This document shows positions 1 to 64,000 of a DNA stretch of 64,000 bases, in pieces (the stretch's first letter is position 1; the number at the start of each line of letters is the position of its first letter). The position numbers and the translations under genes are program-made. The notes beneath the pieces were generated by a model. That model was not told the origin of the DNA. It saw only the letters and a program-made list of their open reading frames with translations, and did no database searches. The DNA comes from Alphaproteobacteria bacterium (lineage in GTDB: Bacteria; Pseudomonadota; Alphaproteobacteria; RF32; CAG-239): NCBI GenBank assembly GCA_044432975.1, contig JAWXUC010000004.1, positions 30,291 to 94,290 on the forward strand, in the 5' to 3' direction.

Positions 1-315
1 CCAGAAACTAAGTTTATGATTAGTTTGATTGATAAATATAAGCCTGTTAAAATATTATCTATACATGCTGATTTGCATTTGGTTGATTATGATGGTCCTG
101 CAAAAGAGATTGCCGCTAAATATGCTATCTTGTGTGGATATAGATTGGTTGATGAGATTGGTTATGCTACATTAGGTTCTTTTGGTACTTGGGCTGGTCG
201 AGAAAGAGGTATTCCTGTTATTACTTTAGAGACATGGGGAGCAAAATCAGAAGAAGATTTTGAACAGATATGGCAGGAAAACAGAATCGCTCTTTATAAT
301 TTTATTAATGAATAA
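1..315 (+). CDS. M14-family murein peptide amidase (MpaA-like), C-terminal part; 5' end outside window
   Basis: Reading frame is open from base 1. SIHADL..IGYATLGSFGTWAG..IPVITLE resembles the MpaA C-terminal pattern. Confidence 0.5.
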   Translation, partial: PETKFMISLIDKYKPVKILSIHADLHLVDYDGPAKEIAAKYAILCGYRLVDEIGYATLGSFGTWAGRERGIPVITLETWGAKSEEDFEQIWQENRIALYNFINE

Positions 316-379
316 CGCGAGGTTCGTGTTTGTACTGATTGTTTTTAATAGATAATTAGTGTAAGTGTGAACCTCGTGT
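316..379. repeat. 64-bp inverted-repeat element, short relative of the element at 56482-56661
   Basis: Arms CGCGAGGTTCGTGT (316-329) and GTGTGAACCTCGTGT (365-379) are complementary. The left arm plus the following TTGTACTGATTGTTTTTAA resembles 56482-56520. Confidence 0.5.
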
Positions 380-399
380 TAATCTTAAAAGACTTTGAT

Positions 400-446
400 A
401 AAAACGCCGAGAACTTTATGGGTTCTACGGCGTTTTTGCTTTTTTA
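400..446. terminator. Bidirectional intrinsic terminator between convergent genes
   Basis: AAAAACGCCGAGAAC / GTTCTACGGCGTTTTT stem with flanking A and T runs. Confidence 0.6.
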
Positions 447-462
447 TTTTGCTAATTAATGA

Positions 463-1185
463 TTATTTAGCTTCATCAATAGCTTTTTGAATTGTTTCAG
501 CATCTATACCTTGGATCATTTTTCCATTAAGGATAAGAGTTGGAACACCTCTGATTTGAATTTTACCAGCAGTTTCATTAGTTTTTGCTAATTGAGCTGC
601 GATTGTTTCAGAGTTCATATCTGCTTTTAATTTTTCTAAATCAACACCGTTAAGAACTGCTAATTCGTCAATTTTAGCTTCTGTTAATTTACCTTCGTTA
701 GTTAATAAAGCTTTATAAATTTCAGCATATTTTCCTTGTTCTTTAGCTGCTAAAGCAACTTTTGCAGCATATTGAGAAATAGGGCCTAAGAAAGTTAATT
801 CACGACCAATAATTTTTACGTTTGGATTTTTTGCTGCAATGTCAAGTAAAGTTGAAGAAACTTTGTGGCAATATCCACAAGAGAAATCAAAGAATTCAAC
901 TAAAACAATTTCACCGTCTGGGTTGGCAATAACACCAGCATCATCAGATACAACTTCTTTTAAGTTGTCTTCAATTGCTTTCATAGCTTCTTTTTGTTTT
1001 TCTTCCATCATTTGTTTTTCATAGTTTTGCATTGCATTGATAATCATTTTTGGATTGTTCATTAAAGCTTCTTCAATATAAGCGTCTTTTTTTGAACAGT
1101 TTGCACACAATACACATACAACTATAGCTGCAATAGATAATACTAATGCTATAAGAGATGTATAAGTAGAATTAATTTTATTCAT
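463..1185 (-). CDS. DsbA-family thiol:disulfide oxidoreductase with N-terminal membrane anchor/signal
   Basis: Hydrophobic N-terminus; thioredoxin-fold CxxC site FDFSCGYCHK. Confidence 0.85.
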   Translation of the reverse strand: MNKINSTYTSLIALVLSIAAIVVCVLCANCSKKDAYIEEALMNNPKMIINAMQNYEKQMMEEKQKEAMKAIEDNLKEVVSDDAGVIANPDGEIVLVEFFDFSCGYCHKVSSTLLDIAAKNPNVKIIGRELTFLGPISQYAAKVALAAKEQGKYAEIYKALLTNEGKLTEAKIDELAVLNGVDLEKLKADMNSETIAAQLAKTNETAGKIQIRGVPTLILNGKMIQGIDAETIQKAIDEAK

Positions 1186-1280
1186 ATTTAAATATCCTTT
1201 TTATTTTTTTGTTATAACAAATATAATTTAGCGAAAAATTAAATTTTTGCAAGTACAATCTTTTTAATGAGGAGAAAAAA

Positions 1281-1940
1281 ATGTTTAAAATTAATTTTAG
1301 TGCTTTTTCAAAAACGAAAGATTTAGAAAATAAAATAGATTTGTTTCATGATAAGCTTTTGGATGTTTCTATGACATTTAAAAAAGCGGTTAAAGAGTAT
1401 TTGGCAGAAAAAAGAAGCCCTAATTATAAAAAAAATAATAAGCAAATAAAAACTGTTGAGCATGATGCCGATACTTTAAGGAGGGGGATTGAAGAAAGTT
1501 TATATTCTCAAAATTTGATTCCAGATGTTAGGGCTGATGTTTTGGAGTTGATAGAACAGCTTGACAAGGTTATAAATAAGTATGATGAGGTTTCTTATCG
1601 TTTTTATGTTGAGCAACCAGATATTCCTGAAATTTATCATAAGAAAATTTTAGAGCTTGTTGATTGGGTTGTTGATTGTACAGAAAATTTAAAAATTGCA
1701 TCTCGTTCGTTTTTTAAGAATTTATCTGCGGTGCGTGATTATTCTCAAAAAGTTTATTTTATTGAACATGAAACAGATTTGGTTTCTGGAGAATTAAAAA
1801 GAGAAATTTTTAATTCAGATATTGAGTTGGCTCATAAAATGCAATTACGTGATTTTATAAATGATATTGCAGATATTGCCGATATTGCAGAAGATTGTGT
1901 TGATGCTTTGGCGATATTTTCTATAAAAAGAGATTTGTAA
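1281..1940 (+). CDS. DUF47/PhoU-like phosphate-transport regulator
   Basis: Helical DUF47-like protein immediately upstream of, and nearly abutting, a PiT transporter gene, which is the usual pairing. Confidence 0.8.
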   Translation: MFKINFSAFSKTKDLENKIDLFHDKLLDVSMTFKKAVKEYLAEKRSPNYKKNNKQIKTVEHDADTLRRGIEESLYSQNLIPDVRADVLELIEQLDKVINKYDEVSYRFYVEQPDIPEIYHKKILELVDWVVDCTENLKIASRSFFKNLSAVRDYSQKVYFIEHETDLVSGELKREIFNSDIELAHKMQLRDFINDIADIADIAEDCVDALAIFSIKRDL

Positions 1941-1941
1941 T

Positions 1942-2976
1942 ATGGTTGAGTTTTTATTCTTTTTGAGTTCTGGTTTATTTTTAGGTTGGTCATTAGGTGG
2001 AAATGATGCCGCTAATATTTTTGGAACAGCCGTTGGCTCTAAAATGATAAGGTTTAAGAGTGCTGCAATTATAGGTTCTGTTTTTGTTATTATAGGAGCA
2101 GTTGTTAGTGGCGCTGGTGCTAGTGGAACTCTTGGAGAATTGGGAGCTATAAATGCTTTGGGTGGAGCGTTTATGGTCGCTTTGTCTGCGGCTATATGTG
2201 TTTTTTTTATGTCAAAGTCAGGGATTCCTGTTTCTACATCTCAGGCTATTGTTGGCGGTGTTATTGGTTGGAACTTTTATGCTCATAAACCAACAGATAT
2301 TATGCTATTGTCTAAGATTGCCACAACTTGGATTGTTTGTCCTATTATTGCAGGTGTTGTTGCTTTGCTTTTATTTTTAATAATCAAGCAATGGCTAAAG
2401 ACATCTAAGATGCATTTGTTGCGTCAAGATTTTTATACTAGAATCGGTTTAGTAGTTGTTGGTGCTTTTGGGGCTTATGCTTTAGGAGCTAATAATATTG
2501 CAAATGTTATGGGAGTTTTTGTTAATTCTTCACCAATTAAAGGTGTTTTGGGTTTTTCTTCAACACAAGTTTTGTTTTTAATTGGTGCTATTGCTATTGC
2601 GGTTGGAATTATAACATATTCTAAAAAAGTTATTGAGACGGTTGGAAACTCTTTAATGGAAATGTCTCCGATTGTGGCTTTGATTGTGGTTTTTTCTCAA
2701 GCTTTTGTGCTTTTTATCTTTTCTTCAACAGACTTACAAGATTTGTTTATTAGTTTAAATATTCCGCCACTTCCACTTGTTCCTGTGTCTTCTTCTCAGG
2801 CTGTGGTTGGGGCTATAATAGGTATTGGAATCGCAAAAAAAAGTAATTCTATAAAATGGAGCGTTTTAGGAAGAATCGCAATAGGATGGGTGTTAACACC
2901 AATTATATCTGCTTTAATTTCTTTTGTTGGTTTATTTATGTTGGCAAATATTTTTCAAATTATTGTTGCTTATTAA
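1942..2976 (+). CDS. pit: Inorganic phosphate transporter, PiT family
   Basis: Polytopic membrane protein with duplicated GGNDAANIFGTAVGS / GANNIANVMG signatures. Confidence 0.9.
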   Translation: MVEFLFFLSSGLFLGWSLGGNDAANIFGTAVGSKMIRFKSAAIIGSVFVIIGAVVSGAGASGTLGELGAINALGGAFMVALSAAICVFFMSKSGIPVSTSQAIVGGVIGWNFYAHKPTDIMLLSKIATTWIVCPIIAGVVALLLFLIIKQWLKTSKMHLLRQDFYTRIGLVVVGAFGAYALGANNIANVMGVFVNSSPIKGVLGFSSTQVLFLIGAIAIAVGIITYSKKVIETVGNSLMEMSPIVALIVVFSQAFVLFIFSSTDLQDLFISLNIPPLPLVPVSSSQAVVGAIIGIGIAKKSNSIKWSVLGRIAIGWVLTPIISALISFVGLFMLANIFQIIVAY

Positions 2977-3307
2977 GTTCTTTTACAAGGATATCAAATT
3001 TTTTAGCATTTTCTTCTGACCAGCCCATCAAATAATTGTTACCCATGCAAAATAATGGAGTGCCAATTCTGTTGCCTAAATTGTGTTTTTTTGCGCATAA
3101 TAACATTTCTTTATAAGCTTTTTTATTAGCAATATCCATCATCTCTATTTCTAATTTTGGGTGAGATTTTTGAATGTCTTCCATTGCGGTGTGGCAATGG
3201 CCGCATCTTTGAGAATAAAATAAATATATTTTATTGTTGTCAATTTCTGCCTTTGCAGTTGAAATTAAACTAAATAAACAAACGAAGATAGCTAGTTTTA
3301 TTTTCAT
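2960..3307 (-). CDS. Secreted thioredoxin/glutaredoxin-fold CxxC protein
   Basis: Signal peptide (..LISTAKA) followed by the YSQRCGHCH active-site motif. Confidence 0.6.
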   Translation of the reverse strand: MKIKLAIFVCLFSLISTAKAEIDNNKIYLFYSQRCGHCHTAMEDIQKSHPKLEIEMMDIANKKAYKEMLLCAKKHNLGNRIGTPLFCMGNNYLMGWSEENAKKFDILVKELNKQQ

Positions 3308-3319
3308 GATTAAAATCCT

Positions 3320-3898
3320 TTATTCTATACAACAGTCAACAGCTTTTTTAACAAAGCTTTTCATTTTTGACCACTTACCATTAGTTTCTTCTTTGATTTG
3401 AGGAGAGTTTTCAGCAACTTTTGCAGATATTTTTTTAACATCTTCAAGTTTGTCTTCAACCCACTTTACATCGTCAATATTTAACATGTTCATATTTAAT
3501 CCCCAAAATAGGCAATATAAATCATATGCTTTGTTAAATAAGTCATAGGCTTCTTTTTTGTTGTTTAATGATTGTTGTTTTGTGCCAACTTCCATTAAGC
3601 GCATTGATGATGCAAGCAAGTGTTTTGAAATGCACCAAACCTCGCCTTCATATTGAGGGATAACTTTGAGCATGAGGCCTTTTCTCATTTCTCTAACTTC
3701 TTCAATAAGGTCATAAAATGAGTTTTTGCCTGTTTTGGCGCCAGAAAAAATAAGGTGTTCTTCAATTGAAATTAAATTCATGATTGCAATAGTTAAATCT
3801 TGATCAGAAGATAAGTCTTTTGGGTTTACTTTTTTTGATTGGTCTATTCTTTCTACAAATTCTTTTACGTTTTTTGCTTTTTTCATAACATCCTCCAT
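3320..3898 (-). CDS. Hypothetical protein (192 aa), no recognisable domain
   Basis: Long ORF with plausible spacing to its neighbours; function unknown. Confidence 0.45.
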   Translation of the reverse strand: MEDVMKKAKNVKEFVERIDQSKKVNPKDLSSDQDLTIAIMNLISIEEHLIFSGAKTGKNSFYDLIEEVREMRKGLMLKVIPQYEGEVWCISKHLLASSMRLMEVGTKQQSLNNKKEAYDLFNKAYDLYCLFWGLNMNMLNIDDVKWVEDKLEDVKKISAKVAENSPQIKEETNGKWSKMKSFVKKAVDCCIE

Positions 3899-3991
3899 TT
3901 ATTATTGATTATTATCTAAAATTTAAAAAAGTCAAATCAATGTTTGCAAAAAAATAAAAAAATGTATATATGTATATGAGAGGATGAAAAT

Positions 3992-4228
3992 ATGTATAGA
4001 TTTAATTTATTATCAGGTTTTTTTAGTTTGTTTTTTATGGCAGTAATTGTTTTTTTATTTTTTTATGCTGCAATTTTAGTTTTCCCTTTTGTCTTGGCGT
4101 TTTTTGCGATTGTTTATTTGGTAAGTTTGTTTAATAGAAAAGATGAAAAAATTGTAAAAGTCGTTAGCAAAGTTAAGGACGATGATGTTATTGATGCTGA
4201 GTTTGAAGTGATTGAAAATAGGGATTAG
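3992..4228 (+). CDS. Small membrane protein (78 aa), hypothetical
   Basis: GAGAGGA RBS upstream; two hydrophobic helices. Confidence 0.4.
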   Translation: MYRFNLLSGFFSLFFMAVIVFLFFYAAILVFPFVLAFFAIVYLVSLFNRKDEKIVKVVSKVKDDDVIDAEFEVIENRD

Positions 4229-4278
4229 TAAAAAATTAACTTTTTAGGTGTATTTTCACAAAAAAAAGGAGGCTAATT

Positions 4279-5667
4279 ATGGCTAAGTATTGTTTTTGTG
4301 GTATTTCTGGCTCTGGAATGAGCGCTTTAGCACAAATTTTAAAGTTTAGGGGTAATGAGGTTTATGGTTCTGATGCTGCTTTTGATAATGGCAGAGATGA
4401 GGCCAGGAAAAAACATTTTGAATCTTTGGGGATTAAAATTTTTCCACAAGATGGATCTCAGATTGATGATGATGTAGAGTGTTTGTTTTTGTCTGCGGCA
4501 ATTAAGGGGCAAAATCCTGATGTTGATGCTGCAAATGCAAAAAATATTCCGATAAAATATCGTTCAGATTTATTGGCTAATTTGTTTCATCAATATAAAC
4601 ACTCAATTGCAATTTCAGGAACATCTGGCAAGACAACAACAACTGCAATGGTGGGTTATATCTTAAATAAATTGGCGCAAAAACCAACAGTTATTGGTGG
4701 CGGAATTTTTAAGAACTATGAAGCCGAAAATGATATCGCTAATTATATTTATAATGATGGCGATATTTGTGTGATTGAAGCAGATGAGTCTGATGGTTCT
4801 TTAGTGAAATATCATCCTTATATTGGGGTTATTAATAATATCTCTAACGATCATCAACCAATTGAGGTTTTAGAAGAATTTTTTGCTGAATTTGCAACTA
4901 GATGTGATTTTGGTTTGATTGTTAATGATGACTGCGAATATTTATCAGAAATTAATCATCATAAAAATACAGTTAGATATGCTCTTGATCATAGACCTGT
5001 TAGATTTTCTTTGAAGAATCCTGATGCAGATTTGTTTGCAACTAATATTAAGCCAATTAAAGGTGGTATTAGTTATGACTTAGGAAATCAAAATTTTAAG
5101 CTTAATTTGTTGGGTAATTTTAATGTTTCTAACGCATTGGCTGCAATTGCAGTTTGTGAGTTGTTAGGGATTGATAAATATGATGCAGCAACAGCTTTAG
5201 AAAGCTTTTTGGGTACAAAAAGACGTTTAGAGTTAATTGGTGTTAAAAATAACATTACAGTTATTGATGACTTTGCGCATAATCCTGACAAGATTTATAA
5301 CTCTACAAAAGCATTAAAAGATTATGATGGCAGAATTATTGTAATGTTTCAACCTCATGGTGTGCCAAATATGAAGATTATGGGTATGGAAATCATGGAA
5401 AGCTATGCAAAGGTTTTGGGCAAAGATGATATTTTGGTTATGCCAGAAATCTTTTTAGCAGCACCAGAAGATTTAACAGAAATGTCTTCGCAAAAATTGA
5501 TAGATTATGCAAAAAGCATGGGTGTTAATGCTCACTTTTTGGGTACAAAAGAAAATTGTAAAAACTTTATGGCAGAAAATGCTAAAAGTGGCGATAGAAT
5601 TTTGATTCAAGGCGCAAGAGATAATTCTCTTCCAGCTTTTTGTGTTGAAGTATTAGAAGCTTTGTAA
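4279..5667 (+). CDS. Mur ligase family protein (MurC/Mpl-like UDP-N-acetylmuramate ligase)
   Basis: GISGSGMSALA N-terminal nucleotide-binding fold, GTSGKTTTT P-loop, DDFAHNP and FQPH motifs. The gene is not in a dcw cluster, so MurC versus Mpl cannot be decided. Confidence 0.8.
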   Translation: MAKYCFCGISGSGMSALAQILKFRGNEVYGSDAAFDNGRDEARKKHFESLGIKIFPQDGSQIDDDVECLFLSAAIKGQNPDVDAANAKNIPIKYRSDLLANLFHQYKHSIAISGTSGKTTTTAMVGYILNKLAQKPTVIGGGIFKNYEAENDIANYIYNDGDICVIEADESDGSLVKYHPYIGVINNISNDHQPIEVLEEFFAEFATRCDFGLIVNDDCEYLSEINHHKNTVRYALDHRPVRFSLKNPDADLFATNIKPIKGGISYDLGNQNFKLNLLGNFNVSNALAAIAVCELLGIDKYDAATALESFLGTKRRLELIGVKNNITVIDDFAHNPDKIYNSTKALKDYDGRIIVMFQPHGVPNMKIMGMEIMESYAKVLGKDDILVMPEIFLAAPEDLTEMSSQKLIDYAKSMGVNAHFLGTKENCKNFMAENAKSGDRILIQGARDNSLPAFCVEVLEAL

Positions 5668-5693
5668 TTTAAATTATTGTTGTGTAATTTGAT

Positions 5694-5723
5694 AGGGCGC
5701 ATTTTATTATGCGTCCCTTTTTT
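5694..5723 (+). terminator. Intrinsic terminator after the Mur ligase gene
   Basis: AGGGCGCAT / ATGCGTCCCT stem followed by a T-run. Confidence 0.6.
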
Positions 5724-5824
5724 ATAATTTAGAGCAATTTGTAGAGAAGCCTTTTATTATAAAAAACTCACTTTTTGAACATACGCCAAACCCCCAGCCT
5801 GTAAGGGCTAGGGGTTGTTTTTGC

Positions 5825-5860
5825 AGTGTCTATTTTAAACGACCGTCTAGAATAGACACT
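5825..5860. repeat. Palindromic repeat, family AGTGTCTATT..AATAGACACT (degenerate copy)
   Basis: 10-bp arms; shares AGTGTCTATTTTAAACG with 5932-5969. Confidence 0.6.
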
Positions 5861-5931
5861 ATCATAAAGTTAGAAAAAAATCAAGAAATAAGTAAAATCA
5901 ATAACATAATTTCATAAAACTGTAACACTAA

Positions 5932-5969
5932 AAGTGTCTATTTTAAACGGTGGTTTAAAATAGACACTT
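5932..5969. repeat. Palindromic repeat, same family, perfect 17-bp stem
   Basis: AAGTGTCTATTTTAAAC-GGTG-GTTTAAAATAGACACTT. Confidence 0.7.
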
Positions 5970-6275
5970 GGATTTTGTGATTGGTGTCAAAATACCAGAA
6001 TATATGGGCTTATGGGCAGTCAATAATCCTCCCAAAGTATTTATTTTCTGCCCATATTCACCAAAAAACGCAATTTTTGCACTTTTTTGCAAAAATGCTC
6101 ATTAAAAATTCCCCTTCACAAGTGAAGGGGTGGCGCCAAAGGCGACGGGGTAGTTATGGAGTGGATTTCACATCCGCCTATATGTAGGGGACGTATTATG
6201 CATCCCACAAAAAGGATTAATTGCCATCGTCATGCTGAATTTATTTCAGCATCTAAAAGGGGATCCTGAAACAAG

Positions 6276-6335
6276 TTCAGGATGATGATTTGGGGTTTAG
6301 GATGACGGCTTGGGGTTTAGGATGACGTTTGGGGG
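6276..6335. repeat. Tandem repeat, 3 x 20 bp (TTTAGGATGACGGCTTGGGG-like)
   Basis: Units at 6276-6295, 6296-6315 and 6316-6335 read directly from the sequence. Confidence 0.8.
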
Positions 6336-6347
6336 TGTCATAACTCT

Positions 6348-6371
6348 GTAGGGTACGGTCTTGACCGTACC
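6348..6371 (+). repeat. REP element (GTAGGG head + hairpin)
   Basis: GTAGGGTACGGTC-TT-GACCGTACC. Confidence 0.75.
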
Positions 6372-6392
6372 TGAAAAAGAATTGTTTTTTTC

Positions 6393-6424
6393 GATTGGAT
6401 TGCCGCGCTACGCTCGCAATGACA
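6393..6424 (+). repeat. Second hairpin-repeat family (GATTGGATTGC..GCAATGACA), solo copy
   Basis: Same conserved flanks as the inverted repeats around the GIY-YIG gene (44162-44191 / 44534-44563) and as 57996-58026. Confidence 0.7.
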
Positions 6425-6438
6425 GTTGAGATTAAATC

Positions 6439-6463
6439 GTAGGGAACGGCGTCTCGACGTTCC
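6439..6463 (+). repeat. REP element (GTAGGG head + hairpin)
   Basis: GTAGGGAACG-GCGTCTCGA-CGTTCC. Confidence 0.7.
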
Positions 6464-6479
6464 ACAACTGAAATTGTGG

Positions 6480-6501
6480 GGGACGATGTCCACATCGTCC
6501 C
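6480..6501 (+). repeat. REP-like hairpin with variant head (TGTGG)
   Basis: GGGACGATG-TCCA-CATCGTCCC, a 9-bp stem. Confidence 0.55.
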
Positions 6502-6533
6502 GCCACTAAAAACTAAAAAAGGAGGAAATAAAA

Positions 6534-7268
6534 ATGAATAAAAGAATAATAACAGGAGGCACAATAGGTTTAACTTTACTCCTAAATGTAAATATAAGCT
6601 TCGCAGCAGAATCATGCGCTGTTGCAACAAGTTGTGATGAATTGGGTTATACAATGAATGTTGATGATTGTGTGAAAGGAGAGCCTTATCTTGTCTGTCC
6701 TTTTGATGTTAATAAAGCAAATTGTAGGCATAAATATTGTTATGGGGTCTATAGTTGGGAAGTTAATGATACAAGTAAAGAAATAACAGGAGTGAGAATT
6801 CCAAATGTTAATCTTTGTTTAAGTTTAATAGAGGGAAGCAGTGAAAATCCTGTAGTAGAATGGAAAGATGGTGAGGTAAGGGGTTCTTCTGGTGATAATT
6901 ATTATTCTTGGGGATACATAATGGGTTTTGAAAAAACTTGTTCTGGTGAGCTGTGTGGTTCTGTTGATTCTCCTTTAGGTTATTGTAAGACTGTGTTTGG
7001 CGGACATGGTTGGCGTATGCCTACGAGATCTGAATTGTCGCAAGTTGCAGCTAATTATGTTACATTAAATTCTGCATTAGATAATGATAAAATTACAAGA
7101 AAAGATGAATTGGAAATATGGCTCTGGGCATCTGATGAATATGAGACAATTAGAGCTTATGCTGTTAGTATTAAGGATGGTTTTTTTAATTATAATCATT
7201 ATAAAGATGGCTCTAATACAGATGATCTTGGAAACCCTACAGCAACGCGTTGTGTACGTTCTTATTAA
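6534..7268 (+). CDS. Secreted Cys-rich protein with C-terminal DUF1566 (Lcl C-terminal) domain
   Basis: AGGAGG RBS, signal peptide (..NISFAAE), and the hallmark WRMPTRSEL ... TRCVRSY. Confidence 0.65.
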   Translation: MNKRIITGGTIGLTLLLNVNISFAAESCAVATSCDELGYTMNVDDCVKGEPYLVCPFDVNKANCRHKYCYGVYSWEVNDTSKEITGVRIPNVNLCLSLIEGSSENPVVEWKDGEVRGSSGDNYYSWGYIMGFEKTCSGELCGSVDSPLGYCKTVFGGHGWRMPTRSELSQVAANYVTLNSALDNDKITRKDELEIWLWASDEYETIRAYAVSIKDGFFNYNHYKDGSNTDDLGNPTATRCVRSY

Positions 7269-7287
7269 AGATCTTGTGTTTGATAAG

Positions 7288-7317
7288 AAAAAGCGGGAAT
7301 GTTTTCCCGCTTTTTTT
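7288..7317. terminator. Bidirectional intrinsic terminator
   Basis: AAAAAGCGGGAA / TTCCCGCTTTTT. Confidence 0.7.
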
Positions 7318-7318
7318 G

Positions 7319-7894
7319 TTATTTCTCTACATATTGGCTTAGGTATTTGTCTATGTTTAGATTCATTTGAGTGTTGAAGGCGTCAAATAATTTTTCTACC
7401 ATAGAGTTCCAATATTTTTCTTTTTGAGCGATTGGAGTGTCCGCTGGGATAGTTAGCTCTCTCCATGCTTGGATTTCTGTTTGAGCTGTTGAGAGGTTGT
7501 CTGTGTTTTTAACTGCAACTTCAATGTATAATTTTGCTTTATATTTTAATGAATCTTTTTTTAATAATGTGTCTGATTTTATTAATTCTTCTGTAACGCT
7601 AGCGTCTTTTATTGTAACAATAGCCTCATTTGATGATAATAAATCAACAGCTTTTAATCTATCTGACACCCAAATTTTTGTAACTTTTTCTAAAGAGTTT
7701 GGAAATAAGTGTTCTACATTTGGACGGCGAAAAGATGGAGTGAATTCTGAAACGGTTGAAATGCTATTTACATTAAGTTTGATTGCAGGTTCATCTAAAA
7801 ATCTTGGTGCTTCATAAGTTTCTGTAGAATTAGATGTTGTGTTGCAAGCACTAATAAATAACATACATAAAATTGAGGTAATCGTTTTTTTCAT
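7319..7894 (-). CDS. Lipoprotein, hypothetical
   Basis: Lipobox LFISAC after a signal sequence. Confidence 0.55.
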   Translation of the reverse strand: MKKTITSILCMLFISACNTTSNSTETYEAPRFLDEPAIKLNVNSISTVSEFTPSFRRPNVEHLFPNSLEKVTKIWVSDRLKAVDLLSSNEAIVTIKDASVTEELIKSDTLLKKDSLKYKAKLYIEVAVKNTDNLSTAQTEIQAWRELTIPADTPIAQKEKYWNSMVEKLFDAFNTQMNLNIDKYLSQYVEK

Positions 7895-7903
7895 AATTTT
7901 TCC

Positions 7904-8779
7904 TTATTGGGTTATAAGTTCGCCTTTTTCGAATATATATTCTGAAGAACAAAATTCACACTTTGTTTGTATTTTATTATTTTCTGCAATAGAGTCAATA
8001 TCTTCTTTTGAAAAACCGCTTAAAGTTGTTTGTAATTTTTCTCTTGAGCAACGACATTTGAATTGATAAGTCTTTTCGTCGGTTACTTTTAAATCACTAT
8101 TATGAAATAATCTGTGTAAAACTTCTTGATTTGGTAAGTTTTGTGCAAATAATTCATCAACATTTAAGCTATCTGCTAAAATTTTTGCCTCATTAAAGTT
8201 TTCTGGATTGCTTTCTGTTGTTTCTGGCATTTTTTGAATCATTAAACAAGCTGTTTTCCATTCATCTTCATAAGATGTAAATAGTTTTATATAAGTTTCT
8301 ATTTGTTCTGAGTTTGTGAAATATTTTAAAACTAAATCAGCAAATGTTTTGCCTTTTAATTCAACAATGCCTTGATATAATTCTGTATCTTTGCCTTGAT
8401 CTACGGTGAAAGCTAAGTGTCCGCCGCCCATTAGGTATGGGGCTGGTTCAACTTCTCCGCTGGTTTTTCTTAAAGCTTGGGCTTTGTTTAATCTTTCTTC
8501 ATCAAAACTTGTGCAGGCTCTGATGTTGCCTTCAGAAGTTACGTCTACAACAACCTGAGATACAGGACCATCACTTTTGGTTTGTAATGTAAATAAACCA
8601 TCATATTTTAATGAACTTGCTAAAATGGCCGCAAGAGTTGTTGCTTCTGCTGTTAAGTGAGCTATTGGCAATGGATATTGATGGCGAGAATTTATTTCTT
8701 TTATAACGCTGTCTAATCTCATTAATCTGCCACGATAATTGTTGTTATATAACATAAATGATGTACAAATGTCTTTCAT
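7904..8779 (-). CDS. hslO: Redox-regulated chaperone Hsp33
   Basis: Hsp33 length and layout; C-terminal zinc centre CRCSREK...CEFCSSEY. Confidence 0.9.
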   Translation of the reverse strand: MKDICTSFMLYNNNYRGRLMRLDSVIKEINSRHQYPLPIAHLTAEATTLAAILASSLKYDGLFTLQTKSDGPVSQVVVDVTSEGNIRACTSFDEERLNKAQALRKTSGEVEPAPYLMGGGHLAFTVDQGKDTELYQGIVELKGKTFADLVLKYFTNSEQIETYIKLFTSYEDEWKTACLMIQKMPETTESNPENFNEAKILADSLNVDELFAQNLPNQEVLHRLFHNSDLKVTDEKTYQFKCRCSREKLQTTLSGFSKEDIDSIAENNKIQTKCEFCSSEYIFEKGELITQ

Positions 8780-8943
8780 TTAAAACTCCTAAAAATATTT
8801 TTTATTTCTACATAAAGGGTTTTTTATAAAATTTCAAGTTTTTACTTGCAAAATTAAAAAAAATGATATAGTTAAGCTGTTAACAAAGACACCCTTGGAG
8901 GTTTTTGTTGAACAAATTTAATTATATTTTTAAGGAAAATAAA

Positions 8944-9234
8944 ATGAGTGATTTAACTTTTAATGCACAAAATCGTGATAAAGCAGGTAAGGGGGCAGCT
9001 AGAGAGTGCAGACGTCAAGGACGTATTCCTGCTGTTGTTTATGGCGGAAAACAAGAACCTATGATGATCAGCCTTCATCCTGTTGAATTAGAAAAAGCTT
9101 TGGATATGGTTGGCTTTTATGATATGACAATTGAAATTAATATTGATGGCAAAAAACAAACTGTTAATTGTCAAGATGTTCAATTCCACCCTGTTTCTGA
9201 TGCTCCATTACACGTGGACTTTGTTAGAGTATAA
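8944..9234 (+). CDS. rplY: 50S ribosomal protein L25 (short form)
   Basis: RDKAGKGAARECRRQGRIPAVVYGG motif. ATG at 8944 is preferred over the TTG-extended ORF start at 8905. Followed by pth. Confidence 0.85.
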   Translation: MSDLTFNAQNRDKAGKGAARECRRQGRIPAVVYGGKQEPMMISLHPVELEKALDMVGFYDMTIEINIDGKKQTVNCQDVQFHPVSDAPLHVDFVRV

Positions 9235-9237
9235 CAG

Positions 9238-9792
9238 ATGAAGTTGATTGTTGGACTAGGTAACCCTGGAACACAGTACTTAAATACTCGCCACAATGTT
9301 GGCTTTATGGCACTTGATGAAATATGCAAGTGCCATAGTTTTTGCGATTATAAAAAAAAGTTTAATGGACTTGTTGCTGAAGGTAATATTGACGGGGTTA
9401 AGACTTTGTTGTTAAAGCCTCAGACTTTTATGAATTTGTCAGGCAACTCTGTTTTGGCTGCGGCAAGTTTTTATAAAATTAAGCCAGAAGATATTGTTGT
9501 TATTCATGATGATTTGGATATTGTATTAGGGAAAGTTAAAGCAAAAATTGGTGGCGGAAGTGCTGGGCATAATGGGCTAAAAAGTATTGATAGTAATTTG
9601 GGTAATCAATATTATAGAATTCGCATTGGAATCGGAAATGATAAAGCGCAGGTGATTAATCATGTGCTTGGTAATTTTAACAAAACTGAAAATGAAACTT
9701 TAAGTGTTATCTTTGATAGAATCGCAAATAATATTAATCTTTTGTTAAATGCTGATTTAAATAAGTTTGCATCTATTATTGGTGAAAAATGA
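9238..9792 (+). CDS. pth: Peptidyl-tRNA hydrolase
   Basis: MKLIVGLGNPG...TRHNVGF signature. Confidence 0.95.
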   Translation: MKLIVGLGNPGTQYLNTRHNVGFMALDEICKCHSFCDYKKKFNGLVAEGNIDGVKTLLLKPQTFMNLSGNSVLAAASFYKIKPEDIVVIHDDLDIVLGKVKAKIGGGSAGHNGLKSIDSNLGNQYYRIRIGIGNDKAQVINHVLGNFNKTENETLSVIFDRIANNINLLLNADLNKFASIIGEK

Positions 9793-10274
9793 AAAGAGAA
9801 ACTTCTACATTTGACCTTAGTCATTTTTCAAAAATCTTAAAACCTGTTACAAAAAAAGTATTAGGAAAACATGGTACAGCTAATATTGATTTGATATCAA
9901 ATTGGAAAAGCATTGTGGGGGAAGATATTGGGGCTTATTCTTTGCCTCAGTCTTTGAAGTATAAAACAAAAGAAAAAAACAATGCAACATTGATTGTGGC
10001 TGTTAAAAGCTCAGCTTTTGGTTTGGAGATTAATGCTCGGAAATATTTTATAATTCAAAAGGTCAATGTATTCTTTGGATATCCTTTAGTTGCGGACTTA
10101 TCAACGGTGGTTGCTGATATTATGTCCCCAGAAATTTGTGAAGAAGAAAAAATACTTGTAAGCAAAGATGATGTTGATTATATTAAAGAACAAACATCAG
10201 ATGTTAAGTCAGATGAGCTGAAAAATGCTCTGGAAAATTTAGGAGCATCTATTTTAAGGAGAAATCAAAAGTGA
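9789..10274 (+). CDS. DUF721 (DciA-like) protein
   Basis: WKSIVGEDIGAYS..LIVAVKSSAFGLEI pattern typical of DUF721. Confidence 0.5.
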   Translation: MKRETSTFDLSHFSKILKPVTKKVLGKHGTANIDLISNWKSIVGEDIGAYSLPQSLKYKTKEKNNATLIVAVKSSAFGLEINARKYFIIQKVNVFFGYPLVADLSTVVADIMSPEICEEEKILVSKDDVDYIKEQTSDVKSDELKNALENLGASILRRNQK

Positions 10275-10978
10275 AATTAGATAAAATTGTTGGGCAGTTT
10301 AGTGCTTTGATTGCAGGTGTTGTAACATTTGTTTTTGTTTTTGGAATGTATTTATCTATGAAAGGTTTTGAGTTTTTACCTGATGGTAGATTGGTTTTAG
10401 TAAAAGAAGCTAACGCTAGTGAAAATAAACCTAAAGCAATAGATGCTAATCTTGTTTTGCCTACAGGTTTTGTTATGGGTGATAAGAATGCAAAGGCAAG
10501 TATTTATGAATTTTCTTCTTTTAATTGTTTTCATTGTGCAAAATTTCATTTGAATATATTGCCAGAAATTAAAAAGGAATTTATTGACACAGGAAAGGCT
10601 AATCTTGTTTTTGTGAGTTTTCCTTTAGATGCAAAGTCTATGCAAGGAGCTTTAGTTGCTAGTTGTTTGCCAGAAAATAAACGTTTTGCTTTTATTAATA
10701 AGGTTTTTGAAAATCAAAGAAAATGGGGGATATCTAGTAAAACTGGTGAATATTTTCAAAAATATGCGCTTGAATATGGTATGAGCGAAAAAGATTTTAA
10801 CCAATGTTTGAAAGATGAAAAAAAAGCTAGTGATATTTTAGCTAATCGTCAAGATGCGATGAAAAACTTTAATATTGAGGGAACGCCTTCTTTTTTAATT
10901 GTTAAAGGAAAAGAAAGGTTTATGTTTGAAGGAATACCTTCTTTGAAAAACTTATCAGAGATATTAAATAAAAATTAG
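10271..10978 (+). CDS. DsbA-family/thioredoxin-domain protein, membrane-anchored
   Basis: TM helix followed by the FSSFNCFHCAKFH CxxC motif. Confidence 0.8.
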   Translation: MKLDKIVGQFSALIAGVVTFVFVFGMYLSMKGFEFLPDGRLVLVKEANASENKPKAIDANLVLPTGFVMGDKNAKASIYEFSSFNCFHCAKFHLNILPEIKKEFIDTGKANLVFVSFPLDAKSMQGALVASCLPENKRFAFINKVFENQRKWGISSKTGEYFQKYALEYGMSEKDFNQCLKDEKKASDILANRQDAMKNFNIEGTPSFLIVKGKERFMFEGIPSLKNLSEILNKN

Positions 10979-10981
10979 TAA

Positions 10982-11278
10982 ATGTGTTTTATACTCTCAG
11001 CAATGAAAGATGATATTAAAAAAGTTCAGGAAAGAATAGATGCTTTAAAAACTCCAGAAATTAAAGAAAATTCAACGGGTTTTAGGCGTACTGATTTGGG
11101 TTTTAGAATCGTTGTGGAATTAATTTCTGGAGTGGTTGTTGGAGCTGGAATCGGCTATTTTTTAGATGACTGTTTTAATGTTAAGCCTCTGCTTTTAATC
11201 ATATTTTTGATTTTTGGCGCAATGGCTGGAATCTTAAATGTTTATAGAATCGCAAAAAGAGAGGTGAATCGTGGCTAA
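10982..11278 (+). CDS. atpI: ATP synthase protein I-like (AtpI/AtpZ family)
   Basis: Small two-helix membrane protein directly preceding atpB. The start may instead be the internal ATG at 11003. Confidence 0.6.
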   Translation: MCFILSAMKDDIKKVQERIDALKTPEIKENSTGFRRTDLGFRIVVELISGVVVGAGIGYFLDDCFNVKPLLLIIFLIFGAMAGILNVYRIAKREVNRG

Positions 11279-11993
11279 CCCTATGGAGCAGTTTAATATT
11301 AAACCAATTGTACCGATTGAACTTGGTGGGTTTAATATATCTTTTACAAATTCAGCTTTACTTATGGTATTATCTGTTGTTTGTGTTGCTTTTTTGATTT
11401 TGTTTGGTTTGAGAAAAAAAACTATTGTTCCTTCAATGTCTCAGAGTGTGGTTGAGGGGGTTTATGGGTTTGTTTCTTCTTTGATTACGGAAAACGTTGG
11501 AAAAGAAGGGTTGAAGTATTTTTCTTTTGTGTTTTCTGTGTTTACGTTTATTGCATTTGGTAATTTATTAGGCCTGTTCCCTTATAGCTTTACTTTTACA
11601 TCTCATTTGGCTGCGGTTGGTGGTTTGTCTGTTATTGCGTTATTGTTTAACGTGGTAATTGGAATTAAAAAAAGAAAATTTGGTTATTTGAGAACTTTTT
11701 TACCTAAAGGTATTCCTGTTGCAATTGCGCCACTTATTATACCTATTGAAATTATATCATTTTTATCAAAACCATTTAGCTTGACTGTAAGGTTGGTTGC
11801 TAACATGACTGTTGGTCATATTATGCTTAAAATTATTGCGGGATTTGTTTTTGCGCTAGGAATTGCTGGTGTTGTGCCTTTGGCTTTTAATTGTGCAATT
11901 GTGGTTTTTGAAATTTTTATTGCGTTGCTACAAGCCTTTATTTATACAGCACTAACTTGTATTTATTTGGGTGATGCAATGCATGAACACTAG
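11271..11993 (+). CDS. atpB: F0F1 ATP synthase subunit a
   Basis: Conserved LSLTVRLVANMTVGH and operon context. Confidence 0.95.
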   Translation: MANPMEQFNIKPIVPIELGGFNISFTNSALLMVLSVVCVAFLILFGLRKKTIVPSMSQSVVEGVYGFVSSLITENVGKEGLKYFSFVFSVFTFIAFGNLLGLFPYSFTFTSHLAAVGGLSVIALLFNVVIGIKKRKFGYLRTFLPKGIPVAIAPLIIPIEIISFLSKPFSLTVRLVANMTVGHIMLKIIAGFVFALGIAGVVPLAFNCAIVVFEIFIALLQAFIYTALTCIYLGDAMHEH

Positions 11994-12048
11994 AGTTTTG
12001 GCTCTGTAATTATTATGTTAATATAAACTTTAAAGAAAGGAATTTAAA

Positions 12049-12270
12049 ATGGAACCTATGGCTTATATTGGTGCTGGTATGTGTGCTTTGTCTATGATGG
12101 CTGCTGCTTGGGGTGTGTCTCAAGTTTGGACAACATTGATTGCAACAGTTGGTAGAAACCCTCAAGTTAAAAAAGATGTTGATCTTTATGGTTGGGTTGG
12201 TTTTGCTGCCGTTGAAGCGATTGCATTATATGCACTTGTAATTGCACTTATTATGTTAACAGGGCAATAA
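12049..12270 (+). CDS. atpE: F0F1 ATP synthase subunit c
   Basis: 73-aa hairpin proteolipid (GRNP loop, FAAVEAIALY). Confidence 0.95.
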   Translation: MEPMAYIGAGMCALSMMAAAWGVSQVWTTLIATVGRNPQVKKDVDLYGWVGFAAVEAIALYALVIALIMLTGQ

Positions 12271-12273
12271 TAA

Positions 12274-12705
12274 ATGCCTCAGTTAGACCCAACTTGGTTT
12301 GTATCGCAATTTTTTTGGTTGTGCATTTGTTTTGGAATGCTTTATTTTGTGGTGTCAAAGTTTTTGGCACCGCAAATGACCAAAATTTTAGAAACTCGTC
12401 AACACAAAATTGATGCATACATTAATAAGGCTCAAAGCTTTAAGGATGAAGCTGAAAAGTCTTTGAAAGAATATGAATCTGCTCTTAAAAAAGCAAAAGA
12501 TAAAGTCGATAATCAAATTGCAACTCAGCAAAAAGATTTGGAAAAGTTGATTGATGATAAAAATCAGGAAGTAACAGATAAGATAAATCAAGAAGTTAAG
12601 AAAACTCAAGATTTTGTTCTTAAAGCTAAAAAATCTGCGTTGGATAAAATTGATGAGATTGCTTCTGATTTAAGTAAAGAAATAATTAAAAAATTGGATG
12701 TTTAA
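12274..12705 (+). CDS. atpF2: F0F1 ATP synthase subunit b'
   Basis: N-terminal TM plus a long charged coiled coil; first of two b-type genes, as in alphaproteobacteria. Confidence 0.8.
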   Translation: MPQLDPTWFVSQFFWLCICFGMLYFVVSKFLAPQMTKILETRQHKIDAYINKAQSFKDEAEKSLKEYESALKKAKDKVDNQIATQQKDLEKLIDDKNQEVTDKINQEVKKTQDFVLKAKKSALDKIDEIASDLSKEIIKKLDV

Positions 12706-13246
12706 TATGAATAAAAGCATTTTTACTGTGTTTATGTTGTTGTCAACTCCTGCCTTTGCATCTCATGGGCCTGGGCCTTTTTATCAAGATTCTCATTTTT
12801 GGGTGGCGATTTCTTTTGTGTTGGTGATTTGTTTAATTGCAAAGCCTGTTGGAAAAGCGGTTGTGGGAATGTTAAAAGGCAAAATTAATAGTGTTGTAAC
12901 AGCTATTGAAAATGCTAGCAATTTGCGTAATGATGCACAAAAACTTTTGTTGGAATATGAAAAAAAACAAAAGAATGTTAAGCAAGAAGTTGATGCTATT
13001 TTAAAAGATGCTAAAGAGCAAACAAGTTTGTTAAAAAAAGAGGCTTTGGCAAAAATTGATGCTGAGTTAAAGCAAAAAGAAAATGAATTGGCATCTAAAA
13101 TTAGTGTTATGGAAAATAATGCTAAAGAAGAAATTACAAATATTATTGCGGATAAAGTAATGGCTAATGTTAAAGATTATGTTGCTAAGAAAAATGATGC
13201 AAAAACCCAAGAGAAATTTGTAAATAAAGTTATTGAAAATTTATAA
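12698..13246 (+). CDS. atpF: F0F1 ATP synthase subunit b
   Basis: TM plus coiled coil; second b-type gene of the F0 operon. Confidence 0.8.
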   Translation: MFNMNKSIFTVFMLLSTPAFASHGPGPFYQDSHFWVAISFVLVICLIAKPVGKAVVGMLKGKINSVVTAIENASNLRNDAQKLLLEYEKKQKNVKQEVDAILKDAKEQTSLLKKEALAKIDAELKQKENELASKISVMENNAKEEITNIIADKVMANVKDYVAKKNDAKTQEKFVNKVIENL

Positions 13247-13260
13247 AAAGATAAAATCAA

Positions 13261-14493
13261 ATGAATAAAAAAAATATTCCTTTCACCAAAGAGCAGGTGG
13301 CATCTTTGGCGACTACTCCGTTTTATGTATATGATAAAAAAGCAATGCTTGATAATGCAAGCAAATTTATTAATGCTTTTTCTTGGGCAAAAGGTTTTAA
13401 GAATTTTTTTGCGGTAAAAGCTTTGCCCAATCCTAGTATTATAAAAGCTTTAAATGGAATCGGTATGGGATGTGATTGTTCTTCTTTAACAGAGTTGATG
13501 ATGGCAGAAAAATTGGGTTTGAGTGGCAATAATATCATGTTTACTTCAAATAATACTCCAGTTGAAGAATTTGTTAAAGCAAAAGAATTAAGCGCTATTA
13601 TCAACTTTGATGACATTACTCATATTAAATTTTATGAAGAAAATATAGGTGAGTTGCCAGAGACTGTTTGTTTTAGATACAACCCAGGGGCATTAAAAGA
13701 AGGTAATGATATTATTGGAAACCCTCGTGAGGCAAAATATGGTTTGACTTTAGAACAAATGTTTGAGGCTTATGAATATGTAAAAAGCAAAGGCGTTAAA
13801 CGTTTGGGGTTGCACACAATGGTGGCTTCTAACGAGACTAATGCAGATTATTTTGTAGAAACTGCAAAAATTATTTTTGAACTTGCTTTGCGTTTGAAAA
13901 AAGAAAAAAATATTCAAATAGATTTTATTAATCTTGGTGGTGGTTTGGGTATTCCGTATTTTCCTTATGAAAAGCCTTTAGATATTCAAGAGATTTCAGA
14001 TAAAATTAAAGCTGAATATAATGCTTTATTAAAAGAAAATGGTTTAGAGCCAGAGCTTTATTTTGAATGCGGAAGATATGTTACAGGTCCTTATGGATAT
14101 TTGGTTACAAAAGCAATTCACAAAAAAGAAACTTATAAAAATTATATTGGTGTAGATGCTTGTATGGTTAATTTGATGCGTCCTGCTTTGTATGGGGCTT
14201 ATCATCATATTTCTGTTATGGGTAAAGAAAATGAAGAGCATAATTATACTTATGATGTGGTTGGTGCATTGTGCGAGAATAATGATAAATTTGCCATAGA
14301 TAGAGCTTTGCCTAAAATTGAAAATGGTGATTTTTTGGTAATTTCAGATGCTGGAGCTCATGGTTCTGCAATGGGTTTTAATTATAACGGCAAACTTAAA
14401 TGCGCAGAATATTTCTTAAACCAAGATGGAAGCTTTGAAATGATTAGAAGAGCAGAAACTCCAGACGATTATTTTGCAACGTTGAATTTTTAG
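13261..14493 (+). CDS. lysA: Diaminopimelate decarboxylase-family PLP enzyme (Orn/DAP/Arg decarboxylase fold)
   Basis: TPFYVYD...FFAVKALPN (PLP lysine)...GCDCSSLTE...GGGLGIPY motifs. Confidence 0.75.
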   Translation: MNKKNIPFTKEQVASLATTPFYVYDKKAMLDNASKFINAFSWAKGFKNFFAVKALPNPSIIKALNGIGMGCDCSSLTELMMAEKLGLSGNNIMFTSNNTPVEEFVKAKELSAIINFDDITHIKFYEENIGELPETVCFRYNPGALKEGNDIIGNPREAKYGLTLEQMFEAYEYVKSKGVKRLGLHTMVASNETNADYFVETAKIIFELALRLKKEKNIQIDFINLGGGLGIPYFPYEKPLDIQEISDKIKAEYNALLKENGLEPELYFECGRYVTGPYGYLVTKAIHKKETYKNYIGVDACMVNLMRPALYGAYHHISVMGKENEEHNYTYDVVGALCENNDKFAIDRALPKIENGDFLVISDAGAHGSAMGFNYNGKLKCAEYFLNQDGSFEMIRRAETPDDYFATLNF

Positions 14494-14529
14494 AAATATA
14501 ATAATTGATTGTATTAGCTATACTGGTTT

Positions 14530-14551
14530 GTAGGGGCGATTATTAATCGCC
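14530..14551 (+). repeat. REP element (GTAGGG head)
   Basis: GTAGGGGCGAT-TATTA-ATCGCC. Confidence 0.7.
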
Positions 14552-14592
14552 ATCATTGCCGTAAGGCAATGAAAATAAGGATGTTTGTTGTC

Positions 14593-14615
14593 GGGAGACC
14601 ATTGGTCTCCCCTAC
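14593..14615 (-). repeat. REP element in inverted orientation
   Basis: GGGAGACC-ATTG-GTCTCCCCTAC (reverse complement begins GTAGGGGAGACC). Confidence 0.7.
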
Positions 14616-14651
14616 TTTTTTCAGTGCAAAAAACAATCAATTAATGCTATA

Positions 14652-14811
14652 TAGACCATTTTACGAAAAGATAGAATCCCTTTGCTCGTCTTTTGCTTTT
14701 TGTTCTTTATTTTTATTTATAAACTGTAGTCCACTACACTTCATAAATAAAAATAAATTCAAAAAACAAAATCCTTCACAGGCATATTCTATCTTTTCGT
14801 AAAATGGTCTA
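14652..14811. mobile_element. 160-bp palindromic MITE (copy A)
   Basis: Perfect 26-bp terminal inverted repeats TAGACCATTTTACGAAAAGATAGAAT (14652-14677 / 14786-14811). The internal core TTTGCTCGTCTTTT...AAAATCCTTCACA is shared with 33261-33424 and 58124-58287. Confidence 0.8.
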
Positions 14812-14831
14812 GCTGAATGATTATATTTTTA

Positions 14832-14859
14832 TTGCAATTTGTTTTAATTGATTTATATT
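14832..14859 (+). promoter_or_regulatory. Sigma-70-type promoter of structured RNA copy 1
   Basis: TTGCAA (14832-14837), 16-nt spacer, TATATT (14854-14859). Equivalent boxes lie at the same distance in the other two copies. Confidence 0.55.
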
Positions 14860-14866
14860 TGTTTTT

Positions 14867-15038
14867 AGTCGGGATGGCTCGGCGGAAATTATTGTGTATG
14901 GTGTCTGAAAAACACTTACATGGAACTTCACTGTTAAAGGTGGAGTGTTCGGATAGGGCTATATGCTTAAGAAGAACGGCTGCCATGTACAGTTTTTCAG
15001 CTCCACCACTGATTTTTATAATTCAGTGGTTTTGTTTT
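14867..15038 (+). ncRNA. Unclassified structured RNA / leader, copy 1 of 3
   Basis: Paralogue of 28792-28957(-) and 56151-56322(-). Helices P0, P1, P1b, P2 and P3 are kept by compensatory changes. Carries the invariant CAGTTTTTCAGCTCCACCACT and ends in CCACTGA..TCAGTGG + TTTTGTTTT. Confidence 0.75.
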
Positions 15039-15063
15039 AACTATAACAAAATGGAGTGAAAAA

Positions 15064-15282
15064 ATGAATTTTAATAAAACTATGAAAGAGCTTGGAAAGC
15101 AGGTTTTTGACTTAAGACAAGAGCAGGGGTTAAGCTTGCAAAAGTTATCAGGAATTTCTGGAATAAAGAAGAAAAAGTTAGAAAAACTAGAGTTGGGTTT
15201 GACTGAAATAGATATAGGTACAATTAAAAAAATAGCAAAATTTTATGGTGAAGATGCTAAAATAATTTTAGATAATCAATAG
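15064..15282 (+). CDS. Small Xre/Cro-type helix-turn-helix protein (72 aa)
   Basis: GGAG RBS; LSLQKLSGISGIKKKKLEKLELG HTH pattern; paralogue at 28545-28772. Confidence 0.75.
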   Translation: MNFNKTMKELGKQVFDLRQEQGLSLQKLSGISGIKKKKLEKLELGLTEIDIGTIKKIAKFYGEDAKIILDNQ

Positions 15283-15298
15283 GTTGTGTTTGTTTTTA

Positions 15299-15336
15299 AT
15301 ATTCTAGATTTCTAGAATTCTAGAAATCTAGAATAT
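15299..15336. repeat. Perfect 38-bp palindrome rich in CTAG
   Basis: ATATTCTAGATTTCTAGAA|TTCTAGAAATCTAGAATAT; a further half-site GAAATCTAGAATATA lies at 15341-15355. Confidence 0.9.
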
Positions 15337-15460
15337 GTGTGAAATCTAGAATATAAGTTGATTGAGTGTTTTTTTACCCCCTTTTGTTACTGGCGTGACA
15401 TTTTCCCCGCAAGGGGCAAATGATATAGCAAACGCAAAATTATTTGATTGCATATCTCTT

Positions 15461-15532
15461 GTAGGGAACAGTCTTGACTGTTCCTTGTATAATATGGCTA
15501 ATTTCAAAGGAATGGTCAAGACCATTCCCTAC
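15461..15532. repeat. REPIN (two inverted GTAGGG-head REPs)
   Basis: GTAGGGAACAGTCTTGACTGTTCC (15461-15484) and GGAATGGTCAAGACCATTCCCTAC (15509-15532). Confidence 0.8.
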
Positions 15533-15664
15533 AAATTATTATAAAACACAATCATTTATTTTTGCCTTAGCTATAGTAGAAATACTTTTTTATTTTTAAT
15601 AAAATTTTTTGTTGCCTAATCTGATTTTTGTTGTATTTTAGTACTAATTTATAAGGAGCTTTTT

Positions 15665-15922
15665 ATGAATATAGAGCAAGAGATTGAAAAAATTAAACAA
15701 AGAAATACAAAAGTTGAGGCAGATAAAGCTTGGGAAGTTAGTAGAATTAGAAAACTTATTGTTGCTTTTTTAACATATTTTGTTATGATTTGTGTTATGT
15801 TTTCTTTAGGTTTGGATAGTCCTTTTATTGGAGCAATAATTCCAACATTAGGTTTTCTTCTCTCAACAGTTGGTGCTGATTTAATTAAAAAAATATGGGT
15901 GAATAAAGTTTATAAAAAATAA
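15665..15922 (+). CDS. Small membrane protein (85 aa), hypothetical
   Basis: AGGAG RBS; two predicted TM helices. Confidence 0.45.
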   Translation: MNIEQEIEKIKQRNTKVEADKAWEVSRIRKLIVAFLTYFVMICVMFSLGLDSPFIGAIIPTLGFLLSTVGADLIKKIWVNKVYKK

Positions 15923-15924
15923 GA

Positions 15925-16464
15925 GTGGTATTTATGGTAGAATATTTTGATGTGCTTGATGATAGTGGAAATTTAACAGGAGAAGCAAAGCCTAGAGATG
16001 AGGTTCATGCTAATGGCTTGTGGCATAAGGCTGTTCATGTTTGGATTGTTAATGATAAAGATGAAATTCTGCTTCAAAAACGTGCTTCTTGCAAAGAAAG
16101 CTTTCCTGATATGTGGGATATTTCTGCGGCAGGGCATTTAAGTGCGGGAGACGATACAATTACAGGTGCTATTAGAGAGATTGAAGAAGAGTTAGGGTTT
16201 TTAATTACAGCAGAAGAGCTTCAATATATTGGTTCTCAAAAAGTAACGCAATTTGTTAAAGAGGGTTTTATTAATAATGAATTTAATGATATTTTTGTCC
16301 TGAGACGCTCTTTAGATTTAAGTAAATTAGTTTTGCAAGAAGAAGAGGTGAATGAAGTGAAATATATTCCGCTTTCAACATTAAAAGAAATGGTTGCAAA
16401 CAGAGATGAAACATTATTAATGCACGATGAAGGTTATAAAATCTTATTTAAGGCATTAGGTTAG
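15925..16464 (+). CDS. NUDIX hydrolase
   Basis: Nudix box GHLSAGDDTITGAIREIEEELGF. Confidence 0.85.
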   Translation: MVFMVEYFDVLDDSGNLTGEAKPRDEVHANGLWHKAVHVWIVNDKDEILLQKRASCKESFPDMWDISAAGHLSAGDDTITGAIREIEEELGFLITAEELQYIGSQKVTQFVKEGFINNEFNDIFVLRRSLDLSKLVLQEEEVNEVKYIPLSTLKEMVANRDETLLMHDEGYKILFKALG

Positions 16465-16475
16465 AAAAATATAAA

Positions 16476-18884
16476 ATGGAGAATAAAATGGTAGAGATTG
16501 ATGATAGATATAATCATAAGGCGATAGAGCAAAAGTGGCAAAAATATTTTGAAGATAACAAAACTTTTAAGGTGGAGTTAGATACATCTAAACCTAAATA
16601 TTATTGTTTGGTGGAGTTTCCGTTCCCATCTGGGGCTGGGTTGCACGTGGGGCATCCTCGTTCTTATACTGCACTTGATGTTATTGCTCGTAAAAAACGT
16701 ATGCAAGGTTTTAATGTGCTTTACCCAATGGGTTTTGATAGTTTTGGTTTGCCTGCAGAAAATTATGCAATTAAGACTGGTACTCACCCTGCAATTTCTA
16801 CAAAAGCAAATATTGAGAACTATAAACGTCAATTAAAAATGCTTGGTTTTTCTTTTGACTGGGACAGATGTGTTTCTACTTGTGACCCTGAATATTATGT
16901 GTGGACACAAAAAATGTTCTTGAAATTTTTAGAAAAAGGTTTGGCATATAAAAAGAAACAATCTATTAACTGGTGTACTTCTTGCAAAACTGGTTTGGCA
17001 AATGAAGAAATTGTTGGCGGAAAATGTGAACGTTGTGGCGGCGATGTTGTGCAAAAAGAAAAAACACAATGGATGTTGGCTATCACAAAATATGCAGACA
17101 GACTTATTGACGATTTAGAAACAGTAAACTTTTTAGACAGAGTAAAATCTGGTCAAACAAACTGGATTGGCAGATCTGAAGGTGCTGAATTAGATTTCAA
17201 ATTTGGCGATAATAAATTGACTGTGTTTACAACTCGTCCTGATACTGCGTTTGGTGTTACATATATGGTTCTTGCTCCAGAGCATCCTTTTGTTAAAGAA
17301 ATGAATTTTGAGAATCGCGGGGAAATTGATGCTTATGTTGAAGCTACAAGACACAAAACAGATTTAGAGCGTTCTATGGACACTAGCAAGACTGGTGTTG
17401 AATTAAAAGGTATTAAGGCAATAAATCCTTTTAATGGTGCAGAGATTCCAGTATTTATTTCTGATTATGTATTAATGGGTTATGGTACTGGTGCAATTAT
17501 GGCTGTACCTGCTCATGATCAACGCGACTGGGATTTTGCTAAAGCATTTAATTTGCCAATTATTCCTGTTTTGGCTGGTGGCGATATTGAAGAAAAAGCT
17601 CATGAAGAAGAGGGCGAACATATCAACTCTGATTTCTTAAATGGAATGATGAAAGAGGAAGCTATGACTAAGGCAACTGAGTTTGCAAAGGCTAACGGAT
17701 TTGGTCATACAAAAATAAATTACAAATTACGTGATTGGGTATTTTCTCGTCAACGTTATTGGGGAGAGCCTATTCCTGTGGTTCATTGTGATGATTGCGG
17801 AATCGTGCCATTACCAGAAGGTCAATTACCATTAAATCTTCCTGAAGTTACAGATTATTTGCCAAATGATGAAGGTGAATCTCCACTTTCTAAAGCAACA
17901 GACTGGGTAAATACTGTTTGTCCTAAATGTGGAAAACCAGCAAAACGCGAAACAGACACAATGCCAGGTTGGGCAGGGTCTTCTTGGTATTTCTTGCGTT
18001 ATATTGATCCACACAACAAAGATACATTTGCTTCTAAAGAAGCTCAAGATTATTGGATGAATGTTGACTTGTATAATGGCGGAATGGAACACGTTACACT
18101 TCACTTGTTGTACTCTCGTTTTTGGCATAAATTCTTGTATGATTGCGGAATGGTTACAACATCAGAGCCATATCAACGCCGTGTTGCTCATGGAATGATT
18201 TTGGGTGAAGATGGCGAAAAAATGTCTAAATCTCGTGGTAATGTTATTAACCCAGATGAAATTGTTGATACTTATGGTGCAGACGCATTCCGTTTGTATG
18301 AAATGTTTATTGGTCCGTTTGATCAAGTTGCTCCATGGTCTGATGAAAGTTTAAACGGTGTGTTCCGCTTTATTGCTAAAATTTGGGCAATGCACAGCAA
18401 GGTTGCAGATATTGAGCCAAGCAAAGATGATTTACACCAAATGCACAAAACAATTTTAGATGTTGTTGATAGAATAGATTTAATGAAATTTAACACAGCC
18501 GTTTCTAGCTTGATGACATTTGTTAATTATTTGGGTGGATTAAAAGAAGTTCCAAAAGTTTGTTTTGAAACTTTGGTTAAAATGCTTTCTCCATTTGCTC
18601 CACACGTAAGTGAAGAATTATGGCAAAAATTGGGACACACAGGTCTTGTTTGTCAAGCAGAGTTCCCTGTTGGAGATAAATCTTTAGCAACATCTGATAG
18701 CGTTACAATCGCTGTTCAAATCTGTGGCAAAATGCGTGGCACTGTTGAAGCTCCTGTTGATGCAGATGAAGAAACTGTTAAAGCATTAGCATTTGCATTA
18801 GATAACGTTAAAGCACAGACGGAAGGCAAAGAGATTAGGCGAATTATTTATGTTAAGAATAAAATTCTTAATGTGATAGTTTAA
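16476..18884 (+). CDS. leuS: Leucyl-tRNA synthetase
   Basis: HVGHPRSYT (HIGH) and KMSKSRGN (KMSKS) motifs and the CP1 editing region. Confidence 0.97.
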   Translation: MENKMVEIDDRYNHKAIEQKWQKYFEDNKTFKVELDTSKPKYYCLVEFPFPSGAGLHVGHPRSYTALDVIARKKRMQGFNVLYPMGFDSFGLPAENYAIKTGTHPAISTKANIENYKRQLKMLGFSFDWDRCVSTCDPEYYVWTQKMFLKFLEKGLAYKKKQSINWCTSCKTGLANEEIVGGKCERCGGDVVQKEKTQWMLAITKYADRLIDDLETVNFLDRVKSGQTNWIGRSEGAELDFKFGDNKLTVFTTRPDTAFGVTYMVLAPEHPFVKEMNFENRGEIDAYVEATRHKTDLERSMDTSKTGVELKGIKAINPFNGAEIPVFISDYVLMGYGTGAIMAVPAHDQRDWDFAKAFNLPIIPVLAGGDIEEKAHEEEGEHINSDFLNGMMKEEAMTKATEFAKANGFGHTKINYKLRDWVFSRQRYWGEPIPVVHCDDCGIVPLPEGQLPLNLPEVTDYLPNDEGESPLSKATDWVNTVCPKCGKPAKRETDTMPGWAGSSWYFLRYIDPHNKDTFASKEAQDYWMNVDLYNGGMEHVTLHLLYSRFWHKFLYDCGMVTTSEPYQRRVAHGMILGEDGEKMSKSRGNVINPDEIVDTYGADAFRLYEMFIGPFDQVAPWSDESLNGVFRFIAKIWAMHSKVADIEPSKDDLHQMHKTILDVVDRIDLMKFNTAVSSLMTFVNYLGGLKEVPKVCFETLVKMLSPFAPHVSEELWQKLGHTGLVCQAEFPVGDKSLATSDSVTIAVQICGKMRGTVEAPVDADEETVKALAFALDNVKAQTEGKEIRRIIYVKNKILNVIV

Positions 18885-19378
18885 TGGAAAGAAAATTAAA
18901 TAGGTTACAAAATTTTGACTATGCAACAAGCGTGGGGTATTTTATTACGATTTGTACGCAAGATAAAAAATGTTTGTTGAGTCAAATTGTAGGGACAGGG
19001 CTCTGCTCTGTCCAACATTTGCCAATAGGTAAATGTTTAGAAACTGAAATGCAAAATTTAGAAAATAAATATAATTTGAAGTTTGAAAAATATGTTATAA
19101 TGCCAAATCATATTCATATGATTGTAAGGCTTTGTAAAAGCCTTAGGACAGAGCAGAGCCCTGTCCCTACAATTTCTGATATAATTTGTGAGCTAAAATC
19201 TAAAGTAACAAAGCTTGCAAATAAAGAAGAGGGCATTGTTGGTAGAAAAATTTTTCAACGTTCTTTTTATGATAGAATAATACGTGATGATGAGTATCAG
19301 CCAATTGCTCAATATATCTTAGAAAATCCATATAATTGGCAAAAAGATGAATATTATAAAGGAGAAAAAAATGCTTGA
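18884..19378 (+). CDS. REP-associated tyrosine transposase (RAYT, IS200-like Y1 HUH family)
   Basis: FITICT.., HUH motif PNHIHMIV, C-terminal FQRSFYDRIIR..ENP. The start overlaps the leuS stop (TAATG). Confidence 0.85.
   Translation: MERKLNRLQNFDYATSVGYFITICTQDKKCLLSQIVGTGLCSVQHLPIGKCLETEMQNLENKYNLKFEKYVIMPNHIHMIVRLCKSLRTEQSPVPTISDIICELKSKVTKLANKEEGIVGRKIFQRSFYDRIIRDDEYQPIAQYILENPYNWQKDEYYKGEKNA
18986..19013 (+). repeat. REP arm embedded in the RAYT coding sequence
   Basis: ATTGTAGGGACAGGGCTCTGCTCTGTCC; its perfect reverse complement lies at 19146-19173. Confidence 0.9.
19146..19173 (-). repeat. Inverted REP arm embedded in the RAYT coding sequence
   Basis: GGACAGAGCAGAGCCCTGTCCCTACAAT, a 28/28 complement of 18986-19013. 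Confidence 0.9.
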
Positions 19379-19952
19379 TTTAGGAATTGTTGAATTTAAG
19401 AAATTTCATCTTTCTGAAAAAATAGTTGGAGATAAAATAACATTATTAAGAAGACGTTCTGAACACAATGAAGAGCTTTTTAATTTAATTAACAATTCAA
19501 GAGATACTTTAGGGCGTTTTTTGTTTTGGGTTGAAGATACAAAAAATGTTGAAGATGTTGCGCAGGTTACAGAAATTTTTAGTAAAAACTGGGATGAACA
19601 AAACTCTTTTGAATATGTTTTTATTGAAAATGAAACAAATAAAATAGTTGGTGCTGGCGGTATTCATACGGTTTCATATATGAATAGATGGGCTGAATAT
19701 GGTTATTATTTTGATGATAGCGCAACAGGAAAAGGTTATGCTACTCAAGCAGTTGCTTTACTTGAAGAAGAACTTTTTTCAAAAGGAATTCATCGTTTGG
19801 TAATAGAGTGTGATGTTGAGAATATTGCATCTGCAAAAGTTGCTGAAAAAAATGGGTTTGAGTTAGAAGCTATTTTAAAAGATGCTAAGTTTGCTTTTGG
19901 AAAATATCATTCACAAAAATATTATGTTAAATTTAATTCTAAAGAAAATTAA
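19371..19952 (+). CDS. GNAT-family N-acetyltransferase (RimJ/RimL-like)
   Basis: Acetyl-CoA motif region ..TGKGYATQAV..; ATG at 19371 follows an AGGAGA RBS. Confidence 0.8.
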   Translation: MLDLGIVEFKKFHLSEKIVGDKITLLRRRSEHNEELFNLINNSRDTLGRFLFWVEDTKNVEDVAQVTEIFSKNWDEQNSFEYVFIENETNKIVGAGGIHTVSYMNRWAEYGYYFDDSATGKGYATQAVALLEEELFSKGIHRLVIECDVENIASAKVAEKNGFELEAILKDAKFAFGKYHSQKYYVKFNSKEN

Positions 19953-19966
19953 ATTAAGGAGGAAGT

Positions 19967-20587
19967 GTGAAAACGGCAATTATAATGGCGGCTCCTCAAG
20001 AGTTTGGAATTAAAGATAAGCAAGTTAAGCAAACTGAAGTTAATGGTTTGCCAATTTTCTTTTCTAGCGTGGGTAAGGCTAATGCTTCTTTTTGTTTAGG
20101 AAAACTTATTGCGCAAGGTTATGATAATATCATAAATATTGGTACAGTGGCGGGCTTTGGTTTAAATCAAGGTGATGTGGTTGTTCCTAAAACATTTATT
20201 GAATGGGATTTTGATTTATCTGCAATGGGAATACCTAAAGGGCAAGTTTGGAATGCTAAAAGCAAATATATTGAATCTAAATCTATGTTTAACTTTAATG
20301 CTTTTAAGACTGCAGATTGCAAGCATTTGGCAACAGCAGATTGTTTTGTTGATGATTGGCAAAAAGTTTTTGAGGTTGATAAAGACGTAAATTTAATAGA
20401 TATGGAATCTGCACCAATGGCTAGAATTTGCTTGGAAAATAACGTGAATTTTGCAGCAATTAAAGTGGTTTCAGATAATGCAAATGGAGACAGTAAACTT
20501 GCTTGGTATGAATTTGTTGATGGGCAGGGTAAAGATATTATTAAGACAATTGTTAATAAGTTAGCGATAGATTTTGCAGGAGCGTAA
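19967..20587 (+). CDS. Nucleoside phosphorylase-fold protein, MTA/SAH nucleosidase-like
   Basis: GTG start after AGGAGG. SSVGKANAS.., INIGTVAG and DMESAPMA..VVSDNA align with MtnN motifs. Confidence 0.7.
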   Translation: MKTAIIMAAPQEFGIKDKQVKQTEVNGLPIFFSSVGKANASFCLGKLIAQGYDNIINIGTVAGFGLNQGDVVVPKTFIEWDFDLSAMGIPKGQVWNAKSKYIESKSMFNFNAFKTADCKHLATADCFVDDWQKVFEVDKDVNLIDMESAPMARICLENNVNFAAIKVVSDNANGDSKLAWYEFVDGQGKDIIKTIVNKLAIDFAGA

Positions 20588-20845
20588 GTTAAATAGGTTG
20601 CAAAATTTGGGTGATTTATGCCTAACGGCGGGACGCCGAGGGCGACGTCTCCTACAATTAGTGATTTAATTGGAACGTTAAAAAGATTTACAAATAAAAA
20701 AGTAGGGTTTAATATTTTCCAACGTTCTTTTTATTATAGAATAATATGTGATGATGAGTGTTTGCCAATTGCTCAATATATTTTAGAAAACCCATATCAT
20801 TGGCATAAAGATGAATATTACAAAGGAGATAAAAATGAGTTATAA
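20588..20845 (+). pseudogene. Internally deleted RAYT remnant
   Basis: Retains the N-terminal LNRLQN codons (GTTAAATAGGTTGCAAAATTT), then jumps to the C-terminal third (SPTISD..FQRSFYYRII..ENPYHWHKDEYYKG). The HUH motif is absent. Confidence 0.8.
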
Positions 20846-21338
20846 AGATAAAATTGAGACTATTGAAAACTTTCCTATTGAGGGGATTAGTTTTAAGGAT
20901 TTAACACCTATTTTTAATGATTATGATGCTTTTAATGCAATGATTGATGATATGGCAGAGCATTATAAAAGCCAAAAGATTGATTATGTGTTTGGAATTG
21001 AGGCTCGTGGTTTTATTTTGGGTGCGGCATTGGCTCTTAAGCTTGGTTGTGGTTTTGTGCCTGTTAGAAAAAAAGGAAAGCTTCCAGGTAAAGTGGTTTC
21101 TGCAACTTATCAAAAAGAATACGGAACAGACACACTTGAGATTCAAGATAAAGAATATAAAGGTAATTCTATTATTATTGATGATGTGTTGGCAACTGGT
21201 GGAACAGCGGTTGCAACTTATAATTTGGTTAAAGAAAAAACAAACGTTGTTGAAATGATGTTTGCTTCAGAAATTAAATTTTTAGAAGGAGCAAAAGTTT
21301 TAGGTGAGATTCCATTTTATAGCTTGATTGAATTATAA
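20835..21338 (+). CDS. apt: Adenine phosphoribosyltransferase
   Basis: FPIEGISFKD.., PRPP motif IIIDDVLATGGT; ATG at 20835 follows AGGAGA. Confidence 0.95.
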   Translation: MSYKDKIETIENFPIEGISFKDLTPIFNDYDAFNAMIDDMAEHYKSQKIDYVFGIEARGFILGAALALKLGCGFVPVRKKGKLPGKVVSATYQKEYGTDTLEIQDKEYKGNSIIIDDVLATGGTAVATYNLVKEKTNVVEMMFASEIKFLEGAKVLGEIPFYSLIEL

Positions 21339-21358
21339 AATTATTTTATGATGCTTTT

Positions 21359-22867
21359 ATGATAGAAAAAATGTTAAAATATAATAAAAGTTATTCTTTT
21401 GTTTTGGGAGCTTTAAGTGTATTGGCTTTTAGTCCATATTATCTGATTCCTTTTGCTTTTGTTGCTTTTGGACTATGGTTTTGTTTGCTTAATAAAGCCT
21501 TTAGTAAAAAGCAAGCCTTTTTGACAGGATATTGGTTTGGTTTTGGGCATTTTGCATTTGGGTTTTCTTGGATTGGAAATGCTTTGTTAATTGATCCTAT
21601 GCAGACAGGGTGGTTATATCCTATTTGCTTTTTGGCTTCTGGCGCTTTTTTTGGTTTGTTTTTTGGTTTTCCGTCTTTAATTGCTTTTTGTTATAAAAAT
21701 GTTTATAGTAGATTTTTTATATTTATAACATCTATAGTATTTTTTGAGTGGGTGCGCTCTTGGATATTTACAGGGTTTCCGTGGAATCCGATTGGCTCTG
21801 TTTTTGGCTCTTATACTGTGCTTATGCAATTATCATCAATTGGTGGAATTTTCTTCTTAACTATGATTGCGCTTTATATATTAACTTTGCCAACCTTATA
21901 TTTAATAACTAAAAATAATAAAATTATTTATGCTTTGTTTTTATTAATAGCTTTAGTTTTAAGTTTTGGTTTTTATAAAGTCTCTCAATATCAATACAAT
22001 TTATCAGATGTGAAAGTTAGGCTTGTGCAGCCAGCAATTCCACAAATAATGAAGTGGAATAAAGAAATTTTAGAGAATAACTTTAATAAATATATTGATA
22101 TGAGTGCTAAAGATAATGATGGGGTTAATTTAACCATTTGGGGAGAGACCGCAACTCCGTTTGCTCTTGAATTTGAGCCTTTTTATAGAAAACAAATAAC
22201 CAAAGCTGTGCCTAAAGATGGGTATTTAATTACAGGTTTGCTTAGATATGAATTTGAAAAAGATGGATCTTATCAGCCTCTTAATTCTATGGCTGTGATT
22301 AATGAAGTTGGTGGTTTTGTTAATCATTATGACAAGTCTCATTTGGTGCCGTTTGGTGAATATATTCCTTTGAGAAAACATTTGCCAGAGTTTATAAAGC
22401 CTGTAACCAATATTATTGGTGAATTAAAAAAAGGAGAAGGTGCTAAAACTATAAAGTTGAATAATATTCCTTCTTTTGCAGCCTCTATTTGTTATGAGAT
22501 ATTGTTCCCAGCGTCTAATGTAAATAGACAAATAAAACCAGATTTTTTAATTAATTTAACTAATGATGGTTGGTATGGAAAATCTTCTGGACCTTATCAG
22601 CATCTTTTGGTATCTCAATTTAGGGCTGTTGAAGAGGGTTTGACCGTAATAAGGGTTGCAAATACTGGAATTTCTGCTATAATATCTCCTATAGGGGAGA
22701 TTATATCTCAGATAAATTTAGATGAAGAAGGTGTTTTGGATGTTTATTTGCCAAAGCAAATAAGAATTAAAACAATTTATTCTTTTGTACAAAATTATTT
22801 TGTTTTGATATTAATGTTATTAATATTTATACTTGTAACTATAAAGGAAAAAAGAAATGGAAAATGA
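21359..22867 (+). CDS. lnt: Apolipoprotein N-acyltransferase
   Basis: Multi-TM N-terminus plus a CN-hydrolase domain (WGETA.., ICYE, NDGWY). Confidence 0.9.
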   Translation: MIEKMLKYNKSYSFVLGALSVLAFSPYYLIPFAFVAFGLWFCLLNKAFSKKQAFLTGYWFGFGHFAFGFSWIGNALLIDPMQTGWLYPICFLASGAFFGLFFGFPSLIAFCYKNVYSRFFIFITSIVFFEWVRSWIFTGFPWNPIGSVFGSYTVLMQLSSIGGIFFLTMIALYILTLPTLYLITKNNKIIYALFLLIALVLSFGFYKVSQYQYNLSDVKVRLVQPAIPQIMKWNKEILENNFNKYIDMSAKDNDGVNLTIWGETATPFALEFEPFYRKQITKAVPKDGYLITGLLRYEFEKDGSYQPLNSMAVINEVGGFVNHYDKSHLVPFGEYIPLRKHLPEFIKPVTNIIGELKKGEGAKTIKLNNIPSFAASICYEILFPASNVNRQIKPDFLINLTNDGWYGKSSGPYQHLLVSQFRAVEEGLTVIRVANTGISAIISPIGEIISQINLDEEGVLDVYLPKQIRIKTIYSFVQNYFVLILMLLIFILVTIKEKRNGK

Positions 22868-23288
22868 TATGACTAATCTTGCAAAACTAGATGCCGAAGA
22901 AAGACTTGCTTTTATTAGAGTTTTAGCAGGTATTGCGAATGCCGATAATCATTTAGATGATGAAGAAAAAGAATTTATTCAAAACATTGCAATTGTTTAT
23001 GGTCTTAGTGAGAATACAATTTTACAGTCTTTGTTTAATACATCTGAGGAAGAAATTTTAGAAGCTGCAAAACAAATAACATTAAGATCAACAAAGTTAG
23101 AGCTTGTTAAAGAAATGTGTATGGTTGCTCATGCAAATAAAGTTTTAGAAGAAGCTGAAATGATTTTGCTTGGTAAAGTTGCAGAAGCAATGGGTGTTGA
23201 ATTAGAAAAAGTTGAACAAATTAGCCAATGGGTTGTTGATAGAATTATTTGGCTTGAAGAAGGAAAGCTTATTTTTGAGGAGGTTTAA
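22857..23288 (+). CDS. TerB-like (tellurite-resistance TerB family) domain protein
   Basis: LAGIANADNHLDDEEKEFI pattern. Confidence 0.45.
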   Translation: MENDMTNLAKLDAEERLAFIRVLAGIANADNHLDDEEKEFIQNIAIVYGLSENTILQSLFNTSEEEILEAAKQITLRSTKLELVKEMCMVAHANKVLEEAEMILLGKVAEAMGVELEKVEQISQWVVDRIIWLEEGKLIFEEV

Positions 23289-23290
23289 TT

Positions 23291-24181
23291 ATGAATCAAA
23301 ATGATTTAGCGCATAAAATTAGAGAATTACAAGGGGTTTCTCTTAAAGTTAAAGATTTAACTGGAATGGCAAAGGGATCTCAGACCTCTAGAGAAGCTAT
23401 TATTAAATATGCTTTAGAGCAGAATTCAAATTATAAAGGTCATGATTTGGATGATTTAGCGAAAGCTTTAATGCATAGAAATGATTTTTTAGTTCAGATT
23501 GGGGATAAAAAAGTTACGGCTAAAGAGATTAGAGAAGATGTTGTTGAGCGTATTCAAAATCCAATTAACATTGAGGCTAATGGTAAGTGGTTTGATCAAG
23601 GCAAAGAAATTATAATGAACATGAATGATGGAGATATTACTGCTGATGATATTGCAAAAAGAGGTGCTTTTCTTGAAGATATTGGAAGTCGACAAACAGA
23701 ACTTTATGCTTTGTTGAGTTTATATCAAACTAGTACGCTTCCTGCGGCAAAAGCCGCTGTTGCTAAAATTCAAGCTCGTTTGGCAAAACTTGAAAAGGTA
23801 GAAAAAGTTGTTTTGAAGGCAACAAGAAGGCCTGAGCAAGCATTGAACAATCAAAATGTTGAAGAAGATGAAGAAGCAAAAGCTAGAATATATTGTGGCG
23901 TGTTAGATTATATGAGAGATGGTAAGAGTGTTCCTGATAACATGAAAGTTAAGTTAGAACTTAATGATGGTGTTGATTTTGCTTATTCTTTGGCAGAACA
24001 AATTAGAATGAGAGGCCCTGTTGGGGATAAAAAACAAGTTTTAGATAGGATAAATCAACTTAGGGGTAGACAACAAGTTAAAGTTGTGGCAAAAATGGAT
24101 AAGAAAGATTTTCATTTTGATAAGGATGCTTATCGTAAGATGATGATGCAAAAAGCCGTATTAGAAAAACAAAGAATGTAA
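23291..24181 (+). CDS. Hypothetical protein (296 aa)
   Basis: Long ORF tightly packed after the TerB-like gene; no recognisable domain. Confidence 0.5.
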   Translation: MNQNDLAHKIRELQGVSLKVKDLTGMAKGSQTSREAIIKYALEQNSNYKGHDLDDLAKALMHRNDFLVQIGDKKVTAKEIREDVVERIQNPINIEANGKWFDQGKEIIMNMNDGDITADDIAKRGAFLEDIGSRQTELYALLSLYQTSTLPAAKAAVAKIQARLAKLEKVEKVVLKATRRPEQALNNQNVEEDEEAKARIYCGVLDYMRDGKSVPDNMKVKLELNDGVDFAYSLAEQIRMRGPVGDKKQVLDRINQLRGRQQVKVVAKMDKKDFHFDKDAYRKMMMQKAVLEKQRM

Positions 24182-24194
24182 GGAGATTAAAATT

Positions 24195-24494
24195 ATGGGT
24201 GCTGTTTTAGAACCATTTGTATATATTATTGGGTTGTTGGTTAGTATTTATTTTAAAGTTGTTGTTGTTGAAGTTGTGTTACATTGGTTGATTCACTTCA
24301 AAATATTAGAAGCTAATAATAAATACTCTCAAAAGGTTATGGAGATTTTAAGTAAAATTACGAATCCTGTTTATGAAAAAATTAGGGCAAAAGTTCCTGC
24401 TTATGCTGGGTTTGATTTTTCTCCATTTATTTTGTTATTAGTTCTTATTTTTGTATCTCGTTTGTTGATGAGAATCAGTGAACTTTTGGTATAA
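24195..24494 (+). CDS. yggT: YggT-family membrane protein
   Basis: Size, two TM helices, ITNPVYEKIR..P..GFDFSP pattern. Confidence 0.75.
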   Translation: MGAVLEPFVYIIGLLVSIYFKVVVVEVVLHWLIHFKILEANNKYSQKVMEILSKITNPVYEKIRAKVPAYAGFDFSPFILLLVLIFVSRLLMRISELLV

Positions 24495-24762
24495 AAATAA
24501 AAACGGTAATGTTGTTTTAAGAGTTAGGATTGCTCCTAACTCTTCTTGTTTGCGTATAATAGAAATTAATGATGATTATATTAAAATAGGGGTTTGTTCT
24601 GTTCCTGAAAAAGGAAAAGCTAATGGTGAACTTATTAAGTTTTTATCAAAAAAATTAAAGTTGCCAAAGAAAAATTTTTCTATTATAAAAGGGCTATTAG
24701 ATAAAAATAAACAAATAGAAATTTTGGATTTAGAGAATATGGAGGCCTTGTATGATTATTGA
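24478..24762 (+). CDS. DUF167 (YggU-like) protein
   Basis: VPEKGKANGELIKFLSKKLKLPK motif; conserved yggT-yggU adjacency. Confidence 0.75.
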   Translation: MNFWYKNKNGNVVLRVRIAPNSSCLRIIEINDDYIKIGVCSVPEKGKANGELIKFLSKKLKLPKKNFSIIKGLLDKNKQIEILDLENMEALYDY

Positions 24763-25540
24763 TGGTAAACAAATTGCAAAAGATGTGGAATTAAACATTA
24801 AAGAAGTCATTGAAACTAATGATATTTGTTTGGGGTTGGCCATAATATTAATTGGCGATGATGAAGCTAGTCATATTTATGTTAATAATAAACTTAAGAT
24901 GGCACAAAGAATAGGAATTAATTGTGAAGTTATAAAGTTTGAGGAAGATGTTTCTGACTTTGAACTTATATCTCAGATAGAAGCCTTAAATGAAGATAAC
25001 GCAATTAATGGTGTTATTGTTCAGCTTCCTATTCCTAAACATTTGGATGAGAATAAAATTTTATCGTTAATATCTCCTCAAAAAGATGTTGATGGTTTTA
25101 ATCCTCTTTCAAAATTTATGCCTGCAACTGCGATTGGGGTTGTTAAAATTTTAGAAACAGTTATAGATGATTTTGCGGGGCTTAATGCGGTGGTTATTGG
25201 GCGCTCTAAAATTGTTGGAAAGCCGGTTGCAGAACTGTTATTAAGCAAAAACTGCACGGTTACTCAATGCCATAGACATACAAAGGATTTGTCTTTGTAT
25301 ACAAAGAACGCAGATATTGTTGTTGTGGCAACAGGAGTGCCTAATTTGTTGACTAAAGATATGGTTAAGCAAGATTGTATTATTGTTGATGTTGGTATAA
25401 ATAGAGTTGATGGAAAGTTGTGTGGAGATAGTGATTTTGTAAATTTAAAAGATTATGTAAAAGCTATTACTCCTGTTCCTGGTGGCGTTGGACCAATGAC
25501 GGTTGCGTGTTTAATGGATAATGTTTTAAATGGGGTTTAA
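24752..25540 (+). CDS. folD: Bifunctional methylenetetrahydrofolate dehydrogenase/cyclohydrolase
   Basis: GVIVQLPIP, VIGRSKIVGKP, PVPGGVGPMT motifs. Confidence 0.95.
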   Translation: MIIDGKQIAKDVELNIKEVIETNDICLGLAIILIGDDEASHIYVNNKLKMAQRIGINCEVIKFEEDVSDFELISQIEALNEDNAINGVIVQLPIPKHLDENKILSLISPQKDVDGFNPLSKFMPATAIGVVKILETVIDDFAGLNAVVIGRSKIVGKPVAELLLSKNCTVTQCHRHTKDLSLYTKNADIVVVATGVPNLLTKDMVKQDCIIVDVGINRVDGKLCGDSDFVNLKDYVKAITPVPGGVGPMTVACLMDNVLNGV

Positions 25541-26119
25541 ATGATTAAAAAAATATATGACTATACATTAGATTTGTCTTCTAAAGAAAAAGCTATGTGG
25601 TTTTTGTTTGCGATTTCTTTTGTTGAAAGTTCTTTTTTTCCGATTCCACCTGATATTATGATTATTCCTATGGTTTTGGCAACTCCTCAAAAAGCATACA
25701 GAATTGCTTTAGTTGCAACTATTGCGAGTGTATTAGGCGGCTTTTTAGGTTATGGAATAGGGGCATTATTGTATGAAACAGTGGCAAAACCAATTTTAGA
25801 TTTTTATGGATATTTAGAAAAGTTTGATGGCTTTAAGGAAATGTATCATCAATATGGTGCTTGGATTGTTTTTGGAGCAGGAGTTACACCTTTTCCATAT
25901 AAGGTCATTACGATTGCAAGTGGTGTTGTTGGATTAAATTTAGTTGTGTTTGGCTTAGCTTCTGTTGTTGCTAGAGGTTTGCGTTTTTATTTGGTAGCAT
26001 GGCTGTTGAAAAAATATGGAGCGCCAATGAAAATATTTATTGAGAAAAATTTAAATATATTAGCAACTTTGTTTTTTATATTACTTGTAGGTGGTTTTTA
26101 TCTTATTAAGTTTATATAA
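25541..26119 (+). CDS. YqaA/DedA-like membrane protein
   Basis: FVESSFFPIPPD motif; multi-TM. Confidence 0.8.
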   Translation: MIKKIYDYTLDLSSKEKAMWFLFAISFVESSFFPIPPDIMIIPMVLATPQKAYRIALVATIASVLGGFLGYGIGALLYETVAKPILDFYGYLEKFDGFKEMYHQYGAWIVFGAGVTPFPYKVITIASGVVGLNLVVFGLASVVARGLRFYLVAWLLKKYGAPMKIFIEKNLNILATLFFILLVGGFYLIKFI

Positions 26120-26158
26120 TCGTTAAAGTTTTTGGATTATTTAAAAGGTATGAAAAAT

Positions 26159-26176
26159 AGGGGCTAAAAAGCCCCT
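26159..26176. terminator. GC hairpin between convergent genes (probable bidirectional terminator)
   Basis: AGGGGC-TAAAAA-GCCCCT; overlaps the adk stop codon. Confidence 0.45.
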
Positions 26177-26790
26177 TTGATGATTTTTTCAATTGTTGTT
26201 TCGATGTTTTGTTGTGTTTTTTTTAAGTCGCCATTAAAGTTATAAAAGTTTTCTGGGTAGAGCTCTTTTAGCTTTATAATTACAGGAAGAGTGTGTTTTT
26301 TATATATATTCAAACGATATAATATTTTTTGGTCATCATCTCTTGTCTTTATAGCGTTTCCACAAATAGGGCATTTTTTGCTAGGATCTTCTAAATGAAT
26401 AAAGTTGCATTTGGTGCAAATTCTTCTAAGATTGGCTCTTCTTAAAATCTCTGTTTCTTCAACATTTATATACAAGATATGAATGTTTTTAATGTTGTTA
26501 AAGCATTTTAATTGTTCTAAATCTCTTGGAAAACCATCAATAAGATTAATTCCTTGTTTGCTTTGAATTGTATCTATAACTTTTTGTATAATATTAATAG
26601 GTACAATATTGCCATTTTTTAAGCATTGAGCAATTTCTTTTCCTTTGGGGTTATTATTTTGAGAAAGCTCTTTAAGTATTGAACTTATCGAAAAATAATT
26701 TATTTCTGGAAATTTTTTTAGAATGAATTGAGATACATAACTTTTTCCTGAGCATGGAGGCCCTACGAGTAAAATTGAAATGTTTTTCAT
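26164..26790 (-). CDS. adk: Adenylate kinase-like protein with zinc-lid, divergent P-loop
   Basis: LVGPPCSGKS P-loop, LID CTKC...CPICG, RDDD motif. Confidence 0.75.
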   Translation of the reverse strand: MKNISILLVGPPCSGKSYVSQFILKKFPEINYFSISSILKELSQNNNPKGKEIAQCLKNGNIVPINIIQKVIDTIQSKQGINLIDGFPRDLEQLKCFNNIKNIHILYINVEETEILRRANLRRICTKCNFIHLEDPSKKCPICGNAIKTRDDDQKILYRLNIYKKHTLPVIIKLKELYPENFYNFNGDLKKTQQNIETTIEKIIKGAF

Positions 26791-26867
26791 AATTTTGTTT
26801 TATTTAGTTTATATTTAATTTTTATTTGAAGGGTAAACTAAATGATTTTTGCTTTATTGTCAATGAA

Positions 26868-27884
26868 TTATCTTTTGTAGCCGCTTGAAATTTGCATTAG
26901 CAAATATGATACAATTTCTTCTTTTGGCATGTTGTTTGTTCTTAAATCTTTTTGGGCGTCATATAATAAATTATTTATCATTAACAATTTGCTTTTGTTC
27001 CAGCTTTTTGCTTGAGATTTAAATGAGTCTTTTCTTAAAAAAATTAATCTTGGTACAACTTTGTTTATGGCTTCTTCTGTTGTGAACCCATCTTCAATAA
27101 ATGAGGCTACTTGTAATAGTTTGAAAAAATGATATGAAAGCATTGTAACAATTGTTGATGGATCTTCTCCTTCTTTTATTAATGTTTCATAGTGTTTTTG
27201 AGCTTTTTCAAGGTTTCCTGTGCAGGCGGCGTAAATGATATCATCAAAAGAAGAGCCAGAAACATCTGAGACACAAATTAAAATATTTTCTGTTGAGATG
27301 TTTTTCTTATTGCCCATATACATCATTAATTTATCGATTTCTGACATTGAAGATAATCTGTCTGCGCTTAGTCTTGATATTAGTAAAGTTAGGGCATCAT
27401 AATCTATGGTAAATCCGTTTGAAACTAGTTTATCTTTAACTGCTTTTGATATATCTTCTGCTCTGTCATCATAACAAGCAAATGTTGATAGGGAATCTTC
27501 TTTTTCAAAGAATTTTACTAAGCTTGAACCTTTATTGAAAGAAGTGCTTGATAATATTAAAAGGGTGTTTGAATTGCTTGCAAATAATGCTTCTATATTT
27601 TTAGTGAGTTCATCGCTGACGTCTTTTACAACAACAACTCTTCTGTCCCCCATCATTGAAACAGCATTGTATTCTGATGATAATAGTCCAAAGTCTTTTT
27701 TTATGTTTTCAAAATCAATTTGAGCAACATTAAAAGGATCTTGTTCATCCTCACTGATTGTTTTTATTAGTTTTTTTATAGTGGATTCAATTAAGCCAAC
27801 GTTTTCACCATATAATAGAAACCCTTTTATATTTGAAAGAGGTTTTTTTATATATTGATCTATTTGAGGTTGTTTATATATCAT
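26868..27884 (-). CDS. holA: DNA polymerase III subunit delta
   Basis: HolA-like length; FLLYGEN.. start region; follows lptE as in many proteobacteria. The longer ORF start at 27917 would overlap lptE by 44 nt, so 27884 is preferred. Confidence 0.7.
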   Translation of the reverse strand: MIYKQPQIDQYIKKPLSNIKGFLLYGENVGLIESTIKKLIKTISEDEQDPFNVAQIDFENIKKDFGLLSSEYNAVSMMGDRRVVVVKDVSDELTKNIEALFASNSNTLLILSSTSFNKGSSLVKFFEKEDSLSTFACYDDRAEDISKAVKDKLVSNGFTIDYDALTLLISRLSADRLSSMSEIDKLMMYMGNKKNISTENILICVSDVSGSSFDDIIYAACTGNLEKAQKHYETLIKEGEDPSTIVTMLSYHFFKLLQVASFIEDGFTTEEAINKVVPRLIFLRKDSFKSQAKSWNKSKLLMINNLLYDAQKDLRTNNMPKEEIVSYLLMQISSGYKR

Positions 27885-28422
27885 CTTTTTCTTTAATGCT
27901 ATGGAAGTATGAGCCAAGTCTTAAGGTGATGTCATTGGCAATTATTTTCATTGCTTCTTCGTTGGTTTTTTTTCTTGAAATTGTTGAAGAATATGGGCTT
28001 GATAAAACATCAAAGCTGGCATAGGCAACTGCGTCATTGTCTAATATTATTTTATTTTCTTTATCAATAAGCTTATATTTTGCGGTATATTTAACTTTGA
28101 TTCTGGTCGCTGTAATATCTGAACGGAGAGCTTGTTCTGTTTCTTGTAAGCTAATTTCTGCAACAGATAATCTATAATTTGGTGATTGAGGTTGTCCTAG
28201 AGGGTTTAGAGAATCTAATAATTGGTTTCTTAATATTTGACCAACTCTGTCTGGTATTGGTTCTACTTTAATAGTTGCCATGAAATCTGTTACTGAGGTG
28301 TCAAAATCGCCACTAAAATAAAAGTATGAGTTTGTTTCTGGTTTTTTTTGAGCGTATAGAGGCTCAAATCCGCAAGCAGAAAGCAAAAGTAATATTGCAA
28401 CAGAAAAAATATTTTTAATCAT
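27874..28422 (-). CDS. lptE: LPS-assembly lipoprotein LptE
   Basis: Lipobox LLLSAC; position upstream of holA. ATG at 28422 is preferred over 28455. Confidence 0.7.
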   Translation of the reverse strand: MIKNIFSVAILLLLSACGFEPLYAQKKPETNSYFYFSGDFDTSVTDFMATIKVEPIPDRVGQILRNQLLDSLNPLGQPQSPNYRLSVAEISLQETEQALRSDITATRIKVKYTAKYKLIDKENKIILDNDAVAYASFDVLSSPYSSTISRKKTNEEAMKIIANDITLRLGSYFHSIKEKDDI

Positions 28423-28498
28423 TAGAAATCCTTTTTTTACATAATACAACAGCATTTATAAATTTCAAGTAAATATATTTTGAATGAAAAACTATTGT

Positions 28499-28538
28499 AA
28501 TTACGCATTACGTAGAACGTTCTACGTAATGCGTAATT
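28499..28538. repeat. Perfect 40-bp palindrome
   Basis: AATTACGCATTACGTAGAAC|GTTCTACGTAATGCGTAATT, 6 nt downstream of the Xre ORF stop. Confidence 0.9.
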
Positions 28539-28544
28539 TTTTAA

Positions 28545-28772
28545 TTAAATCTCTTTAGATTTAAGGATAATAGATATATCTTGATTATAATACTTTGCTA
28601 AGATTTTAATCATTCTAATATCTAAAACACCTTTGCCAAGTTCTGTTTTTTCTAATAAATCTTTATTGATTTTTACTTCTTTTGCAACAGTTGCTAATCT
28701 TTTAGATTTTTCTTGCCTGAGTTTGAAAATTTGCAAGCCAAATTCTTTTTTTATGTTTTTTATTTTCGTCAT
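28545..28772 (-). CDS. Small Xre/Cro-type helix-turn-helix protein (75 aa)
   Basis: Paralogue of 15064-15282 (KEFGLQIFKLRQE..LEKTELG..ILAKYY); the same GGAGTGAAAAAATG start context. Confidence 0.75.
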   Translation of the reverse strand: MTKIKNIKKEFGLQIFKLRQEKSKRLATVAKEVKINKDLLEKTELGKGVLDIRMIKILAKYYNQDISIILKSKEI

Positions 28773-28791
28773 TTTTTCACTCCAATTTGTT

Positions 28792-28957
28792 AAAACAAAA
28801 CCACCTGATTTATATCAAGTGGTGGAGCTGAAAAACTGCCAAGACAGCTATCCTTATTTGGCATAGCCTTATTCGGACGCTCCACCTAGTGGTGAGCGTT
28901 TCTTGGTAGTGTTTTTCAAGCACCATACATAATAATATCAGCCAAGCAATCTTGACT
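28792..28957 (-). ncRNA. Unclassified structured RNA / leader, copy 2 of 3
   Basis: Same block order and helices as copy 1. Terminator CCACTTGAT..ATCAGGTGG + TTTTGTTTT on the minus strand. Confidence 0.75.
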
Positions 28958-28964
28958 GATATTT

Positions 28965-28993
28965 AATATATAAGAATCTTTTTTATTTGTAAA
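28965..28993 (-). promoter_or_regulatory. Sigma-70-type promoter of structured RNA copy 2
   Basis: Minus strand TTTACA (28993-28988), 17-nt spacer, TATATT (28970-28965). Starts 5 nt after the rph stop. Confidence 0.55.
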
Positions 28994-28998
28994 TGTTT

Positions 28999-29715
28999 TT
29001 ATAAATTTAATGCTTCTTTTTGTTTTTCAATTAATTGCATTATGCCGTTTTTAGCTAGTTCGTATAAAATATCGTATTCTTTTTTGCTAAAGGTTTTGCC
29101 TTCGGCGGTGCCTTGGACTTCTACTAAGCCTTCTGATTGCGTCATTACAAAGTTTATGTCTACATCTGCATGACAATCTTCGGCATAATCAACATCAACC
29201 ACACAAGCTTGGTTTGAAATTGCGCAAGAAATTGCTGCTACAAATTCTTTTATTGGGTTTTCTTTTAATTGACCTTCTGCGATTAATTTTTGCACTGCCA
29301 AATAAAGAGCAACAAAACCACCTGTTATAGATGCGGTGCGTGTTCCGCCATCGGCTTGGATTACGTCGCAGTCTATTGTGGCGCTAAAGCCATTGAATTT
29401 TTCTAAATCAACAACGGCACGCAAAGAGCGTCCGATTAATCTTTGAATTTCTTGAGAGCGACCAGAAATACCCTTAACATCTCTTTTAACTCTAGTAGTG
29501 CAAGAGCGAGGGAGCATTGAATATTCTGCAGTTACCCAACCTTTGTTTTGACCTTTTAGCCAAGATGGAACTTTATCTTCAATGCTTGCGGTACATATAA
29601 CGTGAGTGTTGCCAAACTTGATTAAGCAAGAACCTTCCGCATATGCATTAAAGTTAGGGATAATGGATATATCCCTAACTTCATTGTTTTGTCTTTTTGA
29701 CGGACGGTTGGTCAT
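28999..29715 (-). CDS. rph: Ribonuclease PH
   Basis: RPSKRQNNEVR..., GGTRTASITG motif. Confidence 0.95.
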   Translation of the reverse strand: MTNRPSKRQNNEVRDISIIPNFNAYAEGSCLIKFGNTHVICTASIEDKVPSWLKGQNKGWVTAEYSMLPRSCTTRVKRDVKGISGRSQEIQRLIGRSLRAVVDLEKFNGFSATIDCDVIQADGGTRTASITGGFVALYLAVQKLIAEGQLKENPIKEFVAAISCAISNQACVVDVDYAEDCHADVDINFVMTQSEGLVEVQGTAEGKTFSKKEYDILYELAKNGIMQLIEKQKEALNL

Positions 29716-29716
29716 C

Positions 29717-31006
<1,290 letters not shown>

Positions 31007-31091
31007 CTATATAATTATTTAATGCTTACGATAAATTAACTCTTTTATATTATATGTCAATAATAATATTGTTTTTGTAAAGGTTTTGATT

Positions 31092-31700
31092 ATGAAGAAT
31101 TTTGCGTTGAAATATGGTGGTAGAATTATTTTGATTTTGTTGGTAATTAGGGCTGCTGTTTTGTTTTATGATGAAGAAAAAAAATCTTCTGAAGTTGACA
31201 ATAAAAGGCAAACAATTTCTCAAAAAGAAGCAAAAAAAGAATTAGAATATAAAATTGCAATGGGTGAGATGAAAGCTGTGCAAGAAACATTGAAAAAAAA
31301 GGATGGCTGGGTTAGGGAATATGGACGTTTTTCTGGCGAGCTTACTGTTGAAACATTCTATAAAGATGGAATTGTAAGAATTCATAAAGATTATAGTTTT
31401 AATAAAAAAATGAGAGAACTTTATTGGGATGATGAACATACAGAAAATTATAGAGAAGTTTTGTTTTATTTAAATTCAGGAAAATTGATGAGCGATATAA
31501 CCTATAAAAATAAGGATATTGTTAAGGGAAAATGTTTTGACCTGTATGGTAAAGAGTATGATTTGGATAAAAAAAGATTAGGGAATGGAGCTTTTGGCCC
31601 CGTATCTATTCCTAGTTTTGATGAAGTTACAAAAAAAGAGTTAAATACGACAACATATAATGATACGGATAGTGGAACCATTTACACTTTGTGCCAATAA
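31092..31700 (+). CDS. Membrane-anchored hypothetical protein (possible MORN/YwqK-like repeats)
   Basis: N-terminal TM; weak repeats of the YKDG..type. ATG at 31092 lies within the TTG-started ORF. Confidence 0.45.
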   Translation: MKNFALKYGGRIILILLVIRAAVLFYDEEKKSSEVDNKRQTISQKEAKKELEYKIAMGEMKAVQETLKKKDGWVREYGRFSGELTVETFYKDGIVRIHKDYSFNKKMRELYWDDEHTENYREVLFYLNSGKLMSDITYKNKDIVKGKCFDLYGKEYDLDKKRLGNGAFGPVSIPSFDEVTKKELNTTTYNDTDSGTIYTLCQ

Positions 31701-31752
31701 TTATTTTTTACTTGACTTTTGTTTTTTTTGTTATTAAAAGCTTTTTGTTGAT

Positions 31753-31829
31753 GGCGATCGTAGCTCAGTTGGTAGAGCCCCGGTTTGTGGTACCGGTTGT
31801 CGCGAGTTCGAGCCTCGTCGTTCGCCCCA
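31753..31829 (+). tRNA. tRNA-His (GTG) with encoded G-1 and CCA
   Basis: The cloverleaf folds by hand: G-1, acceptor GCGATCG/CGTTCGC (one T-T mismatch), D arm GCTC..GAGC, anticodon stem CCGGT/ACCGG with loop TTGTGGT, T arm GCGAG-TTCGAGC-CTCGT, discriminator C, CCA. Confidence 0.92.
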
Positions 31830-31836
31830 TGTTCTT

Positions 31837-31866
31837 AAGCCCCTGATTATTCAGTGGGCTTTTTTT
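31837..31866 (+). terminator. Intrinsic terminator after tRNA-His
   Basis: AAGCCCCTGA / TCAGTGGGCTT followed by TTTTTT. Confidence 0.7.
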
Positions 31867-31967
31867 GTTACTAAAGTTAATGACAGAACATTAATAGAAC
31901 GTTTTGCTTGACAATCAGTTTTTTAGAATATAATCTTTAAGTATAAAGTAGATTTTAGAGGAATGTT

Positions 31968-32957
31968 ATGAGTGAAATAATTATTTATCAAACAGATGAT
32001 GGTAAAAGCAAAATTGACGTTAAGTTAGAAAACGAAACTATGTGGCTAACTCAAGCTCAAATGGTTGATCTTTTTCAAACCACCAAACAAAATATAAGTC
32101 TCCATATTAAAAACATTTTTGACGAAGGGGAATTGTTTGTAGATGCAACTGTCAAGGATTACTTGACAGTTCAAAAAGAAGGGCAACGAGAGGTCAATAG
32201 AAATATAGCATACTATAACCTAGATATGGTGATTGCGGTTGGTTATCGGGTAAAATCTAATATTGGCACACAATTTAGAATTTGGGCGACAAATATCTTA
32301 AAAGAATATATGATAAAAGGCTTTGCAATGGATGATGACCGCTTAAAACAAGCTGGTGGTGGTTCATATTGGAAAGAGCTTTTAGAAAGAATCAGAGATA
32401 TCCGCTCTTCGGAAAAAGTTTTATACCGTCAAGTCTTAGATTTATATTCCTTAAGTGTTGATTATGACCCCAAATCATCTGAATCTTTAAAGTTTTTTAA
32501 GATTGTGCAAAATAAATTGCACTATGCAACACACGGGCAGACCGCTTCAGAGCTTATTTATAAACGTGCAGATGCACAAAAGCCTTTTATGGGTTTGACC
32601 ACGTTTGAGGGAACTTTGCCAACAAAAAAAGAGGCTCAAATTGCAAAAAATTATCTTGATGAGAATGAACTTAAGACTTTGAACAATCTCGTTTCTGGTT
32701 ATTTTGATCTTGCAGAAGTTTATGCAAAGAAAAAACAGCACTTGTATATGAAAGATTATGCCCAACATTTGGATAACATCTTAAATGCCAATGGTGATGG
32801 GGTTCTCAAAGGGGCTGGAACAGTTAGCCATAAACAAGCAATGAGCAAAGTTGATATTGAATATGACAAATATCAAGAAATGACCCTAACTCCAGTAGAA
32901 ACCGCATATCTAGAAACAATTAAAGATTTAGAGCACAAAATTACAAAAAACTCTTAA
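31968..32957 (+). CDS. rhuM: RhuM-family virulence-associated protein
   Basis: N-terminal IIIYQTDDGKSKIDVKLENETMWLTQAQM..FQTTKQNISLHIKNIF and YYNLDMVIAVGYRVKS..QFRIWAT are characteristic of RhuM. Confidence 0.85.
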   Translation: MSEIIIYQTDDGKSKIDVKLENETMWLTQAQMVDLFQTTKQNISLHIKNIFDEGELFVDATVKDYLTVQKEGQREVNRNIAYYNLDMVIAVGYRVKSNIGTQFRIWATNILKEYMIKGFAMDDDRLKQAGGGSYWKELLERIRDIRSSEKVLYRQVLDLYSLSVDYDPKSSESLKFFKIVQNKLHYATHGQTASELIYKRADAQKPFMGLTTFEGTLPTKKEAQIAKNYLDENELKTLNNLVSGYFDLAEVYAKKKQHLYMKDYAQHLDNILNANGDGVLKGAGTVSHKQAMSKVDIEYDKYQEMTLTPVETAYLETIKDLEHKITKNS

Positions 32958-33058
32958 GTCTATCAGGCAAATGCTCTTTTAAGAGCAACACGTGTTGATA
33001 TTGGCTCATAATTTCATCATAGTGTGCGGATAAAAGTTGCGAATATATCGTTTCAAAA

Positions 33059-33090
33059 GAGCCTCGTCGTTCGCTCCATATTCCAAGCCC
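33059..33090 (+). repeat. Direct repeat of the tRNA-His 3' end (att-like islet boundary)
   Basis: GAGCCTCGTCGTTCGCTCCATATTCCAAGCCC versus tRNA 31810-31842 GAGCCTCGTCGTTCGCCCCATGTTCTTAAGCCC; followed by its own hairpin + T-run. Confidence 0.75.
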
Positions 33091-33260
33091 TGCAGTTTTG
33101 CGGGGCTTTTTGTTTGATAAAACTCTTGACGTTGGTGGTTTTTTGTTTTATTGTTTATTTGTTCTTGTCGTCTGAAGGGCTTATAGGCGAAGAATTTGTT
33201 AAACCGAGCCAGTTTAAATGAAGTTTAGATTTTTATTACTTTATTTTCTATGGCTCCAAT

Positions 33261-33424
33261 TAAGAGCATTTAACAATTAAATAGACTAATTTTTTGCTTG
33301 TCTTTTTATTTTTGTTTTTTGACTTTTTTCCTTATGGAGAGCCTACTCCACTGCGTCAAAAAATCAAATCCAAAAATAAAAATCCCTCACAAAAATAATT
33401 CTATTTAATTGTTAAATGCTCTAG
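33261..33424. mobile_element. Palindromic MITE (copy B1)
   Basis: Perfect 22-bp TIR AGAGCATTTAACAATTAAATAG (33263-33284 / 33401-33422). The core is nearly identical to 58124-58287. Confidence 0.8.
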
Positions 33425-33435
33425 GGAGTTTTTTT

Positions 33436-33975
33436 ATGTCTTATAAATATAAACATGGTTTGAGTATTATGAGGGCTCAACCTTTTCATATTGGTCATCA
33501 AAAGATTATTGATTTAATGTTAACTCAATGTGAGCAAGTTACGCTTATTTTGGGCTCTATTCAAGAGCACGGAACAGAGAGAAATCCTCTTAGTTATACA
33601 ATTAGAAAAAAATGTTTGCAAAACGTCTATCGCAATAATCCTAATTATAGCAGGTTAAAAATTGTTGGTTTGTTTGACATTAATAATCCTGCAGAATGGG
33701 CAGAGTATGTTTTAGATTTTATGCTTGAGCATTTTCCTGATTTGGCAAGGCCTGATGTTTATTATGCGGGTAGTAATTATGATGCGCATTGGTTTAAGAA
33801 TGCTTTTGAAAAAATAGAAATCGTTGATAGGGTTGATGAAAATTTCCCATTTGTTTCTGCCTCAATGATTAGGGATATGTTAAAGTTCGGTGATAAAAGA
33901 TGGAAGAATTTTATTCATCCTGAAAATCACACTTTAATTGAAGAAAACTTTTATAAGAAAAAACATGTTTTATGA
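33436..33975 (+). CDS. Nicotinamide-nucleotide adenylyltransferase (NadM/cytidylyltransferase-like)
   Basis: AQPFHIGHQ (HxGH) motif; adjacent to nadE. ATG at 33436 follows AGGGAG; the longer ORF start lies inside the MITE. Confidence 0.8.
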   Translation: MSYKYKHGLSIMRAQPFHIGHQKIIDLMLTQCEQVTLILGSIQEHGTERNPLSYTIRKKCLQNVYRNNPNYSRLKIVGLFDINNPAEWAEYVLDFMLEHFPDLARPDVYYAGSNYDAHWFKNAFEKIEIVDRVDENFPFVSASMIRDMLKFGDKRWKNFIHPENHTLIEENFYKKKHVL

Positions 33976-33986
33976 GGAGGCGTATA

Positions 33987-34760
33987 ATGGAAAATACATG
34001 GAATAATTTAGTTGATGGATTAAGAGGTTATTGCAAAGATAATGGATTTAAGAAAGTTGTTTTAGGGCTTTCTGGTGGATTAGATTCTGCGGTGGTTAGT
34101 GTTTTGGCAACGCAAGCTTTGGGAAAGGAAAATGTCGTTGCGATTATGATGAAGACACAATTTACATCTGATTTGAGTATTAATATAGCTCGTAATGTTG
34201 CAAAGCTTAATGGCTTTGAATATCAGGAGGTTGATATTCAGCCATTGATTGATGTTCAAAGAAAATATTTTGCAGAAATGTTTGATGATGAACCAGATGA
34301 TTTAGTGATGCAAAATTTGCAAGCAAGGCAAAGAGGGATGATTTTAATGTCATATTCAAATCAATTTGGAAATTTGGTTTTGGCTTGTGGCAATAAATCT
34401 GAAATTGCTATGGGCTATTGCACTCTTTATGGAGACACTTGTGGTGGGCTTGCGCCAATTGGTAATATTTATAAGTCTGATTTATTTGAGATTGCAAAGT
34501 GGCAAAATTCAATAAAAGAACAGTTTCCGATTGAGGCTATAAATAGGGCTCCGAGTGCTGAGCTTAAAGAAGGGCAAAAAGATGAAGATTCTATTCCATC
34601 TTATGCTTTATTAGATAAGATATTAAAACTTTATCTAGATGAAGGTTGTGATAGGGAGTTTATTTTACAACAAGGATTTGATGCCAAAACAGTTGATTTT
34701 GTTATTATGCAATATAATAAAATGTTGTTTAAACAAAAGCAACTGCCTTTGGCTTTGTGA
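33987..34760 (+). CDS. nadE: NH3-dependent NAD+ synthetase
   Basis: GLSGGLDSAV PP-loop; ATG at 33987 follows GAGGAGG. Confidence 0.9.
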   Translation: MENTWNNLVDGLRGYCKDNGFKKVVLGLSGGLDSAVVSVLATQALGKENVVAIMMKTQFTSDLSINIARNVAKLNGFEYQEVDIQPLIDVQRKYFAEMFDDEPDDLVMQNLQARQRGMILMSYSNQFGNLVLACGNKSEIAMGYCTLYGDTCGGLAPIGNIYKSDLFEIAKWQNSIKEQFPIEAINRAPSAELKEGQKDEDSIPSYALLDKILKLYLDEGCDREFILQQGFDAKTVDFVIMQYNKMLFKQKQLPLAL

Positions 34761-34777
34761 TTAATTATAATAGGAAG

Positions 34778-34819
34778 AAAACTGTATTAATAAAAACAAA
34801 TATAAAATACAGTTTTTTT
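34778..34819 (+). terminator. Possible terminator after nadE (AT-rich, large loop)
   Basis: AAAACTGTAT / ATACAGTTTT followed by TTT. Confidence 0.35.
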
Positions 34820-34849
34820 ATCTTTACTTTTTAATATTTTACCCTTAAA

Positions 34850-35049
34850 CTTGTTGTTGGATAGGTTGATTACCTATCTGAGGTGTCGAAACCTCTTTAA
34901 GCACGTCTTGAAAGACGTTAAATTTTACATACTTTCTAGTCTATGACTGGAAGGTGGTAAAATAAAGCCCTTGCGGTTGAATATACCGCACTATTTTGCT
35001 TAAATAGTTTCGAACTTCCAGTCGCCCCTCATCATGGCGATATTTTTTT
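34850..35049 (+). ncRNA. Candidate structured RNA or 5' leader upstream of the OMP gene
   Basis: Hairpins at 34860-34878, 34880-34895 and 34903-34918. A 9-bp long-range stem GACTGGAAG/CTTCCAGTC (34945-34953 / 35015-35023) encloses two hairpins. GC hairpin TCGCC..GGCGA + T-run ends at 35049, 25 nt before the ATG. Confidence 0.4.
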
Positions 35050-35073
35050 AATTAAAAAAAGGAAACTTAAACT

Positions 35074-35619
35074 ATGAAAAAAACTTTATTACTTGCAGGC
35101 GTTGCTTGCGTTTTATCTTTTAACTCTAATGCTTCTGAAATCAAACCTTATGTTGGTTTAGATGTCGGAGTGGTTAGTGCAGATTTAGCTAATGGCTATG
35201 ATTTAATTGCAGAAGATAGTTTATATACATATTCAGTTAATGCAGGTGCAAAAATTAATGATAATTTTGGTTTAGAGGCTTTTTATCAAACTTCTTCTGA
35301 AGAAGATAAAACAATTGGCGCACTGACAACAACCACAAGTTTTGATGCTTATGGCCTAGACGTTATTGGATATTTACCAATAACAGAAAAAACAAATTTA
35401 TTAGGTTCTGTTGGTTTAGCTCAATATGACTTTGAGTTAAAAGCAACAGGGCTTGCAACAGAAAGCGAAGATGGCTTAGGTTGTCGTTTTGCTGTTGGTG
35501 CTGATTATAACTTAACAGATAATGTTTCTTTTAGAGCAATGGCTCGTTATGTTACTTTAGATACTGATAATGTTGATAGTCTAACAGAATTTTCTGTTGG
35601 TGCTAGATATTCTTTCTAG
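35074..35619 (+). CDS. Small outer-membrane beta-barrel protein (OmpA-like barrel/porin family)
   Basis: Signal peptide, alternating beta-strand pattern, C-terminal ...GARYSF. Confidence 0.8.
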   Translation: MKKTLLLAGVACVLSFNSNASEIKPYVGLDVGVVSADLANGYDLIAEDSLYTYSVNAGAKINDNFGLEAFYQTSSEEDKTIGALTTTTSFDAYGLDVIGYLPITEKTNLLGSVGLAQYDFELKATGLATESEDGLGCRFAVGADYNLTDNVSFRAMARYVTLDTDNVDSLTEFSVGARYSF

Positions 35620-35682
35620 GCAGTTTATTAGAAATAGAGTGTTTGTTGGGGAGAATGTAGTTTTCCCCAATAATTTTTTAAG

Positions 35683-36735
35683 TTATCTGATTTTGCTGGA
35701 GTTTGGGATTTCGTTTTTTATGCCTTTTTTAACTAAATTGCTTTTTACAAATCCCATTTGTCCGTCATCTATCATTATTCTTACCCAAATTTCATCTGGA
35801 GTTAAGCCCGTTATTCTGATTGTTTGACCAGATTTGCCTTCTATTAAGGTGTCAAATTCTTGTGCAGGGCCATATTTAATGGCAATATTTTTAGTTAAAT
35901 GATAAAGCATACTATCATCTTCAAGGTTTATTGGGTAATTTATTACTTTACTTAAGTCCATGTCATCAACTGTTTGGCGACCGCTTGAAAATTCTACTTT
36001 TTGAAAATAACTTATTTCTTTTTTCTTTTCAAAATGTTTCCAAAGTTCTTTTGTATCTACATAGTTTGTACTTGTTGAAAATAATAGAACAAGTAAAATA
36101 ATGCCTAATGGTATAAACTTATAAATAGAAAGGCTTTTATAATCCCAATCTTTTACTTGTTGAGTTGATATATTTAATGAATTTAGCCATTTTAGAATTG
36201 TTTGTTTTTCTTCTGTATTTGCAAAAAACAATGCTTGAGAAGCATATAGGCTTGTCATGTCGTTGTTGTTTTCTAATTTGTAAGCAAGAGCGTTGTGTAA
36301 TAATAATTGCAAATTATCTTCTTTGTTGATTAATTGGTGGGTATAATATTTAATATTTAATAAAGATTTTATAACCTCTGATTTTGCTTCTGATTGAGAA
36401 CAAATAACTTTAGTTAATTTGTCTTTTTTATAAATGCTTAAAGTTCTTAAAAACTTGTTGTTTTTTTTATTTTTATATGCTTGTAAGAGATTCATATCTG
36501 GAGTAGGTTCAGTTTTGTATGCTATAGAAAAAACATCATAAGAAAGTTTTGTTTGAGGGTTGGATAAAACATCGTAAGCGATTGAGATGTGCTGAAACAT
36601 TTCTATTGCGTTTGCTTCTTGACTATGATCAGGGTGCCATTTTTTTGCTAAAGATCTGTAGTTTTGTTTTATCTCTTCTTCTGTTGAAGATGGAGTTGTT
36701 TCTAAAACTTGATAATATTTTAAAATGTCTGTCAT
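35683..36735 (-). CDS. J-domain (DnaJ-like) membrane protein with C-terminal SH3-like region
   Basis: YYQVLE...KKWHPDH (HPD motif), one TM helix, C-terminal GQTIRITG..WVRI..GFV. Confidence 0.7.
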   Translation of the reverse strand: MTDILKYYQVLETTPSSTEEEIKQNYRSLAKKWHPDHSQEANAIEMFQHISIAYDVLSNPQTKLSYDVFSIAYKTEPTPDMNLLQAYKNKKNNKFLRTLSIYKKDKLTKVICSQSEAKSEVIKSLLNIKYYTHQLINKEDNLQLLLHNALAYKLENNNDMTSLYASQALFFANTEEKQTILKWLNSLNISTQQVKDWDYKSLSIYKFIPLGIILLVLLFSTSTNYVDTKELWKHFEKKKEISYFQKVEFSSGRQTVDDMDLSKVINYPINLEDDSMLYHLTKNIAIKYGPAQEFDTLIEGKSGQTIRITGLTPDEIWVRIMIDDGQMGFVKSNLVKKGIKNEIPNSSKIR

Positions 36736-36747
36736 ATTAGTCCCTTT

Positions 36748-37461
36748 TTATTGTGAAATTATTTTTTTTGCAATGTTAAATATGTCTAAACTTGCGTCTG
36801 AATTTGGATATCTGTTTATTATTGAAGATTTGTTTCTTAAGGCATCTTTTATTCTGGAATCTTTTCTGATTGTTCCTAAATAATTGACTTTTAGCTTTAA
36901 GTATTCTTGGCAGGCTTTGTTAATGTTTTCAAAAACTCTTTTGCCTTCAAGATGAGAAGGGGCAAAGTTGATAACGATGTCTATTTTTTTATCGGTATTG
37001 TTTTTTATAATCTCAAAACATTTGCTAACAGAGCTAGGTTCATCATTACACAAAATTATTAAACGAGAGTAGTCGTAGTTTATTAAATGAGGAGAGGGCA
37101 TATCTATAATAAGGTTATCATAATTTTGAGAGATAATTTTTAAATCATCTAATAAAATGTTTGTTATGCCAACGGGAATGTCAATTAATTTAAAAATTCC
37201 ACCATAAGATGATATGATGTCAAAAGATGGCTTTGAATTTTTGATAATGATTTGGTTTAGAGTTTTTTTATTGGCAAGGACAAGAGGTAGTTCTTCTGAT
37301 AAATTTAAGTTTAGTTGTTCATTAATATTATCGGCTCCTAAAGAAGCGTCAAAAAAAAGCACTTTGTTTTTGATGTATGCTAAAGCAAATGCCAGAGATG
37401 TTGCAATGAAAGTTTTTCCTAGTCCTGATTTTGCAGATGTTATAGCGATTGAATGTGTCAT
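36748..37461 (-). CDS. ParA/MinD-like P-loop ATPase with deviant Walker A
   Basis: ITSAKSGLGKTFIATSLA N-terminus and the overall MinD/ParA layout. Confidence 0.6.
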   Translation of the reverse strand: MTHSIAITSAKSGLGKTFIATSLAFALAYIKNKVLFFDASLGADNINEQLNLNLSEELPLVLANKKTLNQIIIKNSKPSFDIISSYGGIFKLIDIPVGITNILLDDLKIISQNYDNLIIDMPSPHLINYDYSRLIILCNDEPSSVSKCFEIIKNNTDKKIDIVINFAPSHLEGKRVFENINKACQEYLKLKVNYLGTIRKDSRIKDALRNKSSIINRYPNSDASLDIFNIAKKIISQ

Positions 37462-37556
37462 GAAATTATAATATTATATTTTGAAAAATTTGCAATAATT
37501 AACTCTTGCTTAAATAAAATAAAATATTATGCTTGTTAAATAAAAGGAGAAAATTT

Positions 37557-38009
37557 ATGTTAAGAGAAACTTTAACTGCACAATTAAAACAATCTATGCT
37601 TGCTAAAGATGCAACAAGAACTGCGGCAATTAGGTTAATTGTTGCAGGGATGAAAGAAAAAGATGTTGTGGCTCGTGGTAATGGTCAAAAAGAAGCAACA
37701 GAACAAGATTTGATGAGCATGATGCAAACTATGATTAAACAAAGAAAAGATAGTATTAAAATGTATATGGATGGGAATCGTCCTGAATTGGCTCAAAAAG
37801 AACAATCTGAAATTGATGTTATTGAAACTTTTTTACCTAAACAAATGAATGAGGCAGAAATGGAATCGGCTATTAAAGAAATTATGTTAGAAACAGGGGC
37901 TTCTAGTATTAAAGATATGGGTAAAGTTATGGCAGGATTAAAAACAAAATACAGCGGACAAATGGATTTTGGTGTTGCTTCTGGCAAAATAAAAAGCTTG
38001 TTGCAATAG
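37557..38009 (+). CDS. yqeY: GatB/YqeY domain protein
   Basis: LKQSMLAKD..R...IRL..A..KE pattern; ATG at 37557 follows AGGAGA. Confidence 0.8.
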   Translation: MLRETLTAQLKQSMLAKDATRTAAIRLIVAGMKEKDVVARGNGQKEATEQDLMSMMQTMIKQRKDSIKMYMDGNRPELAQKEQSEIDVIETFLPKQMNEAEMESAIKEIMLETGASSIKDMGKVMAGLKTKYSGQMDFGVASGKIKSLLQ

Positions 38010-38134
38010 AATCGCAGAGAATCGGATTAAAGTTTTTGAAAAACAATGTGTTAGTGCGAATTTTCTTGCATTTTTAAAATTGTTTGTGTTATAAATGTTT
38101 TGTAGTTAATTTAATAAAAAAAGGATAAATAAAA

Positions 38135-38578
38135 ATGGCTCGTGTAACTGTTGAAGATTGCGTAGATAAAATACCTAATCGTTATGAATTATTAATGGTA
38201 GCTTCTCAAAGAGCAAAAGATATTGCTTCTGGCGCTCCATTAACTGTATCTCGTGATAATGACAAAAATTCTGTTGTGGCTTTGCGTGAAATTGCAGAAG
38301 AAACTATTTGTGTAGAAGACTTGCAACACTCTCTTGTTCTTGGTTTGCAAAAATTTGTTGAAGTTGAAGAAGTTCAAGAAGAAGAATTAGAAATTTTGGC
38401 TGTTCAAAAAGAATTAGAATCTCTTGATGGAGAGTTTTCTGAAATTGTTATTGAAACAGAAATGGAAGATAATATGCAAATTGAGTCTGAAGATATGGAC
38501 TTGGATGTTGTGTTGGATGATGACGCTGCTTTAGATGATGACGCAGGGTTTGATGATGATGGGTTTGATGACGAATAA
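38135..38578 (+). CDS. rpoZ: DNA-directed RNA polymerase subunit omega with long acidic tail
   Basis: [15 protein letters not shown]...ASQRA signature; precedes spoT. Confidence 0.9.
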
Positions 38579-38596
38579 TAATAAAAAGGTGTGAAA

Positions 38597-40756
38597 ATGC
38601 TTAGACAATATGAGCTTATAGATTTAGTTAAATCTTATGATGAAGATGCAGATGAAGATGCTCTTAACAAAGCTTATGTCTTTGCTATGCAAAAACACGG
38701 CTCTCAGTTGCGTGCATCTGGGGATCCATATTATTCTCACCCAATTGAAGTTGCAGGTATCTTAACTAAGTTTAAGCTTGATACGGCCTCTATTGTGGCA
38801 GGTCTTTTGCATGATACGGTTGAGGATACAGACACTTCTATTGATGATATTAGAAACTTGTTTGGTGATCAGGTTGCTTTGATTGTTGATGGGCTTACAA
38901 AATTGGCCTTGATTGAACAAAAATCTCAAAACAATAAACAAGCAGAAAATTTTAGAAAACTTTTACTTGCAATGTCTGAAGATATTAGGGTTCTTCTTAT
39001 TAAGTTGGCTGATAGGCTGCATAATATGAGAACCTTAAAATATATTTCAAAGCCAGAAAAAAGAGCTAGAATTGCTAAAGAAACTTTGGATATTTATGCG
39101 CCGTTAGCAGAACGCATTGGTATGCAAGAAATAAAACAAGAACTAGAAGAATATGCTTTTGCAGAGCTTTATAAAGAAGCTCATGATTCTATTGTCTCTC
39201 GTTTAAACTTTTTGCGTGAGCAAGGTGAAAATATTGTACCAGATATAATTAAAGAACTTGAAAAAGATATGAAAGAAAATGGTGTTAGATGCACTATTTC
39301 TGGTAGAGAAAAATCTCCATATTCAATTTGGCGTAAAATGCAGCAAAAAAATGCTTCTTTTGAGCAGTTGGCAGATATTATGGCTTTTAGGGTTTATGTT
39401 GATGATATTGGTACTTGTTATCAAGCATTGGGTGTGGTTCATTCAAAATATCACATGGTTCCTCGTAGGTTTAAGGATTATATTTCAACACCAAAACCTA
39501 ATGGTTATCGCTCTTTGCACACAGGTGTTATTGGGCCATTAAATACAAGAATTGAAGTGCAAATTAGAACAAACGAAATGCACGAAATTGCTGAAAAAGG
39601 TATTGCAGCTCACTGGGCTTATAAACAAGGTCAACAAGCGGTGGGTAAAAACTTTAGATGGGTTAGAGAGTTGCTTGAAATTTTGGAACAAGCTTCTAAT
39701 CCTGAAGAATTTTTGCAAAATACAAAGCTTGAAATGTATAATGATCAGGTTTTTTGTTTTACACCAAAAGGGGATTTGATTGGTCTTCCTCTTAACTCAA
39801 CTCCTGTTGATTTTGCTTATGCTGTTCACTCTTATGTTGGAGACACTTGCGTTGGTGCAAAAATTAATGGTGAAATTAGGCCTTTAAGAACCATTTTGCA
39901 AAATGGTGATCAGGTTGATATTTTAACTTCTAAAGCTCAGCACCCTTCAACAGAATGGGATAGATTTGTTGTTACAGGTAAGGCAAAAGCAGCTATTAGA
40001 CGTTATGTTAGAGCGCATAAAAGAGACCAGTTTATGGCGCTTGGTCAGCAATTGTTAGAAAAACACTTTAAAGGGGAAAATTTAGAGTTTTCTGAAAAAG
40101 CTTTAATTAATCATTTAGAGACTTTTGAAGCTGAAAGTGTTGATGATATTTATGCAAAAGTTGGTGAAGGGTTGGTTAGTGCTTGGGATGTTTTAAAAGC
40201 TGTTTATCCTGCTTATAAACAATCTAAATTGGATAAAGTTGTTAAGTCTATTAAAATCCCATCTTTTAAGAAGAGCCGAAAATCAAAAGCAAAAGATACT
40301 GCTGATAAACTTAAGATTAAAGGTTTGATTCCTGGAATGGCGGTGCATTTTGCTGGTTGTTGTCATCCTATTCCTGGAGATAGAATTGTTGGTATTGTTA
40401 CCACAGGTAAAGGGGTTGCTGTTCATACTATTGATTGTAAGGCTTTAGAAAGATTTGCCTCAGAGCCAGAGCGTTGGCTGGATATTTCTTGGGGAGAAGA
40501 TGCAAATGGTGATGCTCCTCATGTGGCGCGACTTAAAATTATGCTTGCAAATGAACCTGGTGCTTTGGGTGATTTATCTAATATTATTGCAAAAGCAAAT
40601 GGAAATATTTCTAACTTGAATATTGTTTATAAGACTATTAGTTATTTTGAGTTGTTAATAGATATTGATGTAAAAGACTTGAAACATTTAAGTGATATTA
40701 TTGCAATTTTAAAATCTTCTAAGGTTATTAGTTATGTACAGAGGACAAGTCAATAG
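38597..40756 (+). CDS. spoT: Bifunctional (p)ppGpp synthetase/hydrolase (RelA/SpoT homologue)
   Basis: HD domain (HPIEVA..LHDTVEDT), synthetase domain (YRSLHT), TGS and ACT regions. Confidence 0.93.
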   Translation: MLRQYELIDLVKSYDEDADEDALNKAYVFAMQKHGSQLRASGDPYYSHPIEVAGILTKFKLDTASIVAGLLHDTVEDTDTSIDDIRNLFGDQVALIVDGLTKLALIEQKSQNNKQAENFRKLLLAMSEDIRVLLIKLADRLHNMRTLKYISKPEKRARIAKETLDIYAPLAERIGMQEIKQELEEYAFAELYKEAHDSIVSRLNFLREQGENIVPDIIKELEKDMKENGVRCTISGREKSPYSIWRKMQQKNASFEQLADIMAFRVYVDDIGTCYQALGVVHSKYHMVPRRFKDYISTPKPNGYRSLHTGVIGPLNTRIEVQIRTNEMHEIAEKGIAAHWAYKQGQQAVGKNFRWVRELLEILEQASNPEEFLQNTKLEMYNDQVFCFTPKGDLIGLPLNSTPVDFAYAVHSYVGDTCVGAKINGEIRPLRTILQNGDQVDILTSKAQHPSTEWDRFVVTGKAKAAIRRYVRAHKRDQFMALGQQLLEKHFKGENLEFSEKALINHLETFEAESVDDIYAKVGEGLVSAWDVLKAVYPAYKQSKLDKVVKSIKIPSFKKSRKSKAKDTADKLKIKGLIPGMAVHFAGCCHPIPGDRIVGIVTTGKGVAVHTIDCKALERFASEPERWLDISWGEDANGDAPHVARLKIMLANEPGALGDLSNIIAKANGNISNLNIVYKTISYFELLIDIDVKDLKHLSDIIAILKSSKVISYVQRTSQ

Positions 40757-41353
40757 ATGTTTATGAGAAGAATCCCCAAACCATTTAAAGATAAGTTGGT
40801 AGGTTTTTTTTGGCCTCAAAGAGGTTGGGGGAGATATGGCAAATATATAATGCTTAGGCTGTCTAGGCTAAAAGGAACTTCTCATGAGGTTGCTATAGGG
40901 TTTGCTTGTGGTGTGGCAATTTCTTTCACTCCTTTTGTTGGTTTGCATTTGGTGCTTGGAGCTGTTTTTGCTTTTTTATTTGGAGCAAATATTCTGGCTA
41001 GTGCAATTGGAACTTTAGTGGGAAATCCATGGACTTTCCCATTTATTTGGGTGTCTATATTAAAAACAGGACAATGGTTTTTGGGCATAAGCTCTAATGA
41101 AGAATATAAAGGATTTGTTTCTTTATTTGCAAATGCGATGAAAGCTCTTATGGCTTTTGATTTTAAAACTTTTGCTTCTGACGTTTGGCCTATTTTTTAT
41201 CCAATGATGGTAGGCAGTTTGCCTTATTGTGTGGTTTCTTTTGCGGTTAGTTATTGGTTTATTAGAAATCTTTTGGATAAACTTTCTAAAGCAAAAGAAA
41301 AAAGAAGATTGAAAAGACTTAAAAAGTTAGAGAAAAAAATGGAAAAAAAATGA
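40757..41353 (+). CDS. DUF2062 membrane protein
   Basis: WPQRGWGRY..RLSRLKGTSHEVAIGFACG pattern. Confidence 0.8.
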   Translation: MFMRRIPKPFKDKLVGFFWPQRGWGRYGKYIMLRLSRLKGTSHEVAIGFACGVAISFTPFVGLHLVLGAVFAFLFGANILASAIGTLVGNPWTFPFIWVSILKTGQWFLGISSNEEYKGFVSLFANAMKALMAFDFKTFASDVWPIFYPMMVGSLPYCVVSFAVSYWFIRNLLDKLSKAKEKRRLKRLKKLEKKMEKK

Positions 41354-41733
41354 TTCTAGGTGTTGGTACAGATATTTGTAATGAGAATAGAATAAAAAAA
41401 TCTTTAGATAAATTTGGAGATAAATTTATAGAAAAAATTTGCACTAAAACAGAACAAGAAGTTTTGTTTAAAAAGGCTAATATTTCATCTTCTTTAGCAA
41501 AAATTTTTGCAGCAAAAGAAGCTTGTGTAAAAGCTATAGGAACAGGGATTAGTGCTGAGGTTACTTGGCAAGATATTGAAATATATCACAACACAAAAGG
41601 AAAACCTTTTGTTAAATTAAGTCAAAGAGCAAAGCAAAGTTTAGTTAATGAAAATATTAATATTGAAATATCAATATCTGATGATGAACCTTATGCTGTT
41701 GCTTTTGTTATTATTGAAGGACTAGAAAAATGA
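41350..41733 (+). CDS. acpS: Holo-[acyl-carrier-protein] synthase
   Basis: MILGVGTDI.., FAAKEA..KA motif. Confidence 0.9.
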   Translation: MILGVGTDICNENRIKKSLDKFGDKFIEKICTKTEQEVLFKKANISSSLAKIFAAKEACVKAIGTGISAEVTWQDIEIYHNTKGKPFVKLSQRAKQSLVNENINIEISISDDEPYAVAFVIIEGLEK

Positions 41734-42458
41734 ATAAAGAAGAAACTTTATTAGACACAGTTAAAACAATATTTTATGCAATTTTAATTGCTGTTTTTAT
41801 TCGCTCTTTCTTTTTTGAGCCGTTTAGAATTCCGTCTGGATCTATGTATCCGACTTTGTATGTTGGGGATTATTTGTTTGTATCTAAATATACTTATGGA
41901 TATTCTAGGCACTCTTTGCCATTGTCTTTGCCACTTATTTCTGGTAGGGTATGGGTTGATGAACCAGAGCGTGGTGATGTTGTGGTGTTTAAGTATCCTC
42001 AAGATAACAGAACTGATTTTATTAAAAGAATTATCGGGATGCCAGGAGATAAAATACAAATGAAAAAAGGACATTTGTATATTAATGGTAAAGCTGTTGA
42101 AAAAGAAAAAGAAGAAGATTTTGTTATTAGAGATGCTAGAGGAAATGCAGAGCGATATAATCAATATCTTGAAACATTACCTAATGGGGTGAAATATAAT
42201 GTTTTAGAAATTTCAGATAATGAGCCTGTTGATAATACTGTTGAGATTGAAGTTCCTGAAAATCATTATTTTTTAATGGGGGATAACAGAGATAGGTCTG
42301 ATGATAGTCGTTTGAATGTTGGATTTGTGCCTCTTGATAACTTTGTTGGAAAAGCTAGATTTTTGTTTTATTCTCATAATGATGAGGGAGCTTGGTATAT
42401 GCCATGGACTTGGCCTAAAAAAATTAGATGGGAAAGGCTTTTTGATAAGATAAAATAA
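41730..42458 (+). CDS. lepB: Signal peptidase I
   Basis: IPSGSMYPTL, KRIIGMPGD, GDNRDRSDDSR boxes. Confidence 0.93.
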   Translation: MNKEETLLDTVKTIFYAILIAVFIRSFFFEPFRIPSGSMYPTLYVGDYLFVSKYTYGYSRHSLPLSLPLISGRVWVDEPERGDVVVFKYPQDNRTDFIKRIIGMPGDKIQMKKGHLYINGKAVEKEKEEDFVIRDARGNAERYNQYLETLPNGVKYNVLEISDNEPVDNTVEIEVPENHYFLMGDNRDRSDDSRLNVGFVPLDNFVGKARFLFYSHNDEGAWYMPWTWPKKIRWERLFDKIK

Positions 42459-43093
42459 TGAAAAAATATGTTTTTGAAAATAAAAATCTTTATAATCAAG
42501 CTTTGATTCATTCTAGTATTACTGGTGATGCTTGCAAAAATTATGAACGTTTAGAATTTTTGGGAGATAGGGTTTTAGGTCTTTGTGTTGCGACAATGTT
42601 ATATGAAAACTTTGGTGTTGAGCCAGAGGGCTCTTTGTCGCAAAGATTGATGGGTTTGGTTTGTAAAGAGACTGTGGCAAAAGTTGCATTGAAACTTGGG
42701 CTTGATAAAGAAATGAAAACCACAAATAAAGAGCTTTTAACTAGTGAAAATGTGCTTTGTGATGTTTTAGAAGCGGTTATTGGGGCGCTTTATTTAGATG
42801 GTGGATTTGATAATGCTTTTGATTTTGTTAAAGAAAATTTTTATGATTTGATTTTTGAAAATATAGCGCCTCCAAAAGATTTGAAAAGCACACTTCAAGA
42901 GTTGTCTGTAGCTAAAGGTTTGGGAATGCCTGTTTATGAAATTATTGGAAAGTCAGGTTCAGAGCATGAGCCTATTTATGAAATTGAGGTTAAAGTTTTG
43001 GGTTTGCCAAATTGTGTTGGTAAAGGTAAAAATAAAAAAGCAGCTCAATTTGAAGCGGCAAAAAAAATGCTAGAGGCATTAAATGGTGCTTGA
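42458..43093 (+). CDS. rnc: Ribonuclease III
   Basis: NYERLEFLGDRVL signature plus a dsRBD. Confidence 0.93.
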   Translation: MKKYVFENKNLYNQALIHSSITGDACKNYERLEFLGDRVLGLCVATMLYENFGVEPEGSLSQRLMGLVCKETVAKVALKLGLDKEMKTTNKELLTSENVLCDVLEAVIGALYLDGGFDNAFDFVKENFYDLIFENIAPPKDLKSTLQELSVAKGLGMPVYEIIGKSGSEHEPIYEIEVKVLGLPNCVGKGKNKKAAQFEAAKKMLEALNGA

Positions 43094-44147
43094 TTATTTG
43101 CAATTAATATCTTCAGATGGCGTTGGGCCGATTACTTTTTATAAATTGGTAGAACAATTTGGTAGCGTTAAAAATGCTTTGGAAAATTTGCCTGCTAAAT
43201 ATAAAAAGTTTGATAGGAAATTAGCAGAAAATCAAATTAAGCAAGCAAAAAAATTGGGTGTTAAAATTATTGCGTTTGATGATGAATTATATCCTAAAAA
43301 TTTAAAACACATTGCAGATGCTCCACCAATTTTGTTTGTTAAAGGTGATGAAAAATTATTAAATGCAAAGAACAATATTGCGGTTGTTGGTGGTAGAAAT
43401 GCATCTATAAATTCTAGAAAATTTGCCTCTAGAATTTCTTATGAGTTGTCAAATTGTGGAGTGGTGATTACATCTGGCATGGCAAGGGGAATTGATACTT
43501 CGGCGCATCGAGGGGCAATGCACGCAATGGAGACAAAAGCGCCAACTATTGCGGTGTTAGGCACAGGAGTTGATGTTGTTTATCCAAAAGAAAATGTTGA
43601 ATTATACAATAAGATTATAGAGCAAGGTTGTGTTGTTTCTGAATTTTTGTTGGGCGAGGGACCTAATCAATCAAACTTTCCTAGAAGAAATAGAATCGTT
43701 GCGGGGCTTGCAACAGGAACATTAGTAGTTGAGGCAACTCTTAATTCTGGCTCTTTGATAACAGCAAGGCTTGCTAATGAATTTGGTCGTGATGTTTTCG
43801 CAGTCCCAGGGTCTCCTAGTGATGCTAGGTCTTTAGGCACAAATAAATTGATTAAGGATGGGGCGATTTTAGTTGATGAGGCAGAAGATGTTTTATCTCA
43901 CCTGCAACTTGAAATGCCAGAAAAAAAACAAGTAGTAGTTGACAACAATAAAAAAATTGTCAATATTACAACCAATAATAATATCTTAGATTTTATTGAT
44001 GCTAGTGGTGTTTATGTTGATGAACTTATTCGTGTAACTGGGCTTGATGTTGAAACTGTTGAATTGGAGTTGATGGAGCTAGAGTTGTCAGGGGTTGTTG
44101 AACGCCAAAGTGGTAATAAAGTCGTATTGATTGGAAGAAGAAAATGA
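43083..44147 (+). CDS. dprA: DNA-processing protein DprA
   Basis: GGRNAS.., SGMARGIDT, FPRRNRI motifs. Confidence 0.9.
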   Translation: MVLDYLQLISSDGVGPITFYKLVEQFGSVKNALENLPAKYKKFDRKLAENQIKQAKKLGVKIIAFDDELYPKNLKHIADAPPILFVKGDEKLLNAKNNIAVVGGRNASINSRKFASRISYELSNCGVVITSGMARGIDTSAHRGAMHAMETKAPTIAVLGTGVDVVYPKENVELYNKIIEQGCVVSEFLLGEGPNQSNFPRRNRIVAGLATGTLVVEATLNSGSLITARLANEFGRDVFAVPGSPSDARSLGTNKLIKDGAILVDEAEDVLSHLQLEMPEKKQVVVDNNKKIVNITTNNNILDFIDASGVYVDELIRVTGLDVETVELELMELELSGVVERQSGNKVVLIGRRK

Positions 44148-44161
44148 TGTTAAGGAAAACT

Positions 44162-44191
44162 TGTCATTGCGAGGAACGAAGCAATCTAATC
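44162..44191 (-). repeat. Left inverted repeat flanking the GIY-YIG gene
   Basis: TGTCATTGCGAGGAACGAAGCAATCTAATC; 29/30 complement of 44534-44563. Confidence 0.9.
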
Positions 44192-44218
44192 AAAAAAGTA
44201 TCAAATTAGGACTTGATA

Positions 44219-44505
44219 TGAAACAATATTACTTGTACATTATAACAAATAAAGAAAACGGTACAATTTATACTGGCGTTACAAATGATTTGGTAAGACG
44301 AATTGGTGAGCATAAGAAGAAACAAGTGTTGGGTTTTACAAACCGTCATGGATTAGATAAGCTTGTTTATTTTGAAGTTTATCAAGATGTTAAAGAAGCG
44401 ATTAAAAGGGAAAAACAATTAAAGGGTGGTTCTAGGTTAAATAAATTAAATTTGATAAATGCTTTTAATAAAAATTGGGATGATTTATATGAACAAATTT
44501 GTTAA
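44219..44505 (+). CDS. GIY-YIG nuclease-family protein (UPF0213/COG2827 type, 95 aa)
   Basis: YYLYIITNKENGTIYTGVTNDLVRRIGEHK and KREKQLKG motifs. The upstream ORF extension (from 44131) is translated repeat sequence. Confidence 0.85.
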
Positions 44506-44533
44506 GCTGAATATTAATATGGAATGTTTTTTT

Positions 44534-44563
44534 GATTGGATTGCTTCGTTCCTCGCAATGACA
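44534..44563 (+). repeat. Right inverted repeat flanking the GIY-YIG gene
   Basis: GATTGGATTGCTTCGTTCCTCGCAATGACA. Confidence 0.9.
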
Positions 44564-44614
44564 GGAGTGGGGTGTTATGAGGTTGTGTTTTGTGAAAGAG
44601 AAAGGTATTAGAAA

Positions 44615-47062
44615 ATGAAATTAGTTATTGTGGAATCACCTGCTAAGTGTAAGACTATTGAAAAATATTTGGGGTCTGAATATAAGGTTATGGCATCTTT
44701 TGGGCATGTTAGAGATTTGCCTACAAAAGATGGTTCTGTTAAGCCTGATGAAGATTTTGCAATGACTTGGGAGGTTTCTACTCGAGGCAAAAAGCAACTT
44801 AATGAAATGATGACACAATTAAAATCTGCTGATACGTTAGTCCTCGCAACCGACCCTGATAGAGAAGGAGAGGCTATTTCTTGGCACATTTTAGATGCGC
44901 TTACATCAAAGGGAAAACTTAAAGATAAAAAAGTTGAACGTGTGGTTTTTCATGAAATTACAAAATCTGCCGTAACAGATGCGATTAAAAATCCAAAAAC
45001 TATTGATGATAATATGGTTAGTGCTTATTTGGCTCGTCGTGCGTTGGATTATTTGGTGGGATTTTCTTTATCGCCTGTTTTGTGGAGAAAGCTTCCTGGT
45101 TCAAAATCTGCAGGTCGTGTGCAATCTGTTGCGCTTCGTTTGATTTGCGAACGTGAAACAGAAATTGAAAAATTTAAATCTGAAGAATATTGGACTATTG
45201 ATGCAGAACTTTTAACTGCTAAAAAAGCTTTAATAAAATCTAGACTTATTGAGTTAGACGGCAAAAAGCTTGAAAAATTTGATTTGAATTCTGAAGAAAA
45301 AGCTTTGGAAGCAAAAGCAAAAATAGAGGCGCAAGAATATGTTGTTGAATCTGTTGAACGTAAAAAAGCAAATCGTTATCCTTCAGCTCCGTTTTCTACT
45401 TCTACCTTGCAACAAGATGCTTCTCGTAAGCTTCGTTTCCCTGCAAAGAAAACAATGCAAGTTGCACAAAAGCTTTATGAAGAAGGTTTGATTACATATA
45501 TGAGAACCGATGCACTCAACTTGTCTAAAGAAGCGATTGAGGCTTGTCGTGATGCTATTGTGAAATATTTTGGTGACGAGTATTTGCCAAAACAACCTAA
45601 AGAATATAAAACAAAATCTAAAAATGCACAAGAAGCGCACGAAGCTATTAGGCCTACAGACTTCTTAAATACTCCCAAAAAAATGGAGGGCAAATTAGAT
45701 GCTGATGGGCACAAGCTTTATGAGCTTATTTGGAAGAGAACTGTTGCTTGTCAGATGATGCCTGCAATTTTGGATAAGGTTATTGTTGAATCTCGTTCAA
45801 CTGATAAACAAATTATGTTGCGTGCAAATGGTCAGATGATTGAGTTTGACGGTTTCTTGAAACTTTATCAAGAAAGTAAAGATGAAAAAGATGAAGATGA
45901 TGAAAATAAACTATTACCTAATGTAGATAAAGGTGATGCCCTTGATAAGGGTGAAGTTACTCCAGAGCAACACTTTACATCTCCACCACCAAGATTTACG
46001 GAAGCAAGTTTGGTTAAGCGTTTGGAAGAATTGGGTATTGGTCGTCCTTCTACATATGCAAACATTATTGCGGTGTTGCAAGAACGTAGTTATGTGAAGA
46101 TTGAAAAGATGAAATTTATTCCTGAAGATAGAGGGCGTATTGTTACTATCTTTTTAGAAAATTATTTTAAGAAATATGTGGAATATGATTTTACTGCGCA
46201 ATTAGAAGAATTTTTAGATGATATTGCAAATGGCGAAATGGAATGGAAAAAACTTTTGACTGGTTTTTGGACTAAGTTCTCTAAAAATATTGAAGAAGTA
46301 AGTCCTTTGAAAATTTCTGAAGTTATTGATACTATTGATGAAGTTTTATCTCATCACTTGTTCCCTGTGATTGAAGAAGGGGTTAATCCTCGTTTGTGTC
46401 CTGAATGTAAAAAAGGTGAATTGAGTATTAAATTGGGTAAGTTTGGAGCGTTTTTGGGTTGTTCTAATCACCCTGAATGTAAATTTACAAAAGCCTTAAC
46501 AGGCGTTGAAGGTGATGATAGCGAAGGTGCTTCAGCTCCTAAGCCTGAAGATAAAGTTCTTGGTACTTATCAAGAAATGAATGTTTATCTTAAAAAAGGT
46601 CCTTATGGTTTTTATGTTCAGTTAGGTGAAGACCCAACTGCAAGAACTGAAAAACCAAAACGTGTGGCATTGCCTAAAAATATTAGTCCTGAAGAAATTA
46701 CTTTTGAGCAGGCGGAGCGTTTGGTTTCTTTACCTTTAGATTTGGGTGAAGGTATTGAGTTAAACGCTGGTAAATTTGGTCCTTATATTAAGCAAGGTGG
46801 AAAATCTGCATCTTTAAAAGGTGAAGATACAATTTTTTCTATTACTTTAGAACGTGCAAAACAACTTTTGGTTGGTGTGGCTGAAAAGCCTCAAGGTCAA
46901 ACTTTGGGCAAGACTAAAAATGGTAAAGAAGACATTATTTATGCGGTTGGTCGTTATGGTCCATATTTGAAAGTTGGTAAAAAGAATATTGCACTTCCTA
47001 AAGAGTTTAAAAGTGGAGAGGTTGTTCCTACTCTTGAGCAAGCGTTAGAGTTGATTAAGTAA
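44615..47062 (+). CDS. topA: DNA topoisomerase I
   Basis: MKLVIVESPAK.. TOPRIM, active-site region YMRTD, C-terminal zinc ribbon CPEC..C..HPEC. Confidence 0.97.
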   Translation: MKLVIVESPAKCKTIEKYLGSEYKVMASFGHVRDLPTKDGSVKPDEDFAMTWEVSTRGKKQLNEMMTQLKSADTLVLATDPDREGEAISWHILDALTSKGKLKDKKVERVVFHEITKSAVTDAIKNPKTIDDNMVSAYLARRALDYLVGFSLSPVLWRKLPGSKSAGRVQSVALRLICERETEIEKFKSEEYWTIDAELLTAKKALIKSRLIELDGKKLEKFDLNSEEKALEAKAKIEAQEYVVESVERKKANRYPSAPFSTSTLQQDASRKLRFPAKKTMQVAQKLYEEGLITYMRTDALNLSKEAIEACRDAIVKYFGDEYLPKQPKEYKTKSKNAQEAHEAIRPTDFLNTPKKMEGKLDADGHKLYELIWKRTVACQMMPAILDKVIVESRSTDKQIMLRANGQMIEFDGFLKLYQESKDEKDEDDENKLLPNVDKGDALDKGEVTPEQHFTSPPPRFTEASLVKRLEELGIGRPSTYANIIAVLQERSYVKIEKMKFIPEDRGRIVTIFLENYFKKYVEYDFTAQLEEFLDDIANGEMEWKKLLTGFWTKFSKNIEEVSPLKISEVIDTIDEVLSHHLFPVIEEGVNPRLCPECKKGELSIKLGKFGAFLGCSNHPECKFTKALTGVEGDDSEGASAPKPEDKVLGTYQEMNVYLKKGPYGFYVQLGEDPTARTEKPKRVALPKNISPEEITFEQAERLVSLPLDLGEGIELNAGKFGPYIKQGGKSASLKGEDTIFSITLERAKQLLVGVAEKPQGQTLGKTKNGKEDIIYAVGRYGPYLKVGKKNIALPKEFKSGEVVPTLEQALELIK

Positions 47063-47096
47063 AAAAAAGAGGGCTTTTAAAAAGTCCTCTTTTTTA
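47062..47096. terminator. Bidirectional intrinsic terminator
   Basis: AAAAAGAGGGC / GTCCTCTTTTTT. Confidence 0.7.
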
Positions 47097-47900
47097 TTTG
47101 CCTGAATTTAATAAACTTTGAGAATTTGTTTTTGATATTGTTTCTAGTTTTGTTAATATAGAAACGCTTGCGGCTTTAAATAGTTTTGTCATTAGCTCTT
47201 TAGCTTTTTCTTGCTCATCATCTGTTGCCTCTAATAATATGAATTTATTTTGATGCTCTGTTGTTAAGACTTCTTCTTTATTGTTTTGAACTTCTAATGA
47301 GATAATCATGTGAAATCTTTTTGTTGATGAGTTTATGTTATCTATTTTAGCTTTTAGTACTTTGGGATAGATAATATAATCTGAGGAAGATAAATCATCT
47401 GTTATTAATAAATCATCTTCATGTTTGAAATTTTCTTCAATTATTTTAGAAACACTTTTTGATTGAGTGTTATTGAAATAGTATGTTGGAGCAATATAGA
47501 TAACCATATCTTTTGAATTAATGTCTACAGGAATAATGCTTTCTGGAATTTGTGTTTCAGGTAAATTTAAAGTATCTGTGTTTAAGTAGCCACTTACTTC
47601 TACACATACTTTTGCTTTTTCAGATTTTTTTGTTTTTATTATTAGGTCTGATATGTTGTTGTCAACAGCATCATAAATTAAGGCATTAAACTCATAATCT
47701 GGCACACTGTTTTTTATTTCCATAAATTCGTTTACATGAGAAACAGCTTCAAAACTAGCTTTGTCAGCAGCTCTTGATATTGCACTAGAGCGTTTTTCAC
47801 CTTCTTTAATTGTTTCACAAGATGTTCCAAATAAGGCGATTTCAGATGCTTGAATAGATGTCGTAAATAGTAATAAGAATAAAAAAGCTGTTTTAAACAT
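47094..47900 (-). CDS. Secreted hypothetical protein
   Basis: Signal peptide MFKTAFLFLLLFTTSIQA. ATG at 47900 is preferred to the TTG at 47912. Confidence 0.5.
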   Translation of the reverse strand: MFKTAFLFLLLFTTSIQASEIALFGTSCETIKEGEKRSSAISRAADKASFEAVSHVNEFMEIKNSVPDYEFNALIYDAVDNNISDLIIKTKKSEKAKVCVEVSGYLNTDTLNLPETQIPESIIPVDINSKDMVIYIAPTYYFNNTQSKSVSKIIEENFKHEDDLLITDDLSSSDYIIYPKVLKAKIDNINSSTKRFHMIISLEVQNNKEEVLTTEHQNKFILLEATDDEQEKAKELMTKLFKAASVSILTKLETISKTNSQSLLNSGK

Positions 47901-47905
47901 TGTTA

Positions 47906-48400
47906 TCACCAATAAGTCTTATCATCATTTTGAAGTCGAGATAAAGTTTCTGTATATTCTTTTATAATATTACCTTCGTTATCTAATAAGTTCATTTTAT
48001 ATACAATAGTATTGTCATTTGCAGAAACAATAGATTCAAGATGATAGTTTGTTTCTGCTTGATTGTTTGTAACAATAAATGTATTTGAATTTGTTAAAAT
48101 ATCATTTATGTTTTTGTTTGCAGAATAAAATCCCTCAGGAATATTATCTGAGATTTTTTCAATACTTCTTATATATATTTTAGATTGTGGAATGCTTTCA
48201 TAAATATCTTTGGTGTCATCTAACATTTTATTAGTAACTCTGCTTGCTAGAATTCCATAATCTTGTGGACTAGCTGGGAGTTCTTTTGCTTCTTGTAAAA
48301 GAACATCTTCTTTTTGTGTTGACATTGTGCCGTCATTTTCAACATATATCACACAGCTAGTTAAAGAAAGTCCAAGCAAAGTTACTAATGTTTTATTCAT
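47906..48400 (-). CDS. Lipoprotein, hypothetical (possibly LpoB/YcfM-like)
   Basis: Lipobox LSLTSC; the functional guess is weak. Confidence 0.5.
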   Translation of the reverse strand: MNKTLVTLLGLSLTSCVIYVENDGTMSTQKEDVLLQEAKELPASPQDYGILASRVTNKMLDDTKDIYESIPQSKIYIRSIEKISDNIPEGFYSANKNINDILTNSNTFIVTNNQAETNYHLESIVSANDNTIVYKMNLLDNEGNIIKEYTETLSRLQNDDKTYW

Positions 48401-48409
48401 GATGTTCTC

Positions 48410-50824
<2,415 letters not shown>

Positions 50825-50985
50825 CTATTATTTCCTTATATAAAATTATTTTGTTTCATTATATATGTTTTGTTTGTTTAGGGTGGATTTTTATTAAGTT
50901 ATCAACAGAAAATTTAGTTAATTTGCTTCTGTTTTGTTTTTCTTTGTTGACTTTTGTTTTGAATTATTTTAACGTTTCTGTATGG

Positions 50986-50999
50986 GTGTAGCGCTACAC
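50986..50999. promoter_or_regulatory. 14-bp perfect palindrome GTGTAGCGCTACAC upstream of higA-like gene (candidate operator)
   Basis: Lies 74 nt upstream of ATG 51073. The extended 24-mer GGTGTAGCGCTACACGAGTATTTT recurs at 56450-56472 (minus strand). Confidence 0.4.
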
Positions 51000-51072
51000 G
51001 AGTATTTTTTAACTTATCTCTTTGAAAGATAATAATATTGTTGGTTGTATGTAGAGGCAAATGGAGGTAGAA

Positions 51073-51402
51073 ATGAAGCTTGATAAGATTAAGACGGATT
51101 ATTGTACTCGAGCTAACGTTGAAATGGCTAAGATTTTGATAAAATTGCTTAATGAGCGAGATGTTTCTCAAAGATATTTGGCTAAAGCTATAAAAGTTTC
51201 AACTAATAGAATTAATCAAATTTTGCAAGGAAAATGGAGTGTTACTATTGATACAGATTTGAGGTTGTGTAAGTTTTTTAATAAAGAAGATGGCTTTTTT
51301 ATTAAGCAACTTGTTGAACTTCAGCTAAAACACGCAAAAGAAAATCTTAATACTCAGTTGGAAAAAATTATTCCTGAAAAAGCTCCCAGTAGGGAGCTTT
51401 AA
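51073..51402 (+). CDS. higA: HigA-family Xre-type antitoxin-like HTH protein (no adjacent toxin)
   Basis: LNERDVSQRYLAKAIKVSTNRINQILQGKWSVTIDTDLRLCKFF matches the HigA HTH pattern; GGAGG RBS before 51073. Confidence 0.7.
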   Translation: MKLDKIKTDYCTRANVEMAKILIKLLNERDVSQRYLAKAIKVSTNRINQILQGKWSVTIDTDLRLCKFFNKEDGFFIKQLVELQLKHAKENLNTQLEKIIPEKAPSREL

Positions 51403-51409
51403 TAAAAGG

Positions 51410-52195
51410 TTAAACAGCAATCGGAGCTTTTATTGTTGGGTGAGATTGATATCCAACAAGCTCAAAGTCTTCAAATTTAAAGTCATTGATGTTTTTAACA
51501 TCTGGATTGATTTTCATTTGAGGTAGCGGATAAGGCTCGCGTGATAGTTGCTCACGCACTTGGTCAAAGTGGTTAGAGTAAATATGAGTGTCTGCTAGTG
51601 TATGAACAAACTCACCATAACCCAAATTACAAACCTGAGCAATCATCATTGTTAATAAAGCATAAGATGCAATGTTAAAAGGTACGCCTAAAAATGTATC
51701 GCAACTACGTTGATAGAGCATGCAGTTTAATTTGCCGTTTGCAACATAGAACTGAAACAAAGAGTGGCAAGGTGGTAGTGCCATTTTATCAACTTGTAAA
51801 GGATTCCATGCACAAACGATTAAGCGTCTATCGTTTGGTTTTTCTTTAATGCGGGCAATTACTTCTGCAAGTTGATCTTTACCTTCGTTGTTAAAGTTGC
51901 GCCATTGAGCTCCGTAAACAGGTCCTAAGTCGCCATTTTCATCTGCCCATTCATTCCAAATACTAACGCCGTTGTCTTGAAGATATTTCACGTTTGTATC
52001 TCCTTTTATGAACCACAAAAGTTCATAAATGATGCTTTTTAGGTGGCATTTTTTTGTGGTTACAAGCGGAAAACCTTCTTCTAAGTTGTATCTAACTTGA
52101 CGACCAAAAACAGAGCGTGTTCCTGTGCCAGTTCTATCCATTTTATCAACACCGTTGTCTAAAATGTCTTGTAACAAATTTAAATACTGTTTCAT
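51410..52195 (-). CDS. thyA: Thymidylate synthase (ThyA)
   Basis: MKQYL.L...L..G...DRTGTGT.S.FG, PPCH active site. Confidence 0.97.
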
Positions 52196-52208
52196 AATTT
52201 TTCCTTTT

Positions 52209-52766
52209 TTAAGAGTTTATAATTTTATTAATAATGTTTCTGATTTTTTCATAAGGGACAAAGTCGCCTTTTTTTACATATACACTGGTTAATATGTTAT
52301 CTTCTTCATAATCGTTTAAAACTTTTGTGTATTTTGTTTGCAATTCTTCAACGCAATATGTGATGTCGACAGGTTGTCCTTCTAGTTTTTTGAGGTCTCC
52401 TTGATATACGCAATCGACAACGATTTCTGGAGGTAGTTTTTCAAAAAAAAGTTTGTAAATACTAGCGCCGCCAGAGATGTAAATATCTTCTTCTGTTTTT
52501 TTTAACTCTCTATAATCATTACATACAAAATGATGGTCTTTGTCTGAAACTTCATAATTTTCATCGAAAGTTAAAACAAAAATGTTTCTGTTTGGTAAAG
52601 TTTTGTTTGGAAAGCTTTCGTAAGTGGTTTGTCCGCAAACAACGTTTTCTTCTTCTGTAATACGGCGGAATCTTTTGAAATCTGATGGCACATGCCAAGG
52701 GATTTGTGGGCCAATGCCTATAATATTGTCATCTTTATGACGACACCAAATTGCGACTCTAGTCAT
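52209..52766 (-). CDS. folA: Dihydrofolate reductase
   Basis: [22 protein letters not shown] motif, downstream of thyA. ATG at 52766 follows AGGAGA. Confidence 0.85.
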
Positions 52767-52836
52767 ATATTTTCTCCTGTAATTATTATATCTGTTGATT
52801 TTAAAAAGAGGAGTCATATTTTTTTGGGTTGTTTAT

Positions 52837-52872
52837 AAAAAAACTGCTGATAATAAATATCAGCAGTTTTTT
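52837..52872. terminator. Bidirectional intrinsic terminator
   Basis: AAAAAACTGCTGATA / TATCAGCAGTTTTTT. Confidence 0.75.
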
Positions 52873-52874
52873 AA

Positions 52875-54047
52875 TTAAAGGAAAAGACTTAGGTAGCTAA
52901 TTAGCCAAATTATTAAAATGGGGCTAAAATACTTTAAGTATTCTTTGGTGTCGCAGAAGCAGGTAGAGATTAACAAAATTAAAAGTAAGGCTATGCCGTT
53001 TCCTGCGTTTAGCCCTCTTAATATCTCATCGTGGTTTTGCGAACTTCCTATACTAAGCATTGCTCTAAAGAAGCAATTGAAAAATATCGCTAGAAAAGTT
53101 AGAAATGTTGAGAAATGGCTTTCGCCTAGGTAGCTGTTAAGTCTGCGCCAATAAAAAAGCAGTCTGTTTTTTTTGTGGCTTTTGAAAAATTCTTTGTTGT
53201 GCTCTTTAGCGTATTTAAGAATGTTTTCTTTAGTGTACTTAAGGGTGCTTTTATCTTCATCTTTGTCTGCGTTTTCATACCATTTATCCCAATTGATAAA
53301 CTGATATTGTTTTTCTTTAAATAAGGATCTCCACTTTTCTTCATCAACAAGGATTTGTTGGTATCCCAGTTTAACTAGGTAAGCCGCATTAATTTTTTTA
53401 GTGATTTGGGCTTTGCCAGTTGCTTGAAGCTTAAATTCTTCTATCATTATTTTGCATTGTTCGTCAGACAAAAGGAAAGTGTAGTCTAATAAAATATCTA
53501 ACTTTTTTAGTTCAAAAAGTCTATTAGCTCCGCCTTTGCATTCTATTATTCTTTCGTAAGCTTCTCGTTTTTCTAACTCATCAATTCGATTGTATTTTGC
53601 TAAGGCGTTAACACTAGCTTTTTCATCAAACATCTTCCATAGTTTGGGGTTCTTTTCGGCTTCTTGAGCATATTGGTGATACTCTTTGTTGTCTAAAAGA
53701 ACTTCCCATTTCTCATGGGCGATGAGTCCTTTAGGAGAAGATAGATGAGATGAGTTGTTTTGGATTAGCATTTCATCAAGCTCTTCTTGAGTGTAAATTT
53801 TTTCTTCAAGAATTTTTTTGAGAATTTCATCAGCATCACAATATTCACATGCGCTGAATATTTGTGGTAAAAGTACTAAGTGTCCAGTTCTGTGAAGGGC
53901 GCAAAATGTTGCTAGAGTAAAAGGGGCTCCGTTTTCAAATAATTTAAGCAATCTACCAAGGCTGAATCTGTCTCCTTGAGCGATTAAGTTGATGGCAAGG
54001 AGTTCTGTTGCTCTGATGTCTTCGTTTGAAAAATTTTTCTTTTCCAT
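52875..54047 (-). CDS. Hypothetical protein (390 aa) with C-terminal TM helices
   Basis: Long ORF bounded by a terminator and a divergent promoter region; no recognisable domain. Confidence 0.55.
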   Translation of the reverse strand: MEKKNFSNEDIRATELLAINLIAQGDRFSLGRLLKLFENGAPFTLATFCALHRTGHLVLLPQIFSACEYCDADEILKKILEEKIYTQEELDEMLIQNNSSHLSSPKGLIAHEKWEVLLDNKEYHQYAQEAEKNPKLWKMFDEKASVNALAKYNRIDELEKREAYERIIECKGGANRLFELKKLDILLDYTFLLSDEQCKIMIEEFKLQATGKAQITKKINAAYLVKLGYQQILVDEEKWRSLFKEKQYQFINWDKWYENADKDEDKSTLKYTKENILKYAKEHNKEFFKSHKKNRLLFYWRRLNSYLGESHFSTFLTFLAIFFNCFFRAMLSIGSSQNHDEILRGLNAGNGIALLLILLISTCFCDTKEYLKYFSPILIIWLISYLSLFL

Positions 54048-54174
54048 GATTAATAGTTTTTGATTAATAATTTATGTTTAACCTTACATTATATTAGATA
54101 TTGTTTTTGTCAAATTATTTTTTGTTTGACTTTTGTTCTTTTTTGTTTATGCTCAAATTAATGGAGATTTTATT

Positions 54175-54783
54175 ATGATTGCAAAGTTAAAAGGACTTGT
54201 TGATAGCGTTTTTGATGATAATGCTATAATAGATGTTAATGGTGTTGGGTATTTGGTTTGGTGTTCTTCTAAAACACTAACAAAATTAGAAGTAGGCACT
54301 GCTACAACCGTTTTTGTAGAAACTGTAGTTAAAGAAGATAGTTTTACTTTATATGGTTTTATTGATGGGCAAGAAAAAAATGCTTTTAATATTATTACAA
54401 AGGTTCAAGGTGTTGGACCAAAAGTTGGTTTGGCAATTTTATCTGTTTTAAGCCCTTCTGATATTGCAAACGCTATAATGGCGCAAGATAAAGCGATGAT
54501 AGGGCAGGCTAGTGGTGTTGGTCCTAAATTGGCGGTTAGGATTTTAACTGAGCTTAAAGATAAGGCACAAATGTTTGGTTTTGGCGGGGTTGAGGTTTCT
54601 ACTTTTATTGAGGTTTCAAAAGTTTCTGATCCTACTGCTATGGAAGACGCTGTTTCTGCTTTGGTTAATCTTGGTTATGCCAAAATTGAGGCTTATAGAG
54701 CAGTTAATGTTGCACTAAAAGTTAATGAAAACGCAAATGTTTCTACTTTAATAAAATTAGCTCTTAAAGAATTGGCAGGTTAA
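54175..54783 (+). CDS. ruvA: Holliday junction helicase subunit RuvA
   Basis: MIAKLKG.. start, HhH GVGPK x2; ATG at 54175 follows GGAG. Confidence 0.93.
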
Positions 54784-54785
54784 AA

Positions 54786-55817
54786 ATGGAAGATAGATTA
54801 ATAAGTGCAAATCAAATGCCAGAAGATATTAATGCTCCAATAAATTTGCGTCCGCAAACTTTGGCAGATTTTGTTGGTCAAAGAGAGCTTTGTGATAACT
54901 TAAAGGTTTTTATAGATGCGGCAAAATCAAGGCGAGAGGCGCTTGATCATGTGTTGTTGTTTGGACCTCCTGGTTTGGGAAAAACTACTTTAGCTTCAAT
55001 TGTTGCAAAAGAATTAGGGGTTAATTTTAAGCCAACTTCAGCACCGATGATTTCTAAATCTGGTGATTTGGCCGCGATACTTACAAACCTAGAAGCAAAT
55101 GATGTTTTGTTTATTGATGAAATTCATCGTCTTAATCCTGCAATTGAAGAAGTTTTATATTCTGCAATGGAAGATTTTCAGTTAGATATTATAATAGGTG
55201 AAGGTCCATCTGCTCGATCTGTGAAAATTGAACTTCAACCTTTTACTTTAGTTGGGGCCACTACTCGTTCTGGTTTGTTGTCTAATCCTTTGCGGGATAG
55301 GTTTGGCATTCCGTTGCGTTTAGATTTTTATGATGCAAAAGATTTGCAAACAATTGTTATGCGTGGGGCTAGATTGTTAAATCTTCCTTTGAGTGAAGAT
55401 GGGGCTTTTGAAATTGCAAAGCGCTCTCGTGGAACGCCTCGTGTGGCTGGTCGTTTGTTGCGTAGGGTTAGAGATTTTGGCGCAAACTTAAATATTGTTG
55501 GAAAAGATGTGGCGGATACTTCTTTGAAAAGACTTGATGTTGATGATTATGGTTTAGATGCTTTTGATAGACGATATTTGGAATGTATTGTTAAAAATTA
55601 TGGCGGAGGCCCTGTCGGTGCAGACACTCTTGCTGCTGCATTGTCAGAAGAACGTGATAGCATTGAAGAAGTTATTGAACCATATTTGTTGAAGCTTGGT
55701 TTCTTGCAACGCACTCCAAGAGGGCGTGTGATTTCTGATTTGGGTTGTGAATATTTGGGCGTGGCAAGGTTGAAGAAGTCAGCGGGGAATGATCCTCAGT
55801 TGGATTTACTGGATTAA
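54786..55817 (+). CDS. ruvB: Holliday junction helicase subunit RuvB
   Basis: GPPGLGKTT Walker A, DEIHR, RGTPR. Confidence 0.97.
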
Positions 55818-55835
55818 AAATAAAGAATGTTTTTA

Positions 55836-55857
55836 GGGGCGGCAGCCTCGTCCCTAC
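55836..55857 (-). repeat. REP element (inverted orientation) just after ruvB
   Basis: GGGGCGG-CAGCC-TCGTCCCTAC. Confidence 0.6.
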
Positions 55858-55866
55858 AATTATTTG

Positions 55867-56127
55867 TTATTTTTTGTTAATGATGTTATAAAATTTGTTT
55901 AAGCAATTATAAATATCTTTTGCGGTTAAATATATGGTGTATCCTATTATGTTTAGAGATAATTTGTCGTCTTTTGTTTCTGTTAAAGGTTCTTTAAAAA
56001 ATTCTTCAAGCTCTATTATTGCCTTTTGCTTTCTTTGGGATGTTGTTAATAGTTCTTTTTTTTCATCATTATAAGAGTGATATAGATAAATTAAGTTTTC
56101 CATTAATCTTTTTTCTTCTTTGCTCAT
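55867..56127 (-). CDS. Small hypothetical protein (86 aa) downstream of RNA copy 3
   Basis: ORF starts 24 nt after the RNA terminator T-run. Not similar to the Xre proteins of copies 1 and 2. Confidence 0.5.
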   Translation of the reverse strand: MSKEEKRLMENLIYLYHSYNDEKKELLTTSQRKQKAIIELEEFFKEPLTETKDDKLSLNIIGYTIYLTAKDIYNCLNKFYNIINKK

Positions 56128-56150
56128 TTTTCAATTCCTTTTTTTATAGT

Positions 56151-56322
56151 AAAAAAAATCACCACCACTAAAAAAGTGGTGGAGCTGAAAAACTGCCGCA
56201 TGTCAGCCACTCTAATTCGAGCATAGCCTTATATCGAGCACTCCACCGAAGTGGGTGACTCATACGGATAAAACGTTTTTCAGGCGTTATACATAATAAT
56301 ATTAGCCAAGCCTATCTTGACT
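56151..56322 (-). ncRNA. Unclassified structured RNA / leader, copy 3 of 3
   Basis: Same blocks and helices as copies 1 and 2. P2 is capped by a TTCG loop. Terminator CCACCACT-TTTTT-AGTGGTGG then TGATTTTTTTT on the minus strand. Confidence 0.75.
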
Positions 56323-56330
56323 ATGCTTTT

Positions 56331-56358
56331 ACTATATAGCTCATTTCTGTTTTGTAAA
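56331..56358 (-). promoter_or_regulatory. Sigma-70-type promoter of structured RNA copy 3
   Basis: Minus strand TTTACA (56358-56353), 16-nt spacer, TATAGT (56336-56331). Confidence 0.5.
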
Positions 56359-56456
56359 GAGATATTTATAAGTTTAATTTTGTTAATATTTGAAAATGTT
56401 TGTTTTTTGTGTCAATATAATTCTTATTTATCAATTATTTATTGCTAAAAATACTC

Positions 56457-56470
56457 GTGTAGCGCTACAC
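56457..56470. promoter_or_regulatory. Second copy of palindrome GTGTAGCGCTACAC
   Basis: Identical 14-mer and flanks as 50986-50999, about 135 nt upstream of the copy-3 RNA start. Confidence 0.35.
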
Positions 56471-56481
56471 CTGTATTTTAT

Positions 56482-56661
56482 TGTGAGGTTCGTATTTTTA
56501 CGGACTGTTTGTTAAAAACAATGAATTGCAATTAAAATTTTGTTTTTGTAGAGCGGGGGCTTGCTCCCGCCGTTGCGCAGTGCCTCACGGCGGGAGCAAG
56601 CCCCCGCCCTACAGTAAATAGCCCAAAAAAGCACTTATTTTTTTCTTATACGAATCTCGCG
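56482..56661. mobile_element. Inverted-repeat element (TGTGAGGTTCGTAT ... ATACGAATCTCGCG) carrying a nested REPIN
   Basis: The ends are complementary and related to the 316-379 element. The interior contains REPIN 56548-56612. Confidence 0.55.
56548..56612. repeat. REPIN (two inverted GTAG-head REPs, 25-nt arms)
   Basis: GTAGAGCGGGGGCTTGCTCCCGCCG - 15 nt - CGGCGGGAGCAAGCCCCCGCCCTAC. Confidence 0.85.
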
Positions 56662-56799
56662 TTATATTTTATTGTGAAAAGAGTGTTTATTGATGTTGTT
56701 TGTTTGGTGATAGAGGATTTTTAGGGGATATGTTGTTTTTTTGTTGAATTGTTTAATTGTTTATATATTCTATAATCAAACTTTATAAGGATTTTAATT

Positions 56800-57444
56800 A
56801 TGACTATTACTGCTATACTTGTTATTTGTGCTTTGGTTGGATATTTGATTGGATCTATCCCTTTTGGTTTGGTTTTGACTAAAATGGTTGGAATAAATTT
56901 AAGAGAAGTTGGGCCAGGGACTATTGGAGCAACAAATGTTTTGCGTACTGGTAGAAAAGATTTAGCTTTGGCGACTGTTGTTTTAGATGCATTTAAGGCA
57001 GGTATTGTTGCAATTTTAGCATTGCATTTACTTGCAAACACAGATGTTGTTGTATTTGGGACGGTAGCTCCATTTAATCAAGTTGCTTCTTTGTTGGCTG
57101 GTTTTATGGCTATTGTTGGGCATAATTTTCCAGTTTGGTTGAAGTTTAAGGGTGGAAAAGGGGTTGCATCTTCTCTAGGTTTTATATTATGCACATCTCC
57201 TGTTGTAGCGCTTTTGGGCTTTGGGGTTTGGTTAATTATGGCGTTTAGGTTTAAGTATTCTTCATTGGCGGCTATTGTTGCTTGTGTGTTTGTACCTGTA
57301 TTTGCTTTTTATTTTGCAACCCCAGTTTATATAATGTGTTATTCTTTGGTGGCATTGTTAGTAATTGTTCGTCATCATTCAAATATTTCTCGTTTAATTA
57401 AAGGCGAGGAAACAAAAATTAGTTTTAAGAAAAAGGATAAATAA
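56800..57444 (+). CDS. plsY: Glycerol-3-phosphate acyltransferase PlsY
   Basis: [10 protein letters not shown].., [28 protein letters not shown] motifs. Confidence 0.9.
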
Positions 57445-57446
57445 AA

Positions 57447-57977
57447 ATGAAATTTCACCCATGGCATAGTGTTAGTTTTGGAGAAAATGCTCCAGATGAA
57501 ATTACGGCGATTATTGAAGTGCCAAAAGGTTCTCAAATAAAATATGAACTTGATAAACCAAGCGGAATGCTTAAAGTTGATAGAATTTTATATTCTGCGG
57601 TGCATTATCCTGCAAACTATGGTTTTATTCCTCAAACTTATTGTGATGATAATGATCCATTGGATGTGTTGGTATTGTGTCAGGTAAAAGTTGACCCATT
57701 GTCTTTAATGAGGGTTCGTCCTATTGGGGTTATGAAAATGATAGATCAAGGTGAGGCGGATGATAAAATTATTGCAGTTCATGTTGATGATCCAGAATAT
57801 TGTCATTATACATCAATAAGCCAACTTTCTCCACATATTTTAAAGACACTTCGCAGATTTTTTGAGGATTATAAAATCTTAGAAAATAAAGAAGTAAAAA
57901 TTGAAAGCTTTTTGGATGCTCAAGATGCAAAGAGAATCATAAATGAGGCTATAGTACTTTATAGAGAAAAGTTTTAA
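57447..57977 (+). CDS. ppa: Inorganic pyrophosphatase
   Basis: [14 protein letters not shown].., [18 protein letters not shown] motifs. Confidence 0.95.
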
Positions 57978-57995
57978 GGTTATAGTAATATTTTT

Positions 57996-58026
57996 GATTG
58001 GATTTCGGATCAAGTCCGCAATGACG
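57996..58026 (+). repeat. GATTGG...AATGAC hairpin repeat, solo copy
   Basis: GATTGGATTTCGGATCAAGTCCGCAATGACG; same flanks as 6393-6424 and 44534-44563, with a different stem (CGGAT/GTCCG). Confidence 0.65.
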
Positions 58027-58050
58027 TAAAACCCTCTATATTGTAGGTGT

Positions 58051-58091
58051 AATAAAAATCCCGCCGATGTTGTGATAACATGGGCGGGATT
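58051..58091 (-). terminator. Probable terminator for the minus-strand membrane-protein gene
   Basis: AATCCCGCC / GGCGGGATT stem; on the minus strand it runs into TTTTT. Confidence 0.45.
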
Positions 58092-58123
58092 AAATTTAGT
58101 CTTCTAAGAATGTTTCAGAAACT

Positions 58124-58287
58124 CTAGAGCTTTTAATGGTTAAATAGACTAATTTTTTGCTCGTCTTTTTATTTTTGTTTTTTGACTTTTCTCCTTATGG
58201 AGAGCCTACTCCACTGCGTCAAAAAGCCAAATCCAAAAATAAAAATCCTTCACAAAAATGATTCTATTTAATTGTTAAAAACTCTAG
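58124..58287. mobile_element. Palindromic MITE (copy B2)
   Basis: Near-identical core to 33261-33424. Imperfect TIRs CTAGAGCTTTTAATGGTTAAATAG / CTATTTAATTGTTAAAAACTCTAG. Overlaps the 3' end of ORF 58268-58669. Confidence 0.8.
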
Positions 58288-58669
58288 TGGTGATTGAAAC
58301 AATTATAGATGTGCAAGCAGTAATTGCTGACCACACGGGTAGGTTGTAATAGATTAGTATTCCTGATGCAAGCATTGTGGTGCTTGCTATAAGTGCTTTT
58401 TTGTTTATGTAACTAAAATTACTTATTGTTATATAATCTATTATAGTGCTTCCTCCTATCCTTGTTTCGCTGATTTCTTCACGTTTTTTTCTTCTTTTAC
58501 TTATTAGTGATATTGAAGATATGGCGCTAACAATGATGTATCCTAAGAGTCCAAGCGGGGTGTAGTTGTCTCTTGCTAGATAAAAAATTGTTAATGCTGT
58601 GATGATGCTTAACCAGAGTAGTGTTAGTACTAAATTGCGGGATAAAAACTTTTTGATTGGCTTTTTCAT
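58268..58669 (-). CDS. Hypothetical membrane protein (133 aa); last codons supplied by the MITE
   Basis: 3-4 TM helices. The C-terminal TRVFNN and the stop are encoded by MITE TIR sequence. Confidence 0.5.
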   Translation of the reverse strand: MKKPIKKFLSRNLVLTLLWLSIITALTIFYLARDNYTPLGLLGYIIVSAISSISLISKRRKKREEISETRIGGSTIIDYITISNFSYINKKALIASTTMLASGILIYYNLPVWSAITACTSIIVSITTRVFNN

Positions 58670-58958
58670 AGCTTTTTATGTTTTAATTGTTTGTATTTAA
58701 TTTATGTTCGAATCACTTTTATTATAATACTGTTGTTTTGTCAAATATTTTTTCTAAAACTGACTCAACCTGAATCGGGGCTTGAAAAATAAAATAAAAA
58801 ATATGCAATAAAGTGCTTGCATATTATAATCAGATATGTTACAAACCCAGCAATAGTTAAGAATCGGTAAACAGAATCGATGATTGATTATGATATAAAA
58901 TATTGATGTAAGCACCTGTTGGTTTAGGCTGGCAAAGGGTTTGCGCTCAGAAAATTTT

Positions 58959-59000
58959 ATAATCGCCGATAAAGACGTTGTGTTTTTCTTTGGCGATTAT
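58959..59000 (+). promoter_or_regulatory. Leader hairpin upstream of rpsJ
   Basis: ATAATCGCC (58959-58967) pairs with GGCGATTAT (58992-59000). The loop contains a T-rich tract, and the hairpin ends 28 nt before the ATG. Confidence 0.35.
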
Positions 59001-59027
59001 GTTATAACAAAGGAAAAGAATTTTATT

Positions 59028-59336
59028 ATGGATACACAAAATATAAGAATTCGCCTTAAGGCTTTTGACCATAGATTGTTAGATTTATCTACAAAAGAAA
59101 TCGTTGGTACAGCAAAAAGAACTGGGGCAGATGTTAGAGGACCAATTCCTCTTCCTACAAAAATCGCAAAGTGGACAGTTAACAAATCTCCACACGTTGA
59201 TAAAAAGTCTAGAGAACAATTTGAGATTAGAACTCACAAAAGACTTCTAGACATAATGAACCCAACTCCTCAAACTGTTGATGCCCTTATGAAATTAGAC
59301 TTGGCAGCTGGAGTTAATGTTGAGATTAAACTTTAA
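59028..59336 (+). CDS. rpsJ: 30S ribosomal protein S10
   Basis: [14 protein letters not shown].. signature. The internal ATG at 59028 is preferred to the extended ORF start. Confidence 0.95.
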
Positions 59337-59420
59337 GTCTCTTAAAATAAATTAAAGTATGTAACAATGTTGATATTTTGAAAAACAAATAATCAACCTA
59401 TTGAAAAGGAAAATATAAAA

Positions 59421-60158
59421 ATGCGTACAGGTTTAATTGCAAAAAAGCTTGGTATGTCTCGTATTTTTAAGGCGGACGGAACTCATGTTCCAGTAACTGT
59501 TTTGGCTGTTGAAGGCTTAAAAGTAGTTGCTACTAAAACATTAGAAAAAGATGGTTATAGCGCAGTACAATTGGGTGCAGGCGTTGCAAAATCTAAAAAT
59601 GTTACAAAACCGCTTAAAGGACATTATGCAAAAGCAGGCGTTGAGCCAGCTAAAAAACTTGCAGAATTCAGAGTTTCTGAAGATTGCATGTTGAATGTTG
59701 GTGACGAATTGAGTGCAGAGCACTTTATCGTTGGTCAATATGTTGACGTAACAGGTACATCTATCGGTAAAGGTTTTGCTGGTGCGATGAAGCGTCATAA
59801 CTTTGCTGGTTTAGAAGCTACACACGGTGTGTCTATTTCTCACCGTTCTCATGGTTCTACTGGTCAATGTCAAGAGCCTGGTAGAGTGTTTAAAGGTAAA
59901 AAAATGGCTGGTCAAATGGGTAACAAACGTGTAAACGTTCAAAACCTTTTAATTGAAGCTACAGATGCAGAAAGAAACTTATTGTTTATTAAAGGTGCCG
60001 TTCCTGGTTCTGAAAACTCTTGGGTTTATGTTGCAGATGCAGTTAAAAGACCATCTAAAGAACAATTACCTACACCTGCTGGTTTAGTTAAAAAAGCAAA
60101 TCCTGCAAAAGTTGAAGTAGCAGAAGTTTCTGCTGAAACAACAGAGGTAAAGGAATAA
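59421..60158 (+). CDS. rplC: 50S ribosomal protein L3
   Basis: [16 protein letters not shown].. and operon order. Confidence 0.97.
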
Positions 60159-60162
60159 TAAA

Positions 60163-60783
60163 ATGAAATTAGATGTTATTAATTTTGAAAATAAAAGCGT
60201 GGGTTCTGTTGAACTTAATGAAGCTATTTTCGGTTTAGACGTTAGAGCTGACATTTTACACCGTGTTGTAAATTGGCAGTTGGCTAAAGCTCAAGCTGGT
60301 ACTCATGCTACAAAAGGACGTTCTGACATTTCTTTAACACCAAAAAAACCTTTTAAACAAAAAGGTGGTGGTAGAGCTCGTCAAGGTTCTATGAAAGGTC
60401 CTCAATTTAGAGGTGGTGGTGTGGCTTTTGGTCCTGTTGTTAGAGATCATTCACACGAATTAACTAAAAAGTTTAGAAAGCTTGGATTGAAGACTGCTTT
60501 GTCTGCAAAAGCTAAAGATGGTAAACTTGTTATCGTTGAAGATGCAAAATTATCAGCTCCAAAAACTAAAGACTTGTTAAACATTGTTAAAGTTTGTGGT
60601 TTTGATAATTCTTTGTTCGTTGCTGGTAACGAAGTTGATGCAAACTTTGCTCTTGCTTCTCGTGCTATTGTTGGTGTAGATGTTTTGCCAACTATTGGTG
60701 CTAACGTTTATGATATTTTACGTCGTGACAAATTGGTGTTGACTAAAGATGCTGTTGTTGCATTAGAGGAGAGATTGAAATGA
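60163..60783 (+). CDS. rplD: 50S ribosomal protein L4
   Basis: KPFKQKGGGRARQGS motif and operon order. Confidence 0.97.
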   Translation: MKLDVINFENKSVGSVELNEAIFGLDVRADILHRVVNWQLAKAQAGTHATKGRSDISLTPKKPFKQKGGGRARQGSMKGPQFRGGGVAFGPVVRDHSHELTKKFRKLGLKTALSAKAKDGKLVIVEDAKLSAPKTKDLLNIVKVCGFDNSLFVAGNEVDANFALASRAIVGVDVLPTIGANVYDILRRDKLVLTKDAVVALEERLK

Positions 60784-61094
60784 GTAAAACAAAATCTAAT
60801 GAAATGACTGTTAAAATTTATGATACTTTAACTCGTCCAGTTATTACTGAAAAAGCTATGATTGCTTCAGAAGCTGGTAAATATATCTTCAAAGTTGCTT
60901 CTTGGGCTACTAAAAAAGATATTAAAGCCGCTGTTGAGTCTATCTTTAATGTTAAAGTAACTAAAGTTAACACAATTAACCAATTTGGTAAAGAAAAACG
61001 CTTTAGAGGCCATTTAGGTCAACGTTCTGATTACAGAAAAGCTGTTATTTCTTTAGCTGATGGTCAAGCAATTGACGTTACTACAGGAGTATAA
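60780..61094 (+). CDS. rplW: 50S ribosomal protein L23
   Basis: RPVITEKA.. motif and operon order. Confidence 0.95.
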
Positions 61095-61098
61095 GATT

Positions 61099-61935
61099 AT
61101 GGCGTTAAAAACTTTTAAACCTACTACTCCTTCTATGCGTCAACTTGTTATTGTTGACAGAAGTGAGTTGCACAAAGGAAAACCTGAAAAAACTTTAACT
61201 GTTGGTTTAACAAAAACTGGTGGTAGAGATAATTTTGGGCATGTTACATCAAGAAGAAAAGGTGGCGGTCATAAACAAAAATATCGTATTATTGACTTTA
61301 AGCGTAATAAATTTGATGTAGAGGCTACTGTTGAAAGAATTGAATATGATCCTAACAGATCTTCTTTCATTGCATTAGTTAATTATACAGATGGAGAAAA
61401 AGCTTATATTTTGGCTCCTCAAAGATTAAAAGCTGGTGATAAAGTGATTGCTGCTCAAAAAGCAGACATCAAACCAGGTAATGCTATGCCTTTGAAAAAT
61501 ATGCCTGTTGGTACAATCATCCACAATATTGAGATGAAAGTTGGTAAAGGCGGACAAATGGTTCGTTCTGCTGGTTGTTATGCTCAATTAGTTGGTAAAG
61601 ATGCTGGTTATGCTCAACTTAAACTTTCTTCTGGAGAGTTGAGAGTTGTTAGAGAAGAATGTTTGGCTACTGTTGGTGCAGTATCAAACCCTGATAACCA
61701 AAACAAAAATCTTGGTAAAGCTGGTAGAAATAGATGGTTAGGTAATCGTCCTGTTTCTCGTGGTGTTGCTATGAACCCAGTTGATCACCCAATGGGTGGT
61801 GGTGAAGGTCGTACATCTGGTGGCCGTCATCCAGTTACTCCATGGGGTAAACCAACTAAGGGTAAGAAAACTCGTTCTAACAAGAAGACAGATCAATTTG
61901 TAATTAGATCTCGTCATGCAAACAAAAAGAAATAG
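61099..61935 (+). CDS. rplB: 50S ribosomal protein L2
   Basis: [15 protein letters not shown].., GGGEGR motif. Confidence 0.97.
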
Positions 61936-61947
61936 GGAGATAAAAAT

Positions 61948-62226
61948 ATGACACGTTCCGTATGGAAAGGCCCATTTGTAGATGGTTATCTTCTAAAAAA
62001 AGCAGATAAAGCTAGATCAGCTGGTAGAAATGAAGTGATTAAAATTTGGTCTCGTCGTTCTACAATGTTACCACAATTTGTTGGTTTAACATTTGGCGTT
62101 CACAATGGTCAAAAGTTTATCCCTGTTTTGGTTACAGAAGATATGATTGGACATAAATTTGGCGAATTCGCACCGACCCGTACTTATTGGGGTCATGCGG
62201 CTGACAAGAAAGCTAAGAGGAAATAA
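61948..62226 (+). CDS. rpsS: 30S ribosomal protein S19
   Basis: [12 protein letters not shown].. signature. Confidence 0.97.
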
Positions 62227-62228
62227 AC

Positions 62229-62582
62229 ATGGTAGAAGAAAATAAAAAACAAGCAAAGGCAATTTGCAAATCTGTAAGAACTTCTCCATATAAACTAAAC
62301 TTAGTGGCAGAATCAATCAGAGGCTTAAAAGCAGAAAAAGCTGTTGCAGAACTTACATTCTCTAAAAAGAGAGTAGCTGGTAACGTTTTAGCAACATTAA
62401 AATCTGCTATTGCAAACGCTGAAAATAATCATTCATTAAACATTGACAAGCTAGTTGTTAGCGAAGCTTTTGTTGGTAAAGGTTTGGTTATGAAAAGAAT
62501 GCACGCTAGAGGTAGAGGTAGAGGTGCTCGCATCTTGAAACCTTTCGCTAGTATAACAATCGTATTGAGTGAGAAGGAGTAA
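62229..62582 (+). CDS. rplV: 50S ribosomal protein L22
   Basis: Operon position; [16 protein letters not shown]. Confidence 0.95.
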
Positions 62583-62586
62583 GAAG

Positions 62587-63258
62587 ATGGGACAAAAAGT
62601 TAATCCAACCAGTCTTCGTTTGGGTATTAATCGTACTTGGGATTCTAGATGGTATGCTGAGGCAGATTATTCAAAATTCCTTCATGAAGACGTAAAAATT
62701 AGAGAATTTTTGCAATCTAAATTAGCGCAAGCTGGTGTTGCAAGAATTGTTATTGAACGTCCAACTAAAAAAGCGAAAGTTACAATTCATACTGCTCGTC
62801 CAGGTATTGTAATTGGTAGAAAAGGACAAGATATTGAAACTTTAAGAAAAGATATTCAAAAATTGACTTCTTCAGAAGTTCAATTGAACATCTTAGAAGT
62901 TAGAAAACCTGAATTAGATGCTCAATTAGTAGCAGATGGTGTTGCTCAACAATTAGAAAAACGTGTTGCTTTTAGACGCGCTATGAAAAGAGTTATGCAA
63001 AATGCTATGCGTTTGGGTGCTGAAGGTATTAAAGTTGCTGTTTCTGGTCGTTTGAACGGTGCAGAAATTGCTAGAACTGAAGGTTATAGAGAAGGTCGTG
63101 TGCCTTTGCATACTCTTCGTGCTGATATTGATTATGCAACTTCAACTGCTCGCACTACTTATGGTGCCTTGGGTATTAAAGTTTGGATCTACAAAGGTGA
63201 TATTTTATCACATGATCCAATGGCTCAAGATAAAAAGTTGACAGATAATAAAGGATAG
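62587..63258 (+). CDS. rpsC: 30S ribosomal protein S3
   Basis: [13 protein letters not shown].. signature; KH domain. Confidence 0.97.
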
Positions 63259-63263
63259 TATAT

Positions 63264-63695
63264 ATGTTAAGTCCAAAAAGATTAAAATTCCGCAAAATGC
63301 ACAAAGGTCGTATTCACGGCAATGCAAAAGGTGGTTATGAGTTGAACTTTGGTTCATTTGGCTTAAAGGCTTTATCTCCAGAGCGTATTACTGCTCGTCA
63401 GATTGAAGCTGCTCGTCGTGCGATTACTCGTGAGATGAAACGTGCTGGTAAAGTATGGATTAGAATATTCCCTGATTTGCCAGTTACTGATAAGCCTGCT
63501 GAAGTTCGTATGGGTAAAGGTAAAGGTTCTGTTGAATATTGGGCAGCTAGAGTTTACCCTGGTAGAATTATGTTTGAGATTGACGGCGTTTCTGATGAAA
63601 TCGCAAGATCTGCTTTGACACTTGGAGCTGCTAAGCTTCCTGTTCAAACTAAGATTGTTAAACGTCTTGCTTCAGATATGAAAGAAGGAGCATAA
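63264..63695 (+). CDS. rplP: 50S ribosomal protein L16
   Basis: [16 protein letters not shown].. signature. Confidence 0.97.
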
Positions 63696-63697
63696 AA

Positions 63698-63904
63698 ATG
63701 GCTAAAAAAGAAGTAAAATTAAGCGCTTTGAATGCCAAAGAGTTGAATGAAAAATTAATTTCTCTTAAACAAGAAGAATTTAATTTAAGAATTCAACATT
63801 CAACAGGTAGTTTGACTAATACAGCTAGTATTAGAAAAAATCGCAAAGAAATTGCAAGAGTTAACACTGCGTTAGCTTCTGCTAATAAAGAGGAGAATAA
63901 ATAA
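63698..63904 (+). CDS. rpmC: 50S ribosomal protein L29
   Basis: Size and operon position. Confidence 0.93.
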
Positions 63905-64000
63905 TGCCTAAACGTATTTTACAAGGTGTTGTTGTAAGCGATAAACAAGAGAAAACTGTGGTTGTTAAAGTTGAACGCCAAGTTATGCATCCTGTTTATA
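63904..64000 (+). CDS. rpsQ: 30S ribosomal protein S17, N-terminal part (continues past window)
   Basis: [25 protein letters not shown]..; the start overlaps the rpmC stop (TAATG). Confidence 0.9.

Follow-up and report, generated by a model that had tools for sequence, protein, structure and literature searches.

The locus described here raises the question of whether a structured RNA is conserved on its own account or as part of a cassette with the gene behind it. Three copies of this RNA lie in the window (the whole stretch of DNA that was analysed, 64,000 nucleotides long); copies 1 and 2 are followed by small genes of Xre-type helix-turn-helix (HTH) proteins and copy 3 by an 86-aa open reading frame (ORF) of another kind. 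From this difference the earlier note on the DNA had concluded that the RNA is an independent conserved unit, usable with different cargo, and had argued against a duplicated Xre cassette. In the reading preferred here copy 3 is probably a complete member of a multi-copy family of leader RNAs of about 170 nt, which would act as two-fold transcription attenuators, and its cargo has been replaced or has diverged. The features of the locus are collected in Table 1.

Table 1. Positions in the window of copy 3, of its parts and of the related elements
Feature	Position	Strand	Remarks
86-aa orphan ORF	55867-56127	-	AGGA 8 nt 5' of ATG
Copy 3 RNA, promoter to terminator	~56323 to ~56152	-	~170 nt; model R1 73.5 bits, E 2.5e-17
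Promoter-like site, copy 3	56331-56358	-	TTTACA, 16 nt, TATAGT; 10/12 consensus positions
P1 5' hairpin	56304-56322	-	AGUCAAG / CUUGGCU; covariation at 6/7 P1 pairs in relatives
S1 5' strand	56275-56283	-	CUGAAAAAC, paired with 56185-56193 (GUUUUUCAG)
Local hairpin enclosing S1 5' strand	56272-56288	-	AACG...CGUU; other copies GGUG...CAYC/CACU
S2 5' strand (variable helix)	56261-56267	-	CCGUAUG, paired with 56196-56202 CAUGCGG; one internal U-G pair
H3 hairpin, element E with element F	56243-56254	-	CCAC-UUCG-GUGG, UUCG loop
Element F	56241-56247	-	GGUGGAG; complementary to upstream E and downstream J
Arm S4/S5, internal loop, S6 hairpin	56209-56239	-	Loop GAUAUAAG / CGAAUUA
Alternative hairpin 2	56192-56207	-	GCUG...CAGU; loop is the S2 3' strand
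Element J, 3' tail	56178-56184	-	CUCCACC; complementary to F; 5-nt overlap with terminator 5' arm
Intrinsic terminator	56152-56182	-	CCACCACU-UUUUU-AGUGGUGG, then U run; 8 pairs
Post-terminator hairpin	56139-56158	-	Terminator U run with A run just 5' of ribosome-binding site
Copy 1 RNA and terminator	14866-15038	+	blastn; 71.2 bits
Copy 1 Xre-type HTH gene, 72 aa	15064-15282	+	Pfam HTH_3, 33.1 bits
Copy 2 RNA and terminator	28792-28958	-	blastn; 75.1 bits
Copy 2 Xre-type HTH gene, 75 aa	28545-28772	-	HTH_31 and HTH_19 below cut-offs; family profile E 4e-14
Fourth, divergent element, same architecture	34860-35070	+	Upstream of OMP-like gene 35074-35619

The RNA family and its distribution

A blastn search of the window with 56100-56400 returned two more copies, at 28750-29011 on the same strand and at 14866-15063 on the opposite strand. 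With a covariance model built from relatives (R1), three matches and no more were obtained in the 64 kb, and the score of copy 3 falls between those of the other two. The genomic settings of the copies, with gene names read by eye off the translations, are a 410-aa ORF (13261-14493) and leuS, rph and a lipoprotein-like ORF, and ruvB and plsY. About 55 relatives of the RNA were found in gut alphaproteobacterial MAGs, with a paralogue on at least 4-6 contigs per MAG (for example BRZ_KI__bin16, E04__bin53 and A1_L3 bin.16). The family is abundant in poorly studied uncultured gut Alphaproteobacteria. Pairing in the helices of 40 relatives amounts to 93.6% and drops to 32-44% once the partners are slid; of the 40 base pairs, 23 are altered on both sides, values which none of 500 shuffles reached. 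The element is a genuine structured RNA, and its support by covariation equals that of accepted ones. Rfam 15 holds no model that matches it at the gathering score; at this threshold a tRNA was the sole match in the whole window.

Matches of an 18-mer outside the Alphaproteobacteria (Desulfobacteraceae, Oscillospiraceae, Jeotgalibacillus and others) are regarded as chance or unrelated, because none of them fits the covariance model. A scan of metagenomes with a 21-mer gave two chance matches in GC-rich contigs, and a pattern for the window-type insertion had no match in the contigs of representative species genomes. In viral contigs the 18-mer scan returned three chance matches, two at 11.7 bits and a third without a model match, so that a phage origin of the modules is unsupported. 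A single Xre protein used as a query brought up no close relative. The alignment of the Xre proteins proved too divergent to serve as a search query.

Signals and fold of copy 3

The claims that copy 3 keeps all helices, that one hairpin is capped by a TTCG loop, that the variable helix contains an internal G-T pair and that the Shine-Dalgarno sequence has changed were all borne out. S2, the UUCG hairpin and the terminator were located, and the extent of the RNA is as claimed; the predicted fold (z = -3.5) contains P1, S1, S2, the terminator and the U:A hairpin behind it. The ribosome-binding site reads (A/U)UGGAGUGAAAAAAUG in copies 1 and 2 and AAGGAAUUGAAAAAUG in copy 3. The transcript of copy 3 is predicted from the promoter-like site to start at about 56323. 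Four such sites were found in this AT-rich region and 3.9 are expected, so the argument for the promoter is its position relative to the RNA; a TACAAT-like box stands at an equal distance from the RNA in relatives. Terminator-like sites number six in the region, compared with 0.9 expected.

Among the relatives all eight S2 pairs are altered on both sides, and 9 of 12 pairs in the arm helices (S4/S5, S6). In the local hairpin around the S1 5' strand both sides of copy 3 differ from the other copies with the pairing preserved, and the pairing of its 5' AACG with CACC of the 3' tail is lost. The post-terminator hairpin is formed by UUUUGUU:AACAAAA in copy 1, UUUGUU:AACAAA in copy 2 and UUUUUUU:AAAAAAA in copy 3.

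The gene behind the RNA

An Xre HTH gene lies downstream on the same strand in 51 of the 54 family members that have at least about 170 nt of sequence there, and for this reason the conserved unit is the RNA-Xre tandem and replacement of the cargo is rare. The three exceptions are copy 3, L086 (with a 58-aa ORF) and L015, where a plain deletion has left just the first five codons of the Xre gene. Palindromes were noted 3' of the Xre genes. What stands of the idea of an independent unit is the structured RNA with a promoter-like site and a terminator of its own; its separateness from the Xre gene does not. Likewise, the leader with varied cargo is rare inside the family, and it is at a deeper level that the idea gains ground, with the fourth element preceding an OMP-like gene. 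This element together with sRNA-Xcc1, which precedes symE, supports the view that the architecture has been paired with different cargo across long evolutionary distances. The argument against a duplicated Xre cassette was not upheld. The similarity of copy 3 to copies 1 and 2 extends through the terminator, the post-terminator U:A hairpin and the start codon, an extent which fits replacement of the coding part in a duplicated cassette better than an RNA travelling alone.

That the 86-aa ORF is unlike the Xre proteins was confirmed, since it has no Pfam match (the neighbouring copy 1 and copy 2 proteins match HTH_3, HTH_19 and HTH_31) and the family Xre profile finds nothing behind copy 3 in any of six frames. 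The absence of an HTH signal from these frames also rules out a frameshifted Xre gene. The structure and function search which the earlier note had suggested for this protein brought up no homologue among 5.8 billion proteins and no PDB fold match for its AF2 model (mean pLDDT 71, helix-helix-three strands-helix); there was no tblastn or blastn relative among the fetched loci and no similarity to the 58-aa ORF of L086. Its codon score is 0.36; the Xre genes have 0.39-0.46, and reading off frame gives -1.14. At the same time 86 codons without a stop have a probability of 0.0012 at the local base composition. The ORF looks coding. Four other contigs carry it, all 100% identical and so uninformative on selection. 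The locus is also present in the Logan runs SRR26557943, SRR26557939, SRR26879384 and SRR27046588, which come from gut samples.

These results bear on the possibility, named in the earlier note as one that could refute it, that copy 3 is a decaying pseudocopy, that is, an RNA-Xre cassette whose gene has degenerated, with a chance ORF in its place and an RNA drifting to loss. An ORF without a homologue anywhere searched, an altered ribosome-binding site, the change of the 5' GGUG element to AACG and the existence of a true deletion remnant in the family (L015) would all suit such decay. Nevertheless, the explanation is very improbable: copy 3 is intermediate in score between its two sisters, its changes compensate each other (AACG:CGUU, S2, the U:A hairpin), the promoter-like site and the terminator are both intact, no Xre remnant persists in any frame, and the open frame is unlikely by chance and gene-like in codon usage.

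The proposed attenuator

In the attenuator model each leader has its own predicted promoter, its own intrinsic terminator and a small gene directly behind. In fold A the 5' half would clamp the 3' half through S1 (CUGAAAAAC:GUUUUUCAG) and S2 while F is held in E:F, leaving J free, so that the J-overlapping terminator would form and a stable short RNA would be released, with its 3' end near 56152-56162. In fold B, F would pair with J instead and the S2 3' strand would become the loop of hairpin 2; the terminator would lose 2-5 of its approximately 8 pairs, allowing read-through into the downstream gene. The switch might be triggered by a ligand, by a protein (the Xre product, for instance) or by a further copy of the RNA. 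In copy 3 the coding part would have been replaced by the orphan ORF, or have diverged beyond recognition, and the leader, terminator, post-terminator hairpin and start-codon context would have been retained through the change of cargo.

The order P1, S1, S2, E:F, F:J, S5 and hairpin 2 is common to four groups with differing sequences (E:F in the groups other than L139). S1, F, J and hairpin 2 are invariant within the family, so that the support for fold B comes only from the divergent groups, taken here as homologous. There S1 has other sequences that are still complementary (OMP-type UCGAAAC:GUUUCGA, Brt UUAAAAG:CUUUUAA), as has the stem of hairpin 2 (GCCGU:ACGGU in L139, ACUAUU:AAUAGU in the fourth element). 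The F:J complementarity is kept in all four divergent groups. In Brt and in the fourth element, too, F is complementary to both E and J, though with other sequences (CCGGGAG and GACUGGAAG); in L139, F:J is GGGUGGAUG:CAUCCGCCC and E:F, judged by eye, looks imperfect. The overlap of J with the terminator 5' arm is found in every copy and amounts to 2-5 nt. In many MAG copies it is just 2-3 nt, and F:J may therefore be a weak antiterminator.

Similarity to the Brt RNAs of Bartonella

In architecture, at least, the family appears to be a twin of the Brt RNAs that precede the Xre-type Trp genes of Bartonella, and it may be distantly related to them. Both consist of a structured RNA of about 170-200 nt in several copies, each directly upstream of a small gene for an Xre-type HTH protein that has the same orientation; the position before an Xre gene is absent for copy 3 and present for copies 1 and 2 and for the relatives counted above. 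The host is alphaproteobacterial in both cases, and several paralogues per genome, a trait of Brt, are seen here as three copies in 64 kb. They also appear to have in common the order of helices: P1, a long-range A-rich:U-rich closing helix, a variable second helix, the E:F hairpin, where the 3' strand (..GGAG) is complementary to a CUCC.. tail as well, an arm with an internal loop and a CUGA/CAGU hairpin.

The Brt structure derived here is 90% paired, compared with 26-55% when slid. When R1 was searched, 15 of 33 matches, the top 8 among them, fell on Brt copies in register (P ~2e-11), with Brt copies making up 5% of the search space and being paralogues, so that the matches are not independent. 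A Brt model (R2) matched seven of seven MAG-type copies and the L139 OMP-type element, at best with 16.7 bits, and was not above noise on the three window copies; R1 gave 4.8 bits on the pBGR3 Brt copy. Single matches between the families have 8-17 bits and E-values of 0.02-3, which is below significance. A window-family profile in nhmmer hit no Bartonella sequence and a Brt query hit Bartonella alone, so that in contrast to the likeness of architecture there is no nhmmer similarity, nor any by BLAST, the criterion of the paper describing Brt. Further differences are features confined to Brt (an extra hairpin, CUCCCGG as the tail and, in the place of a classic terminator, a GC hairpin that no U run follows), the size of the proteins (108-152 aa for Bartonella Trp, 72-86 aa for the Xre proteins here) and the range, Brt being described as Bartonella-specific and the window family occurring in uncultured gut Alphaproteobacteria.

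Brt RNAs are abundant and trp, without a promoter of its own, is poorly transcribed (Tu et al. 2016, PMC5387305). Deletion of the Brt1 3' stem-loop led to higher trp1 transcription, and a heme response of Brt1 is claimed from the group's reporter data (review, PMC8070961). The Brt stem-loop attenuates transcription according to the literature, whereas the terminator of the window family is predicted from sequence. The mechanism of Brt is unsettled, with a riboswitch, an RNA thermometer, a heme sensor and a trans-acting sRNA under consideration. Should the two families be related, the long-kept features would be the S1 clamp, an F complementary to E and J, the CUGA/CAGU hairpin and a terminator-adjacent CUCC tail, and the two-fold model would be concrete and testable by mutation in Bartonella, for which genetic tools exist.

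The same material can be read as a stand-alone gene of a trans-acting sRNA, in which the RNA of about 170 nt always terminates and base-pairs with other mRNAs or sister copies, and its linkage to Xre is due to joint inheritance or to an Xre protein that controls the sRNA promoter. This is rather unlikely, although a promoter-like site of its own and a strong terminator would befit such a gene, Brt1 and sRNA-Xcc1 have been proposed to act in trans, and loss of the Xre gene (L015, 147 bits) or its replacement (copy 3, L086) has left the RNA undamaged. In many MAG loci, moreover, the Xre gene begins 110-180 nt beyond the RNA, a distance into which a promoter of the gene's own could fit; the RNA might then be an independent sRNA gene. 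Against this, nearly all members keep their place and orientation with respect to the gene behind them, reviewers of the Brt work discern no promoter of trp itself and the Brt1 deletion acts on trp1. The pairing of U run and A run before the ribosome-binding site is present in all window copies, copy 3 included, and since this hairpin matters only in read-through transcripts, it counts against a role as sRNA only. Attenuation and action in trans do not exclude each other.

sRNA-Xcc1 and other leader RNAs

The half of the window RNA from F to J aligns with the entire model of sRNA-Xcc1 (Rfam RF02221), with its closing helix, hairpin with AUA.AA / GAAUAA internal loops, second hairpin (the counterpart of hairpin 2), U-rich junction and tail. 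Scores of this model are 22.4 bits for copy 3, 32.5 for L086, 32.3 for the fourth element and 30.6 for L139, compared with a gathering score of 53, and copy 1 is not matched; three independent sub-threshold matches cover the F-to-J domain. By published accounts sRNA-Xcc1 is located upstream of the small gene symE and has seven copies in Xylella, five of them about 380 nt apart. Its loci include 410075-410162 in Xcc 8004 and 1313466-1315082 in Xylella Temecula1; the spacers are roughly 300 nt long. It differs in its length of about 88 nt, without the 5' half (P1, S1, S2, E), in its setting in integron cassettes of Gammaproteobacteria and in being described as a trans-acting sRNA; the window copies have housekeeping neighbours and not an integron, transposon or plasmid with symE. 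The alignment suggests that sRNA-Xcc1, which has so far been regarded as a virulence sRNA acting in trans, may correspond to the 3' half of a regulator of the leader type. As sRNA-Xcc1 sits in integrons, a DNA structure of the attC type (single-stranded) was considered for the window element as well; it is judged unlikely in view of the promoter-like site, the terminator, covariation that tolerates G-U pairs and ORF lists in which no integrase was read.

Xre proteins often act as antitoxins. It could be supposed, then, that the modules are toxin-antitoxin-like or addiction modules with selfish copies, the RNA restraining a small harmful protein as SymR restrains SymE. Small multi-copy modules between housekeeping genes would agree with this, as would the place of sRNA-Xcc1, similar to the 3' half, before the toxin gene symE in integron cassettes. 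The supposition is hardly credible. No toxin gene adjoins any module and the usual cargo is a lone HTH protein of 72-86 aa; in the ORF lists read around the window copies there was no integrase, symE or transposase; no terminal repeats were noticed by eye, no modules were found in viral contigs, and the Pfam match to YdaS_toxin concerns the Bartonella Trp protein only, far under the cut-off.

The attenuator reading leads to a wider and more tentative one, which is possible but doubtful: Brt, sRNA-Xcc1, the gut Xre leaders and the OMP leader may form one ancient and widespread superfamily of two-state attenuator RNAs. The fourth element carries every helix of the architecture (fold z = -8.2; Brt model 19.7 bits) and has an orthologue, L139, in another MAG with compensatory changes. 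If the superfamily were real, it might amount to a riboswitch class not described before, responsive to one shared signal and repeatedly coupled to varied small cargo (regulators, toxins, envelope proteins), with the terminated form doubling as an abundant sRNA, and copy 3 would capture an exchange of cargo. For copy 3 itself the yield is a rare instance of an exchanged cargo behind a retained leader, and a small orphan protein that is possibly genuine.

The conserved fold of several helices, backed by covariation, is as in a riboswitch, and the predicted intrinsic terminator behind it has bases in common with a putative competing pairing (J with F), which would be riboswitch-like as well. Unlike a typical riboswitch, the family has a transcription factor as cargo and not a metabolic gene, many paralogues per genome, no known ligand and a terminated product that may itself be an abundant RNA. 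Another small structured RNA located in a leader is the antisense RNA c4 of phage P1, or IsrK (Rfam RF01695, clan CL00128), which lies in the leader of the operon it controls. The window family is alike in this respect and differs in having no phage context and no demonstrated complementarity of a loop to a downstream ribosome-binding site. With a cut-off as permissive as E = 10 the C4 model had no match on copy 1, on copy 3 or on the fourth element, and on the L139 element it gave a weak match of 21.8 bits against a gathering score of 45.

Copy 3 and its locus

Besides copy 3, blastn places further copies of the RNA in the window at 28750-29011 (copy 2) and 14866-15063 (copy 1), each of which is followed by an ORF of 72-75 aa, and the three are alignable over the full length, including the terminator, as far as the start codon. 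What the earlier note stated about copy 3 is factually correct throughout, as judged by blastn, the three-copy alignment and the helix listing: there is a hairpin capped by UUCG (CCAC-UUCG-GUGG), an internal G-U pair in the helix CCGUAUG:CAUGCGG and a changed Shine-Dalgarno context, where the UGGAGUG of copies 1 and 2 is replaced by AGGAAUUG. The 5' GGUG has become AACG in copy 3, with a matching CGUU, and the local hairpin is kept; a possible GGUG:CACC extension of the long-range helix S1 is lost by this change and therefore copy 3 might behave somewhat differently from the other copies. All parts of the putative switch are nevertheless present, and copy 3 is an intact family member with its cargo swapped for an orphan ORF.

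Features of the copy 3 locus and of the fourth element
Feature	Position	Strand	Remarks
Promoter-like site	56358-56331	minus	TTTACA-16-TATAGT
GC-richer stretch		minus	~170 nt, between promoter-like site and terminator of copy 3
Intrinsic terminator	56182-56152	minus	CCACCACU-UUUUU-AGUGGUGG, then U run
U-run:A-run hairpin		minus	between terminator and AGGA of copy 3
86-codon ORF	56127-55867	minus	AGGA, then ATG 8 nt later
Fourth element	34860-35070	plus	fold z = -8.2; sRNA-Xcc1 32.3 bits; Brt model 19.7 bits
OMP-like gene, 181 aa	35074-35619	plus	downstream of fourth element

GC-rich palindromes bounded by GTAG...CTAC, REP-like in look, adjoin the RNA modules (56547-56614, 55830-55860 and 15469-15537) in this genome of 33% G+C. 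Long perfect palindromes lie right after the two Xre genes, at 15299-15336 (ATATTCTAGATTTCTAGAATTCTAGAAATCTAGAATAT) and 28503-28542 (AATTACGCATTACGTAGAACGTTCTACGTAATGCGTAATT), where they might act as terminators or as operators bound by the Xre proteins.

The RNA family

Species-representative genomes (one per species) were scanned with the invariant 18-mer CAGTTTTTCAGCTCCACC, and a profile search and a covariance model (R1) then left about 55 true relatives, all hosted by gut-sample MAGs labelled uncultured Alphaproteobacteria, proteobacterium, Azospirillum/Azospirillaceae or CAG:495, with a family copy on several contigs per MAG. The remaining 18-mer matches were rejected by the covariance model as chance. 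In one MAG (L108, plus strand) family members stand in tandem at 1128-1256 and 1744-1869, with 39 and 99 bits.

A hand-derived structure was tested on an alignment of 40 sequences, where it is 93.6% paired against 32-44% with partners slid; both-sided changes occur at 23 of 40 pairs, and none of 500 shuffles reached any of the observed measures. It comprises a 5' hairpin (P1), the long-range helix S1 (CUGAAAAAC:GUUUUUCAG), which is invariant within the family, a variable helix S2 with covariation at all pairs, the hairpin H3 (UCCAC / GUGGA, its 5' strand termed E), an arm whose parts all covary (S4, S5, an internal loop with GAUAUAAG / CGAAUAA, and the S6 hairpin), and the 3' tail CUCCACC (J), followed by the terminator. 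R1 matches the window exactly three times, with 75.1, 73.5 (copy 3) and 71.2 bits, and the MAG copies reach 118-150 bits, so that of all members seen those of the window diverge most. None of the families in Rfam 15 is matched at its gathering score. This is a well-supported and new family of RNAs, and it is best classified as a new form of the Brt-type leader / Xre module whose 3' domain is sRNA-Xcc1-like.

Downstream cargo

All six reading frames in the 700 nt that follow each RNA were searched with a profile of the downstream proteins, and the cargo was counted in the 54 members with at least ~170 nt available downstream. A same-strand gene of the Xre-type HTH follows the RNA in 51 of them, the exceptions being copy 3 and two MAG loci, L086 and L015. 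A tandem of RNA and Xre gene is therefore the norm in the family, and the proposal that the RNA is the conserved unit, drawn from copy 3, is not general; overall, the interpretation in the earlier note is supported in part. At L086 (5812-6196, plus strand), whose RNA is the closest relative of the window copies, the element is located just after a 685-aa ORF, which by eye looks like a sigma-70 (rpoD) gene, and before a 58-aa ORF that does not encode an HTH protein and has a strong ribosome-binding site; this is a second case of non-Xre cargo, and its ORF is unrelated to the 86-aa ORF, with no similarity between the two. At L015 (1669-1999, minus strand) a deletion has left only the first five codons of the Xre gene, MLNKK, with the RNA intact (147 bits). 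This locus shows that the RNA can outlive its cargo. In many MAG copies (for example L069, L014 and L044) 110-180 nt separate the RNA from the start of the Xre gene, and the spacer carries a further conserved hairpin, such as GCUG-GUGG-CAGC; this region may hold a separate promoter or serve as a second regulatory element.

The 86-aa ORF

The 86-aa ORF matches no Pfam family, while the neighbouring proteins match HTH_3, HTH_19 and HTH_31; no homologue besides itself was found among 5.8 billion clustered proteins and no relative in any fetched locus. Its single-sequence AlphaFold model (mean pLDDT 71, pTM 0.58) has the predicted order helix-helix-three strands-helix, unlike the all-helical Xre fold, and no PDB match at E < 0.4. 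The structure and function search suggested in the earlier note thus returned neither family nor fold, and the dissimilarity to Xre proteins claimed there is borne out by the lack of a Pfam HTH match and by the predicted fold. At 33% G+C an 86-codon open frame would arise with P = 0.0012, and the codon score is 0.36, compared with 0.39 and 0.46 for the two Xre genes and -1.14 (sd 0.36) off frame. By these measures the ORF looks coding, and it is probably an orphan gene. Four other contigs carrying it (L119-L122 from Logan, among those listed) are 100% identical to the window; they end ~490 nt upstream of the ORF in three of these four and ~50 nt upstream in L122, probably through assembly breaks near the repeated RNA.

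Relation to the Brt RNAs of Bartonella

Nine Brt RNAs of 194-203 nt have been described in B. henselae, each immediately before an Xre-HTH gene named trp; they are highly expressed, whereas trp is not, their copy number varies from 2 to 34 across Bartonella species and they were reported as genus-specific (PMC5387305, Tu et al.). According to a later review (PMC8070961), no promoter can be discerned for trp itself, and deletion of the Brt1 3' stem-loop increases trp1 transcription. From pBGR3 and 16 Bartonella loci, 35 profile hits gave 32 distinct full-length copies, and the structure derived from them is 90% paired against 26-55% slid, with 15 pairs changed on both sides. Its parts follow the same order as in the window family: P1, a closing helix GGGA-UUAAAAG : CUUUUAA-C-UCCC, a covarying S2, one extra hairpin, H3 (UCCCGG-AAUU-CCGGGA), an arm UUUUGC:GCAAAA with an internal loop and hairpin, then CUGA...UCAG and the tail CUCCCGG.

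The reciprocal model searches had a mixed outcome. Run unfiltered on 55 kb of Bartonella DNA, R1 had Brt copies as its top 8 hits and as 15 of 33 in total, matching them on the correct strand, over the full length and helix by helix; these copies occupy 5% of the sequence searched (binomial P ~2e-11, but the copies are paralogues). On pBGR3 it reached only 4.8 bits. The covariance model of the Brt RNAs (R2), run over 68 kb of MAG loci, gave an R1 copy as its best match (16.7 bits, E 0.017) and matched all 7 MAG-type copies together with the OMP-type element of locus L139; in the window it did not raise the three divergent copies above noise. Distant homology of the window family and Brt is likely; by the original definition, BLAST similarity, the window family does not belong to Brt.

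The fourth element and sRNA-Xcc1

In a permissive Rfam scan the whole sRNA-Xcc1 model (RF02221) aligned to the F-to-J half of the RNA with 22.4 bits in copy 3 and 32.5 bits in L086, both below its gathering score of 53. The best window match of R2 (34881-35020, 19.7 bits) is outside copies 1-3, in the fourth element, where every part of the architecture is present in other sequences: P1, S1 (UCGAAAC:GUUUCGA), S2 (UUUAAGC:GCUUAAA), an extra hairpin, E CUUUCUAGUC, F GACUGGAAGG and J CUUCCAGUC, and at the 3' end a terminator overlapping J and a U:A hairpin before the ribosome-binding site. Among species genomes the OMP-like gene has a single relative, in L139 (41% identity), preceded by the same kind of RNA (sRNA-Xcc1 30.6 bits, Brt model 13.9 bits), in which S1, S2, F:J, S5 and hairpin 2 differ in sequence from the fourth element and are all still paired. 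Published accounts place sRNA-Xcc1 before symE in integron cassettes of Xanthomonas and count seven in Xylella, five of them ~380 nt apart. With an OMP-like gene after the fourth element and the L139 RNA and symE after sRNA-Xcc1, the architecture therefore serves different cargo; the earlier suggestion of an RNA usable with different cargo holds in spirit, over long evolutionary distances rather than within the family.

A possible two-fold mechanism

F is complementary to J in all four groups and also to E in three of them, the E:F pairing of L139 looking imperfect by inspection, and E and J are nearly alike in sequence. The overlap of J with the terminator 5' arm is 5 nt long in copy 3 and 2-3 nt long elsewhere. 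The S2 3' strand doubles as the loop of an alternative hairpin (hairpin 2: ACUG..CAGU in the window family, CUGA..UCAG in Brt, GCCGU..ACGGU in L139), and this hairpin is the second one in the sRNA-Xcc1 model. The complementarity of F, the overlap of J with the terminator and the double use of the S2 strand suggest two folds. In fold A, S1, S2 and E:F would be formed and J free, the terminator would form and a short stable RNA would be released; in fold B, F:J and hairpin 2 would be formed, the terminator would be weakened and the polymerase would read through. Comparison between the groups suggests fold B, and covariation directly supports S2 and the arm, both parts of fold A.
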